From Thiocapsa sp. C3-3m (GTDB lineage Bacteria; Pseudomonadota; Gammaproteobacteria; Chromatiales; Chromatiaceae), in assembly GCF_041903755.1 (NCBI RefSeq), contig NZ_JBBWVE010000021.1, positions 6,167 to 70,166 on the forward strand: a DNA stretch of 64,000 bases. Reading direction: 5' to 3'. The notes beneath the pieces are model-generated. The model was not told where the DNA came from. It made no database searches and saw only the letters and a list, made by a program, of their open reading frames with translations. Numbering within the stretch: position 1 is the first letter of the stretch; each line of letters opens with the position of its first letter. Made by a program: the position numbers and the translations under genes. Below are positions 1 through 64,000 of this stretch, in pieces.

Positions 1-1427
1 TGTTTTTCGTTCCCATTAGGGATCTGTGTCAACGCGATGTCGTGACCTGCGAGCAGGATGAGTCGCTGGTCGTCGCCGCCGAGATGATGCGCGGGCGCAA
101 TATCTCGAGCATTGTCGTGTGCTCGGATCAGGTGCCGGTCGGCATGGTGACGGATCGCGACCTGCGCAACAAGGTCGTGGCACGGGGGCTGGATCCCGGC
201 GAGCTGCGCGTGAGCGACATCATGAACAGCCCGCTGGTGACGATCGGCGAGGACGACTATCTGTTCGAGGCGCTCCACCTCATGAGTCGGCGACGAATCC
301 ACCGGCTCTGCGTGGTGGATGCGAGCGGCGCGCTCTGCGGGATCGTGACGGATACCGACGCACTGCGGTTGCAAAGTCGCTCGCCGCAGCAGTTGGTGAA
401 GGAGATCGAGGAGGCGGCCGACGTCGATGATCTGAAGATCCTGCACGAGAAGCTGGAGCAGCTCGTTGTGCACCTGGCGGGCACGGGCGTGGCGACCAAG
501 GATCTGGTGCAGACGGTGGCCCATCTGAACGACCGCATCCTGGTGCGTTTGATCGAGTTGGTGCGCGCTGCGCGCTACCAGGATCTCACCGACCGCTTTG
601 CCTTCCTTGCGTTGGGGAGCGAAGGTCGGCAGGAACAGACGCTCTCCACGGATCAGGACAATGCGATCGTCTATGCGGACGATCTGACATCGGAAGAGCG
701 AGAGCGCCTCGCGGCCTTCAGCGTGGACCTGATCGATCAGCTTATCGGGATCGGCGTGCCGGCGTGCCCCGGCGGCATCATGGCGAAGAACGAGGCGTGG
801 CGGCGCAGTCTCTCCGACTGGAAGCGTGTTCTCGAGAAATGGCTGCGGACCCCGTCGCCGGAGAACATCCTCTCGGGCAGCATGTTTTTCGATCTTCGCA
901 CCCTTTACGGAGACGCGAGCTTCGAGGCCGACTTGAAGGCCCACATCACGGCGCAGTTGCGTGCCAATAACCTGTTTCTGGCCTATAGCGCCGCCAATGC
1001 GGTCGGCTTCAAGCCGCCGCTGGGGTTTTTCGGGGGGATCAAGCCGGAGCAACGGGGAGCGCACCGCGGCAGCATCGAGCTGAAGAAGGCCGGCATCTTT
1101 CCGATCACCGAGGGGGTGAAAGCGATGGCCCTACAGGCGGGTGTCGGCGACGGCGGTACCCGCGGCCGGGTGCTCGGTTTGCAGGAGGCCGGGATCCTGC
1201 GCGCGGAGCAGGCGGAGAGTCTGATCGCGGCCCTGGATTTTCTGGTTACCCTGCGACTGCGCGCGCAGTTGCTCGCACTCGAGGAGGACCGCGAGCCGAA
1301 CAATTATCTACCGCTCGAACGGCTGAATCGGATCGAGGAGGGGCGTTTGAAGCTCGCGCTCGAAGAAGTCGGACACTTCCAGGGGTTTCTGAGGAGCCGC
1401 TTTCATCTCAATCAGTTGGGGCGCTGA
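1..1427 (+). CDS. CBS-pair / DUF294-type nucleotidyltransferase signalling protein (5' end probably outside window)
   Basis: ORF 42..1427. The frame stays open back to base 3, so the N-terminus is probably upstream. Two CBS-like segments (GMVTDRDLRNKV, GIVTDTDALRLQ) are followed by GSEGRQEQTLSTDQDNAIVY, the nucleotidyltransferase core typical of DUF294 proteins. Confidence 0.75.
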   Translation, partial: FFVPIRDLCQRDVVTCEQDESLVVAAEMMRGRNISSIVVCSDQVPVGMVTDRDLRNKVVARGLDPGELRVSDIMNSPLVTIGEDDYLFEALHLMSRRRIHRLCVVDASGALCGIVTDTDALRLQSRSPQQLVKEIEEAADVDDLKILHEKLEQLVVHLAGTGVATKDLVQTVAHLNDRILVRLIELVRAARYQDLTDRFAFLALGSEGRQEQTLSTDQDNAIVYADDLTSEERERLAAFSVDLIDQLIGIGVPACPGGIMAKNEAWRRSLSDWKRVLEKWLRTPSPENILSGSMFFDLRTLYGDASFEADLKAHITAQLRANNLFLAYSAANAVGFKPPLGFFGGIKPEQRGAHRGSIELKKAGIFPITEGVKAMALQAGVGDGGTRGRVLGLQEAGILRAEQAESLIAALDFLVTLRLRAQLLALEEDREPNNYLPLERLNRIEEGRLKLALEEVGHFQGFLRSRFHLNQLGR

Positions 1428-1516
1428 ACCGGGTCTCGGAGTGACTTTGTTTGCGCTGGAGTATAGAGCTGCGCGGGGGCCGACTCGGTCTTGATGGCGT
1501 GAGGGGGCGAGGATGA

Positions 1517-1569
1517 GGGGGCGACTAAAGTCGCCCCTACAGCCCCTACAGCCCCTACAGCCCCTACAG
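1517..1569. repeat. REP-like palindrome GGGGGCGACTAAAGTCGCCCC followed by 4 tandem copies of CCCCTACAG
   Basis: Read directly. It lies between the convergent ends of the CBS/DUF294 gene and pyk. The same palindrome family recurs near 7236, 16886, 18111 and 18171. Confidence 0.8.
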
Positions 1570-1639
1570 CATGGAGATTTTTTCCGGAAACCGCTCTCTC
1601 GAGGACCTTGTTGTCGCCGGTTCCCGGTCGGGCTCAAGC

Positions 1640-3082
1640 TCAGCGCTGTCCGGACGGCGTTTCCAGCTCCAGGATCTCCATCCGATAGTTGCCGCAGGGG
1701 TTCTCCGCGGTTGGACCCTGGGTCAGCAAGACCAAGCCCTCGCGGATCCCGCGCTCGAAAAGCCATTGACGCACGAAGCTCGACCAGTCGGAGCGGTCGG
1801 CCTCGACCTGGATCGGATGGATGCCGTAGGAGAACTGCAGCGCCTGACAGGTGGCCCTGTTCGGGCTGAAGGCGATGATCCAGACCGGGAGCCGAAAGCG
1901 CGCTACGTTGCGGGGTGTGCTGCCCGTCTGGGTGGGGACGACGACCGCCTGCGGGGCGCTGTCCTTGATGGTGTGGTAGACGCTCGCGGCGATCAGGTCG
2001 ACGGCGCGCATTGGCCCCGACCTGTGGAACCCGTCCATGGTGCGCACGAAGGGCTGTTTGCTGCGCTCGGGCTCCACATGGTTGGCGATGCTTGCCAGCA
2101 TGGCGACGGACTCGATCGGGTAGCGCCCCATTGCCGATTCGGCGGAGAGCATGACGCAGTCGGTCCCGCCCAGGATGGCGTTGGCGACATCGGTCGCCTC
2201 TGCGCGGGTAGGGCGGCGGAAGGTCACCATGGATTCGAGCATCTGGGTGGCGGTGATCACGGGCTTGCCGAAGCGATTGGCGAGCTCCGTGATGTGTTTC
2301 TGCACCACGGCGATCCGCTCGATGGGGATCTCCACGCCTAGATCCCCCCGCGCGACCATGATGCCGTCGGCGACGCGCAGGATGGCCTCGAGGTTGTCCA
2401 GCGCATCGGCGCGCTCGATCTTGGCGATAATGAAGGGGGCATAGCCGATGGCGTCCGCCGCGCGGCGCACGGCAAGGATATCGTCGTCCGTGGCGACGAA
2501 GGATTGACTGACGGCATCCAGGCCGTGCTCGGCGGCAAAGTGCAGCCAACCGTGATCGTCTTCGGTGAAGGCGCTGATGCCGAGATTGATGCCCGGAAAG
2601 TTGAGCCCCTTGCGCGAGCGCAGCTCACCGCCGACGCGCACGCTGCAGCGGATCTCGGAGCCCTCGACCTCGAGCACCTTCAGCAGGATGAAGCCGTCGT
2701 TGAGGAAGAGTCTGTCACCCGGTTGAACCGCTGCCGGGAGGTCGAGAAAGCTCATGGAGACCCGCGACTTGTCGCCGATGATGTCCTCGGTCGTGAGGGT
2801 AAGGATATCGTCGCGCAGCAGCTCGACCGGCTCCTCGGCTAGATCGCCGATGCGCATCTTGGGGCCGGGCAGATCGCCCATGATGGCGACACGGCGCCCG
2901 GTGGCTGTCGCGGCCTCGCGGATACGCCCGATCAGCGCCCCGTGATAGTGCGGATCACCGTGCGAGAAATTCAATCGGGCCACGTTCATCCCGGCCTCGA
3001 TCAGGGCGCAGAGCATCTCGGGCGAATCCGACGCCGGGCCGATCGTCGCGACGATCTTGGTCTTGTGGTTGGGCAGTTGCAT
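1640..3082 (-). CDS. pyk: pyruvate kinase
   Basis: 480-aa ORF. N-terminus KTKIVATIGPASDSPEMLCALIEAGMNVARLNFSHGD, plus MGDLPGPKMRIG and MVARGDLGVEIP motifs characteristic of pyruvate kinase. Confidence 0.92.
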   Translation of the reverse strand: MQLPNHKTKIVATIGPASDSPEMLCALIEAGMNVARLNFSHGDPHYHGALIGRIREAATATGRRVAIMGDLPGPKMRIGDLAEEPVELLRDDILTLTTEDIIGDKSRVSMSFLDLPAAVQPGDRLFLNDGFILLKVLEVEGSEIRCSVRVGGELRSRKGLNFPGINLGISAFTEDDHGWLHFAAEHGLDAVSQSFVATDDDILAVRRAADAIGYAPFIIAKIERADALDNLEAILRVADGIMVARGDLGVEIPIERIAVVQKHITELANRFGKPVITATQMLESMVTFRRPTRAEATDVANAILGGTDCVMLSAESAMGRYPIESVAMLASIANHVEPERSKQPFVRTMDGFHRSGPMRAVDLIAASVYHTIKDSAPQAVVVPTQTGSTPRNVARFRLPVWIIAFSPNRATCQALQFSYGIHPIQVEADRSDWSSFVRQWLFERGIREGLVLLTQGPTAENPCGNYRMEILELETPSGQR

Positions 3083-3659
3083 GTCTGGATCTCGTACTGC
3101 TGGAGGGTTTGTTGCTCGGATGGCTCGGTCGAGGTTTCGGGCGGGCCCGAGCCGAGCATGACCGGTTGCTCGTCATCTAAGCATAACTTGCGCCAGATGT
3201 CAGATCACGATCCGGCGGGAGTGCCTGCTCGCGTGCGGGTTGCCGGCCGGGTTGTTCGGTCTGGACGTGACACCGATGGTCCGGCGCCCGAACGCCCGCG
3301 GCGGTTGTCGTTATACCGACGCACTGTGATGTTTGCGTGTCGTTGGGTCTGTCGGTGGGGTGGTCTTAGGCGATTTCCGGAGAATTCGGTACCCGTAGGT
3401 CGTGCTGACGATAGGAAGCACGACGTGCGCCGATGGTTGGGTGGCCCCCGCATGGCTCGGCACAACCTAGGGTCCGTCGGACAGGAGACCGACCTGCGGC
3501 GGGGTCTGGCGATTCTCGCGAATTGCCTGACGGGGCTTGCCCGTCACCGCGGCCGTCGTGACACGTGGCGCAGAGCGCCAAGGGGCATGCGTGAAACCGC
3601 GGAGCGGCTGTCACGAGCTCCCTGAGGTTGGGGTGGCCGGTCCGATGCGCGCAGCTGCC

Positions 3660-4265
3660 TTACGCCTCGTCACGAGACCGGCGCCAGACCAGGATCGCCG
3701 CTCGGTCGGTCTCCTGATCGTGCGCATAGAGGCGTTTCAGCTCGGCCCGATCGGCCTCTGGCGCATCCCGCAGCAGTCCCGCGACCGTAAGGATCGGGCT
3801 GCACCGCAAGACCGCGCCTGCAGTGACCTCGGCCAGATAGGTGGTGCGGTCGCCGATGTCCATGCGCGCTTCGACCCGACAGTCCATCCAGGACACGGCC
3901 CCCTCGATCAAGGGCGCGCCGGCGGATGTCTCGCGCGGCGGCAGGTCGGCAAACTTGTCCGCACTGTGCCCGGAGGCGAGCCCGAAGCGCCGAACGCTCG
4001 CGATATCATCGGCTGCAATGAGATGCAGTGCGAAGGATCCGCTCGCCTCGATCAGGCCCCAGGTGTGGTGGTGCTTGGCGACCGCGACGAGCATGCGCGG
4101 GATCTCGTGGACGATGGATGCGCGCGTTGCGGCAGTGGCGATGAAGCCGCCGCGGCGTGCCCCGTCGCGCGCCGTCACGAGCCACAGGGGTGGGTCGTAG
4201 AGATGGAAGACCTCATTGATGGCGTTGATCGCCGCTGGGCTTCTGACGTGCGCCTCGGTGCTCAT
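3660..4265 (-). CDS. flavin reductase-like (FMN-binding split-barrel) protein
   Basis: Internal ATG (MSTEAHV...) of ORF 3660..4484. WLVTARDGARRGGFIATAATRASI...LVAVAKHHHTWGLIEASGSFALHL resembles the flavin reductase domain. The upstream part of the ORF is Arg-rich junk. Confidence 0.65.
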   Translation of the reverse strand: MSTEAHVRSPAAINAINEVFHLYDPPLWLVTARDGARRGGFIATAATRASIVHEIPRMLVAVAKHHHTWGLIEASGSFALHLIAADDIASVRRFGLASGHSADKFADLPPRETSAGAPLIEGAVSWMDCRVEARMDIGDRTTYLAEVTAGAVLRCSPILTVAGLLRDAPEADRAELKRLYAHDQETDRAAILVWRRSRDEA

Positions 4266-4297
4266 GTCATGTCGGCCGGCTGTTGCAGAGGGACGCG

Positions 4298-4588
4298 TCA
4301 GACCGAGGGAAGGGACGGAACCAGGCTGTCGAGCTTCTCGGTGATGCTCTGCTCGATCCGATCTTTGAAGGGTTTGAGCAGGAATCCGAGCGAGACCTCG
4401 AGGATCAGCAGGGTCTCGGTCACCTCGACGCATCCGCTCGCGCCCGGCCGCGCGAAGTCGAGCCGATTGCCGTCCCACGCACATCGAGCATCGAGCTCCT
4501 CGACGAGCAGATAGGCGAGGGCCTCGACCTGGTCGAGCGCCCGATCGAGGCCCAATGTGTGCTCGCGTTCGATGAAGATGTCTGCCAT
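4298..4588 (-). CDS. small polyhydroxyalkanoic acid system protein (PHA_gran_rgn-like)
   Basis: 97 aa starting MADIFIEREHTLGLDRALDQVEAL...GCVEVTETLLILEVSLGFLLKPFKDRIEQSITEKLDSL. Size and pattern match my recollection of the TIGR02610-type PHA system family. Confidence 0.6.
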   Translation of the reverse strand: MADIFIEREHTLGLDRALDQVEALAYLLVEELDARCAWDGNRLDFARPGASGCVEVTETLLILEVSLGFLLKPFKDRIEQSITEKLDSLVPSLPSV

Positions 4589-4643
4589 GTCGCTATTGTT
4601 GGTCCGTGTCGGGAGCCGGTCAAGGTATCCCGAGCAGATCGGG

Positions 4644-5033
4644 TTACGTCGGCGGGTGGGTCTCGATGTCCAGATAGGCTTCGGGTACGAAGCGCGGGGT
4701 ACAGATGGCCAGGAAGACGAGGTCGCCGTCCCCGGTGTTGGCAATGCGTTGGCCCTGATCGGCGGGGATGTAGACCAGATCACCCGGCCCGACGGACTGC
4801 GGCGGGATGCCCTCCACTTCGACGCGTCCCGCACCCGAGAGGATCAGATACCGCTCGACGATCCCGGCGAGACGATGCAGGCGTGTCGTGACGCCGGGCT
4901 CGACCCTGGCGCGTGCGACCGAGACCGCCGGGTCGTCCGCACGATTCCAGGTCTCGAGGATGTGGCAGCCTTCGTCCGTGAAGAATTCGTCGGCCTCGCG
5001 CGGCGTGTGGATCACTCCGAGCGGCGGAGTCAT
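4644..5033 (-). CDS. cupin domain protein
   Basis: 129-aa ORF. TRLHRLAGIVERYLILSGAGRVEVEG...GDLVYIPADQGQRIANTGDGDLVFLAI is a cupin_2-type beta-barrel pattern. Its start overlaps the stop of the upstream transposase-like gene by 4 nt. Confidence 0.7.
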   Translation of the reverse strand: MTPPLGVIHTPREADEFFTDEGCHILETWNRADDPAVSVARARVEPGVTTRLHRLAGIVERYLILSGAGRVEVEGIPPQSVGPGDLVYIPADQGQRIANTGDGDLVFLAICTPRFVPEAYLDIETHPPT

Positions 5034-5746
5034 GCGCGCGCCGTCGCGCGCCGATAGGCCGCCGAGCGACGGTCGCCGCCGCGTTGGCGCGGCAAGGCGC
5101 GCCGGTTCAGCGCCGTTTCGATCGCCCCGCAGAAGGTTTCATCGCCCAGCACCCATGCCTTGTTGGTGGCATCCCGAATCCGGGCCAGGAGGGCATCGTC
5201 CAAGGGCTGCTCGGCCTGCGCGGCATAGACGGCACGGCGTGCCTTCGCACTGCGCCCGAGTCGATCGTACTCCGCGTGGACCGTGACCAAGGGGTCGTCG
5301 TCGCCCCGAGCGTTGGCCCCGTAGCTCGACCACCCGTAATCGCCGACGCTCCTTACCAGCCCGGCACGCACCGGGTTGGACTCTAGGTAGTGGCTGACCG
5401 GCAGCAGAAAATGTGTCGGATCAAGCAGTGTCGCGCGGTAGCGTCCTTCCCAGAGGGTGCCGGTGCGCTGGTAGCGGGCGTTGAAGTGCTGGACATAGTA
5501 GCGCCCCACGTACTGCATTAGTTTGCCGACACCATTATCCAGGTGCGGTGTGAGCAAGAGGTGGAAGTGGTTCGGCATCAATACATAGGCATGCAATTCG
5601 CATCCGAACTTTTCGGCAGCAGCCCCGATCTTCTCCCAGAGGAACCAATAGTCTTCTTCCTCATATAGGATGCGCTCGTGGTTGTTGCCGCGCTGGATGA
5701 CATGCTGCGGATAGCCGGGGAGGATGAATCTGGGCAAGCGTGCCAT
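5030..5746 (-). CDS. IS200/IS605-family Y1 (HUH) transposase-like protein, RAYT type
   Basis: Starts MARLPRFILPGYPQHVIQRGNNHERIL. HUH motif in YVLMPNHFHLLLTP; conserved Tyr region GDYGWSSYGANA. No flanking IS ends; it is fused into an operon with the cupin gene. Confidence 0.75.
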   Translation of the reverse strand: MARLPRFILPGYPQHVIQRGNNHERILYEEEDYWFLWEKIGAAAEKFGCELHAYVLMPNHFHLLLTPHLDNGVGKLMQYVGRYYVQHFNARYQRTGTLWEGRYRATLLDPTHFLLPVSHYLESNPVRAGLVRSVGDYGWSSYGANARGDDDPLVTVHAEYDRLGRSAKARRAVYAAQAEQPLDDALLARIRDATNKAWVLGDETFCGAIETALNRRALPRQRGGDRRSAAYRRATARA

Positions 5747-5993
5747 GGTTAGGGTCGGAGCCGGTTGGTTGACCTGCTTCTGAGTATAGAACCGATCCGA
5801 AAAGAGAACAGGCAACCGGCGGGTTCTTCGTCACTTTGATTCTCCGTGACCTCCGTGTCTCCGTGAGAGGCATTTCGAGCTGGAACCCCTGTGCCGACGT
5901 TGACCGATAGGTGGTGAGGGCCGGTCGGAACACGGCGACACGCTCGACTCGGCGCCGGCGTATACTCACGGATTTTTCCGGACGGAGTCGAAG

Positions 5994-7092
5994 ATGCTCG
6001 ACATCAACCCGATCGCTTACCAAATCAGTGACCTCAAGGGACGTGTCGAGTCCCTTAGGGGGTATCTTTGACTACCCGGAACGCAAAGAGCGTTTGACGG
6101 AAGTCCTGCGCGAGCTGGAAGACCCCAAGATCTGGAACGAACCGGAACGTGCTCAGACCCTCGGGCGCGAGCGTGCGACGCTCGAGGCGATCGTGCTCAC
6201 GATCGACGAGCTCACGACCGGGCTGGTCGATGCCGACGATCTGCTGGCGATGGCCGCCGAGGAGCAGGACGAGGAGACGCTCGCCGCGGTCGCGAAGGAC
6301 CTGGATCAGCAAGAGTCGAAGGTCGCCGCGCTCGAGTTTCGGCGCATGTTCGCCGGCGAGATGGACGCGAAGAATGCCTATGTCGATGTCCAGGCCGGAT
6401 CGGGCGGGACCGAGGCGCAGGACTGGGCCGAGATGCTGTTGCGCATGTATCTGCGCTGGGGCGAGCGTCGCGGCTTCAAGACCGAGCTGCTCGAGGTCTC
6501 GCCCGGCGAGGTCGCGGGCATCAAGTCGGCGACCATTCAGTTTTCGGGCGATTACGCCTTTGGTTGGCTGCGTACCGAGACCGGCGTGCATCGCTTGGTG
6601 CGCAAGTCGCCGTTCGACTCGGGCAACCGGCGCCACACCTCCTTTGCTGCCGTCTTCGTCTCGCCCGAGGTCGACGACACCGTCAACATCGAAATCAACC
6701 CGTCGGACCTGCGCATCGATGTCTACCGAGCGAGCGGCGCGGGCGGTCAGCACGTCAACCGGACCGAGTCCGCCGTGCGCATTACCCATAACCCGACCGG
6801 AATCGTCGTCCAATGCCAGACCGATCGGTCGCAGCACAAGAACAAAGACCACGCGATGAAGCAGCTCAAGGCCAAGCTCTATGAGCTTGAGATGCAGAAC
6901 CGGCGTGCCAGTCAGCAAGCGATCGAAGACACCAAGTCGGACATCGGGTGGGGTAGCCAGATTCGCTCCTATGTGCTTGATCAATCACGCATCAAAGATC
7001 TGCGCACCAACGTGGAGATCGCCAACACCCAATCGGTGCTGGACGGCAATCTGGATCCCTTTATCGAGGCCAGTCTCAAAAGCGGTCTCTAA
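5994..7092 (+). CDS. prfB: peptide chain release factor 2 (two reading frames joined by a +1 frameshift: 5994..6068 and 6070..7092)
   Basis: Frame 0 encodes [25 protein letters not shown] then TGA at 6069. The +1 frame continues [29 protein letters not shown]...[19 protein letters not shown] (GGQ motif)...SPF region. It is collinear with E. coli RF2 over the whole length. Confidence 0.95.
6054..6072 (+). promoter_or_regulatory. RF2 programmed +1 frameshift site (CTT AGG GGG TAT CTT TGA C)
   Basis: Internal SD-like AGGGGG, slippery CTT followed by in-frame TGA C. This is identical in architecture to the E. coli prfB recoding site. Confidence 0.9.
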
Positions 7093-7093
7093 G

Positions 7094-7177
7094 TGAACCG
7101 CGTCCCAGTGTACTCGGAGGCATTGCTGGTGGCTGTGGCGTCGCGCTTACCGGATAGCTGTGAGACGACGCGGTTCA
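7094..7177. repeat. 84-bp MITE/REPIN-like element with TGAACCGCGTC / GACGCGGTTCA terminal inverted repeats
   Basis: Perfect 11-bp inverted termini read directly. It starts 1 nt after the prfB stop codon. Confidence 0.75.
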
Positions 7178-7193
7178 AGACATCAAAAGCTTA

Positions 7194-7301
7194 GGCGATT
7201 TCCGTGAATAAACATCATGGCCACGCATGCCTATAGGGGCGACTTAAGTCGCCCCTACAGGTCGCCCCGACAGGTCGGTCAATCCTTTCCCGGAAATCAC
7301 C
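7194..7301. repeat. about 108-bp element: GGCGATTTCCG ... GGGGCGACTTAAGTCGCCCC ... CGGAAATCACC
   Basis: Central 20-bp perfect palindrome (7236..7255) flanked by inverted GGCGATTTCCG-type termini with one mismatch. Confidence 0.7.
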
Positions 7302-7317
7302 TTAAATTCCTAAATTC

Positions 7318-7403
7318 TTAAACCGCTTCTACTGCGACGACTGCCGGCGTGTGGGGCACTGAACGACGCGACGGCGGTGCATGTTCTGCCGGAAGCGGTT
7401 TAA
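7318..7403. repeat. 86-bp MITE/REPIN-like element with TTAAACCGCTTC / GAAGCGGTTTAA termini
   Basis: 12-bp perfect inverted termini; a variant of the TAAACCGCGTC family. It ends 11 nt before the lysS ATG, so it lies in the lysS leader. Confidence 0.7.
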
Positions 7404-7414
7404 TAGGGGGTTCG

Positions 7415-8953
7415 ATGAGCGAGCAAGATCAGAACACCAATACGGCGGCGTCGCACGAGGACGCGGTCGACGAGCACAAGCTGATCGCGCAGCGACGCGA
7501 GAAGCTGTCGCAGTTGCGCGCCCAAGGCCCCGCGTTTCCGAATGATTTCCGGCGCGATGTGATCGCGGGCGAGTTGCTGGCCGAATACGGCGAGTACGAG
7601 CCCGAGGCGATCGAGGCGCTCGGGTTGCGCGTGAAGGTCGCCGGCCGGCTGATGAGCCGGCGCATCATGGGCAAGGCGAGCTTTGCCCATGTGCAGGACA
7701 TGTCCGGGCGCATCCAGCTCTTTGTCCAGCGCGATCTGATCGGCGAGGACGCCTACGCCGTCTTCAAGCGCGACTACGATCTGGGCGACATCCTCGGCGC
7801 CGAGGGTCTGCTCTTCAAGACTAAGACCGGCGAGCTGTCGATCAAGTGCGACAGCATTCGTCTGCTGACCAAGGCATTGAGGCCGCTTCCGGAGAAATTC
7901 CATGGTCTGACCGACATGGAAAGCCGCTACCGCCAGCGCTATCTCGATCTCATCATGAACGGCGGCACGCGCGAGACCTTCCGCATCCGCATCCGGGTCA
8001 TCCAGTTCATCCGCGACTATCTGAACGCCCGCGGATACCTGGAGGTCGAGACCCCGATGATGCAGGTGATTCCGGGCGGTGCGGTCGCGCGTCCCTTCAT
8101 CACGCACCACAACGCCTTGGACATGCAGCTTTTTCTGCGCATCGCGCCCGAGCTGTTTCTCAAGCGCCTGGTGGTCGGCGGTTTGGAGAGGGTCTACGAG
8201 ATCAACCGCAATTTCCGCAACGAGGGGCTCTCCACACGTCACAACCCCGAGTTCACCATGCTTGAGTTCTACGAGGCCTACGCGGACTATCGCGACCTTA
8301 TGGATCTCACGGAGAACATGCTCCGCGAGATGGCCGAGCGGGTCCTCGGCTGCACGCTGATCCACTACCAAGGCGAGGACTACGACTTCGGACAGCCCTT
8401 CGCGCGTATGACGGTCCGCGAGGCGATCCTGCACTTCAATCCGGATCTCGGGCCGGCCGATGTCGACGACCTCGAGCGCGCCTGCGCGGTCGCCGCCCGG
8501 CTGGGGATTTCGGTCAAGCCGGGCTGGGGTCTCGGCAAGCTCCAGATCGAGCTGTTCGAGCACACCGCCGAGCACCGGCTGATGGCCCCGACCTTCATCA
8601 CCCAGTACCCCACCGAGGTCTCCCCGCTGGCGCGGCGCAACGACGAGAACCCCTTCGTCACCGACCGCTTCGAGCTCTTCGTCGGCGGGCGCGAGATCGC
8701 CAACGGCTTCTCCGAGCTCAACGACGCCGAGGACCAGGCCGACCGCTTCCGTCAGCAGGTCGCCGAGAAGGAAGCCGGTGACCTCGAGGCCATGTATTTC
8801 GACGCCGACTATATCCGCGCCCTAGAGCACGGCATGCCGCCGACCGCAGGGGAGGGCATCGGCATCGACCGCCTGGTGATGCTCTTCACCGACTCGCCCT
8901 CGATCCGGGATGTCCTGCTGTTCCCGCACATGCGACCGGAGGCCGGCGGCTGA
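7415..8953 (+). CDS. lysS: lysine--tRNA ligase (class II)
   Basis: Start MSEQDQNT... chosen inside ORF 7349..8953. Collinear with LysS (RVMGKASF-type OB region, FRNEG motif 2 region, class II motif 3 [12 protein letters not shown]). The conserved prfB-lysS gene order supports the call. Confidence 0.95.
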
Positions 8954-9180
8954 GTCGAGCGGACAGGTCCGGCGCGGCGTCTCGCGACCGTTTGCCGCAA
9001 GCTTGTCGGCACTCCGGTGTCACTCGTTTCGGTCTATCCTGACACGGCATCGGGGAGCGATGGTTGAGCCGTCGATCCGACCCAGCCGATCCTTCGCGCG
9101 GCATCGTCAGTTGTCGCGTCCCTTGCGGTCGATCGGACCGGGGGCCGATTTAAGGGGCCAAATGAAATCGGAGGGACCGA

Positions 9181-9408
9181 ATGAACAAGACCGCAAAAGC
9201 CGCATGGCGGACGGCGCTGCCGATCGTCGCCGTCACATTGACCCCGCCGGCGAACGCCGACACCGAGATCTGGACGCCTATTCCGGGAACCGAGACGCCG
9301 GACAGCGGCGGGTCGCTCTTGATCGAGCGCAAGGGGATCGTCTATCCGGCAATCCCCGGTACACGCACTCCCGATTATGGTTCCGATCCTTCCGGCAAAA
9401 CACCCTGA
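9181..9408 (+). CDS. small secreted protein, hypothetical
   Basis: 75 aa. GGAGGGA RBS 5 nt upstream. Signal-peptide-like MNKTAKAAWRTALPIVAVTLTPPANA. Internal repeat IPGTETPD / IPGTRTPD. Confidence 0.45.
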   Translation: MNKTAKAAWRTALPIVAVTLTPPANADTEIWTPIPGTETPDSGGSLLIERKGIVYPAIPGTRTPDYGSDPSGKTP

Positions 9409-9867
9409 TGCAGATGGGCGGACTCGCAGGCTTGCGACGGTTTCAACGGGGATTGTGGACGTGGCATGATGGCGACCGGCGAGCCGAACAGGGTCATGGC
9501 CAGCGTTCGCGATCGCCCGGCTCATGACTCGGTCACAACGACGCTTTCGAACGGGATGCCACGAAATGCATGATCGTAGACTTCAGGGTCAGATGTGCCG
9601 GGCCGCCTTTGCGGCTTTCCTGCACGATTTGGGTAAGCTTGCGAAGCGCGCGGTTGGATGTCGATGAGAGATAGCGCCTGCTGCATGACCCTGTATGAGT
9701 TTGACGGTATCGCAGCCTTGAAGGCGCTGCCTGAGCAGGAACGGACCAAGCTGAGCGGGATCCTCGACGGCAAGCCGACCCAAGACATGCGCAGTCAGGT
9801 CGATCGTGACGCCGCTCGGCGGTGTCACGTCTTAAAGCGTTAGGCCCCGAATCAAGCCCTGCGGGTC

Positions 9868-9984
9868 ATGGCGGAGGTCGGTGTGGATCCACTGCTTCAA
9901 GAATATGGACCACGGATCGGAGAGATCGCCGCTCGATACGGGATCGAAAATGTCCGCGTGTTCACACGCACACAAGCGGAATGA
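9868..9984 (+). pseudogene. truncated MNT-type nucleotidyltransferase fragment
   Basis: 38-codon ORF MAEVGVDPLLQEYGPRIGEIAARYGIENVRVFTRTQAE*. It resembles the N-terminus of MNT/pol-beta NTase antitoxins (..IAxxxGxxNVRVFGSxARGE) but stops where the GS...DxD core should begin. Confidence 0.4.
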
Positions 9985-9988
9985 CACG

Positions 9989-10201
9989 ATGAAAATCCGT
10001 CGCACGATTGGTCGACGCTTACAAAGACCGGTGGGCGTGCCGGCGCCACCCTCGGCGGAGGAGATTGCATGGCGCGAGGCCATGTCTCGGACACGTACCC
10101 GTGTCCCCAAAGGTGTCTTTCGTTACGCATCCATGGAGGAGGCGAATGCGGATTGGGAGCGCTGGCATGTTGAGCTGGTTACGTCGACTGTTCGGCGCTG
10201 A
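9989..10201 (+). CDS. hypothetical small protein
   Basis: Internal ATG (MKIRRTIGRR...) of ORF 9881..10201. The C-terminal KGVFRYASMEEANADWERWHVEL looks like a conserved small-protein motif, but I cannot name it. It ends 8 nt before the next gene. Confidence 0.35.
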   Translation: MKIRRTIGRRLQRPVGVPAPPSAEEIAWREAMSRTRTRVPKGVFRYASMEEANADWERWHVELVTSTVRR

Positions 10202-10208
10202 ATCCCCG

Positions 10209-10730
10209 ATGGGGACGGTACCTGCTGGCGAGTCCCCGAACGATTTTACGCGGCCGGCGACTTGGTCTGATGTCGCCATGATCATCCGGTTGCTCAATCG
10301 CGAGGGAGTGCGCTATGTCTTGGTTGGTGGCTATGCACTCGCCGCCCATGGCTATGTCCGGATGACCGAGGACATCGACATCGCCGTTGCTCCCGATCCG
10401 GAAAACTCTGCACGTTGGATCGCAGCTCTCGCCGACTTGCCGGATGGAGCAAGCAAAGCACTGGCCGGCGAGGTGGATCCGTTCGAAGGCGATTACCTGC
10501 ACGCGATTCGGATCAATGACGAGTTTACGATCGACATCATGCCCTCAGTGTGCGGCGTGGGTTTCGCAGAGCTGGAAGGCCATATGACATGGCTTGAGCT
10601 GGAGGGCGAACGGGTCCCCGTTCTGGATCTGGAGGGCTTGTTGAAGACGAAGCAAGGTCTACGGCCGAAGGATCAGGCAGACGCAAATGTCCTGCGTGCA
10701 GTCTTGCGACGTCTGTCCGGCGAAGAGTGA
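10209..10730 (+). CDS. nucleotidyltransferase-fold protein (DUF6036/AbiEii-like)
   Basis: VRYVLVGGYALAAHGYVRMTEDIDIAV matches the G-x-A...D-x-D minimal NTase signature. Start at 10209 (MGTVPAG) or 10167 within ORF 10008..10730. Confidence 0.55.
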   Translation: MGTVPAGESPNDFTRPATWSDVAMIIRLLNREGVRYVLVGGYALAAHGYVRMTEDIDIAVAPDPENSARWIAALADLPDGASKALAGEVDPFEGDYLHAIRINDEFTIDIMPSVCGVGFAELEGHMTWLELEGERVPVLDLEGLLKTKQGLRPKDQADANVLRAVLRRLSGEE

Positions 10731-10883
10731 GATCCACGATGGCAAAGCGCTAAAGTGGACCCGCGCGGCAGTCTAGGCTTGTTCGGCTTTTCCGCTACCA
10801 GGTTCTACGAGTGGTCTGGTGATTTGGCGCAACCCTGCACACCCGTGAGCCGGTCTCGCCGCGGCAGGCGCGTTTGAGCTTGC

Positions 10884-11750
10884 CTAAGCCGGCACCGCAA
10901 CGGCGCACTGATTCTCCAGAAATCCCAGCAAGGCGCCGACGTGGTCCTCGATGCGATCGACCGAGTCATGATCGGCGCCGTCGATCTCCAGCAGACGCAC
11001 ATGCGTTCCCGAGGATCGCGCATGGATCAGGCGTGCATCCTCCACCGGAACCACGCGATCCGCTCGGCCGTGCACCAGTAAGACAGGACAGGTGATGCGG
11101 GTGATCGTGTTCATGGGTGCAATGGTGTCGAAGCGGTGCCCGATCAGCCATTCCACGTAGCGAATGATCCCGTAGACAATCGGACCAGGCAGATGCAGGT
11201 GACGCACCGATGCCTCGGTCACACGAGCAGGGTGGGCGAACGCAGCGATGCTGATCACGGCCGAGATGCCCGGGTTGCGCGATGCCTCGAACAGGGCGGC
11301 TCCTGCCCCGACGGAGTGACCGAGGACGGCGACACAGTCGGCACGTCCCGGGTGATGCCGCTTCAGCCAGGCGATGGCCATTCCGAGATCCTCGGCAAAC
11401 CGAGGCAAGGAGGAAAAGGAATCGGCGTCGCTTCCGCCGTGATTGCGGGCGTCGAAGAGCAGGACGTTGAATCCGGCCTGTCGAAAGGGGATTGCCAGAG
11501 GCAGCATCAACTCCGCGTTGCCGCCCCAGCCGTGGAGGACGACGAGGGTGCGTGTCGAGTCCGCTGCCGGAATCAGCCAGCCGAAGAGGGATCGGCGTCG
11601 CACGGTCGGAATGCGAACCGCCTCGAAGGTAAGGCCGGAGCTCGCAGGCGTGCCGATTTCGCGCAGCCGTGGTGCACGAAAACCCAAGTGCACCCCGGCC
11701 GGGATTGCGGCTGCGGCCAAAACGGCGAAGAGACTCAGGGTTGTGAGCAT
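10884..11750 (-). CDS. alpha/beta hydrolase
   Basis: 288-aa ORF. N-terminal TM/signal, VVLHGWGGNAE, nucleophile elbow GHSVGAG, and a C-terminal HGRADRVVP...GADH catalytic region. Confidence 0.8.
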   Translation of the reverse strand: MLTTLSLFAVLAAAAIPAGVHLGFRAPRLREIGTPASSGLTFEAVRIPTVRRRSLFGWLIPAADSTRTLVVLHGWGGNAELMLPLAIPFRQAGFNVLLFDARNHGGSDADSFSSLPRFAEDLGMAIAWLKRHHPGRADCVAVLGHSVGAGAALFEASRNPGISAVISIAAFAHPARVTEASVRHLHLPGPIVYGIIRYVEWLIGHRFDTIAPMNTITRITCPVLLVHGRADRVVPVEDARLIHARSSGTHVRLLEIDGADHDSVDRIEDHVGALLGFLENQCAVAVPA

Positions 11751-12114
11751 GTCGGTCGAGCTCCGATACGGCTTGGAAGACTGCGCCCGAACCTTCGACC
11801 TTTCCGGTCGTCTTCAGCGTACAGTGTTCTAAAAAAGTAAGATGATGGCGTCGGCCTGCCTTTCCAAACGCTCCGGTCGAGGAGCCTCCTTTTTGAGCGA
11901 GACGCTCGAGATCCGGTGTCGGGTGCAGGACGCTCGGTCTTGGCATAGACTCAAGACAACACACTCATGCCCTCGAGCGCGTTGCGGAGGACGGGACCGA
12001 CAACGGCCGCGCACCCTCGAGACGGAGATCGCCGGGTCGTCGTGAGTGGCGCCCTGCTCATCTCCATCGCCGAGCCAGAGGGCGTTGCCTTCGTCGTCCG
12101 GACAGGAGCTCAAC

Positions 12115-12573
12115 ATGGTTCATGTCTCCCGCCCACGGCTTCACGGTTTGCTTGTCGCCGCGGTCTTCCTGCTCCTTGTGCCTTATGACGCTCTTGGCGC
12201 CTCCGCCATGTCCGGGCCGGCCTGGGATGCTTGCCGCGATCGCGTGATCGCGAGCCTCGAGGCTGCCGGGCTACGGGATTTCGGCGATGTGAGCGCCTAT
12301 ACGGGTGCGACCGGTACCGGCGCGCTCCAAGCGGTCATCGATCAATGCGGTTATCGCTCCGAGCGCATCGGACCGGCCTTTTGCGACGACCTTTATGAGC
12401 AGGTCTATGCGGCGTGCCGAGTGGATGGCTTCGAGGGCATGAGCATGGCCGCCACGTCTTGGGTTTTGATCTTCGATCCGGAAGGACCGCTCGTGGAACG
12501 CTTGAGGAGGGTCTGCACACAGCCGGCGACGCTCGATCGGACGCGGTTCGGTCGTCTGATTTGTGCGGAGTGA
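12115..12573 (+). CDS. secreted hypothetical protein (Cys-rich)
   Basis: ATG at 12115 preceded by GGAG. Signal peptide MVHVSRPRLHGLLVAAVFLLLVPYDALGA. No recognisable domain. Confidence 0.5.
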   Translation: MVHVSRPRLHGLLVAAVFLLLVPYDALGASAMSGPAWDACRDRVIASLEAAGLRDFGDVSAYTGATGTGALQAVIDQCGYRSERIGPAFCDDLYEQVYAACRVDGFEGMSMAATSWVLIFDPEGPLVERLRRVCTQPATLDRTRFGRLICAE

Positions 12574-12705
12574 GGGCTTTGATGCCTGTCGGGGCCTGCA
12601 TCGGCGACGTTGCTCGACGGCGACCCGCGAATCGGGAATCAGCCCGTCGGGTGTCGATTCGTCGGATCGTTGCGCCGGATCGTCACACCGCAAGTCGATC
12701 GCCGT

Positions 12706-13410
12706 TCAGCCCTCGCCGCGCATGACCCGACGCACCAGAGGAATGCTCGGTTGGCGTTGTTCGCGCAGGCTGGCTTGGTCGATCCGCTCGATCAGGGCGA
12801 CCAGAGAGCCGGGATCCCGGGCATAGTTGTTCATGATGTAGCGTGCGGTTTCCTGTCCCAGCCGCATGCCGAGCTCCGCGGCAATCTCCGTGAGCAAGCG
12901 CTCGCAGTCCGGATCGCTCAGCGGCAGCAGGCAGTAGCGCGGCCCCCATTGCAGGCGCGAGCACAGGTCCGCCAGACCAAGCCCGATGGCGTCCGGGGCC
13001 GAGCTCCCCGCGATCAGGAGCGCGCATCCGCGCGCGCGCGCTCGATTGAACAGATCGAACAGGGCGACCTCCCAGTCCGCCTTGCCGGCGACGGCCTGTA
13101 CATCGTCGATCGCCAACAGATCGCGGCTCTCGAGGTTGTCGAAGATCGAGGGCAGCAGCCCGGTCTCGCCGAGCGGGATGTACTGGGCCGTTCGGGCCCG
13201 ATGGATCGCAGCCTGACAGGCGCCCTGCAGGAGATGGGTCTTGCCGGTCGATGCCCCGCCGAACAGAAATAGGTAAGGCTCTCCGGCCCCGGACGCCAAT
13301 GCCTCGACCGCGGCGAGCGCCTCTGCATTCGGCCCGGCGCGATAGTCCGCGAGTGTCGGCTCGCGGATCAGAGTGATCGGCAGATGCAGTTGCCCGGGAT
13401 GGTCGGTCAA
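12706..13410 (-). CDS. hda: DnaA regulatory inactivator Hda
   Basis: 234 aa. Walker A-like FLFGGASTGKTHLLQGAC, LLAIDDVQAVAGKADWEVALFDLFN, and a RDPGSLVALIERID tail; Hda/DnaA AAA+ pattern and size. Confidence 0.85.
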   Translation of the reverse strand: MTDHPGQLHLPITLIREPTLADYRAGPNAEALAAVEALASGAGEPYLFLFGGASTGKTHLLQGACQAAIHRARTAQYIPLGETGLLPSIFDNLESRDLLAIDDVQAVAGKADWEVALFDLFNRARARGCALLIAGSSAPDAIGLGLADLCSRLQWGPRYCLLPLSDPDCERLLTEIAAELGMRLGQETARYIMNNYARDPGSLVALIERIDQASLREQRQPSIPLVRRVMRGEG

Positions 13411-13444
13411 GGTTCCGCCTGCTCGGGGATGCGGGTCCGGCGCT

Positions 13445-14134
<690 letters not shown>

Positions 14135-14295
14135 TTAGTCTAAACCGCGTCGCCGGCGAAAGCCGATGTTTCGTCCGTCCGCGCCCTCGCATCCGAAGCA
14201 GCGATATCCGGGCATTGAACTGTCGAGCCGAAGTGGCGAGAATCAGCCGACCCCGCGCCGGTGTTCACCCGGTGCCGGAAACTTTGGGAGGAGGC

Positions 14296-14865
14296 ATGAT
14301 AAAAATGGCTCGAACACGTGCGCGTGACGGTCGGCGACAGCTTCGACTGATGTTCATCCTGCTTGTGCTATGGGCGACTGCGGTTGGCGCTGCAACCCGG
14401 GATCCGGCCCAGTACTTCTTCGACGCGACCTTCGGCGATTTTGCCGAGGAGCTCGAGACGGCGCGAGCCGAGGGCAAGAAGGGCATTCTGCTGATGTTCG
14501 AGATGGACGAGTGTCCCTTTTGTCATCGCATGAAGACTACGGTGCTGAACCAGCCCGAGGTGCAGGACTACTTCAAAGAGCACTTCATGATCTTCCCGGT
14601 CGATATCGAGGGCGATGTCGAGATCCAGGATTTCGCGGGTACTGCGATGCCGCAAAAGGATTTCGCCTTGAAGACGCATCGGGTGCGTGCGACGCCGGTG
14701 TTTGCCTTCTTCGACCTGGACGGCAATCTGGTGGCTAGGTACACCGGAGCGACCGGCGATGCGACCGAATTCATGTGGCTCGGGGAGTACGTGGTTCAGG
14801 AGCGCTATAAGGATCTCACCTTTCCGGCCTACAAGCGCGAGCGCCAAGCCGCCGCCAAGGGATAG
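14296..14865 (+). CDS. periplasmic thioredoxin-fold protein (CPFC active site)
   Basis: Start after a GGAGGAGG RBS. Signal sequence, then KKGILLMFEMDECPFCHRMK...RATPVFAFFDLDG, a thioredoxin-like fold with a CxxC motif. Confidence 0.7.
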   Translation: MIKMARTRARDGRRQLRLMFILLVLWATAVGAATRDPAQYFFDATFGDFAEELETARAEGKKGILLMFEMDECPFCHRMKTTVLNQPEVQDYFKEHFMIFPVDIEGDVEIQDFAGTAMPQKDFALKTHRVRATPVFAFFDLDGNLVARYTGATGDATEFMWLGEYVVQERYKDLTFPAYKRERQAAAKG

Positions 14866-14922
14866 ACCGCGAGCCCAGACCGAATCCCGGCGACCTGCGG
14901 GGCGTGATCCGAGGAGCAGAGA

Positions 14923-15213
14923 ATGGATGAGCATCAGAGCGAGCATCGCATCTGTTACCACTGCCTCGTCGGCGGGCGGGTGCAGGGGGTGTTTTTCCGT
15001 GCGTCGGCCCGCGAGCAGGCGATGCGGCTGGGGGTGACCGGATACGCGCGAAATCTCCCCGACGGCCGCGTGGAGTTGCTGGTTTGCGGGGAAGCGAATG
15101 CGGTCGGTCATCTGCGCGACTGGCTGCGCACCGGTCCACCGGGTGCCGCGGTGACCGGGGTTGCTTGCGAGCCCTTGGACTTTCAGCAGTACCCGAGCTT
15201 CGCCATCGACTGA
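14923..15213 (+). CDS. acyP: acylphosphatase
   Basis: 96 aa. VGGRVQGVFFRASAREQAMRLGVTGYARNLPDGRVELLVCGE is the acylphosphatase signature. Confidence 0.85.
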   Translation: MDEHQSEHRICYHCLVGGRVQGVFFRASAREQAMRLGVTGYARNLPDGRVELLVCGEANAVGHLRDWLRTGPPGAAVTGVACEPLDFQQYPSFAID

Positions 15214-15254
15214 CGGGGCGTCCCCCGAGCGACGTCGCACGGGCGTCGGGCGCC

Positions 15255-16121
15255 TCAATAACCGCCCACCGTCCGACTCGGGCGCTCCGGGTAGTCGTCG
15301 AGACGGATGACGCGTGTCTCCAGCGCGCCGTCCGCAAGGAGTGTAAGCTCTCGGTAGCCGGGGGCTCGGGTATCGATCGCGAAATCGGACCGGCGCGGCT
15401 CGAACTGAACGCAGGTCGAGGGTGTTCCCATGACCCTGAACCCGTCGATACGCTGCTCGAATTCCTGGTGGATATGACCGCACACCAGGGCCTTGACCTG
15501 AGGATGTCGGTCGCAAAGCGCGATCAGCTCGTCTCCGTTATCGACCGAGAGTCTGTCCATCCAGGCGCTCTGCACAGGGATCGGATGCTGATGCAGAAAG
15601 AGGATGGTGGGCGAGGGGTGCGCCGCCAAGGTGTCGCGAAGCGCTGCGAGTCGAGCTCGGCCGATCCGCCCGCCTTCTCGGCCCGGCTGAGTGGAATCGA
15701 GGAAGACGAGATTCCAGTCGCCGAGGTTGCGCACGGCAACCGGCCCGAGCGCTGCAGGTCCGAGCAGCTCTTCCATCAGAGGCCGCGAGTCGTGGTTGCC
15801 GGGAATGCAGTAATAGGGTAATCCGATGCAATCGAGCAAGCGACGAAGCGCACGATAGCCTTCGCGCGACTCGTCGTGGACGAGATCACCCGTGAGCACC
15901 AAGGCATCGGCAGGCGGCGAATGCGCGAGTGCGAGCTCCAATACCGCTCCGAAGCTGCGCCGCGTGGTCACGCCGAGCAACTGTCCGTCGGGATCGGCGA
16001 AGAGATGCGGATCGGTCAACTGCAGAAGCGTGCGCCGTTGCGCGATCTGGTCCGGGCGGGCTCCCCCCATTGTGGATGACAGGGCGATGTCGAATGTCCG
16101 TAAGCCGTTGGACGCTGGCAT
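15255..16121 (-). CDS. cpdA: 3',5'-cyclic-nucleotide phosphodiesterase (metallophosphoesterase)
   Basis: ATG at 16121 preceded by AAGGAG. LLQLTDPHLF, LVLTGDLVHD, IPGNHD, FLHQHP and VCGHIH metallophosphoesterase motifs in CpdA order. Confidence 0.8.
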   Translation of the reverse strand: MPASNGLRTFDIALSSTMGGARPDQIAQRRTLLQLTDPHLFADPDGQLLGVTTRRSFGAVLELALAHSPPADALVLTGDLVHDESREGYRALRRLLDCIGLPYYCIPGNHDSRPLMEELLGPAALGPVAVRNLGDWNLVFLDSTQPGREGGRIGRARLAALRDTLAAHPSPTILFLHQHPIPVQSAWMDRLSVDNGDELIALCDRHPQVKALVCGHIHQEFEQRIDGFRVMGTPSTCVQFEPRRSDFAIDTRAPGYRELTLLADGALETRVIRLDDYPERPSRTVGGY

Positions 16122-16332
16122 AATCTGCTCCTTGTTGATCTGCGTAGGATATAGCAGTTGTGCATGGGGGCGTTGCCGAACCAGTTCACAGACTTGTCGA
16201 AGAGCGTCGTCGCTCATCAAAAGAGACGATTGCAATCATTGGAACAAACAATTTCTGAAACGGCTTCGAGGTGACTAAGGTTCGAGTGCAGGTTCAGCCA
16301 ACCCCGGTTCAATCCATCGTGAGGAGATCGAC

Positions 16333-16752
16333 ATGGAGCTCAAGGGCAGCAAAACCGAAGAGAGTTTGAAGGAGGCCTTCGCGGGCGAGTCTCAGGCCAA
16401 TCGCCGCTACCTCTATTTCGCCGCCAAGGCGGACGTCGAGGGCTACAACGACGTGGCGGCGGTGTTCCGCTCGACCGCAGAGGGCGAAACCGGCCATGCA
16501 CACGGCCACCTTGAGTATCTCGAAGCGGTCGGCGACCCGGCCACCGGCCTGCCGATCGGCCCGACCGGCGACAATCTGCGTGCGGCCATCGCGGGTGAGA
16601 CGCACGAATACACCGACATGTACCCCGGCATGGCCAAAACCGCACGTGACGAGGGCTTCGACGAGGTCGCCGATTGGTTCGAGACATTGGCAAAAGCCGA
16701 GCGCTCCCACGCCAACCGCTTCCAGAAGGCACTCGACAATCTCGACGCTTAG
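16333..16752 (+). CDS. rubrerythrin-family diiron protein (no rubredoxin domain)
   Basis: 139 aa. [13 protein letters not shown]...[12 protein letters not shown]...[12 protein letters not shown]...[11 protein letters not shown], i.e. two ExxH pairs of the ferritin-like four-helix bundle. Confidence 0.85.
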
Positions 16753-16836
16753 ACCGCGTCCCCCGAGCAACCGGATCGGCTCGGCGGCATGCTTGACATG
16801 GGCGACACCAAGGGCCTCGTCGTCGGACGCGGTTTA
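16750..16836. repeat. 87-bp TAGACCGCGTCC / GGACGCGGTTTA element
   Basis: 12-bp inverted termini with 1 mismatch. Its first three bases are the TAG stop of the rubrerythrin gene. Confidence 0.7.
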
Positions 16837-16885
16837 GAAAGAAAGCGCCTTCGGTGACGTCTCGAGGGTGAGCGACGGGCATCTA

Positions 16886-16956
16886 GGGGCGACATGAGTC
16901 GCCCCTTCTCGTTTTGCGATGAGGCGTAGTCCGGACGCCGACGTCCGGAAATCGCC
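16886..16956. repeat. REP palindrome GGGGCGACATGAGTCGCCCC plus right-hand CGGAAATCGCC terminus
   Basis: Same family as 7194..7301. The left terminus is degenerate. Confidence 0.6.
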
Positions 16957-17152
16957 CTCGCGCCTCGCAAGAGCTCCTCGGCGCCCTTGTGCCCCTCGCG
17001 GCCTCATGCTGCGATCCTAGGCACGCTTAATCGCGGCTCGCGCTCCAATCGCTGGAAGCCGAGTCTTCTTAGGTATCGACCAACGACGCACGAGGGTCGA
17101 CAGATAACATCCGCGCGAGATGGCCTGATCCGCCTTGAACCTTTTGAATTCT

Positions 17153-17239
17153 TTAAACCGCGTCCGCTGCGACGCCTGTGAATCAATGCGACGCGGAGTT
17201 TGCGTGAGAAGAGTGCCTGTTGCACCGGACGCGGTCTAA
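17153..17239. repeat. 87-bp TTAAACCGCGTCC / GGACGCGGTCTAA element
   Basis: 13-bp inverted termini with 1 mismatch. It ends 8 nt before the ATG of the next gene. Confidence 0.7.
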
Positions 17240-17247
17240 AGGACCGG

Positions 17248-17748
17248 ATGGAAAGGCTGCTTGAATGGATCAGCGCGCGTCGACCCTGTCGTCTCATCGG
17301 AGGCGACCAAGGCGAGCCCTACCTCGAACGCTACTATCTCCTCGGCGCTTTCGGCTGGCATCTCTACCTGCACCGTTTCGTCGATTCGGATCCGGATCGA
17401 GGCCTTCATGATCACCCCTGGGGACATGCCTTGAGCTTGGTGCTCTCGGGCGGCTACGACGAGATTCGCGCACTCGACGGCGACTCGGAGCAGATCCAAG
17501 TGCGCTTTCGTGCTCCGGGGCGATTCAACAGGCTACGCGGCTCGGACTATCACCGGGTGGTCTTGCGTGCGGGCGTGCCGGCATGGACGCTCTTCCTGCA
17601 CGGTCCGAGGGTCAAGGGCTGGGGATTTCGTCGAGGCGGGTCCGTTCAGGTGATGGCCAGGGACGGCACCGAGTTCCGTCATCGCGATTGGTGGAAGCAC
17701 GCACCGACGGGAGCGCAGATCCGGGCGGCGGCGCGGAGTGGTTCTTGA
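17248..17748 (+). CDS. conserved hypothetical protein (YLERYYL ... LHDHPW motif)
   Basis: Start MERLLEW inside ORF 17200..17748. EPYLERYYLLGAFGWHLYLHRFVDSDPDRGLHDHPWGHALSLVLSGGY looks like a small His-rich beta-barrel family that I cannot name. Confidence 0.5.
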   Translation: MERLLEWISARRPCRLIGGDQGEPYLERYYLLGAFGWHLYLHRFVDSDPDRGLHDHPWGHALSLVLSGGYDEIRALDGDSEQIQVRFRAPGRFNRLRGSDYHRVVLRAGVPAWTLFLHGPRVKGWGFRRGGSVQVMARDGTEFRHRDWWKHAPTGAQIRAAARSGS

Positions 17749-18029
17749 TGAGGGCTGTGGGGCTCGGCCCGTTACGCGTTCCGGTGCTCGTGATCCTCAT
17801 GGTGGGCCTCGCGGGATGTGGCGGTGTACCCAGGGGGGGCGGCAGCGATGAGTTGCCCGTCACCTGCCTCGTTAAACCCGACCCCGGGCCCTGCCGTTCC
17901 AATCAGCGCGGGTTCTATTACGACTACCGCGACGATCGTTGCAAGGCATTTACCTACGGCGGTTGCGCGGGTCGGGTGCCGTTTCCGACCCTGCAGCGTT
18001 GTTTGGAATTTTGCGGGGCGAAGCGGTAA
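17748..18029 (+). CDS. lipoprotein with a BPTI/Kunitz-type protease-inhibitor domain
   Basis: 93 aa. Lipobox LAGC. Then CLVKPDPGPCRSNQRGFYYDYRDDRCKAFTYGGCAGRVPFPTLQRCLEFC, six Cys with spacing 8/15/7/11/3 and the F-x-Y-G-G-C core of Kunitz domains. The ATG overlaps the upstream TGA by 1 nt. Confidence 0.7.
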   Translation: MRAVGLGPLRVPVLVILMVGLAGCGGVPRGGGSDELPVTCLVKPDPGPCRSNQRGFYYDYRDDRCKAFTYGGCAGRVPFPTLQRCLEFCGAKR

Positions 18030-18080
18030 GGCAGCTGCTTGAACGCCGTCATCCGTTCTCGGCCGTCCTCGCCGCATAGG

Positions 18081-18200
18081 CGATTTCCGGGGAGGCATCT
18101 CGCCCGTGTAGGGGCGACTTAAGTCGCCCCTACCTCGGTCCGATTTCCGGGGAGGCATCTCGCCCGTGTAGGGGTGACTTAAGTCGCCCCTACCTCGGTC
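18081..18200. repeat. tandem duplication (2 x 60 bp) of a GATTTCCGG...GGGG(C/T)GACTTAAGTCGCCCC REP unit
   Basis: Two adjacent 60-bp units differ at one base. Downstream of the Kunitz gene and of lpdA (convergent). Confidence 0.8.
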
Positions 18201-18205
18201 CGGCA

Positions 18206-19945
18206 TCAGCGCTTCTTCGGCGGCAATAGATCCGTGATCGAGCCGTGCGCCATCTCGGCGGCGAGCCCGATGGTCTCGTTCAGGGTCGGGTGCGGATGGA
18301 TGGTCAGTCCGATGTCTTCCATGTCCGCACCCATCTCGAGCGCCAGAACCGTCTCGCCGATCAACTCGCCGGCGTTTGGGCCGACGATGCCCGCGCCCAA
18401 GATGCGTTTGGTCTCCGGATCGAAGAGCAACTTCGTCAGACCCTCGTCGCGATGGATGCCGAGCGCGCGACCGCTCGCGGCCCAGGGGAAGACGCCCTTC
18501 TCGTAGGCAATGCCCTTGGCCTTGGCGTCGGTCTCCGTGAGGCCCATCCAGGCGACCTCGGGGTCGGTGTAGGCGACCGACGGGATGGTCATAGGGTCGA
18601 AGAGGGCAGGCATACCGGCGATCACCTCGGCCGCGACTTTGGCCTCGTGGGTGGCCTTGTGGGCGAGCATCGGCCCGCCGACCACGTCGCCGATCGCGAA
18701 GATGTTCGGCACGTTGGTGCGCATGTGGGCATCGACCTTGATGAATCCGTGCTGATCGACCTTCACGCCGGCGGCCTCGGCATTGACCAGCTTGCCGTTC
18801 GGGCGTCGGCCGATGGCGACCAGGACCTTGTCGTAGATCTCCTCGCCCGGTTTCCTGCCCTCGAAGACCACCTTGATGCCTTCGGCTGTGGCGCTCATTT
18901 GCGCGACCTTGGTTTCGAGTCGGATGGTGCTGTAGCGCTTTTTGATCACCTTTTCGAGCGCGCGCACCAGATCGATGTCCGCCCCCGGCATTAACTGATC
19001 CTTCATCTCGACGACCTCGACGGTCGAGCCGAGTGCGCTGTAGACGCTCGCCATCTCAAGCCCGATGATGCCGCCGCCGACGATCAGGAGACGCGCGGGA
19101 ATGTCTGTGATCTCGAGCGCGTCGGTGGAGTCCATGACCCGCGGGTCGTCATGCGGAAAGCCCGGGATCTTCATGGGCGCAGAGCCGCAGGCGATGATGC
19201 AGTGGTCGAAGAGGATCCGCACCGGACCACTGGGTTGTGCCACGGCGATTCGGTTGGGCGCCTCGAAGCGACCGGTACCCTGGATCACCTCGACCCGACG
19301 TTGCTTCGCCATCGCCGCGAGACCACCGGTGAGCTTGGCGACCACCTGCTCCTTGCCGGCGCGCATCTTATCGAGATCGATCTCGGGCGTGCCGAAGGTC
19401 ACGCCCATGGTCCCGAGTGTCTTGACCTCTTCGAGGATGGCCGCCGTGTGCAGCAGAGCCTTCGAGGGGATACAGCCGACGTTCAAACAGACACCGCCGA
19501 GGGTGTCGTAGCGCTCGATCAGGACGACCTTCTTGCCGAGATCGGCGGCGCGGAAGGCGGCGGTGTAGCCGCCGGGGCCAGCACCGAGTACCACGACCTC
19601 GGTGACGATATCATGCGACGCGGCGGCAGGCGCGATGCTCGCGGATTCTTTCACCGTTTCTGCTCCGCCCGCCGTCTGTGCCGCCTTGATCTCAAGGGTC
19701 ATGATGCGCATGCCTTCCGAGATCCGATCGCCGACCGCGACCTCGACGCTGCGCACGATCCCGGCACGCGGCGCCGGGATCTCCATGCTCGCCTTGTCGC
19801 TCTCCAGCGTGATCAGCGACGCCTCTTCGATCACCGTGTCACCGGGAGAAACCAGGACCTCAATGACCTCCACGTCTTTGAAATCGCCGATGTCCGGTAC
19901 CTTGACCTCGATGACCTCGATGATGTCGCCGCTCTTGTCGTTCAT
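18206..19945 (-). CDS. lpdA: dihydrolipoyl dehydrogenase (E3) with N-terminal lipoyl domain
   Basis: Start MNDKSGD inside ORF 18206..20005. Lipoyl motif LITLESDKASMEIPAP, then GAGPGGYTAAFRAA FAD fold, redox-active CLNVGCIPSK, and C-terminal HAHPTLNE-type interface (HPHPTLNE). Confidence 0.9.
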   Translation of the reverse strand: MNDKSGDIIEVIEVKVPDIGDFKDVEVIEVLVSPGDTVIEEASLITLESDKASMEIPAPRAGIVRSVEVAVGDRISEGMRIMTLEIKAAQTAGGAETVKESASIAPAAASHDIVTEVVVLGAGPGGYTAAFRAADLGKKVVLIERYDTLGGVCLNVGCIPSKALLHTAAILEEVKTLGTMGVTFGTPEIDLDKMRAGKEQVVAKLTGGLAAMAKQRRVEVIQGTGRFEAPNRIAVAQPSGPVRILFDHCIIACGSAPMKIPGFPHDDPRVMDSTDALEITDIPARLLIVGGGIIGLEMASVYSALGSTVEVVEMKDQLMPGADIDLVRALEKVIKKRYSTIRLETKVAQMSATAEGIKVVFEGRKPGEEIYDKVLVAIGRRPNGKLVNAEAAGVKVDQHGFIKVDAHMRTNVPNIFAIGDVVGGPMLAHKATHEAKVAAEVIAGMPALFDPMTIPSVAYTDPEVAWMGLTETDAKAKGIAYEKGVFPWAASGRALGIHRDEGLTKLLFDPETKRILGAGIVGPNAGELIGETVLALEMGADMEDIGLTIHPHPTLNETIGLAAEMAHGSITDLLPPKKR

Positions 19946-20132
19946 GGTGTGATTCTTCTCTTGGGGCCGCAGAGGCCGCGCGATGATAATGTCGATAGCG
20001 CCCAATGCTAGACGAAAGCGTGTCGCGAGGCGAAACCCTCGGCCCTATTCACTGCATTGGATTCTGGCGCCGCGCTCGGGCATCGGAGTCCGGAGCCCCA
20101 AACGACGTGTCAGAATTAGGTTGAGCACCGAA

Positions 20133-20195
20133 TCTAATCGTGGTCGTTGTCGTTGTCGTTGTCGATTACGATTGCGACAACGACCACGACAACCC
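20133..20195. repeat. (GTCGTT)n / (AACGAC)n palindromic element
   Basis: CTAATCGTGGTCGTTGTCGTTGTCGTTGTCGATTACGATTGCGACAACGACCACGACAACC between aceF and lpdA. Same family as 37229..37302. Confidence 0.75.
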
Positions 20196-20297
20196 TGGCA
20201 AAGGTATTCTCTCGTCGAGTTGTTCTACTTACTCTTGAACCGTTCCTGAGCGAGGCGCCGGCACGTCCGCACGCCCGCCCCCGCCCCCGCGCCCGCC

Positions 20298-22049
20298 TCA
20301 CAGCAGGAGCTGACGAAGATCCCCGAGCAGCTCACCGAGCAGACTGGTGAAGCGCGCCCCTTCCGCGCCGTCGACGACACGGTGATCGTACGACAGCGAC
20401 AGCGGCAGCATCAGGCGTGGCTCGAAGCTCTGGCCGTTCCAGACCGGTTTGGTCGTCGCGCGCGAGACGCCGAGGATGGCGACCTCGGGAGCGTTCACGA
20501 TCGGCGTGAAGGCGGTGCCGCCGATGCCGCCGAGGCTGGAGATGGAGAAACAGCCGCCCTGCATGTCGCCGGGCAGCAGCTTGCCGGCGCGCGCCTTCTC
20601 ACCGAGCTCGGACAGCTCGGCGGCGAGGGCAAAGATGCCCTTCTTGTCGACGTCGCGCACGACCGGGACAACCAGACCCTGCGGCGTATCGACCGCCACC
20701 CCAATGTGGGTGAAGTGCTTGAGCACGAGACTCTCGCCGTCCGCCGTCAGCGACGCCTTGAGGACCGGCATTCGGTTCAGGGCGGTGGCGACCGCCTTGA
20801 GCAGGAAGGGGACGAAGGTCAGCTTGATGCCCTTCTCGGCGGCCTGCGCCTTCTGCGCCTTGCGGAAGTCTTCGAGCGAGGTGATGTCCGCCTCGTCGAA
20901 CTGCGTGACGTGCGGCACCGAGAGCCAGCAGCGGTGAAGATGCCGGCCGCTGAGCTTCTTGATGCGGGAGAGCTCGGTGAGCTCGATCGGGCCGAACTTG
21001 GCGAAATCGATCTCGGGCGCGGCGGGCAAGGCGAAGGGCAGGGCACCGCCGGCCCCGGTCGGGGCACCTTGCGCGAGTGATTGCTTGACGAAGCCCTGGA
21101 CGTCGTCCTTGAGCACGCGACCTTTCGGCCCCGACCCCTTGACGAAGGTCAGATCCACGCCGAGCTCACGCGCGAACCGTCTCACAGTGGGGCTCGCGTG
21201 CGCCTTGCGGCCCTTGGCGATGGCCGCCATGTCCTCCGGACGCGGTAATACCGGAGCGGGTCGGCGCTCGGATTCACCGGGCGCGCGTTTGGTGCTCGAT
21301 GCTGGGCCCGGCGGCGCCTCGAGCTCCTCGGCAGTGCTCGCGGCCATCGGCGCAGCCATCAGCGAGGCCGCCGGGATCGGCTTGCCGGTATCCACCGCTG
21401 CGTCGGTGCGCAAGGTCAGGATGAGATCCCCTTGGTTAAGGGTATCCCCGGCCGCGACGGCCAGCTCCTCGACGATCCCCGCGTTGGGTGAGGGGATCTC
21501 CATGGTCGCCTTGTCGCTCTCGAGCGTGAGGAGTGACTGGTCGACCTCGATGCGATCCCCCGGAGCAATCAGGACCTCGATCACCGGGATGTCCGTGAAA
21601 TCGCCGATGTCGGGCAGGACGACGGAGATGGTCTCGCCGCTGCTCGGCATACGCGGCGGGGTCGACTTCGGAGCCTGCGGCGATGCCGGAGCAGGGGCTG
21701 TCGGACGTGGTGTCGCGGGAACAGCGCCCGGCCCGCTCGCCTCGGGTTGCGCAGAGCGCCCATCGCCGGCTGAGGCATCCTTGGAGGGAGCCTCCTCGGA
21801 GCCAGCCCCATCGGTCTCAAGCGTCATCAGGAGATCCCCCTGACTGACCCGATCGCCGACCTTGACCTTCAACGCTCGGATCACCCCCGCCAGCGGCGCG
21901 GGGATCTCGATAGTCGCCTTGTCGCTCTCCAGACTGAGGATCGATTGCTCGGCCTCGATCCGGTCACCCGGCGCGACGAGGATCTCGATCACCTCGACGT
22001 CCGAGAAATCCCCGATGTCCGGCAGCAGAATGTCTTCGACGGTTGCCAC
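20298..22049 (-). CDS. aceF: dihydrolipoamide acetyltransferase (E2) with two lipoyl domains
   Basis: GTG at 22049 preceded by GAGGGAGGA. Two LESDKATxEIP lipoyl motifs, an E3-binding region (ASPTVRRFARELGVDL), and a catalytic tail LSLSYDHRVVDGAEGARF. Confidence 0.9.
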   Translation of the reverse strand: MATVEDILLPDIGDFSDVEVIEILVAPGDRIEAEQSILSLESDKATIEIPAPLAGVIRALKVKVGDRVSQGDLLMTLETDGAGSEEAPSKDASAGDGRSAQPEASGPGAVPATPRPTAPAPASPQAPKSTPPRMPSSGETISVVLPDIGDFTDIPVIEVLIAPGDRIEVDQSLLTLESDKATMEIPSPNAGIVEELAVAAGDTLNQGDLILTLRTDAAVDTGKPIPAASLMAAPMAASTAEELEAPPGPASSTKRAPGESERRPAPVLPRPEDMAAIAKGRKAHASPTVRRFARELGVDLTFVKGSGPKGRVLKDDVQGFVKQSLAQGAPTGAGGALPFALPAAPEIDFAKFGPIELTELSRIKKLSGRHLHRCWLSVPHVTQFDEADITSLEDFRKAQKAQAAEKGIKLTFVPFLLKAVATALNRMPVLKASLTADGESLVLKHFTHIGVAVDTPQGLVVPVVRDVDKKGIFALAAELSELGEKARAGKLLPGDMQGGCFSISSLGGIGGTAFTPIVNAPEVAILGVSRATTKPVWNGQSFEPRLMLPLSLSYDHRVVDGAEGARFTSLLGELLGDLRQLLL

Positions 22050-22167
22050 GCTCTGTCCTCCCTCAACCGCGTCCGGGGCGATCACACCAGATCCCTGTGT
22101 TGCGCCGCTCGGCTTGACCCGAGCGCTTCGTCCCGGACGCGGTCCAGTCATCGATAGATAAGTTTCC

Positions 22168-22273
22168 TAAACCCCGTCGACCGAGCCCTTCTTTGGTGCT
22201 TCGTCGTCGGTCGACTTGCCGTATCACCGCATGGGATGACGGACGCGGTTTAGCGCGGTTTAGCGCGGTTCAG
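22168..22273. repeat. TAAACCCCGTC / GACGCGGTTTA element followed by a 10-bp tandem (TAGCGCGGTT)
   Basis: Read directly between aceE and aceF. The last unit (GCGCGGTTCA) contains the aceE stop codon on the minus strand. Confidence 0.65.
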
Positions 22274-24924
22274 ATCGTCACCGGGTTGGGTTTTTCCGGG
22301 TCGATACGGTATTTCCGAATCGCCTCGGAGACCGTCGCGGTCGGGATCTCGCCCTCGTCCGCCAATGCCTTCAGGGCGGCGACGACGATGTAGTAACGAT
22401 TCACCTCGAAGAACTTTCGCAGCTGGCTGCGCATATCGCTGCGCCCGAAGCCGTCAGTTCCGAGTACCAGGTAGTGGCGTGGGATGTAGGGGCGGATCTG
22501 GTCGGCGTAGGTCCGGACATAGTCGGTGGCGGCGATGATCGGGCCTTGGGTCCCGGCCAGTTGCTCCTCGACATAGGTGGTGCGTTGGGGCTGGTCGGGG
22601 TGGAGCATGTTCCAGCGCTCCACGTCGATGCCTTCGCGCCGCAGCTCGTTGAAGCTGGTGACGCTCCAGACATCGGCGCCGACGTTGAAGTCCTTGGCGA
22701 GCAGCTCGGCCGCGGCCAAGACCTCGCGCAGGATGGTTCCGGCACCGAGCAGCTGAACCCGATGGGTGTGCTCCTCGCCCTGATGGACCGGATACATCCC
22801 CTTGAGGATCCCGGAAGCGGCGCCCTCGGGAAGCGCCGGTTGGACGTAGTTCTCGTTCATCGCCGTGACGTAGTAGAAGACGCTTTCCTTCTCCCGATAC
22901 ATCCGGCGTAGGCCGTCCTGGATAATGACGGCGAGCTCGTAGGCGTAGGCTGGGTCGTAGGCGACACAGTTCGGGATGGTCGCGGCGACCACCATGCTGT
23001 GGCCGTCTTGATGCTGCAGGCCCTCGCCGGCGAGCGTGGTGCGTCCGGCGGTGCCGCCGATCAGGAAGCCGCGGGCCTGCATGTCGCCCGCCGCCCAGGC
23101 CAGGTCGCCGATGCGCTGGAACCCGAACATGGAGTAGTAGATGTAGAAGGGGATCATGCTCTGGCCGTGGTTCGCATAGGCGGTGGCCGCCGCGATCCAG
23201 GACGACATGGCGCCCGCCTCGTTGATGCCTTCCTGCAGGATCTGACCCTTCTTATCCTCACGGTAGTACATGACCTGATCGGCATCGACCGGCTCGTAAA
23301 GCTGGCCGATCGAGGAGTAGATGCCGAGCTGGCGGAACATGCCCTCCATGCCGAAGGTGCGCGCCTCGTCCGGAACAATGGGGACCAGGTACTTGCCGAT
23401 CGCCTTGTCGCGCACCAGGATGGTGAGGATGCGCACCATCGCCATGGTGGTCGACATCTCCTTGTCTCCGCTGCCTTCCAGGAGCGGTTTGAAGGCATCC
23501 AGCTCGGGGATCGGCAGCACCGCGGCATCGTCGCGACGCAACGGCAGGAAGCCGCCGAGCCGCTCGCGGACCTCGTGCATATACTGCATCTCGGGGCTGT
23601 CCTGCGGCGGCTTGTAGAAGGGCGCGGCGCCGATCTGGTCGTCCGAGATCGGAATATTGAAGCGGTCGCGGAAGGCTTTGAGGTGCGTCTCGCCCATCTT
23701 CTTTTGCGAGTGGGTGATGTTCATGCCCTCGCCGGCCACACCCATGCCGTAGCCCTTGACGGTCTTGGCCAGGATCACCGTCGGCTTGCCGTTCATGCGC
23801 ATGGCCGCGTCGTAAGCCGCATAGACCTTGACCGGATCATGACCGCCGCGATTGAGGCGCCAGATGTCCTCGTCGGTCATATTGGCGACCAGGTCTTTGA
23901 GCTCGGCATACTTGCCGAAGAAATGCTCGCGGGTGTAGGCGCCGCCCTTGGCTTTGTAAGCCTGATAGTCGCCGTCGAGACATTCCTCCATGCGCTTGAG
24001 CAGGAGACCCTGCTTGTCGCGGGCGAACAAGGGGTCCCAATAGCTCCCCCAGACGACCTTGATGACGTTCCAGCCGGCTCCGCGAAAGACCGCTTCGAGC
24101 TCCTGGATGATCTTGCCGTTGCCGCGCACCGGACCGTCGAGACGCTGCAGGTTGCAGTTGACCACGAACACCAGGTTGTCGAGGCGTTCGCGCGCCGCCA
24201 GGGAGATGGCGCCCAGCGATTCGGGCTCGTCCATCTCGCCGTCGCCCAGAAAGGCCCAGACCTTACGCTCGCTCGTGTTGACCAGCTCCCGGTCGTTCAG
24301 ATAGCGCATGAAGCGCGCCTGGTAGATGGCCATCAGCGGACCCAACCCCATCGAGACGGTCGGGAACTGCCAGAAGTTGGGCATCAACCAAGGGTGCGGA
24401 TAGGAGGACAGGCCGTTGCCGTCGACCTCTTGGCGGAAGTTGTAGAGCTGCTCCTCGCTGATGCGTCCCTCCAGAAACGCTCGGGCATAGATGCCGGGCG
24501 CCGCGTGGCCCTGGAAGAAGATGAGATCACCGCCGTGGTCCTTGTCGCGCGCACGGAAGAAGTGGTTGTAGCCCACGTCGACCAGGGTCGCGGAGGAGGC
24601 GAAGCTCGAGATGTGACCCCCAAGCTCGGTGGAGAGCCGGTTCGCCTGCACCACCATGGCCATCGCGTTCCAGCGCACGAAGGAGCGGATGCGTCGCTCC
24701 ATCGCGCGATCGCCGGGGAAGCGTTCCTGCTGCTGCACCGGAATGGTGTTCACGTAGGCGGTGTTGGCGGTGAACGGGAGATAGGCCCCCGAGCGGCGCG
24801 CCTTGTCGATCAGTCGCTCGAGCAAAAAATGGGCGCGCTCGACGCCTTCGTTCTCGAGCACGGCATCGAGCGAATCGAGCCATTCCTGTGTCTCTTGGGG
24901 ATCGATATCGGGCTTGTTGGTCAT
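22270..24924 (-). CDS. aceE: pyruvate dehydrogenase E1 component (homodimeric type)
   Basis: Start MTNKPDIDPQETQEWLDSLDAVL inside ORF 22270..24969. 884 aa, collinear with AceE (GGHISSFASSATL, GDGEMDEPES ThDP motif). Confidence 0.95.
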   Translation of the reverse strand: MTNKPDIDPQETQEWLDSLDAVLENEGVERAHFLLERLIDKARRSGAYLPFTANTAYVNTIPVQQQERFPGDRAMERRIRSFVRWNAMAMVVQANRLSTELGGHISSFASSATLVDVGYNHFFRARDKDHGGDLIFFQGHAAPGIYARAFLEGRISEEQLYNFRQEVDGNGLSSYPHPWLMPNFWQFPTVSMGLGPLMAIYQARFMRYLNDRELVNTSERKVWAFLGDGEMDEPESLGAISLAARERLDNLVFVVNCNLQRLDGPVRGNGKIIQELEAVFRGAGWNVIKVVWGSYWDPLFARDKQGLLLKRMEECLDGDYQAYKAKGGAYTREHFFGKYAELKDLVANMTDEDIWRLNRGGHDPVKVYAAYDAAMRMNGKPTVILAKTVKGYGMGVAGEGMNITHSQKKMGETHLKAFRDRFNIPISDDQIGAAPFYKPPQDSPEMQYMHEVRERLGGFLPLRRDDAAVLPIPELDAFKPLLEGSGDKEMSTTMAMVRILTILVRDKAIGKYLVPIVPDEARTFGMEGMFRQLGIYSSIGQLYEPVDADQVMYYREDKKGQILQEGINEAGAMSSWIAAATAYANHGQSMIPFYIYYSMFGFQRIGDLAWAAGDMQARGFLIGGTAGRTTLAGEGLQHQDGHSMVVAATIPNCVAYDPAYAYELAVIIQDGLRRMYREKESVFYYVTAMNENYVQPALPEGAASGILKGMYPVHQGEEHTHRVQLLGAGTILREVLAAAELLAKDFNVGADVWSVTSFNELRREGIDVERWNMLHPDQPQRTTYVEEQLAGTQGPIIAATDYVRTYADQIRPYIPRHYLVLGTDGFGRSDMRSQLRKFFEVNRYYIVVAALKALADEGEIPTATVSEAIRKYRIDPEKPNPVTI

Positions 24925-25086
24925 GATGTTTCCCGGAAGCGGTCGAAGCGGTCGGCACGGGCAAAGCACGGAGTATATCAGCGCTCGAAGTTTGCAATGG
25001 TTAGAATTCGGGCGGTCAATGTATGCCGGGCGAGGGTGTTAGCCTCCAGCCCTTAGGCCTTAGCTTTTTACCTTTAACCTTTGGGG

Positions 25087-25322
25087 TCAAAGCTCATTCG
25101 GGTAAAAATCGAAATCGAGGATCCGGTCGATCGCGTAGGGGCACGTCTGGGGGAAGCGCTCGGGGTTCAATAGGGTCTCCCGCACGGCGATGTCGACGGC
25201 GTCGGGGTAGGCATCCTCGACGGCCTCCGGCACGAATGGCTTCACGCTGGGGCTTGACTGGATCTGACGCTGAATCTGTTTGCGTGGAAATCGGTCTTGT
25301 AGAGATCGGAGAGTGCAGTCAT
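25087..25322 (-). pseudogene. DUF29-family gene remnant (internal deletion plus frameshift)
   Basis: MTALSDLYKTDFHA (the DUF29 N-terminal LYxxDF signature) runs into a stop. A shifted frame gives KQIQRQIQSSPSVKPFVPEAVEDAYPDAVDIAVRETLLNPERFPQTCPYAIDRILDFDFYPNEL, the DUF29 C-terminus. About 78 codons in total versus about 150 expected. Confidence 0.45.
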
Positions 25323-25465
25323 CGCGGTGTCCTCATCTCTGGGAGCGCGTTCTCGCGGCTGTAGGGCGCGGCGGTCAGAAGGATAGATTTCGTCGCCGTT
25401 CGCGTGCAATCGCAGGATGTGCCCGAACGACGGGCCTCCTGTCGCGGTCCCCGCGGACTCTCGGC

Positions 25466-25687
25466 CTATCGAGCAATCGGCTCCTCGTCACTGCCGCGGC
25501 TGCCGACGCGCCGGTTGACCGCCTCCAGACAGGCGACGCAGAGACAGTCCCGGTAGTGCTCGCCGAGGTAGTCGAGCGTCTCGGGTGTCAAGGCAACACC
25601 GATGCAGCAGCACCGCTCGACCCGGTTGGCTTTGCATTCGAAGCTGGCTCCGCAGCGTGGGCAGGTCTTCGACTCATGTTTTCCCAT
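25466..25687 (-). CDS. cysteine-rich CWC-family small protein
   Basis: MGKHESKTCPRCGASFECKANRVERCCCIGVALTPETLDYLGEHYRDCLCVACL matches the Cys pattern of the CWC family. Confidence 0.6.
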   Translation of the reverse strand: MGKHESKTCPRCGASFECKANRVERCCCIGVALTPETLDYLGEHYRDCLCVACLEAVNRRVGSRGSDEEPIAR

Positions 25688-25881
25688 GGGTGTGCGTCTC
25701 GATCTCATCGTGATCGGCGACACGGTCGCCGATTAAGCATCCGGACTCAAGCGAACCGATTGCCGACCCGATTGACGTTGCGATCAGGAGGACTCCTGAG
25801 CTAGCCTCGGGCGTCCATCTGCCGGCCATCGCCCAAACATCCACTCAGGTATCCACAAGAACCCTGCAGTCAAGATCCCGC

Positions 25882-27081
25882 ATGCTGCTCGAAGACACCG
25901 ACCGCTATTGTCTGCATCGCGAGGGTCGCTACCTGTTTGCGGCCTTCGAACGTGCGCATCGCGTCATCAGTACCTGTCGCGTCAACGGCGGGATGTCCGA
26001 GTCGCTGACCCACCTCGCGAACCATCAGAGCTGCGAGGGTGTCGCTCATCTGGTGCGCTACGAGACGGTCCTGGGTCTCGGCGCCCGAGATTATCACGGA
26101 CGGACCTGCTCCGAGGCCGGGCTTCCGCCCGAGACGACGGCCCTCATGGGGACCGCCGCCAATATGCAGTGTGCGGTCGTGGCGCACGCAGATGCGGAGG
26201 ATCTTCGGGTGACGGTGGTGGCCACCGCCGGGGTGACCGGCAACGCCGTCCGAGCGGGTGATACGGCCGCTTGGCACGAGGAGGCCGACGGCAGTCGTCC
26301 CGCACGTCGCGGGTGTTCAGCGGAAATGGCGGGGCAGACCGGATTCGCGCGTCCGACCGCCGGCGATACACCGCCCAACGATTCAGGCTCGGGAACAATC
26401 GTCACCCTGGTCCTGATCAATCGGCCCTGCACGCCCGCGTGCTTGGTGCGCGCGGCGACCATGGTCACGGAGGCGAAAAGCACGGCTCTGCTCGACCTGC
26501 GGATGCCGAGCCTCCAGTCGCCGTGTCTCGCGACCGGCACCGGAACCGATCAGCTTGCCATCGCCGCCCCGCTGGCGCGCGAGGCCGAGTGGGAGCGGCA
26601 CTGGGCGGGCGGTCACAACACCCTGGGCGAGCTGCTCGGGCGGGCGACGCATGACGCCGTCACCCGCTGTCTGCTGCTGCAGAACGGTATCGTTCCCGAG
26701 CTTAGGCGGACCATCTGTGCGGCGCTGGGTCGCTTCGGTTGCGACGAGGCGGCGCTGCGGGCCTGCGCTGAGTCCGAGCTGGATGCGCCGGGCGCGGCCG
26801 TCTTCGCCGCGAATCTCCAGGCCATCATTCATGATCCGCACAGCGCCGCAGCCGCCTATGGTCTGGCCGAGATCCTGGATCTGGTGCGCACCGGGGTGCT
26901 GCATGCCGAGGTCGCGCGCGAGGCGATCCTGAACCAGGCGGCGTTGCTCGGGGCGGCCGTCGCGGTCAAGCCCGAGCGGTTCCTCGCGCTGCGTGCGGAG
27001 CTGGCGCCGCATCAAGGGTTGCCGGACGGGCGCTTGGCCGCGCTCGCCGTCGTGCGGGGGTTTGCGTACAAATGGGACTGA
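25882..27081 (+). CDS. adenosylcobinamide amidohydrolase (CbiZ)-like protein with long C-terminal extension
   Basis: VISTCRVNGGMSES...TALMGTAANMQC...VVATAGVTGNAVRAGD...GTIVTLVLINRPCTPACLVRAATMVTEAKSTALLDL resembles CbiZ. It overlaps cbiB by 10 nt. Confidence 0.6.
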   Translation: MLLEDTDRYCLHREGRYLFAAFERAHRVISTCRVNGGMSESLTHLANHQSCEGVAHLVRYETVLGLGARDYHGRTCSEAGLPPETTALMGTAANMQCAVVAHADAEDLRVTVVATAGVTGNAVRAGDTAAWHEEADGSRPARRGCSAEMAGQTGFARPTAGDTPPNDSGSGTIVTLVLINRPCTPACLVRAATMVTEAKSTALLDLRMPSLQSPCLATGTGTDQLAIAAPLAREAEWERHWAGGHNTLGELLGRATHDAVTRCLLLQNGIVPELRRTICAALGRFGCDEAALRACAESELDAPGAAVFAANLQAIIHDPHSAAAAYGLAEILDLVRTGVLHAEVAREAILNQAALLGAAVAVKPERFLALRAELAPHQGLPDGRLAALAVVRGFAYKWD

Positions 27082-28037
27082 CCGAGCATCTCGCACTCGT
27101 CCTCGCGGCCTGTCTCCTGGACGCCTTGATCGGCGATCCCGTCTATCGTTTCCATCCCATTCGGATCATCGGGGCCTGGAGTCTCGGCTTGGAGCGTCTC
27201 TTGTTTGCCGTCGGTCTGAAGGGGCGTGCCGGCGGCGTCCTGCATTGGCTGCTGGTGGTCGGGGGCGCGCTGGCGGCCTGGTGGGGCGTTCGATCCACGC
27301 TCGGCGTCGTCCACCCGTGGGTGGCCTTTGCCTGGGATGTCTTCATCGCCTACAGCCTGATCTGCCCCCGTGATCTCCTGGATCACGGACGCCGGGTGCT
27401 CGTGGCGCTCGACGATCTCCCGCGGGCCCGCGCGCGGCTGCGGATGCTGGTCGGTCGCGATACCGACCAATTGGAGCGCGACGGCATCGTCCGCGCGACC
27501 ATCGAAAGCCTCTCGGAGAATCTGACCGACGGGGTCCTGACGCCCTTGTGGGCGCTGTGTCTCTTCGGTCTGCCGGGTCTGATCCTGGTGAAGGCCGTGT
27601 CGAGCCTGGATTCGATGGTCGGCTACAAGAACGAACGCTACCGCCGTTTCGGCTGGGCCGCGGCGCGCTCGGACGATCTCGTCCATTGGATCCCGGCAAG
27701 GCTCTCGGTCCCCTTGATCGCGGCCGCGGCGGCAGTGCTCAAGCTGCACCCGCAGCTGGTCTTTCGTGCCGCGTCCGACTATCACGCCATGCTTCCCAGC
27801 CCGAACTCCGGCTGGAGCGAGGCCGCCTGCGCCGGCGCGCTGCGGGTCCGCCTGGTCGGTCCGATTCGCTACGGGGGGATGCTCGTTACCGAAGATTATA
27901 TGGGCGATCCCGATTGGCCGGCCGATCTCGGGGCAGGGGACCTCGAGCGCGCGCTGCGCCTGATCCGGGTCGCCTGCCTCTTCGCACTCCTCGTCGGTCT
28001 GGCCATTGTGCCTCTGCGCACCGTTCTGCCATGGTGA
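27072..28037 (+). CDS. cbiB: adenosylcobinamide-phosphate synthase CbiB/CobD
   Basis: 321 aa membrane protein. LDALIGDPVYRFHPIRIIG, LVGRDTDQL, ATIESLSENLTDGVLTPLW, SMVGYKNERY and PNSGWSEAACAGAL are typical CbiB blocks. Confidence 0.88.
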   Translation: MGLTEHLALVLAACLLDALIGDPVYRFHPIRIIGAWSLGLERLLFAVGLKGRAGGVLHWLLVVGGALAAWWGVRSTLGVVHPWVAFAWDVFIAYSLICPRDLLDHGRRVLVALDDLPRARARLRMLVGRDTDQLERDGIVRATIESLSENLTDGVLTPLWALCLFGLPGLILVKAVSSLDSMVGYKNERYRRFGWAAARSDDLVHWIPARLSVPLIAAAAAVLKLHPQLVFRAASDYHAMLPSPNSGWSEAACAGALRVRLVGPIRYGGMLVTEDYMGDPDWPADLGAGDLERALRLIRVACLFALLVGLAIVPLRTVLPW

Positions 28038-28098
28038 GCTGCCGATGATCGGCTCCCTCGGAGTCCAATCCAGTCAATGTCCGCGTCTCGAGGTTCTC

Positions 28099-30021
28099 AT
28101 GTCCAGAAAGACCGCCAAGCCTAAGTTGGGTGCCTCCGCCGTGCTGTCCAGCCAGCTCAAGGCGATCGAGCGTCTGATGGAGCGCAGAGATTACGCGACC
28201 GCGGCGCGTCGGCTGCGCGCCTTGATTGAGGCCCACCCGGATCAAAGCGGTCCCCGGCGCCTGCTCGTGGAGGCGCTGCAGGGTAGCCAGGGAAGCGGCG
28301 CTGCGGCCATCGCCGCGTTCGATTGGGCGGAGCGTCGACCCAAGAGCTTGCCCGCACAGGAGATGCTCTTTCGATACGCACTGCAATTCGGGCATGTCAT
28401 GTTGGCGGATCGCACCGCGGAGCGGCTGCGTGCGCTCGGTTCCGAAACGCCTGGGTTTCCGGTGGCGCCCGCGATCCGCGAGGATCTGCTGCGGCAGCCC
28501 GACGGGTCGAACGCGACCGCCGAGCAGATGCTGCTCTTCGATATCGGCAAGCTCCATCTGGATGGGCATGATTTCGCCGGCGTCGTGCGTTGGCTGGACG
28601 GGGTCGATCTTACGCCGGCCAAGAACAATCGAGCGATGTCGCTGTTCCATCTCGATCGCATCGAGGATGCCCTGGCGGCCTTCCTGGGGCTCTGGAAGGC
28701 GGATCCGGACAACCTCTTCGCTTTGGGATGGGCAGCGCGCTTGCGACTCTACCAGGGCGACGAGACCGGCGCCCTGGGCCTGACGACGCCTTTGGCCGCT
28801 GCGACGGCTCGCCGGCTCGAGGATGCCGTGCCGCAGCTCGATGCCTTGCTGCTGTTGGGCGAGGATGGCGCCGCGTTGGACGCCTTCGCGCGGGTCGAGC
28901 GGTGTGACTGGTTCGGGATCGGAGAGCCTCGGCAACAGGCGATGCTGAACCATTTGGCCGCCTGCGCGGCGAGTCGGCTGGGTGAGGCAAAGCGGGCGCG
29001 GGCGCTCTGCAAGGCATCGCTCGAGCGCGTGCCGAATTTCAAACCCGCCCTCGAGGCTCGCACGATTCTCGACGACGCGGGCGATGCCTTGGCGTATCCG
29101 CCGGTGTTCGGTCTCGGGCAGGCGTTGCCGCTGATCTGGCTGAACCGGATGCGTGATGCCGGGAACGACGGCTTTTCGCACCTCGGAAAGGTGACGGCAT
29201 CCAATGACTTCCTCGATGCACTCTACGTCGGCGGTGACGACGGCCTGCGCGGTCTGGTCGCCTTCATCCTCCAATATCGCGCCGAACGGGGCGATCCGGA
29301 CGCGGTCGTGCGTTTGAAACGGTTCGCCTGCCTGCCGATCGGGACCCGGGAGACGCGCTTCGGGTTCCTGCGTCCGCTCCACGACAAGGGTCTGCTGCCG
29401 CACGGCGAGCCGCTCGAAATCTGGGACGGCGAGCGCGTGACGCAGGTCAGATTGGTCAGCACCGAGATCAGACGTGAGCCCGAGCCGAGCAATCTTCCCA
29501 AGGATCTCGAGATGCTCCTCCAACGCTCGATAGACCGCTTCAATGAGCGCGATTATGCGGGCGCGGAGATCCTCTTGACTCGGATCCTTGAGTACGCCCC
29601 CGGGCATCGTGTCGCACTCGGCAACCTCGCCGCGATCCGCGGCGCTCAAGGCCGCCCTCAAGAGGCGCTGGATCTGCTTCGCAATGTCATCGCCCGTTAT
29701 CCCGACTACATCTTTCCGCGCTGCAATCTGGCCGTCATGCTGATCGAGGCCGGCGAGCTCGACGAGGCCGCTCGTTTGCTGGAGGGGCTCTACGAGCGCC
29801 CGAGCCTGCACGTGCAGGACATCTTCGTGCTCTATGGCGCACTCGCGATGCTGAGCCGAGCGCGCGGCGACCAGGCGGCTGCGGACGGTCTGCTCGCCAG
29901 TCTCGAGCCATTGGTCGAAGACGAGGACGACGCGCGCCGGCTGACCCTCGCCAAGCGTTTGCAGGGGCGGACCACGCCCGGCGTCGGCAAGCGCGGTTGG
30001 TTCAAGCGCGAGGGCGCCTGA
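28099..30021 (+). CDS. TPR-repeat protein
   Basis: Start MSRKTAKPK (alternative 28045). Repeated helical A/L-rich 34-residue units, e.g. DYAGAEILLTRILEYAPGHRVALGNLAAIRGAQGRPQEALDLLRNVIARYPDY. Confidence 0.65.
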   Translation: MSRKTAKPKLGASAVLSSQLKAIERLMERRDYATAARRLRALIEAHPDQSGPRRLLVEALQGSQGSGAAAIAAFDWAERRPKSLPAQEMLFRYALQFGHVMLADRTAERLRALGSETPGFPVAPAIREDLLRQPDGSNATAEQMLLFDIGKLHLDGHDFAGVVRWLDGVDLTPAKNNRAMSLFHLDRIEDALAAFLGLWKADPDNLFALGWAARLRLYQGDETGALGLTTPLAAATARRLEDAVPQLDALLLLGEDGAALDAFARVERCDWFGIGEPRQQAMLNHLAACAASRLGEAKRARALCKASLERVPNFKPALEARTILDDAGDALAYPPVFGLGQALPLIWLNRMRDAGNDGFSHLGKVTASNDFLDALYVGGDDGLRGLVAFILQYRAERGDPDAVVRLKRFACLPIGTRETRFGFLRPLHDKGLLPHGEPLEIWDGERVTQVRLVSTEIRREPEPSNLPKDLEMLLQRSIDRFNERDYAGAEILLTRILEYAPGHRVALGNLAAIRGAQGRPQEALDLLRNVIARYPDYIFPRCNLAVMLIEAGELDEAARLLEGLYERPSLHVQDIFVLYGALAMLSRARGDQAAADGLLASLEPLVEDEDDARRLTLAKRLQGRTTPGVGKRGWFKREGA

Positions 30022-30056
30022 TGCGCTCTCGGGTCGCCCGGTCGCTCGGCCGCTTG

Positions 30057-30080
30057 GCTGGGGCTGGGGCTGGGGCTGGG
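30057..30080. repeat. (GCTGGG)4 hexanucleotide tandem repeat
   Basis: Read directly between the convergent TPR and DUF3422 genes. Confidence 0.8.
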
Positions 30081-30087
30081 CGCAGGA

Positions 30088-31383
30088 TCACTCCGATCCG
30101 GCAAGACGCCGTTTGATCCGTCTGAGTCCGAACCAGGCGAATCCGATCACGAAGGGGAGGGCGACCCCCATCCAGAGCGCGGCGTCGATCGGCGCACCGC
30201 CGCTCTGAAGGCCCTTGAGCGCGTATCCGATGAGGCCGACGCCGTAGTAGCCGATCGCGATGACGGAGAGCCCTTCGACGGTCTCTTGCAGGCGCACCTG
30301 GAGATGGGCGCGGCGATCCATGGACTCCAACAGCCGCCGGTTCTGCTCTTGCAGCGAGACATCCACACGGGCGCGCAAAAGGCCGGTGATGCGGGCCGCG
30401 CGCTCGGCCAAGTCGTGCTGACGGCGTTGGGTGGCCTCGCAGGTCGCGATCGCCGGGGCCAAGCGCGCGTCGAGGAATTCGGACAGGGTCTGCAGGCCTT
30501 CGATCCTGTTTTGGCGAAGCTGCTCGAGCCGCTGTTGGATCATCCCGTAATAGGCACGCGAGGCATCGAAGCGATAGGTGGTTCGGGCCGAAACCGCCTC
30601 GATGTCCGCGGCGAGCCTGGTCAGCTCGCCCAGCAGCTCGCTCTCGAAGGCCGTCTGATCGGACGCGCCTTGACTCGATAGGCGTGATACGACCATCGCC
30701 AAGCGACGATCGGCGTCGCTGAGGGCTGCAGTCACGCCCCGCGCCAGGGGGAACCCGAGCAGCGCCATGGCCCGGTAAGCGTTGATCTCCAGCACGCGTT
30801 TGGCCAGTCGCCCGGCCTGATTGTCGGACAGACCGCAGGCGCGCAGCAGGATCCACGAGTACCCGTCGGCATGGATCTTATGGTCGGACCAAGCACGACC
30901 CGCACCCCCGACCACTTCCGAGCCGATGACGGGGTTGCCGTCGAAGAGCGCGACCAGCTCATCGTTCGTGCGCTCGGGCAGATCGCAGGGCTCGATGGCC
31001 AGCGAGGTCGCGGTGATCACCTCGCCGGGCAGGTCGCGCAGCCAGTCCTGCGGCAGATCGTCGAGCAGCGGATCGGCGAACGGGTGAGCGAAGGCGCCGC
31101 GCTGGCTGAAGGTATAGGTGACGAACTCGGTATGGCGCTCCCAACGTAGACGCATGGGTCCGAGGTCGATCCAATAGTGCTGATCGACCGTCGCCGGGAT
31201 CGGCAGCCCGTAGTGGGCGAGAAGTCGCTTCAGGTGCTCGACGTTGCGACCGCCCCCGCGCTCGCCCGAGACCGCGGCCAGGTGCGAGACCCGTTCGGGC
31301 GCGCGCAGGGGCTCGAAGGTGCGGGCGTGCAGCTCGTCGGTGACGAGATGACGGAGCAGATGCTCTTTAAAGAGGAGTGACAT
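30088..31383 (-). CDS. DUF3422-family membrane-anchored protein
   Basis: 431 aa. N-terminus HLVTDELHARTFEPLRAPERVSHLA...RWERHTEFVTYTF and two C-terminal TM helices match my recollection of DUF3422. Confidence 0.65.
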   Translation of the reverse strand: MSLLFKEHLLRHLVTDELHARTFEPLRAPERVSHLAAVSGERGGGRNVEHLKRLLAHYGLPIPATVDQHYWIDLGPMRLRWERHTEFVTYTFSQRGAFAHPFADPLLDDLPQDWLRDLPGEVITATSLAIEPCDLPERTNDELVALFDGNPVIGSEVVGGAGRAWSDHKIHADGYSWILLRACGLSDNQAGRLAKRVLEINAYRAMALLGFPLARGVTAALSDADRRLAMVVSRLSSQGASDQTAFESELLGELTRLAADIEAVSARTTYRFDASRAYYGMIQQRLEQLRQNRIEGLQTLSEFLDARLAPAIATCEATQRRQHDLAERAARITGLLRARVDVSLQEQNRRLLESMDRRAHLQVRLQETVEGLSVIAIGYYGVGLIGYALKGLQSGGAPIDAALWMGVALPFVIGFAWFGLRRIKRRLAGSE

Positions 31384-31573
31384 GCCGTGAGGGTCCTTGT
31401 TGGGCGGCGCGAGTGTAACCGGGGGTTGTGACGAAGACTAGACACGACCCCGGCTCTCGATCCCTGCTCAAGCGTCCTTCATAAGTCGATCGCGCGTGTC
31501 GCGACGCGCCGCAGATCGCGCAGGCAAGCGATACCCTTCCGGGCCGGTATCGCGTGGTCAACACCGGCGGGAT

Positions 31574-31750
31574 TCAGTCCGAGCTCTGCCCGGCGTCGGT
31601 CTCCTGAAGATCACCCTCGGATCGCTCAACATCGGCCGCTTCGGATGGAGTGCTGCTGTTTTCCGTCTTTCGCTTCTGCTTATCTTCTTTTTTCTTTTTC
31701 TTCTGCAGGTCGCGCTGGCGTTTCTCGAACGCATAGTTTGTCTTGGCCAT
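31574..31750 (-). CDS. small Lys-rich hypothetical protein
   Basis: 58 aa MAKTNYAFEKRQRDLQKKKKKEDKQKRK... inside ORF 31574..31930. Weak call based on the conserved-looking N-terminus. Confidence 0.35.
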   Translation of the reverse strand: MAKTNYAFEKRQRDLQKKKKKEDKQKRKTENSSTPSEAADVERSEGDLQETDAGQSSD

Positions 31751-31839
31751 CGTGATGCTCTCGCTGTTCGGTGCCGTGACCGTCGAGACTGTCGGTCGGG
31801 CACCGGAAAAAGGAATTGAAAGGGAGGCGAAGACGTCGG

Positions 31840-32034
31840 ATCCCTTCGATTGGTCGAAAGGTCTCCTTCGCTTGCCTTCGCGGCGTGCTTCCGAGGGATA
31901 GGGACTGGATCCATGGGCCCGAGCCGGCATTGCTTCAGCGGGTCACGGATACGCACCGGGCAGCGCGGCGGCCTTGCCTCGTCCGTGAGGGAGAACCAGT
32001 CCTTGATCGAGCGGATCGCCGAGCGTACCAGCAT
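31840..32034 (-). pseudogene. degenerate partial duplicate of ppk2 (internal fragment)
   Basis: MLVRSAIRSIKDWFSLTDEARPPRCPVRIRDPLKQCRLGPMD aligns with MLVRSGIRLIKYWFSITDQEQQLRFLMRIHDPLKQWKLSPMD of the intact gene 300 bp away. DNA similarity continues about 60 nt further with a frameshift. Confidence 0.6.
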
Positions 32035-32332
32035 CGGCTCGCATGCTCTAGCGAGAAGGGCTGCCGAGGACCGATGCGGTCCGGGGGCGCTCGGAATCCT
32101 CGGGGCTCGTGCAAGGGTACCGCGAACAGCCTGTCAGGTCCGCGAAAACTCCCGATGATTGCGATCGAACGGGAGATTTCTTGCGGCGATTCGGCGGGGT
32201 GGCCGGGCTCAGGTGGGCTGGCTCGGCGGCTTTCATGCCGACGCCGGGGGTTCTACGCGGATGACCCACGGCGACGGGCAAAGCCTCGCTGGCGAACGTG
32301 CGGCGGCCTCGTGGGCGAGGTACGCCCGACCG

Positions 32333-33253
32333 TCAGTAGTATTTCGGCACGAACAGCTGTTCAGGCAGCGGCTCGCGCTCGTACTCCGGATTGAAGACCC
32401 GGTCGGGGAGCGTGATTTGCTCGTGCGGCACCTCCTTGTAGGGAACCTGGCTCAGCAAGTGGCGGATGCAGTTGAGCCGCGCGCGCTTCTTGTCGTTGGC
32501 TTCGACAACGAACCAGGGTGCCTCGGGGATATTGGTGCGCGCGAAGGTCTCTTCCTTTGCCTTCGTGTAGTCCTCCCACCGAACTCGGGATTGGAGATCC
32601 ATCGGGCTCAGTTTCCATTGCTTCAGCGGGTCATGAATCCGCATGAGAAAGCGCAGCTGCTGCTCCTGGTCGGTGATGGAGAACCAGTATTTGATCAAGC
32701 GGATGCCCGAGCGCACCAGCATCCGCTCGAACTCGGGTACGTCCTGAAAGAACTGCTCCACTTGCTCCGCGTTGGCGAAGCCCATGACGCGCTCGACCCC
32801 GGAGCGGTTGTACCATGAGCGATCGAACAGCACGATCTCCCCGCCGGAGGGCAGGTGTGAGACGTAGCGCTGGAAGTACCACTGGGTCCTCTCCTGCTCG
32901 GTCGGCTTCTGCAGCGCGACCACCCGAACAACGCGCGGATTGAGACGCTGGGTAATGCGTTTGATGACGCCGCCCTTGCCCGCCGCGTCGCGCCCCTCGA
33001 AGATCACCAGGACCTTCTCCCCGGTGTGCTCGACCCAGTTGTGGAGCTTGATGAGCTCGGCCTGCAGCCCCAGCAGGGAGCGGAAATAGGTCAACCGATC
33101 CAGGGTTGCCGGGTGCGTCCGTTTGTAGGTCTTGCGGAGCTCTTCGGAGAGTGCCGGCTCGGAGATCTCGAGCTCGTAGTCTTCGTCGAGCGTATCCGCG
33201 AGCTCGGACGCCAGCCAGTCCATGGCTTCCGGGTTTTCGTTATCGATCGTCAT
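32333..33253 (-). CDS. ppk2: polyphosphate kinase 2
   Basis: 306 aa. VIFEGRDAAGKGGVIKRI (P-loop), FDRSWYNRSGVERVMGF, and the lid region; classical PPK2. Confidence 0.9.
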   Translation of the reverse strand: MTIDNENPEAMDWLASELADTLDEDYELEISEPALSEELRKTYKRTHPATLDRLTYFRSLLGLQAELIKLHNWVEHTGEKVLVIFEGRDAAGKGGVIKRITQRLNPRVVRVVALQKPTEQERTQWYFQRYVSHLPSGGEIVLFDRSWYNRSGVERVMGFANAEQVEQFFQDVPEFERMLVRSGIRLIKYWFSITDQEQQLRFLMRIHDPLKQWKLSPMDLQSRVRWEDYTKAKEETFARTNIPEAPWFVVEANDKKRARLNCIRHLLSQVPYKEVPHEQITLPDRVFNPEYEREPLPEQLFVPKYY

Positions 33254-33602
33254 CGTGTTGCTCCATACCCGCCGCGAATGAAAGTTGTGTTTGGACGAAT
33301 GTTCGTCATCCCGCGGATCGAGCGGGCTGTCTTCGATCCTCGCCGCAACGATTGCATCCTGTCCGCCGACACCGGGATCCCATGAACCCGGGTCGCTTCA
33401 TAGACCCGCTCGACGGGAGTAAATCAGATGGAAATGACCCTTTCATGAACCCTAAGGCGATCATTGAGCGCCATCGGTGCCTGTTTCATGCGGTGCCTCG
33501 CAGGTACTGGGATCAGTGGGGTCCGTGCCGACCCCGCTGCTCGAGGTCGGAATATTGCGGATCGCTTGCGAGGGGTCGGGAGGTTGTCGCCAACAAGGCC
33601 GG

Positions 33603-34550
33603 TCAGCCGACGCCGCCGAACCAAAAGGCGGTGTCTGCCCCCAAGAATTGACCGTGGGGCATGTAGTGAGAGCCGTCGCAGGAGAAGGTCAGGCCAACCA
33701 TGCCGTTGAAGAGGTTAATGGACGACTGACGCAGGTAGATGTTTTCGTCCACCAGCCGCAATCCCTTGAAGCGGTCGAGGATCGGGACGATGTCGGTGTT
33801 CGGAACGACTGCGTCGATGGGATAGCGGCAGGGCGGATACAGGAGGCAGATGTCGGGATCCAACAGGGCCTCTTGGTCCAGGATGCGATAGCGGTAGGGG
33901 TCGTTCAGTGTCCAGATGGTGGCCTGGCTGCTGGAGAAGTGGATCTGGCACTGGAAGACCCCGCGTTCGGTCAACAGCTCGCCGAGGATCGACAGGGCGC
34001 GATCCAGGTTGCGGTCCATCGAGCTCTCGACCCGGCACTGCAGGAACAGGTTGCCTCGGATCGCCGGATCCCCCTTGACCTGACGCCAGGCGTCGGGCTC
34101 CCTATAAAGCTCCGCGGTCACCGGCAGGTCGCGCAGATCGAAGTCGGCCCCCAAGTACCCGAGCGGCCCACTATCCCCCCACACCATCTGCAGCGCAGTC
34201 AGCGACGGCCGCCGCTTCCTCAAGCTGATGTAGGCGTCCGAGAGCAGGAATCCCCAGGGAGGCACAGGCTCGCGCATGTAGGGACGGTCCGATCGGTTGC
34301 GTCCGAAGTGCCCCGATTCCATCCCGCTGGCTCCCAGATTGTCGGAGACCTGAACGCCGTCGATCCCCAGGCAATAGAGAAAGGCGCGATGCGGAATCTC
34401 CGGGAAGCCTTCGGCGAGGACCCGATTGAGGCCCGCTCGGTCGCTCCAGACGGCCCCGCAGCGCGCGGCGAGAGCGGCCATGGGTTGATGGAGGATGTGC
34501 GCGAGCTGTTCGCGCTGACGATAGATACTGTCTTTCCAGGTTGTGTGCAT
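33603..34550 (-). CDS. hypothetical cytoplasmic protein with Cache/PDC-like N-terminal half
   Basis: Start MHTTWKDS chosen (the ORF extends to 34676 through an AT-rich stretch). RSDRPYMREPVPPWGFLLSDAYISLRKRRPSLTALQMV resembles a Cache/PDC ligand-binding core. No TM segment or output domain is visible. Confidence 0.5.
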   Translation of the reverse strand: MHTTWKDSIYRQREQLAHILHQPMAALAARCGAVWSDRAGLNRVLAEGFPEIPHRAFLYCLGIDGVQVSDNLGASGMESGHFGRNRSDRPYMREPVPPWGFLLSDAYISLRKRRPSLTALQMVWGDSGPLGYLGADFDLRDLPVTAELYREPDAWRQVKGDPAIRGNLFLQCRVESSMDRNLDRALSILGELLTERGVFQCQIHFSSSQATIWTLNDPYRYRILDQEALLDPDICLLYPPCRYPIDAVVPNTDIVPILDRFKGLRLVDENIYLRQSSINLFNGMVGLTFSCDGSHYMPHGQFLGADTAFWFGGVG

Positions 34551-34650
34551 GGCTGCGTTCCCGGCTGGGTCTTGCTGGGCCGAATCGATAAAAGGGTGCG
34601 CCGGACGACAGTGGGCGTGCGAGGTGCTCCAGGATTGCCGATGCCTTAGG

Positions 34651-34712
34651 AGTACTGATTTTAAAGCATATATCATACCATATAATTAGCTTTAGTCTTT
34701 GCGAGATATTAC
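34651..34712. promoter_or_regulatory. AT-rich island with exact TATAAT in a divergent intergenic region
   Basis: GATTTTAAAGCATATATCATACCATATAATTAGCTTTAGTC in a background of roughly 65% GC. It lies between divergently oriented genes. Confidence 0.3.
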
Positions 34713-35021
34713 CCGAGCGATCCTGATTCGAGGAAGGCCAACCTCGAGACAAGGGGTACCCCGCCGATTCCTGCGGCAGCGGCTATGCTCGAGGCCACCG
34801 CCGCGATGCAATGACCGCGACCGAGCTACCGCGGAGGCTCGCTCCGCAATCCCGCGCAGCGGTCGTCATCGAAGCGTCATCGTCTCTTCGGCTGGCTGTC
34901 ACCGAATCTTGCCACACTAGCTCGGGAGCGAATCGAGTGGGTCGCGGATCGGACGCAGCTTGGCGACTCACCGGCCGGGACCCCAACCAAACCAGAATCG
35001 AGCCGACCGGAGGAATCCAGC

Positions 35022-37211
35022 ATGATCATCATCCGAGCCCCTTGGCTCGCCTTGGCGACCGCGTTGATCGCGGGTATGGTCCTCGCCCTCCCCGGCGCGG
35101 CGAACGCCCGTCTGCCCGGACAGTCAGGCCTTCCAATTCTTTCGGTTCAGGACGCCGCCGCCTACGAAGGCGAGGGTCGACTGTCCTTTCCGATTAAGCT
35201 CGACCGACCCGCGCCGAGGGATCTGCGCATCATCGCCGTTCCGCTTCCGGATACCGCAAGGCCGGTTGTGGACTATCGCCCCGGCCCCGTGTGGGCCACA
35301 TTCCCCGCGGGCGCAACCGAAGGGTCTCTGGAGGTCGGAATCCGCGATAATAGGGTTGTCGGTCCGGACGTCACCTTGACCCTGGGGATCGCCGCTGCGC
35401 CCGGTGCGATCGTCGCGAAGGGCACGGCCATCGGCACCATCCGCGACGATGAGCCGCTGACGATCAATCTGCTCCACATCAACGATCATCACTCGAACCT
35501 CCAGCAAATCAGAACGACGCTCGACCTCGGCACATCCGGCGGTCCCTTTTCCGCCCCGATCGGTGGTTTCCCGCGGGTGACGGCCAAGATCAAAGCGCTT
35601 GAGTCGCGGCTCGACAACCTCGTCAAGATCCACGCCGGGGACGCCATCACAGGAACGCTCTTCTACACCCTGTTCCAGGGCGAGGCCGACGCCGATCTCA
35701 TGAATACGGCCTGCTTCGATGTCTTTGCGCTCGGCAACCACGAGTTCGACGACGGTGACGGGACCCTGGTGAAGTTCCTCGATTTCTTGGGGTCGAACCC
35801 TGCATGCGACACCACGACGATCGCCGCCAACGTGGTTCCGGCGCTCGGAACGCCGTTGGCGCCCGAGACGGCAAACGACTACATCCAGCCTTACGTGATC
35901 AAGGAGTTTCAAGGCCAGAAGGTTGGATTCATCGGGATCGACATCGCCGAGAAGACGCGCTTCTCATCTCAGCCCTTGCCGACCACGCGGTTCCTCGATG
36001 AGGTACAGACCGCGCAAGCCTATGTCGACGAGCTGTCTGCGATGGGGATCGGCAACATCGTCCTCGTGACCCATTACGGCTATGCGAACGACCTCGCACT
36101 CGCTCGAGCCGTGACCGGTGTGGATGCCATCATCGGCGGCGATTCGCACACCCTGCTCGGCGATCTCGGGCAGTACGGCTTGCCCTCGGCCGGTGACTAC
36201 CCGACCCTCACCACGAACGCGGACGGCGACCCGGTCTGCGTCGCGCAGGCTTGGCAGTATGCCCAGGTCGTCGGCGAGCTGGCCGTCACCTTCCGCGAGG
36301 GCAAGGTCGACACCTGCGGCGGCACGCCTCATCTCTTGCTTGGCGACGGCCTTGAGCGAAGCCGTCTACCGATTCCCGAGCCGGAGCTTACCGAGATCCT
36401 GACGCTCATCGATGCGGATCCGAGCCTTGGTCTTGTGACGCCGGATCCAACAGCCGAGGCGATCCTTGCCGAGTATGCGGCCCAGGTCGACGAGCTCAGT
36501 CAGGAGGTGATCGGCCAAGCGGGCGAGGTCATCTGCGAGCGCCGTGTCCCGACCGAGCCCCGCGGGAGTGCACCCTGCAACGGCGACGCCGTTTCCATAT
36601 CGGGGGCGGAGCTGAACGTGAACGGCGGATTCAGCCAGCAGATCGTGACCGACGCCTTCTTGGCGCGCGCCTTCCGGGCGGACATCGCGCTACAGAACGG
36701 CGGCGGCGTCCGCATCACGATTCCGGAGGGAGATATCACGATCGGGACCGCCTATACCCTGTTGCCATTCTCCAACACCCTGGTCGAGCTTGAGCTGTCC
36801 GGGCAAGAGGTGCTCGACAGCATCGAGGATGGTCTCGCGTTCTACGCGTCCAATCCGAGCGGCAACACGGGGGCCTTCCCCTACGGCTCGCATATCCGTT
36901 GGGACATCGATATGACCCAAGCCAAGGGCGCGCGGATCAGCGACGTCGAGGTGAAGGATCGATCCACCGGGATATGGGCGCCGCTCGAACCCTCGGAGGC
37001 CTATATCGTCGTGACCAACAGCTTCCTGGCCAACGGCGGTGACGGGTACGCCACCTTCAAGGCCGCCGCGGAAGACCGGCGAGTGACCGATACCTTCATC
37101 AATTACGCACAGGGATTCGTCGACTACCTGGTCCAGGATCTCGGCGGTGGAAACCTCTTCGTGCCGCATCAGCCGGACTTCTCGACTCAGTCGTTCGAGC
37201 CCTTGCCCTGA
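35022..37211 (+). CDS. secreted bifunctional metallophosphatase/5'-nucleotidase with N-terminal Calx-beta-like domain
   Basis: Signal peptide, then Calx-beta-like VQDAAAYEGEGRLSFPIKL...GTIRDDE. LLHINDHHSNL, GNHEFD and TNSFLANGGDGY are typical of the UshA/5'-nucleotidase family. Confidence 0.85.
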   Translation: MIIIRAPWLALATALIAGMVLALPGAANARLPGQSGLPILSVQDAAAYEGEGRLSFPIKLDRPAPRDLRIIAVPLPDTARPVVDYRPGPVWATFPAGATEGSLEVGIRDNRVVGPDVTLTLGIAAAPGAIVAKGTAIGTIRDDEPLTINLLHINDHHSNLQQIRTTLDLGTSGGPFSAPIGGFPRVTAKIKALESRLDNLVKIHAGDAITGTLFYTLFQGEADADLMNTACFDVFALGNHEFDDGDGTLVKFLDFLGSNPACDTTTIAANVVPALGTPLAPETANDYIQPYVIKEFQGQKVGFIGIDIAEKTRFSSQPLPTTRFLDEVQTAQAYVDELSAMGIGNIVLVTHYGYANDLALARAVTGVDAIIGGDSHTLLGDLGQYGLPSAGDYPTLTTNADGDPVCVAQAWQYAQVVGELAVTFREGKVDTCGGTPHLLLGDGLERSRLPIPEPELTEILTLIDADPSLGLVTPDPTAEAILAEYAAQVDELSQEVIGQAGEVICERRVPTEPRGSAPCNGDAVSISGAELNVNGGFSQQIVTDAFLARAFRADIALQNGGGVRITIPEGDITIGTAYTLLPFSNTLVELELSGQEVLDSIEDGLAFYASNPSGNTGAFPYGSHIRWDIDMTQAKGARISDVEVKDRSTGIWAPLEPSEAYIVVTNSFLANGGDGYATFKAAAEDRRVTDTFINYAQGFVDYLVQDLGGGNLFVPHQPDFSTQSFEPLP

Positions 37212-37228
37212 CCGGTTCTTTCCCGACC

Positions 37229-37302
37229 GGTCGTTGTCGTTGTCGTTGTCGTAATCGTGGTCGTTGTCGTATCGATGGTCGACAACGACAACGACAACGA
37301 AC
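37229..37302. repeat. (GTCGTT)n / (AACGAC)n palindromic element with 21-bp perfect arms
   Basis: TCGTTGTCGTTGTCGTTGTCG ... CGACAACGACAACGACAACGA. It starts 18 nt after the 5'-nucleotidase stop. Confidence 0.8.
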
Positions 37303-37559
37303 GATCTCGCCCCATCTGCCGTGCTGGACTAGGGTGATTTCCGGAAAAGATACGACCGGCGTTGGCTTTGCGTGGACGCCGACTCGGCTTCATGCCGGCC
37401 GTCCGGCTCCATCGAGTTTCTCGGAATCGACATCTCTTCGACACGTCTTCTTCATCGACGCCCGTTATCCTGTTGTGCAGCGCAACATCCCGCGGCACCC
37501 TGCCATTTTTTGTTCCCGACCCTGTCAGCCGCCAATCTTCTCAGCCGGAGGTCTTCACC

Positions 37560-38963
37560 ATGGCCGAGTACCTTGAGAACCGGGTCTTCGACGAGATCCA
37601 AGTCGGTCAGACCGCAGAGCTTCAACGCACCTTGACGCGTGACGATATCGCACTCTTCAGCAAGGTCTCGGGCGATCTGAATCCGACCCACATCGACGAG
37701 GAGTATGCGAAGGCGCGGGGTGCCAAAGGCGTGGTCGGTCACAGCCTTTGGGCAACCAGCCTGATCTCCAGCCTCTTCGCAAACGTTCTGCCCGGCCCCG
37801 GGACGGTTTACCGCACCCAGGACGCGGTCTTTCATCGGACCGTCGATCTCGGCGATTCCCTAACCGGCCGTGTCAAGGTCGTTGAAAAGGGGCCCGAGAC
37901 GCTGGTGGTCTTCGCCTGCGAGGTCCTCAACCAGCGCCACGAACCTGTGATGACGGGTCTCGCCTCGGTCAATGCGCCGACCGAGAAGCTGCGGATCGAG
38001 ATCCCGGATCTCGCCGAGATCTCGGTGCGTCATCACGACAGCTTCGGGGTTCTCCTGGAGCAGGTGACACGGCTCGAGCCCGTGCCGACCGCGGTTGTTC
38101 ATCCGGTGGATCAGGTGTCGCTGGAAGGTGCGATGGAGGCCGCCGAGAGCGGCTTCATCCTGCCGATCCTGATCGGGCCGGAGGCGCGGATCCGAGCGAT
38201 CGCCGAGCAGTACGGCATCGGTTTGGGCAGTGCACGGATCATCGATGTCGAGCACAGCCATGCCGCGGCGGCCCGTGCGGTCGGGTTGGCGCGCGAGGGT
38301 GTTGCCGAGATCCTCATGAAGGGCAGTCTTCACACCGACGAGGTGCTCGCCGCGGTTGTCGACCGCGCGACCGGGATCCGCACCGAGCGGAGGATCAGCC
38401 ATATCTTTCTGATGGATGTGCCGACCTATCCCAAACTGCTGCTGATCTCGGACGCCGCGGTCAACATCGCCCCCGACCTGGAGGCCAAGGCCGACATCTG
38501 CCGCAATGCGATCGACCTGGCCCACACGATTGGCGTCGAGCGACCCAAGGTCGCGATCCTTTCCGCCGTCGAGACGATACGTCCCAAGATCCAGTCGACG
38601 CTGGATGCGGCGGCGCTCTGCAAGATGGCCGATCGCGGCCAGATTACGGGCGGCATCCTGGACGGTCCGCTCGCGATGGACAACGCCATCAACCTGGAGG
38701 CGGCCCGTATCAAGAAGATTGAATCGGAGGTTGCCGGGGTGGCTGATGTCCTGATCGCGCCGGACCTGGAGGCCGGCAACATCCTGGCCAAGCAACTGAT
38801 CTTCCTGGCAAACGCCGAGGCATCCGGGATCGTCCTGGGTGCGCGGGTGCCGATCGTCCTCACCTCGCGCGCGGACAGCGTGCGGACCCGCCGTGCCTCC
38901 GCGGCCACGGCGGTCCTGCATGCCCATGCGGTGCGACGCGGTCTCCACAAGGCCGAGCACTGA
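37560..38963 (+). CDS. bifunctional MaoC-type enoyl-CoA hydratase / phosphate acyl(acetyl/butyryl)transferase
   Basis: Start MAEYLENRVF after GGAGG. N-terminal hot-dog domain (FSKVSGDLNPTHIDEEYA), C-terminal PTA_PTB domain (ILMKGSLHTDE...ISDAAVNIAP...APDLEAGNILAK). Confidence 0.85.
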   Translation: MAEYLENRVFDEIQVGQTAELQRTLTRDDIALFSKVSGDLNPTHIDEEYAKARGAKGVVGHSLWATSLISSLFANVLPGPGTVYRTQDAVFHRTVDLGDSLTGRVKVVEKGPETLVVFACEVLNQRHEPVMTGLASVNAPTEKLRIEIPDLAEISVRHHDSFGVLLEQVTRLEPVPTAVVHPVDQVSLEGAMEAAESGFILPILIGPEARIRAIAEQYGIGLGSARIIDVEHSHAAAARAVGLAREGVAEILMKGSLHTDEVLAAVVDRATGIRTERRISHIFLMDVPTYPKLLLISDAAVNIAPDLEAKADICRNAIDLAHTIGVERPKVAILSAVETIRPKIQSTLDAAALCKMADRGQITGGILDGPLAMDNAINLEAARIKKIESEVAGVADVLIAPDLEAGNILAKQLIFLANAEASGIVLGARVPIVLTSRADSVRTRRASAATAVLHAHAVRRGLHKAEH

Positions 38964-38982
38964 AGGAGCGCCGGAGACAGCC

Positions 38983-40173
38983 ATGAGCGAGTTGATCCTG
39001 ACGCTGAACGCCGGCTCCTCGAGCATTAAGTTCGCGGTCTACGCGGTCGAGGGCGACCGCCTGAAGCAGACGATGAAGGGGCAGGTCGAGGGGATCGGCA
39101 CTCGGCCGCATTTCGTCGCCAAGTCCGCAGACGGGGCCTTATTGAGCGAAAGCTACTGGGAGCCTGTCGATGGCGCACAGGGTCATGCGCGTGCCTTCAA
39201 ACAGATCTGGAATTGGCTGGCATCGGCTGCCGAAGGCGATCGGATTAAGGCTGTGGGTCACCGCGTGGCCCATGGTGGCGAGGCGTACGCTCAGCCGGTC
39301 CTGATCGACGACGCCGTGATCGATGTTCTGACCGGCCTGATCCCGCTGGTCCCCCTGCATCAGCCCAACAACCTGGCTGCCATCCGTGCGGTCGCGGCGG
39401 ATCACCCCGATCTGCCGCAGGTCGCCTGTTTCGACACCGGCTTTCATCGGGGTCGTCCGACAGTCACCGAGCAGTTTGCCCTGCCGCGTGCGCTGCTCGA
39501 TCGCGGGATCAAGCGCTACGGCTTCCATGGTCTGTCCTACGAGTACATCGTCGAGCGGTTCCGCGAACTCGCCCCGGAGCTGGCCTCCGGTCGGATCGTG
39601 GTCGCGCACCTGGGCAGCGGATGCAGCATGACCGCGATCAAGGAGGGTCGCAGCGTCGAGACGACGATGAGCTTCTCGGCCCTGGACGGTGTCCCGATGG
39701 GGACACGTTGCGGGGTGCTTGACCCGGGCGTGATCCTCTTTCTGATGCGCGAGGAGCACATGGGCGTCGCCGATCTGGAGCGGCTGCTCTACAAAGACTC
39801 GGGTCTGCTCGGTCTCTCGGGCGTCAGCAATGATCTGCGTGACCTTCATCGCAGCGACGACCCCAAGGCGGCGGAAGCAATCGACTATTTCGTCTACCGC
39901 ATCGGGCAGACACTCGGCGCGCTCTGCGCCGCGATCGGCGGAATCGATGCACTCGTCTTCACGGCCGGGGTCGGCGAGAACGACGCCGAAATCCGTGCCC
40001 GCGTCTGTCGGGATGCCGCCTGGCTCGGCATCGTCGTCGATCCGGAGGCGAACGCCGCGGGGGCGCTGTGCATTAGCCCCGAGGGTCGGCAGCCGTCGGT
40101 CTGGGTCATCCCGACCGACGAGGAGCGGATGATCGCGATCCATACGTTGCGGGTCGTGCGCGCCGCGGCCTAA
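38983..40173 (+). CDS. ackA: acetate (short-chain acyl) kinase
   Basis: MSELILTLNAGSSSIKFAVY, VGHRVAHGG, CFDTGFH, YGFHGLSYEY and FTAGVGEN are acetate/propionate kinase signatures. Confidence 0.85.
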   Translation: MSELILTLNAGSSSIKFAVYAVEGDRLKQTMKGQVEGIGTRPHFVAKSADGALLSESYWEPVDGAQGHARAFKQIWNWLASAAEGDRIKAVGHRVAHGGEAYAQPVLIDDAVIDVLTGLIPLVPLHQPNNLAAIRAVAADHPDLPQVACFDTGFHRGRPTVTEQFALPRALLDRGIKRYGFHGLSYEYIVERFRELAPELASGRIVVAHLGSGCSMTAIKEGRSVETTMSFSALDGVPMGTRCGVLDPGVILFLMREEHMGVADLERLLYKDSGLLGLSGVSNDLRDLHRSDDPKAAEAIDYFVYRIGQTLGALCAAIGGIDALVFTAGVGENDAEIRARVCRDAAWLGIVVDPEANAAGALCISPEGRQPSVWVIPTDEERMIAIHTLRVVRAAA

Positions 40174-40240
40174 ACCGCGTCCAGCGCGACATGCGTCATT
40201 TTCACTTTGCGTTTGCTGAATCATCTCACCGGAATCGCAC

Positions 40241-41020
40241 ATGATCGATCAAGACTATTTCTCCCTTGCCGGCAAGAAGGGCCTGATCCTCGGTATCGCC
40301 AACGAGCATTCCATCGCCTACGGCTGTGCCCGCGCCTTCAAAACCCTGGGTGCCGATCTGGCTGTGACCTATCTGAACGAGAAGGCGCAACCCTTTGTCG
40401 AGCCCTGCGCCCAAGCGGTCGATGCCGGCCTCTTTCTGCCGTGCGACGTGACCCAGGAGGGCCAGCTCGAAGGGGTCTTCGAGACGATTCGGGAGCGTTG
40501 GGGCCGGCTCGACTTCGCCGTCCACTCGATCGCCTTTGCACCGCGTGAGGATCTGCAGGGTCGGCTGGTCGACAGCTCCGCGCACGGCTTCGGCGTGGCC
40601 GTCGATGTCTCGGCCCACTCCTTCCTGCGGATGTCCAGGCTCGCCGAGCCCCTCATGAGCGACGGCGGCTCCCTCTTCGCCATGACCTTCTTCGGGTCCG
40701 AGCGGGTGGTGAAGACCTACAACCTGATGGGACCGGTCAAAGCGGCGCTTGAGTCAGCGGTGCGTTACACCGCCGAGGAGCTGGGGCCCAAGAACATCCG
40801 CGCCTTCGCCGTCTCTCCCGGACCGCTGGCGACCCGTGCGGCGTCGGGCCTCAAGGACTTCGACGAGTTGATGGAGGAGGCCCGCACCAAATCGCCGCTC
40901 GGTCGGCTCGCGACGATCGACGACGTGGGGGCGGTCACGGCCATGCTGGCGACCCGCACCGGCGTCATGCTGACGGGCCAGACCATTTACGTGGACGGCG
41001 GTTACCACATCAAGGGTTGA
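40241..41020 (+). CDS. fabI: enoyl-[acyl-carrier-protein]/enoyl-thioester reductase, FabI type
   Basis: 259 aa. GKKGLILGIANEHSIAYGCA, HSIAFAP, YNLMGPVKAALES (Y-x6-K), AVSPGPLATRAAS. Confidence 0.85.
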   Translation: MIDQDYFSLAGKKGLILGIANEHSIAYGCARAFKTLGADLAVTYLNEKAQPFVEPCAQAVDAGLFLPCDVTQEGQLEGVFETIRERWGRLDFAVHSIAFAPREDLQGRLVDSSAHGFGVAVDVSAHSFLRMSRLAEPLMSDGGSLFAMTFFGSERVVKTYNLMGPVKAALESAVRYTAEELGPKNIRAFAVSPGPLATRAASGLKDFDELMEEARTKSPLGRLATIDDVGAVTAMLATRTGVMLTGQTIYVDGGYHIKG

Positions 41021-41103
41021 GATCGAGATCGGGCCTTCGGTCGGGAGTCGACGTCGTGACCGGATCCATACCGAGAAACGCACTGATTCAGCGGAGCAAT
41101 GCC

Positions 41104-43554
41104 ATGTTCGATGTCGCCGATTTCGCAAAGTATTCGGATCCCTTCAAGCTGCTCGCACAACCTCTCGACCCGCAGGGCGTCTTCGACGCTTGGGCCCGAC
41201 TCCTGCCGTTGTCCCGAGCCTCGACGAACGGCGCCGAGTCCAAGCCCGCCGACTCAGGTTCCGGTCTGCCCGACCTCAAGGTCGACGAGTACGCCGATTA
41301 TGCGAAGGATCTGGAGCGGATCCTTCAAGCCCATGGTTGGCAGGCGTCCGAGAGCGCACTGGCCAACATCCGTAAGAACATCGATGTCTGGACCAAGGTC
41401 AGCGGTGCCTTCATGACGCCCATGCTGGGCAAGGACTGGCTCGACTACATGCTGGATGCGTCGCAGCGTTCCGTGCTCTACGCCGATGCCTTGCGTCAGC
41501 GGGGCAACTTCTTTGTCGAGCACGAAGAGGGCAGCGACAAGACGGTGCTGAGCTGGGATCACGAGATGGTCGTCGACGGCACCAAGCTGGCGCGTCCGGT
41601 GAACTATTCGCTGGTCCGGATCGTCCCGCCGACCGGCGTCACGGTGCGCGAGGATGGTCGGCCCTACATCATCATCGATCCGCGTGCGGGCCACGGCTCG
41701 GGAATCGGCGGATTCAAGAACGAAAGCGAGGTGGGTGCCGCCATCCATCAGGGCCATCCGACCTATTTCGTGACCTTCACGCGCCTGCCCATGCCCGGCC
41801 AGACCCTGGCCGACGTGACGGCGGCCGAGGCCGACTTCGTTCGGGAGGTGCGTCGGCGCCATCCGGATTCGCCTAAACCCGTCGTGATCGGCAACTGTCA
41901 GGGCGGCTGGGCGGCAATGCTGCTGGCTGCGACCAACCCGGACATCACGGGTCCGGTCGTCGCGAACGGCGCGCCGCTCTCCTATTGGGCGGGACAAAAG
42001 GGCAAAAACCCCATGCGCTATCTGGGGGGGCTGGTCGGCGGCGCGACCTCCGTGAAGCTCCTCTCGGATCTCGGCAACGGCCAGTTCGACGGGGCCAATC
42101 TGGTCTCCAACTTCGAGCGCCTGAGCCCGAGCACGACCTGGTGGTCGAAGTATTACAGCCTCTGGGATCAGGTCGACACCGAGGTCCCGCGCTTCGTCGG
42201 CTTCGAGCGCTGGTGGGGCAGTTTCTACTACATGACCCCGGAGGAGATCAGCTGGATCGTCGAGAATCTCTTCGTCGGCAACCGTCTCGGACGCGGCTGT
42301 GCGAATCTCAACGAGCGCACCCATGTGGATCTGCGCAACATCAACTCCCCCATCATCATCTTCGCCTCGCACGGGGACAACATCACGCCGCCGCAGCAGG
42401 CGTTGGGGTGGATCGCGGATCACTACAAGGATGTCGAGGAGATCCGGGCCCGCGGACAGCGCATCCTCTACACGCTCCACGAGAATGTCGGTCACCTGGG
42501 GATCTTCGTCTCCTCGTCGGTCGCCAAGAAGGAGCATGACCAGATCATCTCCACACTCAAGGCGATCGAGGCCCTGGCGCCCGGACTCTACGAGATGGTC
42601 ATCGCCGAGGTCCAGGGCGAAGGCGTTGAGAAGACCTTCAAGGTCGCCTTCGCCGAGCGCAGCATCGAGCAGATGATGGAGCAGACCGGCGGGGACGATT
42701 CCAATCGGCCTTTCGCTGCGGTCGCCCGTTTCTCCGAGATCGGCACCGAGATGTATGACCTGACCCTGCGTCCATTCGTCCAGGCGATGAGCAACGAGAC
42801 CACCGCCAAACTGCTCGCCGATACCAGCCCGATGCGGATGCAACGCTGGCTCGAGAGCGATCGCAACCCCCTGATGCAGCCTCTCCCGGGATTCGCTGAG
42901 GAGGTCCGTCAGCAACGCCGTCCGGCCGCGGACGACAATCCCTTCCGGATCATGGAGCGGGCCGGTGCCGGTCTGGTCACCCAGTGGTTGGACAACGCGC
43001 GCGACATGCAGAACGCCATGATCGAGTGGAATTTCCACCTGCTCTGGGGTGCGCCGCCGGTGCAGGCCATGGGCGAGCAGCTCAGCCGCACCGTCAGCGA
43101 GGCGCCGCGCGAAGATCTGCGGACCCTGACCTCGGTCCAGGATGCGCTTGATCGGATCGAGCTCGGCGACTTTGCCGACGGCGTCATTCGGATGCTCATC
43201 TTCCTGGCTCAGTCGCGCAAAGAGGTGCGGCGTTCTCGTTTGGAGCGCTCCAACCGCATGCTGATGGCGACCGAGCCCTTTGCGAGCATGAAGCCGAAGC
43301 ACCGCACTCGCATGATCCACAAGGAGAGCCTGATCGTCGGCTACGAGCCGGAAGCGGCGCTGGCCGCCTTGCCGAAGCTGATCGTCTCGATGGAGGATCG
43401 GCGCCGCGCCATGGCCCTCTGCGAAGAGATCGCAGGCGCTCGCGACGAGATGAGTCCGGAGACGCTTGCGATGCTCGATCGCTTGGCGCGGGCGCTGGAT
43501 CTCGAGCCGTCGCCCGCGTTGGTCGAAACCGAAACCCTGCGTAAGATCGCCTGA
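41104..43554 (+). CDS. DUF3141-family alpha/beta-hydrolase-like protein (PHA-synthase-like annotation in some databases)
   Basis: 816 aa from MFDVADFAKY. IIDPRAGHGSGIGGFK...VIGNCQGGWAAMLLAA (G-x-C-x-G-like elbow)...HGDNITPPQQAL...VGHLGIFVS matches my recollection of DUF3141. Confidence 0.7.
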   Translation: MFDVADFAKYSDPFKLLAQPLDPQGVFDAWARLLPLSRASTNGAESKPADSGSGLPDLKVDEYADYAKDLERILQAHGWQASESALANIRKNIDVWTKVSGAFMTPMLGKDWLDYMLDASQRSVLYADALRQRGNFFVEHEEGSDKTVLSWDHEMVVDGTKLARPVNYSLVRIVPPTGVTVREDGRPYIIIDPRAGHGSGIGGFKNESEVGAAIHQGHPTYFVTFTRLPMPGQTLADVTAAEADFVREVRRRHPDSPKPVVIGNCQGGWAAMLLAATNPDITGPVVANGAPLSYWAGQKGKNPMRYLGGLVGGATSVKLLSDLGNGQFDGANLVSNFERLSPSTTWWSKYYSLWDQVDTEVPRFVGFERWWGSFYYMTPEEISWIVENLFVGNRLGRGCANLNERTHVDLRNINSPIIIFASHGDNITPPQQALGWIADHYKDVEEIRARGQRILYTLHENVGHLGIFVSSSVAKKEHDQIISTLKAIEALAPGLYEMVIAEVQGEGVEKTFKVAFAERSIEQMMEQTGGDDSNRPFAAVARFSEIGTEMYDLTLRPFVQAMSNETTAKLLADTSPMRMQRWLESDRNPLMQPLPGFAEEVRQQRRPAADDNPFRIMERAGAGLVTQWLDNARDMQNAMIEWNFHLLWGAPPVQAMGEQLSRTVSEAPREDLRTLTSVQDALDRIELGDFADGVIRMLIFLAQSRKEVRRSRLERSNRMLMATEPFASMKPKHRTRMIHKESLIVGYEPEAALAALPKLIVSMEDRRRAMALCEEIAGARDEMSPETLAMLDRLARALDLEPSPALVETETLRKIA

Positions 43555-43661
43555 GGCCGCGGAGCAGGGCAGGTCGGTCGACGGCGGATTGACCTGCCCC
43601 CGCAATCGAAGCCGAGCCGCCATGCCGGCGAGGCGAAATCGCGATCGAGCGAGGAGCGCGA

Positions 43662-44612
43662 ATGACGAACGAGCGTGACCTGCGGATCCCGCAGCCCCTG
43701 CGGGATTGGCTCTTTGCCCAACGCGAGGCCAAGCACAAGGCCCGCGAGCATGGCTATCGGCGCACGGCCACCAATACCCGCGAGGGATGGGATTTGGTCA
43801 CCCGTCGGTTCGTGACCGAGTCCCCCGAGGTTGCTTGGGTGCGCGACGACCTGATCCCGGGGCCGGACTATCGGGTTCCGGTCCGCGTCTATCACCCGCA
43901 ACCGGATCGGCCGCTCCCCGTAGCCCTCTTCGTCCACGGTGGCGGCCATATTGCCGGCGGCGTCTCACTCTACGATCCGATTGCGCGGCGCTTGGCGCTC
44001 GCGGCAAATCGGCTGGTGGTCTCGATCGAGTACCGACTGGCACCCGAGTGTCCCTATCCGGCCGCACTCAAGGACGCCATGGCCTGCGCCAAGCGGGTCT
44101 TTCGGTTGCTCGAGAATCTGGACATGCCCCATGAGCCGCGCCTCGCCTTGATGGGCGACAGCGGCGGGGGTGCGCTCTGCGCGACCGTGTCTCATCTGGC
44201 ACAGTTCGACGCGGGCATGACGATCGAGCGTCAGGTGCTGCTGTACCCGAGCTTGGATTACACCCTGTCGCAACCCTCGGTGACGGAGAACGGGGAGGGT
44301 TTCCTCCTCGAGCGCGAGCGGATCCTCTGGATGTTCGATGCCTATCTCCAGAATGCCGAGGATCGGCGCGCCATCTCGCCGTTTTATATGGATCTGACCC
44401 CGGATTATCCCGCGACCCTGGTGATCACCGGCGAATTCGATCCACTGCGCGACGAGGGCATTGCCTATGCCGACCGCTTGGAGCTTCAAGGGATCCGCGC
44501 GGAGAAACGGGTCATGCCGGGGATGATCCATGGGTTTCTGAACCTCGAGGCCATGGTCCCGGAGGCCTGTGCCGAGGTTTACGACACGATCGGTGCCTTT
44601 TTGGCTGCATGA
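43662..44612 (+). CDS. alpha/beta hydrolase, hormone-sensitive-lipase-type esterase
   Basis: HGGGH oxyanion motif ([10 protein letters not shown]), GDSGGG nucleophile, and a C-terminal DPLRDEG...MIHGF His region. Confidence 0.8.
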
Positions 44613-44685
44613 TTGCACGCGCGAGCACGCGATACGATCGGCAGGCGCACCGCATCCGACTTCAAACAGCAGTCGAGACACATCC

Positions 44686-46725
44686 ATGAGCACGACATCC
44701 CGGCCCGCGCATTTCGAATCCGACGCCGCCGCAGACGCGGCGCCCAAGGCGCACCCGATGGCCCAGCGCCCGTCCGGAGGCCAAGCCGCGCGCGGCAAGC
44801 TGGTCACCGCAGCGGATGCCGTTCGGCTGATCCGCAATGGCGACACGGTTGCGACCGGCGGATTCGTCGGCATCGGTTTCGCCGAGGCGGTCGCGCGCGC
44901 CTTGGAGCAACGCTTCCTCGAGACAGGCGCGCCGCGCGATTTGACCCTGGTCTATGCCGCGGGACAGGGTGACGGCAAGGAGCGCGGGCTCAATCACTTG
45001 GGGCACGCGGGCTTGGTCCGTCGGGTCATCGGCGGCCACTGGGGACTGGTGCCGAAGCTCCAAGAGCTGGTCAACTCCGGGGCGATCGAGGGCTACAACC
45101 TGCCCCAGGGTGTCCTTGCCCATCTCTTTCGCGATATCGGGGCCGGCAAGCCGGGCACCATCACCCGGGTCGGTCTGGAGACCTTCGTGGATCCGCGCAA
45201 CGGCGGCGGTCGACTCAACGATCGGACCACCGATGAGCTGGTCCGCATTCTGGAGATCGACGGCGAGGAGTATCTCTTCTACAAGGCATTCCCGATCGAC
45301 GTCGCCATCGTCCGCGGGACGACCGCCGACCCGGACGGCAACGTCACCATCGAGAAGGAGGCGCTGATTCTGGAGTCGCTCGCCTTGGCGACGGCGGCGC
45401 ACAACTCGGGCGGGATGGTGATCGTTCAGGTCGAGCGGATCGCCGACCGGCACACCCTCAATCCACGCCAGGTGCGCATCCCGGGCATCCTGGTGGATTG
45501 CGTCGTGGTGGCACCGCCCGAGCATCATTGGCAGACCTTTGCCGAACCCTACAGTCCGGCCTTCAGCGCCGAGATCCGGGTGCCCATGCAGTCGATTGCT
45601 GCCCTGCCGCTGAATGCACGCAAGGCGATCGCACGGCGTGCGGCCTTCGAGCTGCGACCGAACGCCGTCGTCAATCTCGGCATCGGCATGCCCGAGGGCA
45701 TCGCCAACGTGGCCAACGAGGAAGGCATCCTCGACTATGTCACCCTCACGGCCGAGCCGGGGCTGATCGGCGGACTGCCGGCCGGCGGGTTGAACTTCGG
45801 CGCCGGGACCAATATCGCCGCTCTGGTCGACCAACCGGCCCAGTTCGACTTCTACAACGGCGGCGGCCTGGATCTCGCGTTCCTCGGTCTGGCCCAAGCC
45901 GATGCCGAGGGCAACGTCAATGTCAGCCGCTTCGGTCCCAAGCTGGCCGGCGCCGGTGGCTTCATCGACATCAGTCAGAACGCGAAGAAGCTGGTCTTTG
46001 TCGGGACCTTTACGACCGCCAAGGGCGCGATCCGGATCGGCGACGGGAGGGTCTCCGTGGCGGAGGGTGATGGCGGGCGCAAGTTCATCGAGCAGGTGGA
46101 GCAGGTGACCTTCAGCGGCGAGCGTGCCCGCCGGGTCGGTCAGCCCGTCCTTTACATCACCGAGCGTTGTGTCTTCGCCATGCGTCCCGAGGGCCTGACC
46201 CTGGTCGAGATCGCACCGGGCGTTGATTTGGATCGCGACATTCTCGCCCACATGGATTTCCGTCCGCGGATCGCCGAGCCCCTCGAGACCATGGATCCGC
46301 GGATTTTCACCGACCAGCCCATGGGGCTCGAAAAGGATCTGCTGGAGATCCCGCTCGTCGATCGTTTGGTCTACGAACCGGAGAAGAATCTGCTCTTCAT
46401 CAACCTCGAGGCCTTCGCGGTCAACGACCCGGCCGATATCGCACGAATCCGCGCGGCGGTGGAGTCCGTCGTCGAGCCCCTGGGTCACAAGGTCGATGCG
46501 GTCGTGAACTACGACAACTTCTCGATCCGCCCCGACTTGGTCGGTCCCTATGCGGCGATGGTGGAGGATCTGGTGGCGCGCTTCTATCGGGACATCACGC
46601 GCTACACCACGAGCGCCTTCCTCCGCATGAAGCTCGGCGAGTCGCTCGCGGCACGGGGTCTGGCCCCGCATGTCTACGAAAGCCGCGAAGAGGCCAAGCG
46701 CGGAATCGAAGGGATGAAGGATTAA
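44686..46725 (+). CDS. acyl-CoA:acetate/3-ketoacid CoA-transferase (propionate CoA-transferase-like)
   Basis: Start [10 protein letters not shown] (alternative internal Met). [25 protein letters not shown] and [10 protein letters not shown] are family I CoA-transferase fused alpha/beta blocks. Confidence 0.8.
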
Positions 46726-46729
46726 ACCG

Positions 46730-47371
46730 ATGGCGGCCGCTCATCCCTTCTTGCGCAAGGCGTTTCCCTACTTCAAGTGGACGGTCTTCAGCCTGCTCGG
46801 CGTCAACGTCTTCCTCTTCTTCACCGAGCAAACGCTGGTCGAGGGCTTGGACAGCCTGGCCTGGCTGACCTTGCTGCTGCTCTTCGAGTGGGAGACCAGT
46901 CAGCTCGACAAGCCCTATGTCTCGCGATGGGAGAAATGGGGGATTCATGCCGGGCGCATCCTGGCCTACGGTCTGATTCTGCACAGCGCGGTGGGATACG
47001 GCGCGGCGGACTACATCGCCGAGCATGGCCCGGTCGACCTCTGGAACGCCTTGGCCTGGATCGCGATCGTCCTCCTGCTCGAGTACGATGTCTACTCGCC
47101 GGGGGAGTATGCCCGCTGGGAATGGTACCTTCGCAACGGGGCAAAGCTGGTGCTCTACGCGGCCCTCTTTGTCTTCGCCCTGCTCTGGGGGCTCGAGGGG
47201 GAATGGCTGGATACCTACGACGCCTTGCTCTGGATCCTCTGCTTCTTCGCGATCGAGATCAACGTGCTGGAGTTCGAGGAGGAGATCCCTTATCGGGATG
47301 CCGCCGATGCAGGGACCAGGGCAACTCGGGCCTCGTCCGACGCGGGGGGGCCGGCGTCCGAAGAGACCTGA
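46730..47371 (+). CDS. integral membrane protein, hypothetical
   Basis: 213 aa with about 6 hydrophobic helices. It starts 4 nt after the CoA-transferase stop. Confidence 0.55.
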   Translation: MAAAHPFLRKAFPYFKWTVFSLLGVNVFLFFTEQTLVEGLDSLAWLTLLLLFEWETSQLDKPYVSRWEKWGIHAGRILAYGLILHSAVGYGAADYIAEHGPVDLWNALAWIAIVLLLEYDVYSPGEYARWEWYLRNGAKLVLYAALFVFALLWGLEGEWLDTYDALLWILCFFAIEINVLEFEEEIPYRDAADAGTRATRASSDAGGPASEET

Positions 47372-47547
47372 GCGTGGCTAGTGGGTCTTGACCCGACCGG
47401 TTCGGACAGGTCGCCGTCATCTTTTCAACACATTCCAAGGCTATTGTATGGCGCTGTGCGTGATCCGGCCGAGCATCGGGTCGTGCACACGGCCGAGGAA
47501 TGGATTGGCCCTTCCTCGTGCAGTCGAGGCGACCGCCTGAGGTCCTT

Positions 47548-47808
47548 ATGGTAGATCCGGATCGAAGAACACCCGTCGAGAAGGTCGAAGCACTCTACGA
47601 GGAGCTTGTCGATTGGTACGGGGAAGGCTCCGACCGCGAAATCCGCGCCGCCTCCAAGCTGCTCATGATTGCCCTGCTCAAGCTCAAGGCGCATGGCGGA
47701 TTCGGGTGGCAAGGACTAGTCGAAGATTACGTTCTGATGCTCAAAAACGATCCCGCGCGCTACGCGCGGATCCTGGAGGCCAACCGCGGTGAGGATAAAA
47801 AGGCCTGA
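47548..47808 (+). CDS. hypothetical small protein
   Basis: MVDPDRRTPVEKVEALYEELVDWYGEG.... GC3-rich codon usage is the only support. Confidence 0.35.
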   Translation: MVDPDRRTPVEKVEALYEELVDWYGEGSDREIRAASKLLMIALLKLKAHGGFGWQGLVEDYVLMLKNDPARYARILEANRGEDKKA

Positions 47809-47883
47809 GGATCCGCCCACGCCGTCTTCATCACCGGTTCCCGAACGACCACCGACCAGACCGAGTCCCGAGAGGAATTCAAG

Positions 47884-48933
47884 ATGCCCCTGTCTCCCGT
47901 TCTGCGTGTCCTGACGTTTGCCCTCGCGGCGCTGGTCTCCGCATCCATGTGGCCCTCGGCGATGGCTTCCGACCTGATCAAGGTCCACGGCGCCGGGGCG
48001 AGTTTTCCGGCGCCGCTCTACCAGCGGTGGTTCCGCGACTACTTCCTGGCCCATCCGAACATCCAGGTCGATTATCAGCCGATCGGCTCCGGACCCGGCG
48101 TCAACAGCTTCATCGAAGGTCGGCTTGATTTCGCGGGGTCCGATCAGCCCTTGACCGGCGAGCTTGCCGAGAGGGTCGGCGCCGACCTCCTGCAGATCCC
48201 GCTGACGGCGGGCGCTGTGGTGTTGACCTACAACCTTCCGGGAATCGACGGGTTGAAGCTCTCGCGCGAGGCGCTCGCCGGCATCTTTCTCGGCGCGATC
48301 GCGCGTTGGAACGATCCGCTGATCCTTGCGGCCAACCCGGGTGTCGAGATACCGGATCTGCCGATCGTGGTGGTCACGCGAGTGGATGCGAGCGGGACCA
48401 CCTTGGTCATGACCCGGCACCTGAGTGCGATCAGCGCGGCGTTCGCGAAACAGGTGGGCGAGAGCCAGTCGCCGGCATGGCCCTCGTTGCTGCTCGAGCG
48501 AGGGGGTCTTATCCGCGGTCACGGCAACGGCGGTGTGGCGGCCTTTGTTCAGGCGACGGTCGGTGCCATCGGCTATGTTCAGTATGCCTACGCCCATCTG
48601 CCCGGCATGCAGATGGCGTCGGTCGAGAATCGCGAGGGCGTCTTTGTCGCGCCGGGAAGCGATTCCTTTCGCGCGGCGGTCGAGGTCTTCCGCGCGAAGC
48701 TTGACCCGTCCCAGCTCACCGATCCGGAAGGTGCCGGGGCCTATCCGATCTTGTCCCTGTCCTGGCTGGTGACGCGCCGCGGGGGCGACGGCGACGTCAA
48801 GTGGCAGGCGATGAAGGATGTGCTTGGGTACGCGCTGACCGACGGACAGGCCGATGCCGCGAAGCTGGGTTACATTCCGCTGAGTCAGCAGGCGGTCACG
48901 CTGATCCTGCAGCATCTGGGGCCTGCCGAGTAA
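47884..48933 (+). CDS. pstS: phosphate ABC transporter substrate-binding protein PstS family
   Basis: Signal peptide, then GAGASFPAPLYQRW...YQPIGSGPGVNSF...DFAGSD...VVTRVDASGTT, PstS hallmarks. No pstCAB follows. Confidence 0.85.
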   Translation: MPLSPVLRVLTFALAALVSASMWPSAMASDLIKVHGAGASFPAPLYQRWFRDYFLAHPNIQVDYQPIGSGPGVNSFIEGRLDFAGSDQPLTGELAERVGADLLQIPLTAGAVVLTYNLPGIDGLKLSREALAGIFLGAIARWNDPLILAANPGVEIPDLPIVVVTRVDASGTTLVMTRHLSAISAAFAKQVGESQSPAWPSLLLERGGLIRGHGNGGVAAFVQATVGAIGYVQYAYAHLPGMQMASVENREGVFVAPGSDSFRAAVEVFRAKLDPSQLTDPEGAGAYPILSLSWLVTRRGGDGDVKWQAMKDVLGYALTDGQADAAKLGYIPLSQQAVTLILQHLGPAE

Positions 48934-48957
48934 AGTGAATCGAGGAATCCAAGTGCC

Positions 48958-49338
48958 ATGAAGACCACGGCTTTCTACAGGACTGTACTGGGCGTGACGG
49001 CAACCCTTCTGGCCGTCGGTTGCACCCAAGAGACCCAGAACAAGTTCGGTCGAACGTTCCAGAACTGGACCGGGGCGAACGGCATCCTCGAGGTTTACGC
49101 CGGGGATAAGCTGGTGCGCCGATTCATCAAGATCGACAAGCTCACCACGGCCACCGCCACCGACGGTCGAGATTCACGACCCTATCGTTTCGGTTACGGC
49201 GTCCTCGATCTAAACCAGAACGGGATCCAGGACGGCGGCGAGAGGTCGGTCTATTTCGAGATCAGCGATTACTCGACGAACTATGTCTTCTACGGCGATC
49301 CGGGGGTTAGGACCACCGAGGATACGGCGAACCCCTAA
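48958..49338 (+). CDS. lipoprotein, hypothetical
   Basis: Lipobox LLAVGC at residues 17-22. No known domain. 24 nt downstream of pstS. Confidence 0.55.
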   Translation: MKTTAFYRTVLGVTATLLAVGCTQETQNKFGRTFQNWTGANGILEVYAGDKLVRRFIKIDKLTTATATDGRDSRPYRFGYGVLDLNQNGIQDGGERSVYFEISDYSTNYVFYGDPGVRTTEDTANP

Positions 49339-49475
49339 CCTCGCTTGCGCGCCGCTACGCATGCCTGCCCGCGGCCGCCGGCGAAGCGCCGGGGTCGCCG
49401 GTAGCTCTTCGCGGATGTCATGGCGGCGTGGCATCTGCCCCGTCGGCTTTGCTGCTCTGGGATGTCGCCGAAGCC

Positions 49476-50240
49476 TCAACGCTCCGGTCGCAGCACCTCG
49501 ACCACTTCTTCCATCAGCCGCTCGAACGATGGTGCCAAGTGGTCGATCACCCCTTTGTCCTTCCTCTTGAGACTGTTGCCGATGTAGACGGTCCCGCCGC
49601 AGCCGACCTCGCGTTTTGCCGCTCGGATGTTCTTACGGCTGTTGTCGACGACGATACAGGCGTGTGGCTCGACACCCAGCTCCTTGAGAACGAAACGATA
49701 GCCTTCCGGATCCGGCTTCGGATGCAGTTTGTCCTTCTTGTCGAGCGTCGAGATCGCATCGAAGATGTGCTCAAGCGGAAACATCTGGGTGAGTCCCTTG
49801 ACATCGAGAACCCGGAAGACGTTCTCCCGGACCCCGTTGGTCAAGATGGCGACCTGGATGTCGTGATCCCTCAGCAGATCCAGTCCCTCGTGGATTCGGT
49901 CTCCTGCTCGGCTGATCCCGCGATAGTCGAGGTTTCCGGTGCAGGCGTCGATAAGCCTCGCGAGCGTCGGCTCGATCGGGTCCTCGGCGGGCTTGAGCAG
50001 CTTCGCCGTATGGTACAAGAGCGGTCCGAGCTGCAGACTTCCGCCCGCATCGTAGATGGCTCGGCCCGCGAGTCGCATCATCTTGAGTGCACGTTCCCCG
50101 AAGTGCGTGCTGATCGCGGCAAAGACCGATAGGGTCTGCGCCTTGAGCGCCACGTCCTCCGCTTCGGTCGTAATCACACCGTCGAAATCCAACAACAAGA
50201 GCCGCGCATCGCGGATGAGTCGGGCAGGCACTCCCGTCAT
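49476..50240 (-). CDS. HAD-superfamily hydrolase
   Basis: LLLDFDGVI (motif I DxDG), AILTNG (motif II), KPDPEGY...VVDNS (motifs III/IV). Confidence 0.75.
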   Translation of the reverse strand: MTGVPARLIRDARLLLLDFDGVITTEAEDVALKAQTLSVFAAISTHFGERALKMMRLAGRAIYDAGGSLQLGPLLYHTAKLLKPAEDPIEPTLARLIDACTGNLDYRGISRAGDRIHEGLDLLRDHDIQVAILTNGVRENVFRVLDVKGLTQMFPLEHIFDAISTLDKKDKLHPKPDPEGYRFVLKELGVEPHACIVVDNSRKNIRAAKREVGCGGTVYIGNSLKRKDKGVIDHLAPSFERLMEEVVEVLRPER

Positions 50241-50282
50241 GGATAACCTCAGGATCCGAGAAGTTCATTGGCCGGCCCGGGC

Positions 50283-50510
50283 TTCTCATGACGCCAAACG
50301 AAAGGCCGACCGATGCCCCGCGATTCGATGGCCCCGGCGCGCGTCGGTTTTTCGGAGAGCTTAATCTGTTCCGCGAGCCATGCGACAACAGTTCATTTGC
50401 AGCTCCTATACTACTCCAAGATGTGGTTCCCGGGTGCTGCGCTAGGCACTGGATGATCGGCAGCTCCCGAGGTGGGAGAATGACGCGTCTGGACTGCAAC
50501 GGTCCGACTG
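50283..50510 (-). pseudogene. degenerate copy of the phaC 3' end plus its downstream flank
   Basis: 50407..50510 aligns (about 70-75% by eye, 1-nt indel) with 61091..61195, the last roughly 35 codons of phaC plus its stop. 50283..50322 aligns with 61048..61087 (shared CCAAACGAAAGGCCGA core). About 85 extra bp sit between the two blocks. Confidence 0.5.
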
Positions 50511-50662
50511 CTACGCCTTCCAAAGGGGTTGCTCAGCCCAAAGCTTGGTTTAATTCACACTCCGGCAACCGAACCGCCACTCCAGCTTCACGGCTGAGCC
50601 CTAGAGTTTCGCGCTGACGCCGAGGCGTCTCGTATCCAACCCAACTCGATAGGGCTCGATCC

Positions 50663-51940
50663 ATGACCAATACCAAGACGCTTGCCGTGACTTTTGCGGT
50701 GCTCGCGACGGCGGGAATCGCCGAGGCGCATGCCGAGATCGATGACTTCAACCTGAATCAGGCTACCCGCCCGGGCGTTAGCCATGACGCAATCCAGCTT
50801 GGTCCGCGTCCCTATTACCTCGTGCAGGGGATGGATGCCGGGCGGCTTAAGAATCGCCTCATGGCCTGTCAAGACGGTCCTTTCTACCGGACCGACTTCT
50901 CGATCGCACACCGGGGTGCGGCCCTGCAGATGCCCGAGCACACTGATCTAGGCTATACGGCGGGTGCTCGGATGGGCGCGGGAATCGTGGAGTGCGACGT
51001 GACCTTCACCAGCGACGGGGATCTGGTCTGCCGGCACAGCGAGTGCGACCTGGCGACCACGACCGACATCGTTGCCACCCCGCTCAACGCCAAGTGCAGC
51101 GTGCCTTGGACCGGCTCCGGCCAGAACCCGGCCGTGCAATGCTGCACCAGTGATCTGACCCTCGATGAGCTGAAGAGTCTGCAGCCGAAGATGGATGCGA
51201 GCAATCCTGCGGCCACCACGGCAGAGGACTTCCTCGGAGGCACTGCGAGCTGGCGCACCGACCTCTACACCGGACGCGCGAAGATCCTGACCTTCAAAGA
51301 GAGCGTCGCGCTCAACCGGGCGAACGGCGTCAAGCATACCCCCGAGCTCAAAGGCGCGACCTATCAGGATCGCATCGATTCAATCTTTGGAGGTCAGGAG
51401 CAGTACGCGCAGAAGCTCGTCGACGAGTTGATCGAGGCAGGGGTTGAACCAAAAGATGTCTGGCTCCAATCCTTCAACTTGGACGACGTGATCTACTGGA
51501 TCGACAACACGCCTGCCTTCGGCGAGCAGGCCGTCTACCTGGACAGCATCGATCCGACCGCCAATCCGCCTATCTCGCGTCTGACGCCGGACCAGCTCAA
51601 TGCGCTCACGGCGGCGGGTGTGCGTATCTTCGCTCCGCCGATGTGGGCTTTGCTCGACGTCGACATCGTCGGCCGCGTGGTGCCCTCGCAGTATGCCAAA
51701 GACATCAAGTCGGCCGGGCTCGACATCATCACCTGGACCTTCGAGCGCTCCGATCTTCGCGAGGGCGCCTCTAAGGCTGGTTGGTACTACCAGTTCGACC
51801 CTAAGGGCAAAGCCATCCGGAAGGATAGCGACATGTATAAGGCGCTTGATGTTCTAGCCCGGCAGGTGAATATCCTCGGAATCTTCTCCGACTGGCCGGC
51901 GACTGTAACCTACTATGCGAACTGTATGGGTCTGAAGTAG
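50663..51940 (+). CDS. secreted glycerophosphodiester phosphodiesterase family protein
   Basis: Signal peptide; SIAHRGAALQMPEHT and ECDVTFTSDGDLVCRH are GDPD catalytic motifs. Confidence 0.8.
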   Translation: MTNTKTLAVTFAVLATAGIAEAHAEIDDFNLNQATRPGVSHDAIQLGPRPYYLVQGMDAGRLKNRLMACQDGPFYRTDFSIAHRGAALQMPEHTDLGYTAGARMGAGIVECDVTFTSDGDLVCRHSECDLATTTDIVATPLNAKCSVPWTGSGQNPAVQCCTSDLTLDELKSLQPKMDASNPAATTAEDFLGGTASWRTDLYTGRAKILTFKESVALNRANGVKHTPELKGATYQDRIDSIFGGQEQYAQKLVDELIEAGVEPKDVWLQSFNLDDVIYWIDNTPAFGEQAVYLDSIDPTANPPISRLTPDQLNALTAAGVRIFAPPMWALLDVDIVGRVVPSQYAKDIKSAGLDIITWTFERSDLREGASKAGWYYQFDPKGKAIRKDSDMYKALDVLARQVNILGIFSDWPATVTYYANCMGLK

Positions 51941-52337
51941 GGCCGCTATCGAGACTGGCGACGCGACACGACGTAGGTGCCGCGTCGCTTGAGCATCGAT
52001 GATCCCCTGCCGGGAGCCGTCACTCCGCAGCGCTTCGGCCGGGATCCGGCTGATCGACGCCCTCTTTGCGCAGGAGCACCGGCGTTCATGTCAGAACTGT
52101 CCAGGCGCCGACGGACGATCCGATTGAAGGGCCGTGTCGTGCGGGCTCAGACACCGTGATTGCTCGGCAGCGCAGCGATCTCCAGATCGATCGCTTGCGT
52201 GAGTCTCGCGATCGCCGTCGCCGGTGCTTCCACATCGAGGTCACCGATCTCGAAATAGCGGATGCGCTCAGACACCTCCGCGAAGTGCTCGCGCATCATC
52301 GGCAGGTGTAGAGATGCGTGACCGGCATCAGACGTAG

Positions 52338-52412
52338 GTTGGGCAAAGCGCAGCGTGCCCAACTGCTTCCAGTGATGCCGGCGCGGGTTGGGCACGCTGC
52401 GCTTTGCCCAAC
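52338..52412. repeat. REPIN: two inverted copies of the hairpin GTTGGGCAAAGCGCAGCGTGCCCAAC
   Basis: 26-mer at 52338..52363 and its exact reverse complement at 52387..52412. Each 26-mer is itself an 8-bp stem with a 10-nt loop. Confidence 0.85.
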
Positions 52413-52805
52413 CGACATGTTCATGTTGTTCTTGAATCGTTCCCTAGGGCTGGAATGGAGCGTCGAGTGCATCTGATAGGCGTATTCGAGCATAAGGACG
52501 AGGCCCTAGGTGACGCCCGTGTGACCTCCGGCATGAGGTCGATCGGCGCCGCGGGGCGCAGTCGGTGGCGTCATCGATTGTCCGTTGCTTCGCCGAGTCT
52601 CGCGCTTGCAGCCCGAGAAGTCCGGAAACCCCTCGCGTTGGGCTTGGCCGACCCGCAGGCGCTCGCTAGCCTCACATCTGCGGTCACCCTGTCATCGCAG
52701 GGTTGCTCGGATCTCGAATCCGTGAAGAATGATGGCAGGGCGAAACGCATCGTTCCGGCTTGATGACCTGCCCGCCCGGGCCAGGACCGACAGGAGGGGT
52801 AAGCC

Positions 52806-53501
52806 GTGTCTGCGACAGGATCGCCTCCATCCTGGGGCTTTGATCCCACCTGGTTCGCCGCTCAAGGTGCAACCCGCCGCGCTCTGTGCCGGATGCTGGG
52901 GGCTGCCGAGCAGGTGCAGGGCCCGGAGCCGCCCGGTAAAGATCAGGCATTGGCGGGGTGTTTCCGCGAGCTGCTTTGCGAGCCGGACCTTCGGCCGGCC
53001 GAGGTGCCCTGCTTCCGTCAACTGGGTGATCTCATCCGGGAGCTCCCGGAGGACAACCAAAGCACCGTCGGTGCCCTGGATCCCTGTCTTGCCCTTGCCT
53101 GCCAGGCGGAAATCGGGGCTGAGCTGGCCCTGGATCTGGTCTACGACCGGCGGCGGGTCCGTTGCTTTCCCCTGGTGACGCGCGGGACCAGCTGGGGGGT
53201 CTGCTCCGACCTCGGATTCTATCTTGGGACCTCACCGGACTATCTGGTCCTCCCCTGTTTCCACACCCACCCTGAATTCAGCAACGAGTTGGGGGATGAA
53301 ATGCCATCGCTGGCCGATTACCTGAACCTGGCACGGTTGCACGCCCAACTCGGCGGCGCACCGGTCTGCGACCTGGTTTACTTTCCCAACGGACACTGCA
53401 CCCTCTACGGCGTGGACGCCCGGGGGCGCTGGTTCCATCGCCGCCAAGGGCAACCACCCGGCGACATTCCCCGCCGCGACTGGACCAGCTGCCACCCATG
53501 A
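52806..53501 (+). CDS. hypothetical protein with JAB/MPN-like H-x-H...S-x-x-D motif
   Basis: GTG start 7 nt after AGGAGGGG. CFHTHPEFSNELGDEMPSLADY resembles the JAMM metalloprotease motif, but with a longer spacer and no obvious upstream Glu. Confidence 0.4.
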   Translation: MSATGSPPSWGFDPTWFAAQGATRRALCRMLGAAEQVQGPEPPGKDQALAGCFRELLCEPDLRPAEVPCFRQLGDLIRELPEDNQSTVGALDPCLALACQAEIGAELALDLVYDRRRVRCFPLVTRGTSWGVCSDLGFYLGTSPDYLVLPCFHTHPEFSNELGDEMPSLADYLNLARLHAQLGGAPVCDLVYFPNGHCTLYGVDARGRWFHRRQGQPPGDIPRRDWTSCHP

Positions 53502-53608
53502 TGAGCGGCGAGCACGGTTTGGGTCAGGCAGCAGTGTCTTGGAGACCTTCGAAGTTTGTGCCCGGGTCCGACAAGGCGTCGTCGACCACTTCGCCTCGCA
53601 TGGAGATT

Positions 53609-55944
53609 TCACACGTCAAGACCCGCCCCGTTCTTTCGCAGCCATTCCTTCCGCTCGTCGAAGTGAACGGTGCAGTGCTTGCGGATGGCATGCTCCATCT
53701 CGCTGGCCTTCGCCTCGTCGTTGCCCCGCGCGTGGTTGTCCACATGCGCCAGGAAGTCATCGGACAGCAGCTCGACCGGCGGGATCTTGGGGTCGATCCC
53801 CAAGTCGATCAGGTGCGCGTTGATGAGCGCCTTGACCTTCTCGCCGGCGTCGGCGATGTCCAGAGAGTCATCCTTGTAACGCTCCTTGACCATCCTCAGC
53901 AGGTAGCCGAAGCGGCGAGCCGCCCCGCGGTAGGGATGGCCCGCCGGGCTCGGCAGGATGAAGTTGAGGCTCTGGAGAAACTTCTTGAGATAGACCTCGA
54001 AGTCGGCGCGCCGCTTGATGTCCTCCATCGCACAAACGGCCGCATGGATGACTGCGACGTCGGCGTCGGGCGACCCGAGCTGTCCTTGGACGAACGTCTC
54101 GATCTCGGCCACGCCGGCAGCCATGAAATGCTGTAGCAGACGCCGGTAGCGCTCCTCCAGGATGGGCATCTCGCTCAGGATGCTCTTCAGCCCGTCGCGA
54201 ATGTCCTGCGCGTCCTCCTCGGAGTAGATAGACAGTGCGTGGGTCAGATGATTGGCCAGGCCGATGTAATCGACGATGAATCCGCGATGCTTGTTCGCCA
54301 CGACCCGATTCACACGGGCGATGGCCTGCAGCAGGGTGTGCTCGCGCAGCCGCTTGTCGATATACATCACCTGCTCGATGGGTGCATCGAAACCCGTCAG
54401 CAACATGTCGCAGACGATCAGGAAGGCGATGCCCGTCAGCTCTTTGTCATGGTCGTCGAAGTCGAAAGGCCGGCAGAAATTCTCCACCGCGTTCCAGCGC
54501 TTGGCCTCCTTGCGCGCGTCGGTGATGGCCGCCGGCTCATTGGTCGGGTCCGACGACAGGACCGCCACCGCCTTGAAAAACGCGATGCGCCGAATCAGTT
54601 CCGCCTCCGGCCGGGCCTGCCGCATCTCGCGCTCGACCCGCTCCCGAAGCGCCTCGCGGATCGCCTTGCGATAGCGGATCGCCGCCAGCTTCGAGTGACA
54701 CACGACCTGCGCCTTGAAGCCGTCGGGCAGGATGTTGTCGATGTAATGGTCGACCAGATCCTTGGCGATGGCCTCGATGCGTTTCTCGGCCTCGAGGATG
54801 TCCCCGCTGGCGCCGTACTTCTTCTTGATCGCGAGGATCTCTTCCTGGCTGCGGTCCTTGAAGAGGTCTTCGAACTTAATGTCGAAGCCGTGCTTGTCCT
54901 TGATGGCCGTGTCTGCCGTGCGGCCCTCGTAAAGGATCTGCAGGGTGGCGCCGTCATGGACGGCGTCCATGAGCTTGTAGGTATCGATGTACTCGCCGAA
55001 GCGCTTCACCGTGCCCGAGCGCAGGCGCTCGACGATCTTGCGGGCCGCCCGATACTGCTGATAGCGGCAGACCACCTTGATGCGCTGGCCCGAATCGGTA
55101 TCCATGAAGACGGTGCAAGTGCGCAGCACATCGAGCAGCGTCGCCGGGGCGAGCAACCCCTGGATGAGCCGTTCCTGCTCGCGCTCGATGCCGAGCGGCG
55201 GCTATAGGCCCGATTGCTCTCGGGCCAGATGTCCTTCCAGGCGTAGAAGTGCTCGTGTCCCGAGGTGAGGGTGCCGAATTCGGCCTTCTCGCCGCAGGTC
55301 CGCACCACCAGCAGGTTGGTGTAGAAGAGCCGCGGCTCGCCCTCGCGCAGTCCCGCCTCGATCGTCTCGGGACGGCCGTTGCGGTAGCGCAAGAGCTGCT
55401 CGAAGGCCGCGTGCAGCGGGTTCGCCGTGTTCGGGTCGCCGATCTTCGCCTCGACGATCACCAGAGGGATACCGTTCACGAAGAGGACGATGTCCGGGAT
55501 GATGAAGCCCTTCACGCAGCCCGGGGTGTCGACGCGAAACTGGTTGATGACGTGGAACCGGTTACGCTCGGGATGGGCGAAATCGATCATCATCACGACC
55601 GGGTCGGACTCGCCCGTGACCTTGTTCCGGTCGACCTGCGCCTTGAGAAAGAGACCCTGGGTCGTCTCGTTGGCTTCGAGCAGGGTGCGGTTGGGCTGGC
55701 GCAGGATCTGATCGCGCAGGTCGTCGAGCTGGCGGTCGGTGAGCCAAGGCCGACCGTCCGGGGTCAGGTTGATGGCGCGAACCGACTCGCGGAAGACCTC
55801 GGGGAGGAACCACTCGCGGAAGCTCGTACGCAGGCTCTTGGCCGGGTCCGAGGGGATGATGCCCTGGCCCTGGTCGATGGCCTTCCAGCCCAGCGCGGCG
55901 AGCTGGTCGAGGAAGGGTTTTTCGACGTGGAGGTACTCAGACAT
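53609..55944 (-). pseudogene. hsdR: Type I restriction enzyme R subunit, frameshifted and lacking the ATPase N-lobe
   Basis: The N-terminal nuclease region is intact (MSEYLHVEKPFLDQL...IPDIVLFVNGIPLVIVEAK). The frame breaks near 55200 (..YAWKDIWPES, then PPLGIEREQERLIQGLL in another frame). After RYQQYRAARKIVERLRSG the sequence jumps to FGEYIDTYKLMDAVHDGATLQILYEGR, so the Walker A/DEAH lobe is missing. Total 2.3 kb versus roughly 3.1 kb expected. Confidence 0.8.
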
Positions 55945-56872
55945 CCCGAGCGCCAGCCTCTTGATTCGTGTCGCATCGATAGCCCATCAGCGTGTACCGT
56001 GGCCGCCCTGCGCCAACGTACCGGGAACGGACCTGTATGCTCACGGGCCGTTGAATCACCTGGTTCAGTTGGGCCGCATCCTCAAGTTCCTCACCGACCC
56101 TGCCCGCAATGACCGTCTGCGCATCCGCAACTTCGAATTCGAAGGTTCTGCGCTTAGGCAACACGCCGAGAAAATGACCGAATAGTGTCTCGTCTGACTC
56201 ATGGATATTGTCTTGCCGCAAACGCTCAGAGCTGCGGCGAAGTTGTTCGACATCTGCAAAACGAAACACTTCTTCCTTGAGCTCCAAGGCGCATACAGCC
56301 TCGTGCTTGCTCAGTTCCTCCAAAAACTTGCGCAATGCGTCGAGCGCCCGCGGATCGACCTCGGCCAAAGCTTCGGACAGCTCATCATCCGTCCCGGTCG
56401 ACGCCACCATGATCGCCTGGGTCTGTTCGACAGCCGCATCGAGCGCCGATGGAAGCATGCTCGCCTGATCCTCCGCCGCCGGCTCCTCGAGCACAAAGCC
56501 GAACGATCCCGTCGTGGTCCCGGTAATCAAGAGTCGAAACTCTTCTCGCTGTGGTAGGGAACCTCGTTTTCCGAGCGAGCGGCTCATGCTCGCCCCGATC
56601 GCCGCGACAGCATCAGTAAAGGTGCCTACAGCTGTCGCTCCGAACTCGGCGAACATGCCGTAACTGCCCACGATCGGCTTGCCCCGGAACGTCAGACGAA
56701 GGCGGAGCGGGTCGCGAATCAAGTCCGGATGGGCCGCGAGAAGATGTTCGATGTCCGCTTTTCGACTTTCGAGCCCCAACCGTTCGATGACGAAGTCATC
56801 AGGTGTGGACGCGATCATCTGCTCAAGGCTACCGAGCTCGGCCTGAAGCTGGCGATACTCTCCAAGGTTCAT
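55937..56872 (-). CDS. hypothetical 311-aa protein (cargo gene B), no recognisable domain
   Basis: Intact ORF. Its ATG overlaps the stop of gene A (ATGA) and its stop overlaps the hsdR ATG (ATGTCTGA). The N-terminal 49 aa are about 60% identical to fragment 58966..59148. Confidence 0.6.
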   Translation of the reverse strand: MNLGEYRQLQAELGSLEQMIASTPDDFVIERLGLESRKADIEHLLAAHPDLIRDPLRLRLTFRGKPIVGSYGMFAEFGATAVGTFTDAVAAIGASMSRSLGKRGSLPQREEFRLLITGTTTGSFGFVLEEPAAEDQASMLPSALDAAVEQTQAIMVASTGTDDELSEALAEVDPRALDALRKFLEELSKHEAVCALELKEEVFRFADVEQLRRSSERLRQDNIHESDETLFGHFLGVLPKRRTFEFEVADAQTVIAGRVGEELEDAAQLNQVIQRPVSIQVRSRYVGAGRPRYTLMGYRCDTNQEAGARDV

Positions 56873-57453
56873 AGGTCTGCATCCTCTTCGAGGGTGTCAG
56901 GCTGCACATTCTGTCGAGCCGCGCGATCGTCGTCCGCGTCGAGGCTCAGCTCAATATAGCCTTTCCAGACGCCCGAGCGGCGGTGCGACCAAAGGCTGTA
57001 CCAGTAACGCGACCGCTCCACCAGGTACTCGGGAGGCGCGCCGTTCAGTTGGACGAGAAACCCGTCGACGCGATAGTCCTGCTTACAACGGTTCCGGTCG
57101 AAAAGATTGGGGCGTCGGGCGATCAAATCCCGTTGTGTGATGCCGCTGGGCAAATGGGCGAAGGTGACCACATCGAGATCATTAGGGGCGCGACCTTCCA
57201 GACGCTCCACGTCTTCCAAGAAGCTGCCGTCGACCCACTGAAATCCCCGGGCGATACCCAGCTCGCGCAGGACCTGACGATATTCCAGGAGCCCAAGCAG
57301 GATTCGGTTTCGGTCGGAGGAGGTGCCGAACCGAAGCGCGAAGTCGAAGATGCCGACCTGATACGGTGAACGATCCATGGACGTTGGCGACGCAGGATTG
57401 ATCGAGGGTAGGACGCCCGAGGACGTCCAGCCAGGGATAGTCTTTGCGCGCAT
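56869..57453 (-). CDS. small nucleotidyltransferase-fold protein (cargo gene A; DUF6932-like from memory)
   Basis: ATG at 57453 after AAGGAA. MRAKTIPGWTSSGVLP...SPYQVGIFDFALRFGTSSDRNRILLGLLEYRQVLRELGIARGFQWVDGSFLEDVERLEGRAPNDLDVVTF contains a G-S...D-x-D pol-beta-type signature. Confidence 0.6.
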   Translation of the reverse strand: MRAKTIPGWTSSGVLPSINPASPTSMDRSPYQVGIFDFALRFGTSSDRNRILLGLLEYRQVLRELGIARGFQWVDGSFLEDVERLEGRAPNDLDVVTFAHLPSGITQRDLIARRPNLFDRNRCKQDYRVDGFLVQLNGAPPEYLVERSRYWYSLWSHRRSGVWKGYIELSLDADDDRAARQNVQPDTLEEDADL

Positions 57454-57577
57454 GGATTCCGTTTTCCTTTCGCGATTCTGGTGGTTCCTGGTATGCCGAT
57501 TCCAGCGCGGCGAGTTGGGCGAGCAAGTGGTTTGGGTTAGCGAAGCGTAACCCGACGCGGGCGGGGCTGAACGTCCC

Positions 57578-57761
57578 GGGTCGGGTTGATGGCGCGAACC
57601 GACTCGCGGAAGACCTCGGAGAGGAACCACTCGCGGAAGCTCGTGCGCAGGCTCTTGGCCGGGTCCGAGGGGATGATGCCCTGGCCCTGGTCGATGGCCT
57701 TCCAGCCCAGCGCGGCGAGCTGGTCGAGGAAGGGTTTTTCGACGTGGAGGTATTCGCTCAC
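57578..57761 (-). pseudogene. second copy of the hsdR 5' end (first 61 codons, GTG start)
   Basis: 184 bp about 96% identical to 55761..55944. Encodes MSEYLHVEKPFLDQLAALGWKAIDQGQGIIPSDPAKSLRTSFREWFLSEVFRESVRAIN, then diverges. Confidence 0.85.
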
Positions 57762-57776
57762 GTCGCGAACCCGTGC

Positions 57777-58403
57777 TTAGGCCGCCAGCCGATCCAACCC
57801 CAACCCGAGCAGACGATCATCGAACAGGCCCTCCTTGCGACGTGCGGCCGCGTTGCCGGCGGGCCACTCGCGCAGGCCCTTGCGTAGTCCTTCGATCGTG
57901 GCTTCCGCGCGCTCGTGTACCAGCAGCCAGTCGACCGTGGCAAGCAGCTCCATACCGAGCGGAGACTCGAACCCGTCGATGACCTCGCTCAGCCGCGCGA
58001 GCGCCGGTTGATAATCCGCAGCCGGCGCGCTCGCCAGATATTCCGCCAACGCAGCACGGCGTTCGTCTCGAAAATAGATGCGGTCCAATGGTCCGGCGTC
58101 GGCAAGCCGCTTCTCGCTGGTCAGCCAGGCACCATCCAGGTCGTTCAGCAGATGTCTCAAGCGATCCGAATAGGGACCGTAACGATCGGCCTTGAACTGC
58201 ATGCGCAAGGGATCTCTCAGTCCCAAGGACGTCACGCAGCGCTCGATAAAATAGGCGAGCTTCTGGACCTCGAGTATCGAACACTCGATGCCCAAGACCG
58301 AGTAACGTCGCACGGCCTCCGCAACGAGTGCGCGCGCCGGCGTCAACCTCTCGCTGCCGCTGCGCTTTCGCGGGGTAGAGTAGGTCTGGGTCGGCTCGAA
58401 CAA
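57777..58403 (-). pseudogene. DUF4065/Panacea-like (SocA-type) domain ORF, apparently 5'-truncated
   Basis: SILEVQKLAYFIERCVTSLGLRDPLRMQFKADRYGPYSDRLRHLLNDL...GFESPLGMELLATVDWL. No ATG at the ORF head (TTG right after a stop). I recall this module as the C-terminal half of macro-domain proteins found in hsd loci. It ends 16 nt before hsdR 5' copy 2. Confidence 0.4.
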
Positions 58404-58441
58404 TTTCTAGACCTCGGAGATGTCGGAAATGCCCCAGGAAT

Positions 58442-58687
58442 TCACGGATCAACTCGGATTTCATCGAAGCCCTTTGACAGTGTCCGGCCTTGAGCGGATT
58501 GCCGCAACGCATCTCGCGCAAGCTCCGACAATCTATCCTGCGGCTGCTGCAGAGTCGTCTGCCAGGCCAATTCATTCTCGATATCCTGGAGCCATTGATC
58601 GGCCATTTCGTCCTGAATCTCTAAAGGCAAGGCCGATGCCCACTGAATCACCTGCTCTAGTCGAGTCATGCCGATATCCCTGGTCAC
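58442..58687 (-). CDS. small antitoxin-like hypothetical protein
   Basis: 81 aa, acidic, helical (RLEQVIQWASALPLEIQDEMADQWLQDIENELAWQTTLQQPQDRLSELARDALRQSAQGRT). It resembles short antitoxin-type proteins, but I cannot assign a family. Confidence 0.35.
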   Translation of the reverse strand: MTRDIGMTRLEQVIQWASALPLEIQDEMADQWLQDIENELAWQTTLQQPQDRLSELARDALRQSAQGRTLSKGFDEIRVDP

Positions 58688-58965
58688 TTGTGAAAAAGGG
58701 AAAAGCGAGAAGGAACCGGTCCGAGGTGCGGCGGGATCGCGTTTCGCGACGGACGGCCGGCACCGCCCGGAGTCGTCAGCTTTGGTGTAAGTCTACACCG
58801 GAGGCCCGGCGGTAGCATCTGATCGCAGGTCGGGTTGCGCGGTCACGCGAGAAGGGTCCGGGCAACTGCTCTCCGGGACACCGGCCGGTCTCCAGGATGG
58901 GGGTTCTGTCGGGTGAGCGAAGCGCCACCGTGTGGATACTGTCCTAACGCTGCTGATCGGTCGGC

Positions 58966-59148
58966 CTACCGCGAAAGGTCGGGCGAGCCCGCGCCGGCCT
59001 GCGGCTCGGCCGCCAGCAAAGCCTCGATCTCGTCTTTACGGGATTCGAGACCGAGGCGGTCGATCACATGCTCTTCCGGAATCTCTTCAAGCATGCGCTC
59101 GATGGCGCCTTTTTCCGCCTGAAGAAACCGATACTCCTGAAGCGTCAT
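58966..59148 (-). pseudogene. truncated paralogue of cargo gene B (N-terminal about 49 codons)
   Basis: MTLQEYRFLQAEKGAIERMLEEIPEEHVIDRLGLESRKDEIEALLAAEP versus MNLGEYRQLQAELGSLEQMIASTPDDFVIERLGLESRKADIEHLLAAHP. It has its own GGGAGG RBS. Confidence 0.55.
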
Positions 59149-59177
59149 GGCTGACCTCCCTCGGCGGTCGCAAGTGC

Positions 59178-59290
59178 GGCCCGTGCGGACAGCTCCGATG
59201 GGATAATGCTCGGGCCTTGTTCCAGGACCTTCGAGCCCGGCGGGTCGAGCTGGTCGCGGAAGCGCCTTTCGACGTGAAGATCCTCAGACA
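59178..59290 (-). pseudogene. third, more diverged hsdR 5' fragment directly after hsdS
   Basis: MSEDLHVERRFRDQLDPPGSKVLEQGPSIIPS.. versus MSEYLHVEKPFLDQLAALGWKAIDQGQGIIPS... About 70-75% DNA identity by eye. Its ATG lies 1 nt after the hsdS stop. Confidence 0.5.
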
Positions 59291-60470
59291 TTTGCCGCGA
59301 CCTCCACAGGCACTATGGTTGCGTTCGCGCTCGCAAGAACTCTTCCTGAAAGGAGGTCGGTCATGAGGCCGTGTTTGAGTTTCCTTAGTTTGTCGCGCTC
59401 CAGTATCAGCAAGTGAATTTCATCGTTATGAGCAAGAAGGATCTCGGCTATCATGCGCTGCTCATTGATCGGAGCAAGAGGCACCTGCAAGGCTTTCAAT
59501 TGCGCCGTGTTGATGCCTTCTCGTGTGCCTCGGCCCTTGTCACGCTCGACCTGCCGCTTGACGATTTCTCCATTGAAAGCGGCCTCGATAAAAAGGGGCG
59601 CACACTTGCAGCAGTCAAGGGCAACGCGAATGATGTGATAGTTGATAAGGCAGCCATCAACGAGATTCGTCGCCAGCGCATTGCGCCCCGTTGTCGCTCC
59701 TTGTCGCGCGAAAAGCAGATCGCCGGCTCTCACAACGTAGCGCGCAAGCTCTCGCGCCTTGCTCGGCGTCACGAATAGCAGCTCGGAAAGCTCAAGATAC
59801 CCTGCCTGAACATTGCCGATTCTCAGAACGGGAACCCCGTCGTCCACGAAATCGTCGTTACCGAGATCTGCCCCGAACGGACCGGTAAGAATCGGCTGCC
59901 TCTTCTCATCCGCGACATCAAGAAGCGAGCCCGTGACCCAGCCTTGAGGCAGCAAACCGAACTGGGTGCGGGAACACCGGATCGCGGGCTTAAGCTGACC
60001 GTCCGAGGCCACCCCTCGGGTGAAGAGGTCGTGCATCAGGCCCGCCTTGATCTGCTGCGTCTTGGCGATGAGCGCTTCTGTTTGTTCGATGGCCTCGTCG
60101 ACCGTCGAGAGGATTTCGGCGATGCGCTGCTGTTGCTCAAAAGAGGGGAAAAGGTCAGACGCCTTGTCGAGATCTCGGACTGAGAGGTGTTTTACAGTAG
60201 TCGCCGCGGTCCTGGCATGAATGCGTGTGAGTGCCAGTCCGTTAGCCGCGTCGCGCTTCCGCTCGATGTCAGTGGCGGTCGTGGCGTACTTGGTGTGGAG
60301 GTTCTCCAGCGCTGCCAAACACGCCCGCTGATCCGCCCGCAGATACAACTCATAGGTCTGCACCAGCAGCCGATGCAGTCGCTCGACGATGACCTTCCGC
60401 GCCTCGTCCCGGTCGATCTTCTCGCGGGCCGCGGCGACCAGGTCTTCTTGCCTCTTCTCGGTGGCACTCA
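59284..60470 (-). pseudogene. hsdS: chimeric remnant: HsdM C-terminal helical tail fused in frame to a single-TRD (half) HsdS
   Basis: ARKVIVERLHRLLVQTYELYLRADQRACLAALENLHTKYATTATDIE (HsdM tail) runs without a stop into PSFEQQQRIAEILSTVDEAIEQTEALIAKTQQIKAGLMHDLFTRG (S central conserved region). One TRD follows (LPQGWVTGSLLDV...GVPVLRIGNVQ...GDLLFARQGATTG), then the distal conserved region PLAPINEQRMIAEIL...LKHGLMTDLLSGRV. Confidence 0.65.
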
Positions 60471-60956
60471 GCCGTGCAGGAGCATGTTCATCTTGCAGAT
60501 GGACCAGGTGGTTCCGATGCTTTCCTGGCCGTAGACGGAGAGATCGCGCGGGTCGCCGCCGATCTTGCGGATGTAGTCGCGCGTCTGGATGAGCATGCCC
60601 CCCGAGCCGCAGGTGGGGTCGTAGACGCTCATGCCCGGCTGCGGCTCGACGATCTCCACGAGTGTGCGGACCACGTCGGCGGGGGTGTAGAACTCGCCGG
60701 CCTTCTTGCCGGCGGAGTCGGCGAAGTACTTGATCAGGTATTCGTAGGCGGCGCCGAGCAGATCGGGGAACTCGAAGTTCTCGTCGCGCAGCGGGATCTT
60801 CTCGAAGTTCTGGATGAAGTTCGACTCGGAGAGCCGCTTCAGGAAGAGCATGCCGAAGATGTATTCCTTGTACTCCGAGGCATCCATGTTGCCGCGCAGG
60901 TCGTCGCAGGCACGGAACAGGAGGTTGGACAGCTGGCTTAAGGTGAGCTTGGTCAT
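60468..60956 (-). pseudogene. hsdM: Type I methyltransferase subunit, N-terminal 162 codons only (catalytic NPPF region deleted)
   Basis: MTKLTLSQLSNLLFRACDDLRGNMDASEYKEYIFGMLFLKRLS...GEFYTPADVVRTLVEIVEPQPGMSVYDPTCGSGGML (AdoMet motif I)...LSVYGQESIGTTWSICKMNMLLHG, then a stop. No NPPF motif occurs anywhere downstream. Confidence 0.75.
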
Positions 60957-61095
60957 GGGGATCCTTGAAAGAGCGGCTCGGACGGAGGGCGCCGCGTCGC
61001 ATGGCTCCGGCATTTCACCGCAGTGTAGGCCGGAGGCGTGCCGAAGCTTCTCAAGGTACCAAACGAAAGGCCGATCGAGCGCCCGCGCGGTGATA

Positions 61096-62793
61096 CTACT
61101 CCAAGACGTAGGTTCCGGGTGCAGCGCAAAGCACCGGATGCTCGGCGGTTCCCAAGGAGGAAGGCGAGACCTGCGGTCCGCAGCGGTCCGACAGCCAACC
61201 CGCCCAGTCGGTCCACCAGGATCCCTGGAGAGGCGTTTGGGTGGCCAGCCAGTCGTCCGGTGCAGTACCGAGCTCGACATCCCCGGACCAATAGCGTCGA
61301 CGCGATTTCGCGGACGGCGGGTTCAGGATGCCTGCCACGTGACCCTCGCTGGAGAGGCTAAAGCGGATCGGGACGCGGACATGGTCGCGGACTCGGAAGA
61401 CCTCTGTCCAGGGAGCGATATGGTCCTGAATGCAGCCGACGGCATAGAGCGGCTGCTCGATGTTGCTCAGTCGGAGCTGGCGCCCGGCGAGCGTCAGGCC
61501 CTGCTCGGACACCAAGCGGTTGTTCAGATAGAGCTCGCGAAGGTAGAAGGAGAGCATCCGTCTGGGCAGTCGCGTCGAGTCGCTGTTCCAATAGAGTACG
61601 TCGGATCGAGAGGGTGCGTCGCCATACAGATAGTTGCGAACGGCGTGATGCCAGATCAGGCTGTCGGAGCGCAACAGCCGAAAGACCGTCTCAGTCACCT
61701 TGCCGTCGAGATAGCCGTCGCGCTCCATCAGGGTCTCGGCCGACTGCACGGCGCCTTCGGAGGTGAAGCGCTCCAGCTCGCCGGGGTTCGAGAAGTCGAC
61801 GAGGGTCGTGAAGAGCGTCCAATGCGCAACCGGGGAAGCAGGTCGGTCGCCGTTGGTCCGCGACGCCGGGTCGGCAAGCCAGGCCATGAGGCTGGCCAAG
61901 GCGGTCCCGCCGATGCAGAAGCCGACCGCGTGGACGGACTCGGTGCCGGCGATGCTCCGCGCTGTTTCAATCGCCTCCAAGGCGCCTTCCAGGACATAGT
62001 CCTCGAACCCGACATCCTGCATCGCCGAGTCGGGATTCTTCCAACTGATCGAGAAGACGGTAAAACCCTGATCGCGCAGCCAAGCCATCAGGCTGCGCTC
62101 GGGGGCGAGATCCAGGATGTAATACTTGTTGATCCAAGGGGTGATGAAGACGATCGGGGTTTGGAACACCCGCTCGGTGCTTGGCGCATACTGAATCAGC
62201 TCCATCAGACGATTGCGGTGAACCACCGCCCCCGGCGTGGCCGCTAAATTCACCCCGACCTGGAAACGGTCCCGATCGACCGTCGCGACCAGTCCCTGCG
62301 TTTCCTGTTGATCCCTCAACCAGTTTGCATAGCCTTTCTGCAGGCTCTCGCCGTCGGTATCGAAACAGCGCTGAACGGCGCCGGGGTTGGCCCAGAAGAA
62401 GTTGCTCGGCGCCAAGGCCCCCGAGACTTGGGCGGACCAGAACCGACAGCGCTCGCGGTGATCGTCGTCCAAGCCGGGTGCGTCCGCGATCGAGGCAGCC
62501 ATCCATTCGGACCAAGCCGCGTGGCTCTCGCGCAGAACCCGATGATTGCGTTTGGCCGCGTCGAGGTACCAGGCTTTTCCGGGCTCGACACCTTGATTGG
62601 GTTCGGATCTGTGCGGGCTGGATGAATCATTCAGGGCACGGCCCATCTCCTCGACGACCGACCGGTTGATCTTGACGGCGGCCTCGGTGAACCGCCTGTG
62701 TAGGCCGGCCGGGTCATACGACCAGGTCTGGGCGAGCTTCAAAAAGCTTGTGGACACGAGCAGAGGGTCCCAAGGCTCGGGATTCGGGATCAT
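61096..62793 (-). CDS. phaC: class I-type poly(R)-hydroxyalkanoate synthase
   Basis: Start MIPNPEPW, 4 nt after the ACP stop. PIVFITPWINKYYILDL, lipase box GFCIGG with catalytic Cys, DHIAPW, and the His region SSEGHVAGILNPP. About 565 aa. Confidence 0.85.
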   Translation of the reverse strand: MIPNPEPWDPLLVSTSFLKLAQTWSYDPAGLHRRFTEAAVKINRSVVEEMGRALNDSSSPHRSEPNQGVEPGKAWYLDAAKRNHRVLRESHAAWSEWMAASIADAPGLDDDHRERCRFWSAQVSGALAPSNFFWANPGAVQRCFDTDGESLQKGYANWLRDQQETQGLVATVDRDRFQVGVNLAATPGAVVHRNRLMELIQYAPSTERVFQTPIVFITPWINKYYILDLAPERSLMAWLRDQGFTVFSISWKNPDSAMQDVGFEDYVLEGALEAIETARSIAGTESVHAVGFCIGGTALASLMAWLADPASRTNGDRPASPVAHWTLFTTLVDFSNPGELERFTSEGAVQSAETLMERDGYLDGKVTETVFRLLRSDSLIWHHAVRNYLYGDAPSRSDVLYWNSDSTRLPRRMLSFYLRELYLNNRLVSEQGLTLAGRQLRLSNIEQPLYAVGCIQDHIAPWTEVFRVRDHVRVPIRFSLSSEGHVAGILNPPSAKSRRRYWSGDVELGTAPDDWLATQTPLQGSWWTDWAGWLSDRCGPQVSPSSLGTAEHPVLCAAPGTYVLE

Positions 62794-62797
62794 GATG

Positions 62798-63037
62798 TCA
62801 CCCGTTTCGGATCTGCTCGATGATCTCTCCGACACTGGTCTCACTGCTGAGCATCTCCTCCGGGATGGTGACGCCGAAGGTTGTGGCCAGATAGGTTTGA
62901 AGATTGACGGCCGACATGGAGTCCCAGCCGGGGATGTCGTCCAGAAGCGTCTCGGACCCGATGATCACATCGGCCGCATCGGGAAACAGCTCTTTGATGC
63001 AGGTCGAGAGTGTGTCGATATTGACGGCGTTGACCAT
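62798..63037 (-). CDS. acyl carrier protein (phosphopantetheine attachment site GWDSMSAV)
   Basis: 79 aa. ETLLDDIPGWDSMSAVNLQTYLATTFGV carries the DS-M/L Ser attachment motif of ACP/PCP domains. Confidence 0.8.
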   Translation of the reverse strand: MVNAVNIDTLSTCIKELFPDAADVIIGSETLLDDIPGWDSMSAVNLQTYLATTFGVTIPEEMLSSETSVGEIIEQIRNG

Positions 63038-63125
63038 GGTTGACTCCGCAGGTGTGTCGATGGATGACGAATGGAACGAGGCTGGTGAGAGCTCGACGGA
63101 CAGCGGCGCGATACACGCGGCTTCG

Positions 63126-64000
63126 TCAGAGTCGGATCAGGTTGGCTCCCCAGGACAGACCCCCTCCGAAGGCAACCGTGACTAGAAGATCACCCTCTTT
63201 GGCCTTCCCCAACGCAATTGCCTCGTCCAGCGCGATCGGAACGGATGCACTTGCGGTATTCCCGTAGCGATCCAGATTCACGAAGAATCGCTCGCGAGGG
63301 ACCTCCAATTGGTCTGCAATCGCATGGATGATGTTGATGTTCGCCTGATGGCTGACGAAGAGGTCGACATCTCCCGCGGCGATACCCGATCGGGTCAAAA
63401 GCTCGCGGATGACCTCCGCGCCTTTCTCGATGGCAAAGGCGTACACCCGTTTTCCGTCCATCTGAAAGTAGGCGGAGCGCGGATTGGTGATCCGATCGAA
63501 GGGCATCATGGTCCCTCCGCCCGGGACACTGATGGTGTCGCACGCGCTCCCGTCGGTGCGCAGCACGGAGTCGAGCACCCCGCGCTCCGAGCCGGCTTCG
63601 AAGAGGATGGCTCCGGCTCCGTCGCCGAAATAGGGAAAGGTCGAGAAATCTTGCTTATTGAGGATCTTGGTATAGAGCTCGGCGGCAATGAAGAGGATGC
63701 GCTCGTAGTTTCCGGATTTGATCAGCGCATCCGCCAGGCTAATGCCGTAGACGCTTCCCGAGCAAACCGAATTGATATCAAACGCGAACGCCCGGCGGGC
63801 ACCCAACAGGTGTTGGACACGTGTCGCGGTCGCCGGCTGAAGGCGGTCGGGCGAGGACGTGGAGACGATGATCCCTTCCAGATCGTCCGGCGCGACCCCG
63901 GCCTTCTCAAGGCAGTCGCGGGCCGCATGCGCGGCGAGATCGGAGGTGCATTCGTCATGGGTTGCGGAGCGTCGCGACAAAACCCCGGTCTTTTCGGAGA
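63126..64000 (-). CDS. 3-oxoacyl-ACP synthase III (FabH-like), 5' end outside window
   Basis: Frame open to the window edge. Active-site Cys in FDINSVCSGSVYGISLA, His in FVSHQANINII, Asn in YGNTASASVPIAL, and a GGGLSWGA tail. Confidence 0.85.
   Translation of the reverse strand, partial: SEKTGVLSRRSATHDECTSDLAAHAARDCLEKAGVAPDDLEGIIVSTSSPDRLQPATATRVQHLLGARRAFAFDINSVCSGSVYGISLADALIKSGNYERILFIAAELYTKILNKQDFSTFPYFGDGAGAILFEAGSERGVLDSVLRTDGSACDTISVPGGGTMMPFDRITNPRSAYFQMDGKRVYAFAIEKGAEVIRELLTRSGIAAGDVDLFVSHQANINIIHAIADQLEVPRERFFVNLDRYGNTASASVPIALDEAIALGKAKEGDLLVTVAFGGGLSWGANLIRL

Follow-up and report, generated by a model that had tools for sequence, protein, structure and literature searches.

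A mobile two-gene cassette of a DUF6932 nucleotidyltransferase-like protein and an OB-fold partner in a decayed type I hsd locus, a candidate virus-defence or toxin-antitoxin module

The window, a 64,000-nucleotide stretch of Thiocapsa sp. C3-3m DNA, contains a decayed type I hsd locus in which two adjacent genes, here called A and B, remain intact. The features of this locus are given below in order of position.

53609..55156 (-): hsdR C-terminal fragment, in which the SWI2_SNF2 and T1R_D3 domains survive as tails only
55006..55944 (-): hsdR N-terminal fragment (HSDR_N, E 8.5e-28), out of frame with the remainder of hsdR
55937..55944 (-): end of B, overlapping the hsdR start codon by 8 nt (ATGTCTGA); hsdR ATG at 55944
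55937..56872 (-): gene B, 311 aa, ATG at 56872, stop ending at 55937; partner protein
56869..56872 (-): ATGA in which the stop of A and the start of B overlap; translational coupling
56869..57453 (-): gene A, 194 aa, ATG at 57453, stop ending at 56869; predicted minimal pol-beta-type nucleotidyltransferase (NTase)
57464..57469 (-): AAGGAA, Shine-Dalgarno-like, 10 nt upstream of the A start
57502..57533 (-): short hsdR-start remnant just upstream of A, which travels with the A-B cassette
57565..57761 (-): hsdR 5'-end stub (second copy), sharing 96% identity with the real hsdR start
57777..58403 (-): DarG remnant, reduced to the C-terminal half and lacking the macrodomain (PADLOC DarG, E 8.5e-38, positions 142-325 of 329)
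58966..59148 (-): fragment of a second B-type gene, about residues 1-51 (B HMM, E 1e-15)
59187..59291 (-): hsdR 5'-end stub (third copy), with 78% identity, separating hsdS from the B fragment
59284..61280 (-): decayed hsdM, joined to parts of hsdS (Methylase_S; HsdM_N 1-37 of 135; N6_Mtase 3-101 of 311)

The coordinates of both reading frames, the ATGA and 8-nt overlaps and a ribosome-binding site of A's own, all described in the initial annotation, can be read directly in the sequence, and no promoter is recognisable upstream of A. The tight A-to-B junction recurs in related loci. Moreover, several B homologues terminate in ...DV, an ending expected from a like junction with the hsdR start.

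Relative to L088, which is about 90% identical, the window hsdR is missing 615 bp and is frameshifted, and darT is gone from the window whereas L088 has an intact DarT-DarG pair at the equivalent place. The second hsdR stub separates the DarTG remnant from the A-B cassette; it is also present in L088, where it ends at the identical point. The shorter remnant next to A has a counterpart of 54 nt in L090, opening with the hsdR ATG. The second B-type fragment continues weakly, out of frame, to about residue 66, and it lacks an A gene upstream. The locus is a series of stacked cassettes, each with a copy of the hsdR 5' end as its boundary, and these stubs may have allowed homology-driven stacking and exchange of cargo in hsd operons. 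The proposal that A and B are the sole survivors of a dead locus is correct as to the decay of hsdM, hsdS and hsdR, but A-B is not the sole cargo, as other cassettes are stacked there.

While the surrounding hsd genes decayed, the pair has been under purifying selection, as judged from dN/dS ratios of 0.19 for A (against the 95%-identical relative L090) and, for B, of 0.26 against L090 and 0.23 against L088/L089. The independent selection that had been proposed for the pair is borne out by these values.

Gene A matches the Pfam family DUF6932 (PF22014) with E 6.4e-29 and 101.6 bits over profile positions 2-141 of 142, where the gathering cut-off is 27 bits, so that the family assignment of the initial annotation proves right. 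It also matches phrog_9194 (E 5.9e-32), and the NCBI entry 'DUF6932 family protein [unclassified Thiocapsa]' has the same sequence as its product (100% identity); no mention of DUF6932 was found in the literature searched. The N-terminal peptide strings that had been quoted for A occur in its translation, and the pol-beta-type signature is likewise real. It consists of GS at residues 76-77, DxD at 92-94 and a third aspartate, D130, with G76, S77, D92 and D94 conserved in all 222 sequences of the family and D130 in all but one. The hG[GS] and [DE]x[DE] motifs and the third carboxylate of the pol-beta superfamily are all present on successive strands, and in the structure model (pLDDT 88) strands 69-75, 93-100 and 129-135 carry the motif residues at their ends. 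By sequence, A is a DUF6932 protein with a conserved, putatively catalytic NTase motif. Minimal NTases head the Foldseek matches of A in the PDB, but these matches are weak: the best, the minimal NTase 2rff, has E 0.014 and probability 0.85, the second, the MNT antitoxin 7ae9, has E 0.023, and 1wot, a CCA-adding enzyme, TENT5 and CdnC are also matched. TM-scores range from 0.26 to 0.45, no PDB structure matches at E <= 0.001, and sequence and profile searches of the PDB yielded no true match.

Gene B had shown no recognisable domain by eye and Pfam likewise gives no family, though its structure model (pLDDT 81) adds a C-terminal OB-fold at about residues 223-300, with structure matches at a probability of about 1.0. 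The model places a helical hairpin at the N-terminus and an alpha/beta region in the centre, which includes an invariant hairpin, LLITGTxxGSFGFxxEE. B also matches phrog_18731 over its full length (E 3.9e-63) and a DUF6575 protein in BFVD (E 4e-12), and its family comprises 1,491 clusters at 50% identity. In searches of Pfam, PADLOC and known folds, B showed no nuclease or HEPN domain and no other effector domain that could be recognised. A 19-residue Kyte-Doolittle scan reached maxima of 0.62 for A and 1.17 for B, indicating no membrane segment in either. B is accordingly predicted to be soluble, with the OB-fold as the last of its three parts. Both families consist of acidic proteins (median pI about 5.2), and homologues of A and of B number in the hundreds each.

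Synteny of the two genes is nearly absolute. A is followed by B at 76 of the 77 genome loci picked via B and at all 157 loci picked via A, across many bacterial phyla and methanogenic archaea and even where B is no more than 27% identical; in this order the two genes form a nearly obligate operon. Among loci flanked by 3 kb or more on each side, the pair lies inside a type I hsd operon at 13 of 51 from genomes and 12 of 21 from metagenomes, a share of 25-57% of the non-viral loci with long flanks, and there the gaps to hsdS and hsdR are often 3-40 nt. An hsd gene within 6 kb is absent from 38/51 genome and 49/50 viral loci with long flanks. Further neighbours include restriction-modification genes, SLFN/AlbA_2, AAA_15/21, Abi_2, DarTG, PIN/TacA, insertion sequences and integrases, and the pair is also found on plasmids. 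The suggested enrichment near defence genes holds for restriction-modification, other defence genes and mobile elements, but many genome loci have only housekeeping neighbours. With about three quarters of the genome loci outside hsd operons as well, hsd is a preferred home and not a defining feature.

A second, independent home lies directly downstream of the prophage CI repressor. The pair occurs in 77 viral contigs of IMG/VR. Across 51 viral-contig clusters, its two upstream neighbours are mostly CI-like and Cro-like genes; a position in the CI-repressor operon implies expression in lysogens and not during lytic growth. Among 50,697 sequenced phage records, B has no match and A has only three, all of them the temperate phage mEpX1. 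In phage lambda, the two genes between cI and nutL-N are rexAB, and RexB is an ion channel. The A-B pair resembles RexAB as a two-gene, lysogen-expressed cassette directly downstream of CI and upstream of nutL-N; neither A nor B has any homology to RexA or RexB, and RexB is a membrane protein, whereas A and B lack a hydrophobic segment. The pair thus recurs in defence hot spots of two kinds, hsd operons and the site downstream of CI, and defence cargo typically inserts at such places, as the pair does repeatedly between hsdS and hsdR and in the rexAB slot (Payne et al., 10.1101/2024.01.29.577857).

The mEpX1 matches lead to PDC-M63, a PADLOC candidate found by 'guilt by embedding' (Payne et al. 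2024, 10.1101/2024.01.29.577857) and exemplified by gp42-gp41 of this coliphage, located between cI and nutL-N. The window pair has the PDC-M63 architecture, a small NTase-like gene followed by an overlapping partner gene of roughly 310 aa (B, 311 aa), with PDC-M63A at about 150-160 aa compared with 194 aa for A. The prophage site downstream of cI is also shared. By hhalign, the A profile matches mEpX1 gp42 with a probability of 93.8% and shared motifs WVDGS...PxDxD...VD...YW.S.W. Against the PDC-M63A model A scores 34.6 bits (E 4.1e-9), whereas the true member gp42 scores 139.6 bits. On these scores, A is clearly homologous to PDC-M63A yet appears to lie outside the core family. B gives nothing against the PDC-M63B models at E <= 0.1, and a narrower B profile also finds nothing (comparison of the A1 and A6 profiles, probability 0.2%); a diverse 83-sequence B profile aligns with PDC-M63B collinearly but weakly over 246 columns (E 0.002, probability 13.8%). 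All mEpX1 gp41 homologues with a source name are from Enterobacterales, in contrast to the many bacterial phyla and methanogenic archaea of the window family. We therefore regard A-B, on the strength of profile comparison, as a distant sister of PDC-M63 that is not catalogued as such. The initial annotation's suggestion of a new system stands insofar as the pair is absent from the catalogues in this form, but a remote sister of PDC-M63 is not wholly new. PDC-M32 was also considered and rejected: B matches PDC-M32A only partially (21 bits, E 2.8e-5, positions 61-210 of 375), and neither A nor B matches the PDC-M32B models.

The two genes do not decay alike. A is disrupted while B is intact at 15 of 77 loci, and the reverse is seen at 2 of 135 (Fisher p 7e-6), a test that sets different collections against each other, namely genome bins against metagenome and viral contigs. 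A is frameshifted in L088/L089 and degraded in P0038 and P0018; L114 is a counter-example, with A intact and B cut after residue 89. This asymmetry points to A as the harmful or dispensable component, with B the one that is kept, and it is the pattern expected of a decaying toxin with a retained antidote.

Taken together, A-B is a real, selected and mobile two-gene conflict module and a good candidate for a virus-defence or toxin-antitoxin module. With a probability of roughly 40%, we read it as a self-contained, horizontally mobile toxin-antitoxin or abortive-infection operon that is independent of hsd, in which A is the effector and B combines restraint with an OB-fold sensor. A would be an active, potentially harmful enzyme that adds a nucleotide to some macromolecule of the cell or the virus, be it a protein or the 3' end of RNA or DNA. 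B would bind and restrain A, and its OB-fold may sense infection, for example through single-stranded nucleic acid or a phage protein, whereupon A would be released or activated and the growth of the infected cell or phage halted. In the window the pair has outlived its host hsd locus, probably owing to selection of its own.

NTase toxins are already known from MenT/AbiEii (PMC7450476, PMC10435456). MenAT/AbiE is likewise a two-gene module with a pol-beta-fold NTase as its toxic component, the role proposed here for A, and with a partner of roughly 300 aa (AbiEi is similar in size to B); the link to mobile elements and defence is shared, and the A-B decay pattern fits a toxin and its antidote. 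Membership is rejected, as neither A nor B matches DUF1814/AbiEii or AbiEi/MenA in Pfam, NCBIfam or PADLOC, and A has no detectable sequence relation to DUF1814/MenT. The NTase gene is second in MenAT/AbiE operons whereas A is first, A is much smaller and acidic, and B has no HTH domain. The acidity of A also counts against a tRNA-binding toxin, where it would be unusual. A narrower reading, which we hold only tentatively, is that the pair acts against phages by an undescribed mechanism: the OB-fold would read either single-stranded nucleic acid or some phage protein, and the target of the NTase would be neither a MenT-type tRNA 3' end nor a cyclic-nucleotide signal. An acidic minimal NTase would then be complexed with a new three-domain OB-fold protein, in a system common to bacteria, methanogenic archaea and lambdoid prophages, where it would replace rexAB.

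The roles of the two proteins may also be reversed, which we consider rather unlikely. A would then be a protective regulator and B an effector freed when a phage disturbs A or its product; A may nucleotidylate B or make an oligonucleotide bound by the OB-fold, a natural receptor of single-stranded oligonucleotides. In MNT-HEPN pairs the NTase gene comes first, the partner second, and the genes overlap. A-B has this same order and overlap, the MNT antitoxin is the second-best fold match of A, and A is acidic, as are many antitoxins. HEPN-MNT membership itself is rejected, since B matches no HEPN family and its model is alpha/beta plus OB-fold and not an all-helical Rx4-6H HEPN. A further precedent is Hailong (HalA ion channel and HalB NTase), which likewise couples an NTase to a partner that can bind single-stranded oligonucleotide, and in which NTase-made oligo-dA holds the effector in check and NTase inactivation is toxic (PMC13434031). 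However, the Hailong partner is an ion channel and B is soluble, no Hailong entry is among the 50 PDB fold matches listed for A, and a membrane-channel effector of the Hailong/RexAB type is ruled out by the hydropathy of both proteins. B also lacks any recognisable effector domain. Above all, A is often frameshifted, truncated or absent while B is intact, which would be lethal were B a toxin restrained by A; the NTase is the antidote in HEPN-MNT and its loss is toxic in Hailong, whereas loss of A is apparently tolerated.

A comparably doubtful possibility is that the pair is purely an addiction or stabilisation toxin-antitoxin module of prophages, plasmids and genomic islands, or a lysogeny accessory, with no anti-phage role. 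Its presence on plasmids, beside integrases and insertion sequences, and in the immunity operon of prophages would suit such a role, and the decay asymmetry suits any toxin-antitoxin pair. Deletion of PDC-M63AB in its native host, E. coli NILS69, gave no phenotype against 10 virulent phages, which counts against a defence role of A-B. Repeated insertion at hsdS-hsdR and in the rexAB slot is, by contrast, typical of defence cargo, and toxin-antitoxin modules at such sites often double as abortive infection systems, so that this reading and the preferred effector-and-restraint reading overlap. It is improbable that the pair is a phage counter-defence or neutral passenger unrelated to host protection. 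Its occurrence in viral contigs, and PHROG families of which neither has an assigned function, would be in keeping with this, but sequenced phages nearly lack the pair, the repressor operon is expressed in lysogens, the pair is frequent in archaea and chromosomal hsd operons as well, and purifying selection on both genes argues against a neutral passenger. Least plausible is a type I restriction-modification accessory that modulates or complements Hsd, for instance by regulating restriction or modifying DNA or RNA for it, for although tight co-transcriptional embedding, the B overlap with the hsdR start codon and the ...DV endings are as such a role would have it, most loci have no hsd gene nearby and the pair is conserved in the window despite dead hsdM, hsdS and hsdR.

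If A-B is a defence or abortive-infection module, the Pfam domain of unknown function DUF6932 would acquire a function, and the 311-aa protein B would stand for a new family of OB-fold partners with about 1,500 clusters at 50% identity. Type I restriction operons and the temperate-phage repressor operon, each a 'guilt by location' signal, would be joined, and the candidate PDC-M63 would gain a far larger and more diverse sister group, aiding the choice of variants. The decay asymmetry offers a testable prediction of which protein harms, and the repeated hsdR 5' stubs may reveal how hsd operons stack their cargo.

Gene A and the partner encoded directly 3' of it, B, lie within a damaged type I (hsd) locus that is occupied by the remains of several cassettes.

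Features of the hsd locus in the window, listed from its high-coordinate end
61280-59284, minus strand: decayed hsdM fused with pieces of hsdS
59291-59187, minus strand: degenerate copy of the hsdR 5' end
59148-58966, minus strand: partial second B-type gene lacking an A before it (HMM match to about residues 1-51, weak continuation to about 66)
58687-58442, minus strand: 81-aa ORF without a family assignment
58403-57777, minus strand: C-terminal half of a DarG antitoxin
57761-57565, minus strand: second copy of the hsdR 5' end, 96% identical
57453-56869, minus strand: A, 194 aa
56872-55937, minus strand: B, 311 aa
Following A and then B, minus strand: hsdR in two out-of-frame fragments

The ORF positions proposed in the initial annotation proved correct. 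Both genes are on the minus strand as placed, the stop of A and the start of B have an ATGA in common, the end of B shares 8 nt with the start of the hsdR N-terminal fragment (ATG at 55944), and AAGGAA is found 10 nt upstream of the A start. The DUF6932-like character of A, proposed in the initial annotation, is confirmed by Pfam (PF22014, E 6.4e-29). A also matches phrog_9194 (E 5.9e-32), B matches phrog_18731 along its whole length (E 3.9e-63), and an NCBI entry, 'DUF6932 family protein [unclassified Thiocapsa]', is 100% identical to the A protein. A and B are therefore genes rather than chance ORFs. The same locus is contained in assembly GCA_041903695.1. A has a dN/dS of 0.19; for B, comparison with L090, a relative at 95% identity, gives 0.26 and comparison with the homologous loci L088 and L089 gives 0.23. 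These values point to purifying selection on both genes, although the substitutions are few. A scan of the flanks of the pair for sigma-70 promoters and terminators returned none and is uninformative, as the DNA is GC-rich.

The undamaged layout is preserved in L088 (about 90% nucleotide identity), where hsdS is followed by a stub (an extra copy of the hsdR 5' end), DarT, DarG, a second stub, A, B and a 1030-aa HsdR. The hsdR of the window is 615 bp shorter than that of L088 and is split, and thus the dead type I locus is real. A-B is not the sole cargo of the locus. Other cassettes are present, namely the DarG remnant and the second B fragment, and A-B is the last surviving cassette of a stack. 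The DarTG toxin-antitoxin cassette (57777-58403) has lost darT and the macrodomain and retains only the C-terminal half of DarG, and it is intact at the same position in L088 (2416-4118). The B fragment (58966-59148) sits upstream of the DarG remnant, and an intact equivalent of this arrangement occurs in locus L072 (9444-12082), which reads hsdS, B without A, DarT, DarG and hsdR. The 81-aa ORF (58442-58687) is acidic and helical, antitoxin-like in look, and has no family match in Pfam, NCBIfam or PADLOC. The edge of the island is marked by ordinary metabolic genes just past the hsd remnant: a PhaC-like synthase at 61096-62844, a small ORF resembling an acyl carrier protein at 62798-63037, and a FabH-like ketoacyl synthase at 63126-63980.

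Each cassette of the locus terminates at a copy of the hsdR 5' end. These direct repeats number three in the window (55748-55944, 57565-57761 and 59187-59291) and three in L088 (2131-2318, 4140-4331 and 5957-6160), and the A-B cassette carries its own hsdR-start remnant of 32-54 nt (window 57502-57533). One stub has an identical end point in the window and in L088 and was therefore inherited from a common ancestor. Shorter junction duplications surround other embedded genes (86 nt in L007, 68 nt in L048 and 58 nt in L095). Together, the repeated stubs and the junction duplications suggest that hsd operons may accumulate stacked cargo through a homology-driven process. The stubs would fit a single crossover of circular DNA composed of junction and cassette, or homology-facilitated illegitimate recombination.

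The assignment of A as a nucleotidyltransferase (NTase) holds better in sequence than in fold. Across 222 full-length members of the family, the putative catalytic residues G76-S77, D92-x-D94 and D130 are conserved, with a single departure at D130, as are the N-terminal tail (P16, P17, P30, Y31) and a C-terminal YW...H...WKG block. The structure model of A (pLDDT 88) has its best PDB fold matches among the minimal nucleotidyltransferases 2rff, the MNT antitoxin 7ae9, 1wot, a CCA-adding enzyme, TENT5 and CdnC, but with weak E-values of 0.014 and above. PDB sequence and profile searches with A and B yielded only chance matches, such as designer PPR repeats.

The model of B (pLDDT 81) predicts a helical hairpin at the N-terminus and a five-stranded barrel at the C-terminus, on either side of an alpha/beta region that contains an invariant hairpin, LLITGTxxGSFGFxxEE. 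The barrel has OB-fold matches at a probability of about 1.0 with the Rim1 SSB, RPA, the anticodon-binding domains of LysRS and AspRS, and CusF. R217...H224 (R-x6-H) was considered as a HEPN motif and rejected, since the model places it at a helix-to-strand junction entering the OB-fold and not in a helical bundle. Viral models matched by B are a 370-aa DUF6575 protein (E 4e-12) and a Leptospira phage LE1 protein (E 2e-7). DUF6575 is named among the domains of validated systems (Vassallo et al. 2022). As a lead to a known system for B it was abandoned; B matches none of the PD-T4, PD-T7 or PD-lambda models in PADLOC. Neither A nor B has a membrane segment.

Relatives of B were found in 241 of 185,579 species-representative genomes, across many bacterial phyla and in the archaea Methanothrix, Methanoculleus and Methanogenium, and the family comprises 1,491 clusters at 50% identity (E <= 0.001) of almost always standalone proteins of 295-320 aa. 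The pairing with A is almost obligate and the pair is mobile. In 76 of the 77 fetched loci with upstream room, B is directly preceded by a same-strand DUF6932 gene or its remnant, B lies directly downstream of A in every locus with room (80 metagenome and 77 IMG/VR viral loci), and plasmid-borne B relatives at only 27-39% identity are still preceded by a DUF6932 gene. No conserved third gene was found in the neighbourhood survey. Two homologues with PF22014, P0038 (507 aa) and P0018 (420 aa), resembled A+B fusions and were discarded as Rosetta-stone evidence, being frameshifted or deleted A reading into intact B. Among phage records, A matched mEpX1 only, and a tblastn search of 50,697 such records with B gave no match.

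Of the loci flanked by 3 kb or more on each side, 13 of 51 from genomes and 12 of 21 from metagenomes have the pair inside or next to a type I operon, mostly between hsdS and hsdR, with intervals ranging from a few nt to a few tens. This location has been exploited as 'guilt by embedding' (Payne et al., 10.1101/2024.01.29.577857). Other recurrent neighbours are other restriction-modification genes, SLFN/AlbA_2, AAA_15/21, Abi_2, DarT/Macro and PIN/TacA, together with mobile-element genes (IS66/IS21, integrases); unrelated housekeeping genes are also numerous. The pair's two upstream neighbours in viral contigs (51 clusters) mostly encode CI-type repressors and Cro-type regulators, and the 96 upstream proteins scanned contain HTH_3 (25), Peptidase_S24 (18) and Phage_CI_repr (12) domains. 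The lambdoid coliphage mEpX1 has its homologous pair, gp42-gp41, between cI and nutL-N, the slot occupied by rexAB in lambda. The hsd operons and the CI slot are thus two independent locations typical of defence cargo. A distant A-B pair on the Bradyrhizobium plasmid pBs5S5b (L082, 6916-9748) adjoins a multiubiquitin, ThiF and DUF6527 cluster and a VPA1262-family gene, a setting on a conjugative plasmid that resembles a defence island.

We propose, as the best-supported of several readings and with limited confidence, that A-B is a toxin-antitoxin-type abortive-infection module. A would be the catalytic effector and B its stoichiometric inhibitor and sensor, whose OB-fold may read single-stranded nucleic acid or a phage protein. 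The A and B families both have a median pI of about 5.2, an acidity that would not be anticipated in proteins with a proposed nucleic-acid-binding role; only the OB-fold region of B comes close to neutral (median 6.8). For A, the low pI makes a MenT-like tRNA substrate less likely, and the target may be either a nucleic-acid end or a protein. Rival explanations are that the pair serves in counter-defence, as an accessory of type I restriction or as a pure addiction module. In a further alternative the roles are reversed, following HEPN-MNT or Hailong logic; the loss of A beside intact B speaks against this.

This loss is asymmetric. Of 77 loci chosen via intact B, 15 have a damaged A (frameshifted in 8, a fragment in 6, absent in 1), whereas B, the longer target, is clearly disrupted in 2 of 135 loci chosen via intact A; the Fisher p is 7e-6, or 0.004 counting truncations only, for counts drawn from different collections. 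L088 and L089, close relatives from two independent samples, have the same 2-nt deletion in A and an intact B, P0038 and P0018 are further instances of decayed A with intact B, and L072 has no A at all beside B. The exception is locus L114, in which A is intact and B is cut after residue 89. Such asymmetry would be expected of a harmful or costly A that is accompanied by its antidote or guard, B, and is evidence against a toxic B held in check by A.

A comparison with catalogued systems places the pair near the PADLOC phage-defence candidate PDC-M63. PADLOC matches are weak (34.6 bits for A to PDC-M63A and 21 bits for B to part of PDC-M32A, another candidate), and true PDC-M63 members score higher (139.6 bits for gp42 and 151.3 bits for gp41 of mEpX1). 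A is homologous to PDC-M63A (hhalign probability 93.8%). PDC-M63B and B agree in length, gene order and prophage position, and a diverse 83-sequence B profile aligns with PDC-M63B over 246 collinear columns (E 0.002, probability 13.8%); a narrower 28-sequence profile gave no hhalign match to gp41 or its family. The weak scores, the homology of A and the weak alignment of B suggest that the window pair is a distant sister branch of PDC-M63 and not a member. Neither A nor B matched the MenT/AbiEii, AbiEi, HEPN, CD-NTase or PD-T4, PD-T7 and PD-lambda models, and no mention of DUF6932 was found in the literature searched. The supplementary tables of Payne et al. give PDC-M63 and PDC-M32 as family numbers only, without domain content. 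PDC-M63 is itself only a prediction, and its deletion in E. coli NILS69 left infection by 10 phages unchanged.

It is reasonable to view A-B as a candidate system for defence or of a toxin-antitoxin-like type, and this view is better supported now. The pair is not wholly new; A-B is a variant within a catalogued yet unvalidated kind of candidate system. In mEpX1 (L248, NC_019709), gp42 and gp41 (3914-5322) are strong PDC-M63A and PDC-M63B members in the rexAB slot, and the gp42-gp41 pair of this cultured phage is a ready experimental model for the sister family.
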